A program made the translations under genes and the position numbers. The notes beneath the pieces were generated by a model. That model did no database searches, was not told the origin of the DNA, and was given only the letters and a program-made list of their open reading frames with translations. This document shows positions 1-10,127 of a DNA stretch of 10,127 bases, one piece after another. This DNA comes from Octopus sinensis. Its lineage: Eukaryota. The first letter of the stretch is position 1; every line of letters starts with the position of its first letter. The DNA is taken from contig NW_021827755.1 of NCBI RefSeq assembly GCF_006345805.1, positions 1 to 10,127 of the forward strand, given 5' to 3'.

Positions 1-522
1 AAGCCCAGTCAATGCAGCGAAAGCACCGTGACTCACCTCCTCCAAAGAAGGCAAGGGTGCAGCCCTCCGCTGATAAGGTTATGCTCACAGTCTTCTGGGA
101 CCAGGACGGAGTAGTGATGACAGATTTCCTGGCAAAGGGTACCACAATTACAGGAGCCTATTATGCTTCACTTTTGAGGATATTAAGAGAAGCTATCAAA
201 ATCAAGAGACGGGGCAAGATCAGCAAAGGCATCCTCCTCCTGCAGGACAACGCTCTGATCCACAACTCGCGTGTCACCAGATCAGAAGCACAGGCGTGCA
301 GCTATGAACTCCTCCCCTTGCACCCTCTGATTTTCACCTCTTCCCAGCCATGAAGTTGATTTTGAAAGGAAAGCGTTCCCAGATGATGCAGCCTTGATGT
401 CTGAAGTCACGTTGAGGTTGGAGGACCAAGCTGGTTTCTTCTACAAAAACGGTCTCCAGAGCCACATGAAACGATCGGAGAAATGCGTAACTCCGGGTGG
501 TTCCTGTGTAGATAAAGACTAA
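1..522 (+). pseudogene. Mariner transposase C-terminal catalytic region, frameshifted
   Basis: ORF 12-353 has KKARVQPSADKVMLTVFWD...GTTITGAYY..LL..LR.AI..KRRGK...LLLQDNA. A second frame from 317 gives LAPSDFHLFPAMKLILKGKR. A third frame, 376-522, gives FPDDAALMSEV...FFYKNGL...KCV..G..VDKD*. The HPPYSPD motif is missing. Confidence 0.92.
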
Positions 523-595
523 TAACTGTGCCAAGTGTCGTTGCTCTACTGCTATGGGAAGTGTGTCAGGGGCATTACTTATTGAACGCCCCTCG
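1..595 (+). mobile_element. 3' part of a mariner (Tc1/mariner, D,D34D-type) DNA transposon with its right terminal inverted repeat
   Basis: Transposase remnant at 1-522, then terminal sequence ending ...TTATTGAACGCCCCTCG (about 566-595) followed by TA at 596-597. The reverse complement TA-CGAGGGGCGTTCAATAAG resembles mariner termini. The element runs off the left edge of the window. Confidence 0.88.
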
Positions 596-627
596 TATAT
601 ATATATGTATATATATATACACATATA
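596..627. repeat. (TA)n-type microsatellite abutting the mariner end
   Basis: Direct reading: TATATATATATGTATATATATATACACATATA. Confidence 0.9.
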
Positions 628-900
628 CATCATCATCATCATCATCGTTTAGCGTCCGCTTTCCATGCTAGCATGGGTTGGACGGATCAACTGGGGTCTG
701 TGAAGCTGGAAGGGTTCGTCAGGCCCAGTCAGATCTGGCAGTGTTTCTACGGCTGGATGCCCTTCCTAACGCCAACCACTCCGCGAGTGTAGTGGGTGTT
801 TTTTACGTGCCACCTGCACAGGTGCCAGACAGAGCTGGCGAACGGCCACGAACGGATGGTGCTTTTACGTGTCACCGGCACGGGGCCAGGCGATGCTGGC
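628..900 (-). mobile_element. 3' UTR/tail fragment of an RTE-clade LINE (or RTE-tailed SINE) with (ATG)n tail
   Basis: (CAT)n at 628-645 followed by CGTTTAGCGTCCGCTTTCCATGCTAGCATGGGTTGGACGG...GGATGCCCTTCCTAACGCCAACCACTCC. Near-identical to 2007-2210. Its TTTTACGTGCCACC motif is the reverse complement of GGTGGCACGTAAAA at 9946-9959, downstream of the RTE ORF remnant. Confidence 0.75.
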
Positions 901-971
901 AATACAAAGTTTTAAAGTGTTTAGTTACCTAGAAATTATGTTGAAAACTGCTGGTCAAACCGAAAAAATCC
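901..971. mobile_element. Terminal fragment of a MITE-like element (one TIR)
   Basis: 944-971 (AAAACTGCTGGTCAAACCGAAAAAATCC) is the reverse complement of 2988-3015 at 25/28 positions. The family assignment is from recollection of a common octopus repeat, not from a search. Confidence 0.55.
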
Positions 972-1413
972 CAAATCTACATTTCAAAATCAGTCTTTAA
1001 ATGCATCTGTCAGTGCAAAATTTTGTCATCTCAACAAAGTTCCATCAATTTACCATTCTGTACTACAATATGAGCAAAACAACTTTCTTTTTACACTTTG
1101 CATCTGAAAAATCTTTAATGAATTTCTCAAACTGTATATTACGGAGATGTACTTGCATAGCAAGTGACTTGATCTGAGATCGTGTGCTGGAACGAAAACA
1201 ATCGCAGCGTGGAATGTGTTTATAAGCCATTTAAGAAACACACAAAAACCATTTCTTATCTCTGCATCTTAAGTTTACTGATGCAGAAAGAACAACTTCC
1301 TCCAAGGTTGATGCTAAATTTGTCTTTCATCTGTGTTTCTACACATTCCTGGCATCCAGTTCCAAGTATTCATACCAAAGTTTACCCAAAAAACCATTTA
1401 GATCCATCACTTT

Positions 1414-1807
1414 AGGCGCAGGAGTGGCTGTGTGGTAAGTAGCTTGCTAACCAACCACATGGTTCCGGGTTCAGTCCCACTGCGTGGCATCTTGGGCAAG
1501 TGTCTTCTACTATAGCCCCAGGCCGACCAATGCCTTGTGAGTGGATTTGGTAGACTGAAACTGAAAGAAGCCTGTCGTATATATGTATATATATATATAT
1601 GTTTGTGTGTCTGTGTTTGTCCCCCTAGCATTGCTTGACAACCGATGCCGGTGTGTTTACGTACCCGTCACTTAGCAGTTCGGCAAAAGAGACCGATAGA
1701 ATAAGTACTGGGCTTACAAAGAATAAGTCCCGGGGTCGATTTGCTCGACTAAAAGGCGGTGCTCCAGCATGGCTGCAGTCAAATGACTGAAACAAGTAAA
1801 AGAGAGT
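1414..1807 (+). mobile_element. Full-length tRNA-derived SINE with CORE-like segment, copy 1
   Basis: Pol III A box TGGCTGTGTGG (1425-1435), B box GGTTCAGTCCC (1468-1478), CORE-like CTTGGGCAAGTGTCTT (1491-1506), internal TA/TG tract and AAGAG-type tail. Near-identical to 3843-4255. Possible short TSD ACTTTA (1409-1414 / 1808-1813). Confidence 0.88.
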
Positions 1808-2006
1808 ACTTTATGCAGATAAATTTCAACTCTTTAAATATCTTTGTGTACTGTTAAAATTTAGAAGAATCCATCAGAGAAGTTTCAAGACAACTCCCTT
1901 TATCTGAGCTCCATATCTTAGTTCAGGTATTTATTCCAAACCATCTTTAACAGAGCGGTTTCTTCATAAATGACAGTGATAAATATTACCTACAACTTTC
2001 GGGATT

Positions 2007-2210
2007 CATCATCATCATCGTTTAACGTCCGTTTTCCGCGCTAGCATGGGTTGGACGGTTCAACTGGGGTCTGGGAAGCCAGGGGCTGCACCAGGTTCCA
2101 GTCTGATCTGGCAGTGTTTCTACAGCTGGATGCCCTTCCTAACGCCAACCACTCCGCGAGTGTAGTGGGTGCTTTTTACGTGCCACCTGCACAGGTGCCA
2201 GGGGGGGTCT
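2007..2210 (-). mobile_element. Second 3' tail fragment of the same RTE-related family
   Basis: (CAT)n tail plus about 190 bp highly similar to 628-835. Confidence 0.75.
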
Positions 2211-2306
2211 GCCTGTTTTAATTAATCAGACCCATTGGAAATTAATCAAACTGCTCAAAATTAATTAATAAGCACCAAAATTCCAATGTGCTAAGATCCT
2301 AAACAT

Positions 2307-2437
2307 CAGGTCTCTCTCAGCTAGAAATACTGCAACGACCACAAAACAATACCAGTTCTCTCCCAGCCAGAAACACTGCAATGAAAACAAAATACCAGGT
2401 CCCAGCTAGAAATACTGGAATGACAACAATACAATAC
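2307..2437. repeat. Degenerate minisatellite, three copies of a ~42-45-bp unit
   Basis: The core CAGCTAGAAATACTGCAA(C/T)GAC..CAA.ATAC recurs with variants starting near 2307, 2352 and 2396. Confidence 0.65.
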
Positions 2438-2566
2438 TTTAGTCCAGTAGTTCTTGCAACTTTTAAGATTTATGGGGACGGAGGGGATCCACAATTGTAG
2501 AAATTTCCATGTGTAGAACCAGTGAAAATTAGATATATATATTTACGAAATCGATACAAATATCTT

Positions 2567-2648
2567 CAGCTAGCAGGCTTCTGCTACTCTAGACTGATGA
2601 TGGGCAAAGACCCTGAAACATCCGTGTCTCTAGATGCAGGCCTAGCTG
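2567..2648 (+). ncRNA. Type I hammerhead ribozyme (predicted), canonical CUGAUGA core
   Basis: Stem I UCUAGA 2588-2593 / 2629-2634. CUGAUGA 2594-2600. Stem II GGG/CCC (2602-2604 / 2611-2613) with loop CAAAGA and a U.U at its base. GAAA 2615-2618. Stem III ACA/UGU with a UCCG loop. GUC cleavage triplet 2626-2628. Stem I extends via CUGC/GCAG and CAGCUAG/CUAGCUG. Confidence 0.8.
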
Positions 2649-2987
2649 TTGGGGGTATTTGTCTCCCCTTCGTAAATATATAAGGACACAGTGTGTTGAA
2701 GCTTCCTAGGGCTAAACAGCGGTGGTGTAATCCCCTACTGTCACGTTAAGTTGACAGTATACAACCATTACAAATTCGCAAACATTTTCCTGAAAATACT
2801 AAAAAATAGAAGCGATGATGGGTTACTTAAACCAGAAATTCTGCCCATTTCCCCAATATTTCATAATAATAGAAGTTCCACCACGACCACCACAAAGTGT
2901 ATATTCTTTTAAGTGTTGTTAAATCATTAAAGACAAATGATTTCTCCACATGACGGGAGCTTACAAAAGGTTGTAAACTACAACTTC

Positions 2988-3262
2988 GGATCTTTTCGGT
3001 TTGAACGGCAGTTTTTTCTAGCGGTGTCATATGAAATTGTCACCCATAATTATGACCCTAGTATCGATCTATTGCATTTCAATCTGTTTTGGGGTTAGGG
3101 GTGGTGGGAAGGGTATCTTTTTTTCTTCAACAAATGTAAATAAACCCAATCTGTTTCTTAAATGAGGGATATATTCATACGGCACAGAATGTTTTTGTTT
3201 TTTTACCTCAATAGACATCATTGATTGGTTGAAATTGCAGAAATTGAAGCAAAAAAAACAAT
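2988..3262. mobile_element. MITE-like element fragment (one TIR plus internal sequence) overlapping the tail of the zinc-finger ORF
   Basis: TIR-like GGATCTTTTCGGTTTGAACGGCAGTTTT (2988-3015) matches 944-971 in inverted orientation. The internal extent and the boundary near 3260 rest on recollection of a common octopus repeat and are approximate. Confidence 0.55.
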
Positions 3263-3803
3263 GCAGTAAAACAGTTTTGTCTCTTGCGTGTATTTTTTTA
3301 TGCAAACCAAGGGCTGAGCTGTGGGAGAAAGATTTCCCACACAGCCCACAATGATAAGGTCTTTCTCCAGTATGGACTCTTTTGTGAGAAACAAGATGAG
3401 CATTTTGAGTGAAAGATTTACCACAAGTATCACAGTGGAACCGTTTTTCCCCAGTGTGTGTTCGTTTATGGGTCCTTAAATTACTGTTGTCGAGAAAACT
3501 TTTTCCACAAATCTCACAATGAGAAGGTCTTTCTCCTGTATGGACTCTGATGTGTTTCACTAAATCGTTTTTAGAGAGGAATGACTTCTCGCACACTTGA
3601 CAGTGGAACGGTTTCTCTCCCGTGTGAATTCGTTTGTGTCTGGCTAAATTACTCCTAGAGACGGAAGGAATTCCACATAGGTCACAGTGGAATGGTTTCT
3701 CCCCGGTGCGACTCCGTATATGGATGACAAGACTGGATTTCCAACAGAAAGATTTCCCGCATATTTCACACTGAAACGAACTTTCTTTAGTGGGCGTTTC
3801 CAA
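3069..3803 (-). CDS. Tandem C2H2 (Kruppel-type) zinc-finger protein: probable terminal exon or young pseudogene
   Basis: Six 28-aa C-x2-C-x12-H-x3-H units with TGEKP/TGERP linkers at 3776-3288. The annotated start is TTG, not ATG. The frame is open back to a TGA near 3831-3833, and candidate TTTAG acceptors lie at 3815-3819 and 3826-3830. Finger 1 has His->Arg at its last ligand, and finger 2 lacks the conserved Phe. Confidence 0.85.
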   Translation of the reverse strand: METPTKESSFQCEICGKSFCWKSSLVIHIRSRTGEKPFHCDLCGIPSVSRSNLARHKRIHTGEKPFHCQVCEKSFLSKNDLVKHIRVHTGERPSHCEICGKSFLDNSNLRTHKRTHTGEKRFHCDTCGKSFTQNAHLVSHKRVHTGERPYHCGLCGKSFSHSSALGLHKKIHARDKTVLLHCFFCFNFCNFNQSMMSIEVKKQKHSVPYEYIPHLRNRLGLFTFVEEKKIPFPPPLTPKQIEMQ

Positions 3804-3842
3804 ATCGTATTTCTCTAAATCAACACTAAATCATACATACAT

Positions 3843-4255
3843 AGGCGCAGGAGTGGCTGTGTAGTAAGTAGCTTGCTAACCAACCACATGGTTCCGGGTT
3901 CAGTCCCACTGTGTGGCATCTTGGGCAAGTGTCTTCTGCTATAGCCCTGGGCCGACCAATGCCTTGTGAGTGGATTTGGTAGACGGAAACTGAAAGAAGC
4001 CTGTCGAATATATGTATATATATATAAGTGTGTGTGTATATGTTTGTGTGTCTGTGTTTGTCCCCCTAGCATTGCTTGACAACCGATGCTGGTGTGTTTA
4101 CGTCCTCGTCACTTAGCGGTTCGGCAAAAAAGAGACCGGTAGAATAAGTACTGGGCTTACAAAGAATAAGTCCCGGGGTCGATTTGGTCGACTAAAGGAG
4201 GTGCTCCAGCATGGCCGCAGTCAAATGACTGAAACAAGTAAAAGAGTTAAAGGGT
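3843..4255 (+). mobile_element. Full-length tRNA-derived CORE-like SINE, copy 2
   Basis: Colinear and near-identical to 1414-1807 (GGCGCAGGAGTGGCTGTG...CAAATGACTGAAACAAGTAAAAGAGT). It lies antisense to, and about 40 bp from, the 5' end of the zinc-finger ORF. Confidence 0.88.
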
Positions 4256-4395
4256 TATATTTATATATATATGTATATATATATACATACATACATATAT
4301 ATGTATATATATACATATATATATATATGTATATCTATATATACATATATATATTTATATATATATGTATTTATATATATACATACATGTATATA
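4256..4395. repeat. Compound (TA)n/(TACA)n microsatellite
   Basis: Direct reading. Confidence 0.92.
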
Positions 4396-4791
4396 CTAGC
4401 AGTATCGCCCGGCGTTGCTCGGGTTTGTAAGGGAAATAACTATATAAACATTTTTAGAGAGTTATAGCGAAAAAATAGCCAAAAAATGCATTAAAAATGG
4501 AAAAAAAATTAAGGTAAATTTCTTTTTTAAATCGTTGACACATCGTAGATATTCTTAGAGAGTTACTTCCTTATATAATAGCGAAAAAATTCATTAAAAT
4601 GGAAAAATATGATGGTAAATTTTTTTAAATCGTAGACTCATCGTAGATGCGCGCTAATACCCAGAAGGGCTCGATATGACTCACGACTTTAAGATACTCG
4701 CTTTTGGTTAAACTGCACCGCAAAATGTTGAAGTAGTTACGAATCTAAATCGTAGGAGACAGACACACAACGTCACTTTTATATATAAAGA
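4396..4791 (-). mobile_element. Non-autonomous Helitron-like element, family A, copy 1
   Basis: On the minus strand it begins A|TC (GA at 4790-4791) and ends CTAG|T (4396-4399). A GC-rich hairpin CCCGAGCAACGCCGGG (4408-4423) lies 8 nt before CTAG. There is no TSD. Sister copy at 5877-6373. Confidence 0.75.
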
Positions 4792-5194
4792 TATAAGCCA
4801 CGTAGTTATATACACATACTTTGTTATATAGACATTTTTAAAAGAAAATGTTATTTTGAACACAACATTTCTTTACCCTTTCGTTACTATATTTCTGACC
4901 AAAATACACCCCTTATGTGTTTCAATTAATTTGTAACGTAATCATAAATTTAGTCTGGTTTCATTAAACAACTATAACTTTTTTATTTATCAATATATTA
5001 ACGTGAATTTTGGAAGATAATTTAATGAAATGTTCTCAACCAATTCTATACTATAATTTTTGTCACAAAGTGACTCTAATTGCAGGTAGATACAAGTAAA
5101 TTCAACAATATATAAAATTATTAAAATTTTGTTCAAACATCACTATAGAAAATGGGTTATTAGCTAATATTCAATTGGGTATACAACAAAATTT

Positions 5195-5545
5195 TACGAT
5201 AGAATTTGTTATTCTGGGTAACTTTCTGATACCCATAATAATATTTATGGCAAAATAAGCCTTAATTTCATTTAAGGTTGTGGGAAATAACAAACTATCC
5301 TTTCTTTCGCTTTGTTTACATTCAGCGTAATGGTTCGTTTCCGCCGTGATGATTTCAAATGGGCTCATTCGAAAAAGTAAAAAGAAATAGTCTAAGGCTT
5401 TACTCTTCTGGGAAAGTCTGTGGCTTGGTTCAGTTTCTTCAGAAAAATCACCAAAAGAAACAGTTTTTAAATTTTCACTCCATTCAGGTGCCAATTCATT
5501 TTCTTTATCGCTGTCGGAGCTCTCGGATTCACTGTTTCCACTTTA
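5195..5545 (-). pseudogene. piggyBac (PGBD4-like, DDE_Tnp_1_7 type) transposase N-terminal fragment
   Basis: Acidic SGNSESESSDSDKENE followed by ...ALDYFFLLF...FEIITAETNHYAE...TTLNEIKAYFAINIIMGIRKLPR, matching the piggyBac pattern F.LFF...I..ETN.YA...T..EI.AF.G..I.MG...LP. Similarity ends before the DDD core. Confidence 0.82.
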
Positions 5546-5620
5546 ACCGTTGCAAACTTGCAAAGAGAAAGTCGTAGAAATTAGGGTGATAGCGTGAGTG
5601 AATCAGATCGCTCCCTTTTT

Positions 5621-5864
5621 GTGTGTGTGTGTGTGCGTGTGCTATAGCCCACAGTAAGAAAAGCACTTGACTTAGACACCACAATGTGAGTTTTCTCTAA
5701 ATTTTGCTTAATTGGGGTTGAAATTTTAAAAACTGGACCTGGCACGACCCGATGCATTCTACTCTTAAAAATGCTAGGTAAATTGTAATTGAAGAAATCC
5801 TATATTGTAGATTTCTATAAGAGACAAAGGGAGGCAGATAAAATCTGCCTTTTATAATAAGAGA
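5621..5864 (-). mobile_element. Repeat family B, copy 1 (Helitron-like 5' end)
   Basis: About 5690-5860 is near-identical to 7050-7220. The minus strand starts A|TC-TCTTATTATAAAAG, followed by a perfect 8-bp hairpin AGGCAGAT-AAA-ATCTGCCT (5832-5850). No CTAG 3' end was found, and the left boundary is approximate. Confidence 0.55.
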
Positions 5865-5876
5865 TACATATATATA

Positions 5877-6373
5877 CTAGCAGTATTGCCCGGCGTTGCT
5901 CGGGTTGTAAGGGAAATAACTATATAAGCATTTTCAGAGAGTTATAGCCAAAAAATAGCAAAAAATGCATTAAAAATTGAAAAAAAATTAAGGTAAATTT
6001 TTTTTTTAAATCGTTGACACATCGTAGATATTTTTAGAGAGGTACTTCCCTTATATAATAGCGAAAAAAATGCATTAAAATGGAAAAATATGATGGTAAA
6101 TTTTTTTTTAAATCGTTGACACATCGTAGATATTTTTAGAGAGGTACTTCCCTTATATAATAGCGAAAAAAATGCATTAAAATGGAAAAATATGATGGTA
6201 AATTTTTTTTAAATCGTAGACTCATCGTAGACGCGCGCTAATACCCAGAAGAGCTCGATATGCATCACGACTATAAGATACCCGCTTTTGGTTAAACTGC
6301 ACCGCAAAATGTGGGAGTAGTTACGAATCTAAATCGTAGGAGACAGACACACAACTTCACTCTTATATAAAGA
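5877..6373 (-). mobile_element. Non-autonomous Helitron-like element, family A, copy 2 (one extra internal ~101-bp unit)
   Basis: Same termini as 4396-4791 (CTAG 5877-5880, GA 6372-6373). An internal unit recurs at 6011, 6113 and 6214. Length is 497 bp versus 396 bp for copy 1. Confidence 0.75.
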
Positions 6374-6374
6374 T

Positions 6375-6474
6375 GCTTTTTTTTTTCAGTCATAGAGTTA
6401 GATTTATGAAGGTCTTCAGTAGAAAATCCTTCGAATTCTGACTCGCTGCTTGATATAATGAAATTTGTATCCAT
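6375..6474 (-). pseudogene. Probable first codons of the same piggyBac transposase
   Basis: A true ATG at 6474-6472 gives MDTNFIISSSESEFEGFSTEDL, an SDSEFEGF-like acidic N-terminus. It lies 225 bp inside the TIR and is cut at 6374 by a Helitron-like insert. Confidence 0.6.
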
Positions 6475-6982
6475 TTTTTGTCAGAATTACAAATTTTGAA
6501 AACACAATAGGAACAAATTTCGGAAAAAAATCTCCCAAAATTCACGGAATTAAAATTACACTTCGATTTTTGTACAAAACTGTATTTGAAGTGTTTACGA
6601 AGTATAATACGTGTTTTCACGAATGTACTAAAGAGATTTACTCTGATATTCTCATTTAAATATGAATAGGTAAATTCGGGCAGTTTGGTAACGAAAGGGT
6701 TAAACGGATGCATACATTTATTAATAACTATATATAAGTGTCGTCTGTTTATACATAAACACTGTTTCATACTTTCAGTTTAGTCTTCCTCAAATCACTC
6801 TGTCGCTATTTACTCTCTTCCAAGAACATTTTCACTCACTCTATCTCTTAGCTTGCCATACATTTACTCATGTATCTATCAGCGTGATAGATAGAAACAA
6901 ATATACATCGCCATCGCATTCTATTGTCTACCTGTCAACACACACACAGTGAATTAGTTTCAGTTTATTCGTTGCACACAGT

Positions 6983-7221
6983 GTGTGTGCGTTTACGTGT
7001 GCTGTAAACCAGACTAAGAAAAAGCATTGACATACACACCAGAATGTGAGTTTTCTGTAAATTTTGCTTAATTGGAGTTTAAATTTTAAAAACTGGACCT
7101 GGCATGACCCGATGCATTCTACTCTTAAAAATGCTAGGTAAATTGTAATTGAAGAAATCCTATATTGTAGATTTCTATAAGTGACAAAGGGAGGCAGATA
7201 AAATCTGCCTTTTATAATAAG

Positions 7222-7222
<1 letters not shown>
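6983..7222 (-). mobile_element. Repeat family B, copy 2
   Basis: Matches 5621-5864, with the hairpin at 7192-7210. It ends against a TA microsatellite. The left boundary is approximate. Confidence 0.55.
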
Positions 7223-7301
<79 letters not shown>

Positions 7302-7342
7302 TGTATATGTATATATATATATACATACATGTATATATACAT
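7223..7342. repeat. (TA)n microsatellite with TG/CA interruptions
   Basis: Direct reading. Confidence 0.92.
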
Positions 7343-7400
7343 AGTACGTTTAAATATTTGTTGTGCAAGATTTTTTATGTGAAGTCGTGTGTTGAAACAG

Positions 7401-7567
7401 ATATTGTTATATTTTGGAATGGTCATTTTGCCAGTGTAGCCAATAAAAACACAAGCACTATATATTTGGTGTTATTTTGCTTCAGTGTTATTTATTTTTT
7501 ACATTAATCTTAATCTTAATCTTATTGGCTACACTGGCAAAATGACCATTCCGAAATATAACAGTAT
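7401..7567. repeat. 46-bp inverted repeat with a 75-bp spacer
   Basis: 7401-7446 and 7522-7567 are reverse complements at 44/46 positions. (TTAATC)x3 at 7504-7521 sits at the inner junction. Confidence 0.92.
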
Positions 7568-7626
7568 ATATACATACATATATATATATATATTGATCAA
7601 AATAAAAACATGATGCCAAGGATTCA

Positions 7627-7704
7627 GCGGTACATATGTTTCGGGCCTTTATTAGACAGATTTATAACAATGCATAATGTATGTCTGTGGCCTTCTTCAG
7701 CCGC
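7627..7704 (-). ncRNA. Minimal type I hammerhead ribozyme (predicted), CUGAAGA core with long stem II insert
   Basis: Minus strand: GCGG-CUGAAGA-A-GGCC-(41 nt)-GGCC-C-GAAA-C-AUAU-GUA-CCGC. Stem I is GCGG/CCGC, stem III is the palindrome ACAUAUGU, and the triplet is GUA (H17 at 7631). Confidence 0.62.
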
Positions 7705-8112
7705 GCACAACAGCTTCCACAAGGGCATGTGTTACATCAAAAATTCTTGGTTGTGGATGCAAATCCTCTCATTCGCGTACGACATAATGCGGCAACAGCA
7801 TAGAATTGAAGCGTCCATCTCTTTCTTCTCTCAATGTAGAATGAGGAAATTTGGATGTTGAAGTAATGTAAATAAATAAATACATATATAGACGTGAAAA
7901 TTACTAAGTCTCTCTAAAAGAGAACACGGCAGCGTTCCCGGAAAATAATAGTTATCGCCATACTAATATGGCATTCTTATAAAAATAAGAATAAACTGAC
8001 CGCTTATTAGCTCCATGAGGCCATCGCCTTAAGTTAGCTATTTGATACACAAACTGTATCCATATAACCTTCGAACAAGGGAGGTCAGTCGGTCCACACT
8101 ACTTGACCGACA

Positions 8113-8154
8113 GCTACAGACGCGTTTCGGGGTATTGCCCCTTTTCAATGTAGC
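8113..8154 (-). ncRNA. Minimal type I hammerhead ribozyme, U3-A8 core variant, unit 1 (predicted)
   Basis: Minus strand: GCUACA-UUGAAAA-GGGG-CAAUA-CCCC-GAAA-C-GC-GUC-UGUAGC. It has a 6-bp stem I, a 4-bp stem II and a palindromic ACGCGU stem III. Predicted cut between 8119 and 8118. Confidence 0.8.
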
Positions 8155-8473
8155 ATAGCCAGACCAGTAGGTGTCGCTTCTGACAATCTCTGTTCGAAGG
8201 TTTTATTTACCTAGTTTCGGTGGAATACATCCACTTGTTTTCAATAATAGAAATATTAAAATTACTAAGTCTCTCTAAAAGAGAACACGGCAGCATTCCC
8301 GGAAAATAATAGTTATCGCCATACTAATATGGCATTCTTATAAAAATAAGAATGAACTGACCACTTATTAGCTCCATGAGGCCATCGCCTTAAGTTAGCT
8401 ATTTGATACACAAACTGTATCCATATAACCTTCGAACAAGGGAGGTCAGTCGCTCCACACTACTTGACCGACA

Positions 8474-8515
8474 GCTACAGACGCGTTTCGGGGTATTGCC
8501 CCTTTTCAATGTAGC
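8474..8515 (-). ncRNA. Minimal type I hammerhead ribozyme, U3-A8 core variant, unit 2 (predicted)
   Basis: Identical 42-nt motif, +361 from unit 1. Confidence 0.8.
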
Positions 8516-8834
8516 GTAGCCAGACCAGTAGGTGTCGCTTCTGACAATCTCTGTTCAAAGGTTTTATTTACCTAGTTTCGGTGAAATACATCCACTTGTT
8601 TTCAATAATAGAAATATTAAAATTACTAAGTCTCTCTAAAAGAGAACCCGGCAGCGTTCCCGGAAAATAATAGTTATCACCATACTAATATGGCATTCTT
8701 ATAAAAATAAGAATAAACTGACCGCTTATTAGCTCCATGAGGCCATCGCCTTAAGTTAGCTATTTGATACACAAACTGTATCCATATAACCTTCGAACAA
8801 GGGAGGTCAGTCGCTCCACACTACTTGACCGATA

Positions 8835-8876
8835 GCTACAGACGCGTTTCGGGGTATTGCCCCTTTTCAATGTAGC
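8835..8876 (-). ncRNA. Minimal type I hammerhead ribozyme, U3-A8 core variant, unit 3 (predicted)
   Basis: Identical 42-nt motif, +722 from unit 1. Confidence 0.8.
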
Positions 8877-8996
8877 GTAGCCAGACCAGTAGGTGTCGCT
8901 TCTGACAATCTCTGTTCGAAGGTTTTATTTACCTAGTTTCGGTGGAATACATCCACTTGTTTTCAATAATAGAAATATTAAAATGACTAAGTCTCT

Positions 8997-9054
8997 ATGT
9001 ATATATGTATATATGTATATATGTATATATATATATGTATATATAATTATTATG

Positions 9055-9088
<34 letters not shown>

Positions 9089-9112
9089 ATACATATATAT
9101 ATATACATATAT

Positions 9113-9169
<57 letters not shown>

Positions 9170-9177
9170 GTATATAT

Positions 9178-9209
<32 letters not shown>

Positions 9210-9210
9210 G
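8997..9210. repeat. Long (TA)n/(TATG)n microsatellite
   Basis: Direct reading; about 210 bp. Confidence 0.93.
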
Positions 9211-9211
9211 T

Positions 9212-9668
9212 GAGCTCTTACCTCTGCTGGTGACTAAAGGCCTCTCGCTCAGAGTAAAAGGCAGACTGTATGATGCGTGTGTACGAACAGCCATGCTACA
9301 TGGCAGTGAAACATGGGCCGTGACTGCTGAGGACATGCGTAAGCTCGTGAGGAATGAAGCCAGTATGCTCTGATGGATGTGTAATGTCAGTGTACATACT
9401 CGACAGAGCGTTAGCACCTTGAGAGAAATGTTGTACCTAAGAAGCATCAGTTGTGGTGTGCAAGAGAGACGATTGCGCTGGTATGGTCATGTGGCGAGAA
9501 TGGATGAAGATAGTGTGTGAGAGAAAGTGCCAATCCCTAGCAGTTGAGGGAACCCGTGGAAGAGGTAGACCCAGGAAAACCTGGGACGAGGTGGTGAAGC
9601 ACGACCTTCGAACTTTAGGCCTCACTGAGGAAATGACCAGCGACCGAGACCTTTGGAATATTCTGTAA
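9212..9668 (+). pseudogene. RTE-clade retrotransposon ORF C-terminal region (post-RT), disrupted
   Basis: KGRLYDACVRTAMLHGSETW...EASML*WMCNV...RRLRWYGHVARM, then after a frameshift near 9513 LAVEGTRGRGRPRKTWDEVVKHDL. LRW.GHV.RM and RGRPR.TW are RTE hallmarks. In-frame TGA at 9371-9373. Confidence 0.9.
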
Positions 9669-9778
9669 GTGAGAAGACCAGGCAGGACAAGTGAGCCCAG
9701 CCCACTTATGAATGCCTTTCCTCCCTTGGACACAAAGACCTGTGAGGCAAGCGAAGTCGATATAGAACCTCATCCGAC

Positions 9779-10127
9779 GACAGGCACCCATGCCAACCCC
9801 CTCTTCTTGCGAAGACATGTTGGCAAGCAAAATCGAAATCGAAACCGAATTGAACCAGCCAGAGGATCCCTGGTCTGGTGGTACGTAAAAAGCACTATCC
9901 ACGACTCGTGCCGATGCCAGCGCCGCTTCGACTAGTTTCCGTGCCGGTGGCACGTAAAATTCTCCAATCCGACCGTATGACAGGCACCCATGCCAACCCC
10001 CTTTGCTTGTGAAGACATGTTGGGGCAAGCGAAATCGAAATCGAATTGAACCAGCCAGGATCCCTGGTCTGGTGGTACGTAAAAAGCACTATCCGACTCG
10101 TGGCCGATGCCAGCACCTCCTCGACTG
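9779..10127 (+). repeat. ~200-bp tandem duplication within the RTE 3' UTR
   Basis: GACAGGCACCCATGCCAACCCC starts at 9779 and at 9979. The copies align with indels through GATGCCAGC...TCGACT (9933 / 10126). Confidence 0.88.

What the first reader, a model, noticed from the sequence alone, without database searches (positions are those of the whole stretch)
7897..8996. Ribozyme-bearing 361-bp tandem array: candidate octopus non-LTR retrozyme / circular-RNA element
Seen: three ~98% identical 361-bp units plus 17 bp, with no coding capacity, each carrying the same minus-strand hammerhead. A transcript would be cut at 8841/8840, 8480/8479 and 8119/8118, releasing two exact 361-nt monomers. The array ends are permuted relative to the cut site. 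Established: metazoan non-LTR retrozymes and Penelope-like element (PLE) terminal repeats are tandem repeats of a few hundred nt with minimal type I hammerheads, and retrozymes produce circular RNAs. Inference: this is such an element, possibly inserted as a multimer by rolling reverse transcription of a circular RNA using a PLE or other retroelement RT in trans. I do not know of a description of this family in cephalopods, but I cannot search.
Basis: partly seen in the sequence, partly recalled or inferred. Interest (0 to 1): 0.92.

Follow-up and report, generated by a model that had tools for sequence, protein, structure and literature searches.

The report
Hammerhead-ribozyme tandem repeat (animal retrozyme)
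A three-copy 361-bp non-coding repeat in an animal genome carries a self-cleaving hammerhead ribozyme motif in each copy. It fits the known class of animal "retrozymes" (small mobile elements that spread through circular RNAs), so it is a new example of a known kind, not a new kind.

Summary
Window 7897-8996 is 3 x 361 bp plus 17 bp, 97.8-98.6% identical, with no indels and no ORF over 54 codons. Each unit carries the same 42-nt minus-strand type I hammerhead: GCUACA-UUGAAAA-GGGG(CAAUA)CCCC-GAAA-CGCG-UC^UGUAGC. The cuts fall at 8119/8118, 8480/8479 and 8841/8840.

- **Not chance:** a published-style descriptor gave 1 hit in 3000 whole-window shuffles.
- **Core:** it differs from consensus only by U3/A8 replacing the C3-G8 pair, a covariation already reported in Schistosoma Penelope-like elements.
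- **Helix III:** it is 1 bp plus a palindromic CGCG loop. Cofolding predicts a double hammerhead.
- **Circular monomer:** the 361-nt circle is predicted to be unusually well paired (z = -5.2).

Unit size, GC (40%), lack of coding, single-polarity ribozyme and position beside a (TA)n tract all match non-LTR retrozymes (mussel 350-390 bp).

Not shown:
- cleavage;
- circular RNA;
- other genomic copies;
- a Penelope partner;
- an octopus origin.

Rfam gives no hammerhead hit here, but a canonical control also falls far below threshold.

Verdict: new member of a known kind, of moderate interest.

The parts
7897..8996 (-). Whole tandem array, 3 x 361 bp plus a 17-bp stub. Units are 7897-8257, 8258-8618 and 8619-8979; the stub is 8980-8996. 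The ribozyme-sense (RNA-sense) strand is minus.
   Evidence: TRF; unit comparison; no similarity to the rest of the window.
8113..8154 (-). Hammerhead copy 1. Helix I 5' strand 8154-8149, core UUGAAAA 8148-8142, helix II hairpin 8141-8129, GAAA 8128-8125, CGCG loop 8124-8121, U16.1 8120, C17 8119, helix I 3' strand 8118-8113. Predicted cut 8119/8118.
   Evidence: The MFE fold recovers helices I and II.
8474..8515 (-). Hammerhead copy 2, identical in sequence. Predicted cut 8480/8479.
8835..8876 (-). Hammerhead copy 3, identical in sequence. Predicted cut 8841/8840.
8480..8840 (-). Predicted released 361-nt monomer. The second monomer is 8119-8479. As a circle it folds at -108.9 kcal/mol, z = -5.2 against shuffles.
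8788..8840 (-). 5' arm of a 43-bp imperfect closing stem. Its first 6 bp are hammerhead helix I. It pairs with 8510-8563.
   Evidence: Circular MFE pair table.
8510..8563 (-). 3' arm of the same closing stem. It ends in the helix I 5' strand, GCUACA.
8997..9211 (.). (TA/TG)n microsatellite directly abutting the array, the candidate integration target. The left flank ends in ...ACATATATAGACGTG.
   Evidence: TRF; sequence. A (TA)n insertion bias of PLEs is reported in PMC8557442.

Best explanation
The array is a non-LTR retrozyme-type element: a non-coding, non-autonomous retroelement whose minus-strand transcript carries one type I hammerhead per 361-nt unit.

**Shown (in the sequence or by prediction):**
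- The motif has all hammerhead core positions. The one exception is that the C3-G8 tertiary pair is replaced by the isosteric U3-A8.
- Helix I is 6 bp and continues, after a small internal loop, into a 43-bp stem.
- Helix II is 4 bp with a G10.1-C11.1 pair.
- Helix III is a single A15.1-U16.1 pair closed by the palindromic loop CGCG. It is predicted to be unstable within one ribozyme and stable as a 6-bp ACGCGU/ACGCGU duplex between two ribozymes.

**Inferred:**
1. A multimeric minus-strand transcript folds neighbouring ribozymes into double hammerheads.
2. It cuts after GUC.
3. This releases 361-nt monomers with 5'-OH and 2',3'-cyclic phosphate ends.
4. A tRNA-ligase (RtcB-type) enzyme circularises them.
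5. A Penelope-like RT/GIY-YIG enzyme supplied in trans copies the circle more than once round.
6. The multimeric cDNA is inserted into a (TA)n tract. This would give an array whose ends are permuted relative to the cut site and that carries a 17-bp overhang of a fourth unit.
For: **The motif is real.**
- Array geometry and identity are confirmed.
- There is no coding capacity.
- The motif is present three times, identical each time.
- The descriptor gives 1 hit in 3000 whole-window shuffles and 0 in 20000 unit shuffles.
- The MFE of the isolated motif recovers helices I and II.

**Dimer-dependent cleavage is plausible.**
- Cofolding two 54-nt copies gives the double hammerhead with an intermolecular helix III: -38.7 kcal/mol against 2 x -16.3.
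- The intramolecular A(CGCG)U hairpin scores +5.3 kcal/mol and the duplex -8.9.

**The monomer looks like a retrozyme RNA.**
- Circular monomer z = -5.2. Most non-microsatellite control segments scored between +1.4 and -2.5, and the lowest reached -3.6.
- Unit GC is 40.4% and CpG is not depleted.
- There is no ribozyme on the plus strand.

**Links to Penelope-like elements.**
- The one metagenome match, L001, has a canonical C3/G8 hammerhead with the same helix II stem and the same GAAACGCGUC, but a fully different and still complementary helix I.
- That hammerhead lies downstream, on the same strand, of a decayed RT ORF and a remnant I read by eye as GIY-YIG-like, which is the PLE layout.

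**Literature.**
- Non-LTR retrozymes are 150-450-bp, low-GC tandem repeats with type I hammerheads. They give well-paired circRNAs of about 170-400 nt.
- Mussel units are 350-390 bp.
- Amphibian ones have a 1-bp helix III with a palindromic tetraloop and cleave as dimers (PMC7229834).
- U3-A8 occurs naturally in about 1300 Schistosoma PLE-type motifs (PMC4209133).
- Retrozymes are related to PLE pLTRs (bioRxiv 10.64898/2026.07.22.740005).
Against: - No Rfam hammerhead model matches, even at E<=10 on a 91-nt stretch. The canonical L001 control also reaches only 23.9 bits against a gathering score of 52, so this negative result is weak.
- Two of the eleven strictly conserved core positions deviate. 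Activity of a U3/A8 core in this sequence context is untested.
- No other copy of the family could be found: protein-space six-frame searches, viral contigs and prokaryotic genomes all gave nothing. None of these collections holds animal genomes, so mobility and conservation of the core are unshown.
- The three units are too alike to show selection. There are 0 of 10 variable sites inside the ribozyme, but only 1.2 are expected.
- No PLE RT/EN is present in the window.
- No clear target-site duplication is visible.
- (TA)n tracts cover roughly 5% of this window by my estimate from the TRF and repeat tables, so the adjacency is only modest evidence.
Confidence: 0.72

Rival explanations
1. Dead relic. 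The array descends from a retrozyme or PLE repeat, but the U3/A8 core combined with the 1-bp helix III no longer cleaves. The locus would then be an inert minisatellite.
For: - There is no Rfam match.
- PLE-type hammerheads cleave poorly in vitro even as dimers (PMC4209133; PMC6765202).
- There are only three units, and no expression data.
Against: - The two changes are exactly the pair that restores the 3-8 interaction.
- Every other core base, G10.1-C11.1, all 10 helix I and II pairs and the palindromic loop are intact. Random decay would rarely give this pattern.
- Units differ from their consensus by only about 0.9%, and CpG is not depleted, so the array is young.
Confidence: 0.15
2. Fragment of an autonomous Penelope-like element. 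The array would be tandem pLTR copies left after loss of the RT/EN body, not a separate non-autonomous family.
For: - PLE pLTRs carry hammerheads and PLEs form partial tandems with short 'tails' (PMC8557442).
- L001 shows the same ribozyme architecture downstream of a PLE-type RT.
- A 2026 preprint derives retrozymes from pLTRs.
Against: - There is no RT or GIY-YIG coding remnant in or next to the array.
- There are three complete head-to-tail units with no internal body.
- The unit has no similarity to anything else in the window.
- The two readings overlap heavily in any case.
Confidence: 0.08
3. Ordinary minisatellite in which a hammerhead-like string arose by chance.
For: - The motif deviates from the strict consensus and is missed by Rfam.
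- The descriptor was relaxed to admit U3/A8.
Against: - The expected number of descriptor hits is about 0.0003 per 10-kb window on both strands, and 0 in 20000 unit shuffles.
- The motif sits at the end of a 43-bp stem, as in retrozyme RNAs.
Confidence: 0.03
4. Integrated cDNA of an exogenous viroid-like or deltavirus-like circular RNA replicon.
For: - The array is a multimer of a small, well-paired unit with a ribozyme in each unit.
Against: - There is a ribozyme in one polarity only.
- There is no ORF.
- 361 nt with 40% GC fits retrozymes (PMC7229834).
Confidence: 0.02

Closest known systems
Mussel (Mytilus galloprovincialis) non-LTR retrozymes (Cervera & de la Pena 2020, PMC7229834)
   Same: A mollusc element. 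Tandem non-coding repeats of 350-390 bp with one type I hammerhead per unit, low GC and well-paired monomers. The window's unit is 361 bp with 40% GC.
   Different: No sequence comparison was possible. The mussel ribozymes are described with a normal core. Here the core is U3/A8 and helix III is only 1 bp. Expression as circRNA is shown for mussel and not here.
Amphibian retrozymes / newt satellite 2, axolotl HHR_Amex1 (PMC7229834)
   Same: Helix III is a single base pair capped by a palindromic tetraloop. Monomers cleave weakly and dimers cleave efficiently. Units are about 330-350 nt. The predicted double hammerhead here is the same solution.
   Different: A vertebrate host, a canonical C3/G8 core, and up to about 10^5 copies. 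Copy number here is unknown.
Schistosoma mansoni PLE (Cercyon) min-hammerheads with U3-A8 (Cervera & de la Pena 2014, PMC4209133)
   Same: The same natural covariation, U3-A8 in place of C3-G8.
   Different: Those are 'minimal' motifs: helix II of 7-8 bp with a bulged base, helix I of 4-5 bp and almost no helix III. They occur mostly as single copies in pLTRs. Here helix I is 6 bp, helix II is 4 bp, and the motif sits in a short tandem non-coding array.
Penelope-like element pLTR hammerhead (example fetched here: L001, WNGL01048539.1)
   Same: Identical GGGG...CCCC helix II stem, identical GAAACGCGUC, and a 6-bp helix I.
   Different: L001 has C3/G8 and a different loop 2 and helix I. It has a single copy, about 700 nt downstream of a decayed RT ORF with a possible endonuclease remnant. 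There is no similarity outside the ribozyme.
Plant LTR retrozymes (PMC4918200)
   Same: Non-autonomous, hammerhead-processed, with a circRNA intermediate.
   Different: They have type III hammerheads, LTRs, PBS/PPT, 4-bp TSDs, GC above 55%, 600-1000-nt circles and Ty3-gypsy helpers. None of these applies here.

Membership tests
Hammerhead ribozyme, type I | Strict conserved core: C3 U4 G5 A6 N7 G8 A9 ... G12 A13 A14, A15.1-U16.1, H17 | tested here: not met
   All core positions match except U3 and A8 (UUGAAAA, GAAA, A-U, C17). All three copies are identical.
Hammerhead ribozyme, type I | The position 3-8 pairing is kept, either as C-G or by covariation | tested here: met
   U3-A8 is present. 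It is reported as a natural covariation in PMC4209133. That the 3-8 pair forms in the active structure is from my own knowledge of the full-length hammerhead structures.
Hammerhead ribozyme, type I | Three helices around the core, open at helix I, with G10.1-C11.1 | tested here: met
   Helix I is 6 bp and helix II is 4 bp starting G-C. Helix III is 1 bp plus CGCG within one ribozyme, or 6 bp between two.
Hammerhead ribozyme, type I | Reaches the gathering score of an Rfam hammerhead model | tested here: not met
   There is no hammerhead hit even at E<=10. The canonical control in L001 scores only 23.9 bits against 52. The models do not cover this short-helix-III class.
Hammerhead ribozyme, type I | Site-specific self-cleavage in Mg2+ | not testable with these tools
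   This needs in vitro transcription of monomer and dimer constructs.
Non-LTR retrozyme (Cervera & de la Pena 2020) | Head-to-tail repeats of about 150-450 bp with one same-strand type I hammerhead per unit | tested here: met
   There are 3.05 units of 361 bp, each with a hammerhead on the minus strand.
Non-LTR retrozyme (Cervera & de la Pena 2020) | Non-coding, GC below 50% | tested here: met
   The longest open frame is 54 codons. GC is 40.4%.
Non-LTR retrozyme (Cervera & de la Pena 2020) | No LTR, PBS or PPT | not tested
   No separate long terminal repeats flank the array in the repeat table. No PBS or PPT search was run.
Non-LTR retrozyme (Cervera & de la Pena 2020) | The monomer RNA is highly self-paired | tested here: met
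   By prediction only: circular MFE -108.9 kcal/mol, z = -5.2, 64% of bases paired.
Non-LTR retrozyme (Cervera & de la Pena 2020) | Dispersed multi-copy family in the genome (evidence of mobility; TSDs when present) | not testable with these tools
   No animal genome collection is on hand. Indirect searches found nothing. No clear TSD is visible at 7896/7897 or 8996/8997.
Non-LTR retrozyme (Cervera & de la Pena 2020) | Expressed as linear and circular monomer RNA | not testable with these tools
   No transcriptome data are on hand.
Penelope-like element (pLTR) | The hammerhead-bearing repeats flank an RT plus GIY-YIG ORF | tested here: not met
   There is no such ORF in the window. The neighbouring coding remnants are a mariner transposase, a C2H2 zinc-finger exon, a piggyBac-like fragment and a stretch at about 9212-9700 that I read by eye as a LINE 3' fragment.
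Viroid-like / deltavirus-like circular RNA replicon | Self-cleaving ribozymes in both polarities (or a delta-antigen ORF) | tested here: not met
   There is a ribozyme on the minus strand only and no ORF.

The most novel reading that the evidence does not exclude
This is an active cephalopod retrozyme family. Its canonical-architecture type I hammerhead works with a naturally covaried U3-A8 core and cleaves only as a double hammerhead. It would yield abundant 361-nt circular RNAs in cephalopod tissues, mobilised by the Penelope-like elements reported as recently active in Octopus vulgaris (PMC13282606). That would be the first retrozyme described in cephalopods. It would also be a natural test case for the 3-8 pair in a full-length hammerhead.
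Probability: 0.3. Interest if true: 0.5.

Novelty: new member of a known kind. Interest (0 to 1): 0.38.

Why it matters
If confirmed, it extends hammerhead retrozymes to another mollusc lineage, possibly cephalopods. I found no paper describing them there.

It also offers a natural U3-A8 core inside a canonical type I scaffold. That is a convenient substrate for asking how much the C3-G8 pair identity matters, and whether dimer-only cleavage controls the balance between multimers and circles.

It does not change the picture of what retrozymes are. Standard repeat annotation and Rfam would both miss it, so such elements are probably under-counted.

Tried and rejected
**Rfam.**
- Gathering threshold on the whole window, and E<=10 on 1.4 kb and on 91 nt: no hammerhead hit. 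The only hits were low-complexity miRNA models on the (TA)n tract.
- Control: Rfam barely sees the canonical L001 hammerhead either.

**Looking for family copies.**
- Exact or degenerate pattern scans of viral contigs and prokaryotic genomes: 0 hits.
- The metagenome scan gave one unrelated-family hammerhead, L001.
- Protein-space trick, translating the 54-codon frame and then all six frames of the array: no homologue.
- Literature full-text search for strings of the unit: nothing relevant.

**Provenance.**
- The zinc-finger ORF is not on record.
- Mariner fragment homologues are ENA metagenome contigs, crustaceans, spiders and others. The best one comes from an unnamed ENA assembly. Octopus is therefore neither confirmed nor excluded.

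**Other checks.**
- tRNA-like head: ARAGORN finds none. The B-box-like GTTCGAAGGT also occurs elsewhere in the window, so a pol III promoter is not claimed.
- Selection within the array: 0 of 10 variable sites lie in the ribozyme, but only 1.2 are expected, so this is uninformative.
- Lunse et al. 2017 (PMC5785218) is not held.

Full report
**Observation.** Tandem Repeats Finder reports one array at 7897-8996 with period 361, 3.0 copies, 97% matches and no indels. Cutting it into units gives 7, 5 and 8 differences per 361 between pairs. There are ten variable sites, all singletons. A 17-bp start of a fourth unit (8980-8996) follows, with one mismatch. The longest start-to-stop ORF lying inside the units is 38 aa and the longest stop-free frame is 54 codons. 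The unit has no similarity to the rest of the window.

**The motif.** On the minus strand each unit reads GCUACA UUGAAAA GGGG-CAAUA-CCCC GAAA CGCG U C ^ UGUAGC. The 30-nt core string occurs exactly three times and never in 200 shuffles. In standard numbering:
- Helix I is 6 Watson-Crick pairs.
- U4 G5 A6 A7 A9, G12 A13 A14, A15.1-U16.1 and C17 are all consensus.
- Helix II is 4 G-C pairs beginning G10.1-C11.1.
- The triplet before the cut is GUC.
- The only departures are U3 and A8 in place of C3 and G8.

The cuts fall at 8119/8118, 8480/8479 and 8841/8840.

**Chance.** I wrote an RNAmotif-like descriptor following the published type I and minimal descriptors. It requires:
- helix I of at least 5 bp;
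- a core of CUGANGA, or UUGANAA for the U3/A8 variant;
- an optional bulge;
- helix II of at least 3 bp with a 3-10-nt loop;
- GAAA, then 0-8 nt, then U and H.

It finds the three copies plus one unrelated site. It gave 0 hits in 20000 dinucleotide shuffles of the unit and 1 hit in 3000 shuffles of the whole window on both strands. The motif is not a chance string.

**Rfam.** No hammerhead model matches, at gathering score or at E<=10, even on a 91-nt stretch. As a control, the canonical C3/G8 hammerhead found in L001 reaches only 23.9 bits against Hammerhead_HH9, whose gathering score is 52. The Rfam models therefore do not cover hammerheads with a 1-bp helix III. The negative result is weak evidence against.

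**Structure.**
- The isolated motif folds into helices I and II at minimum free energy. Helix I continues, after a 3x1 internal loop, into further pairs.
- This is the canonical metazoan type I layout (helix I 6 bp, helix II 4 bp, helix III 1-2 bp with a small palindromic loop; PMC4209133). It is not the 'minimal' PLE layout.
- The intramolecular helix III hairpin A(CGCG)U costs +5.3 kcal/mol, whereas ACGCGU pairs with itself at -8.9 kcal/mol.
- Cofolding two 54-nt copies gives the double hammerhead as the minimum: -38.7 kcal/mol against -32.6 for two monomers.
- This is the arrangement shown experimentally for newt and axolotl repeats, which cleave well only as dimers (PMC7229834; PMC6765202).
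- The 361-nt monomer folded as a circle has MFE -108.9 kcal/mol, z = -5.2. The plus strand gives z = -4.8.
- Most control segments of the window scored between +1.4 and -2.5. One reached -3.6, and the two that cover (TA)n tracts scored about -6.2 and -6.4.
- A 43-bp imperfect stem (8840-8788 with 8563-8510) extends helix I. No ribozyme is found on the plus strand.

**Context.**
- The array abuts a 215-bp (TA/TG)n tract on its right (8997-9211). That tract is followed by a 5'-truncated stretch that I read by eye as a LINE 3' fragment; Pfam gave no RT hit there. The left flank ends ...ACATATATAGACGTG.
- PLEs are reported to prefer (TA)n targets and to leave short terminal extensions (PMC8557442).
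- (TA)n tracts make up roughly 5% of this window by my estimate from the repeat tables, so the adjacency is only modest support.
- No target-site duplication is evident, and no PLE RT/EN is present in the window.
- The neighbours are a mariner transposase fragment, a C2H2 zinc-finger exon, a piggyBac-like fragment and SINE-like repeats.

**Age.**
- Units differ from their consensus by about 0.9%.
- The CpG count is 16 against 14.6 expected.
- Five of the ten differences are CpG to CpA.
- With only three units every variable site is a singleton, so the pattern cannot separate insertion as a multimer from very rapid local amplification.

**Relatives.**
- No animal genome collection is available. 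Pattern scans of viral and prokaryotic collections found nothing. Searching protein space with translated frames found nothing.
- The single metagenome scan returned L001 (WNGL01048539.1). It carries ACGCAG CUGAAGA GGGG-CGAAA-CCCC GAAACGCGUC ^ CUGCGU.
- L001 has the same architecture with the canonical C3/G8 and an entirely different but still complementary helix I.
- Its hammerhead lies about 700 nt downstream, on the same strand, of a truncated RT ORF (RVT_1, E = 1.4e-6, just under Pfam's cut-off). Past the stop codon there is a YIGxT-containing remnant that I read as a decayed GIY-YIG domain.
- The KPTDT...HFSSFHP stretch in that ORF is, from my memory, typical of PLE RTs. I did not test this.
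- L001 therefore links this hammerhead architecture to PLEs, but it is one example and shares nothing with the unit outside the ribozyme.

**Comparison with what is known.**
- Non-LTR retrozymes are defined as low-GC, non-coding tandem repeats of 150-450 bp with type I hammerheads. They are expressed as well-paired circRNAs of about 170-400 nt. In mussel the repeats are 350-390 bp (PMC7229834).
- A 2026 preprint relates them to PLE pLTRs.
- The U3-A8 covariation was reported in about 1300 Schistosoma PLE-type motifs (PMC4209133).
- Every in-silico criterion of the class is met here. Copy number, expression and cleavage cannot be tested.
- I found no paper describing retrozymes or hammerheads in cephalopods. 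A 2026 repeat annotation of Octopus vulgaris lists recently active PLEs but no ribozyme elements.
- The octopus origin of the window could not be verified.

**Verdict.**
- This is most likely a young non-LTR retrozyme array with a dimer-dependent, U3-A8 hammerhead (confidence 0.72).
- The main rival is that it is an inactive relic of such an element.
- It is a new member of a known kind.

Noticed in passing
window 2588-2634 (+), predicted cut 2628/2629: A second, unrelated hammerhead-like motif with a canonical core: UCUAGA CUGAUGA U GGG-CAAAGA-CCC(U) GAAA CA-UCCG-UG UC^UCUAGA. Helix III is 3 bp with a tetraloop. Helix II is imperfect (a G.U at 10.1-11.1, or an extra U). A distal 7-bp stem, CAGCUAG/CUAGCUG, closes the region. 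It is a single copy, antisense to and downstream of the zinc-finger exon. It was found by the descriptor and folded (z = -2.3). Rfam does not match it. It suggests that hammerhead-bearing retroelements are common in this genome.
   Followed up: partly
L001 (WNGL01048539.1) 4-1017, about 1020-1120, and 1734-1775: A metagenome contig of an AT-rich eukaryote carrying a decayed Penelope-like element. It has an RT ORF, a stop codon, a YIGxT-containing remnant that may be GIY-YIG-derived, and about 600 nt further on a canonical hammerhead with the same helix II stem and GAAACGCGUC as the window's. A 214-bp two-copy tandem repeat lies at 2397-2832.
   Followed up: partly
window 7897-8979: Six of the ten differences between units are G-to-A on the plus strand, which is C-to-U on the ribozyme-sense strand. 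Five of these are at CpG. Only one is the reverse type. With so few sites the strand bias is not significant (about p = 0.1), but it would be worth checking on more copies.
   Followed up: partly
window 8067-8076 (-), 8192-8201 (+) and their repeats; also 9604-9613 (-): GTTCGAAGGT, which resembles a pol III B box, sits in both arms of the long stem of the unit. An AGUAGUGUGG stretch lies about 30 nt upstream on the minus strand. ARAGORN finds no tRNA-like structure. No promoter is claimed.
   Followed up: partly
window 7411-7446 and 7524-7560: A pair of inverted repeats of about 35 bp (TATATTTTGGAATGGTCATTTTGCCAGTGTAGCCAATAA / its complement), about 80 bp apart and next to a TA-rich tract. It looks like a small MITE.
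   Followed up: no
window 12-353 (+), 3069-3803 (-), 5171-5494 (-), about 9212-9700 (+): Coding remnants around the array. These are a mariner Transposase_1 fragment (E = 1e-20), a six-finger C2H2 zinc-finger exon and a piggyBac-like DDE_Tnp_1_7 fragment (E = 3.5e-7). There is also a 5'-truncated stretch that I read by eye as a LINE 3' end; it has no Pfam RT hit.
   Followed up: partly
window 1413-1804 / 3842-4246; 633-828 / 2006-2201; 4370-4785 / 5851-6369; 5621-5876 / 6981-7236; 5960-6231: Several families of interspersed repeats, 90-97% identical and SINE-like, often adjoining (TA)n tracts. There is also a 102-bp tandem repeat of 2.6 copies.
   Followed up: no
Rfam hammerhead models versus L001 1722-1792: A clearly canonical type I hammerhead with a 1-bp helix III scores only 23.9 bits against the best Rfam hammerhead model (gathering score 52). 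Standard Rfam annotation will therefore systematically miss this class.
   Followed up: yes
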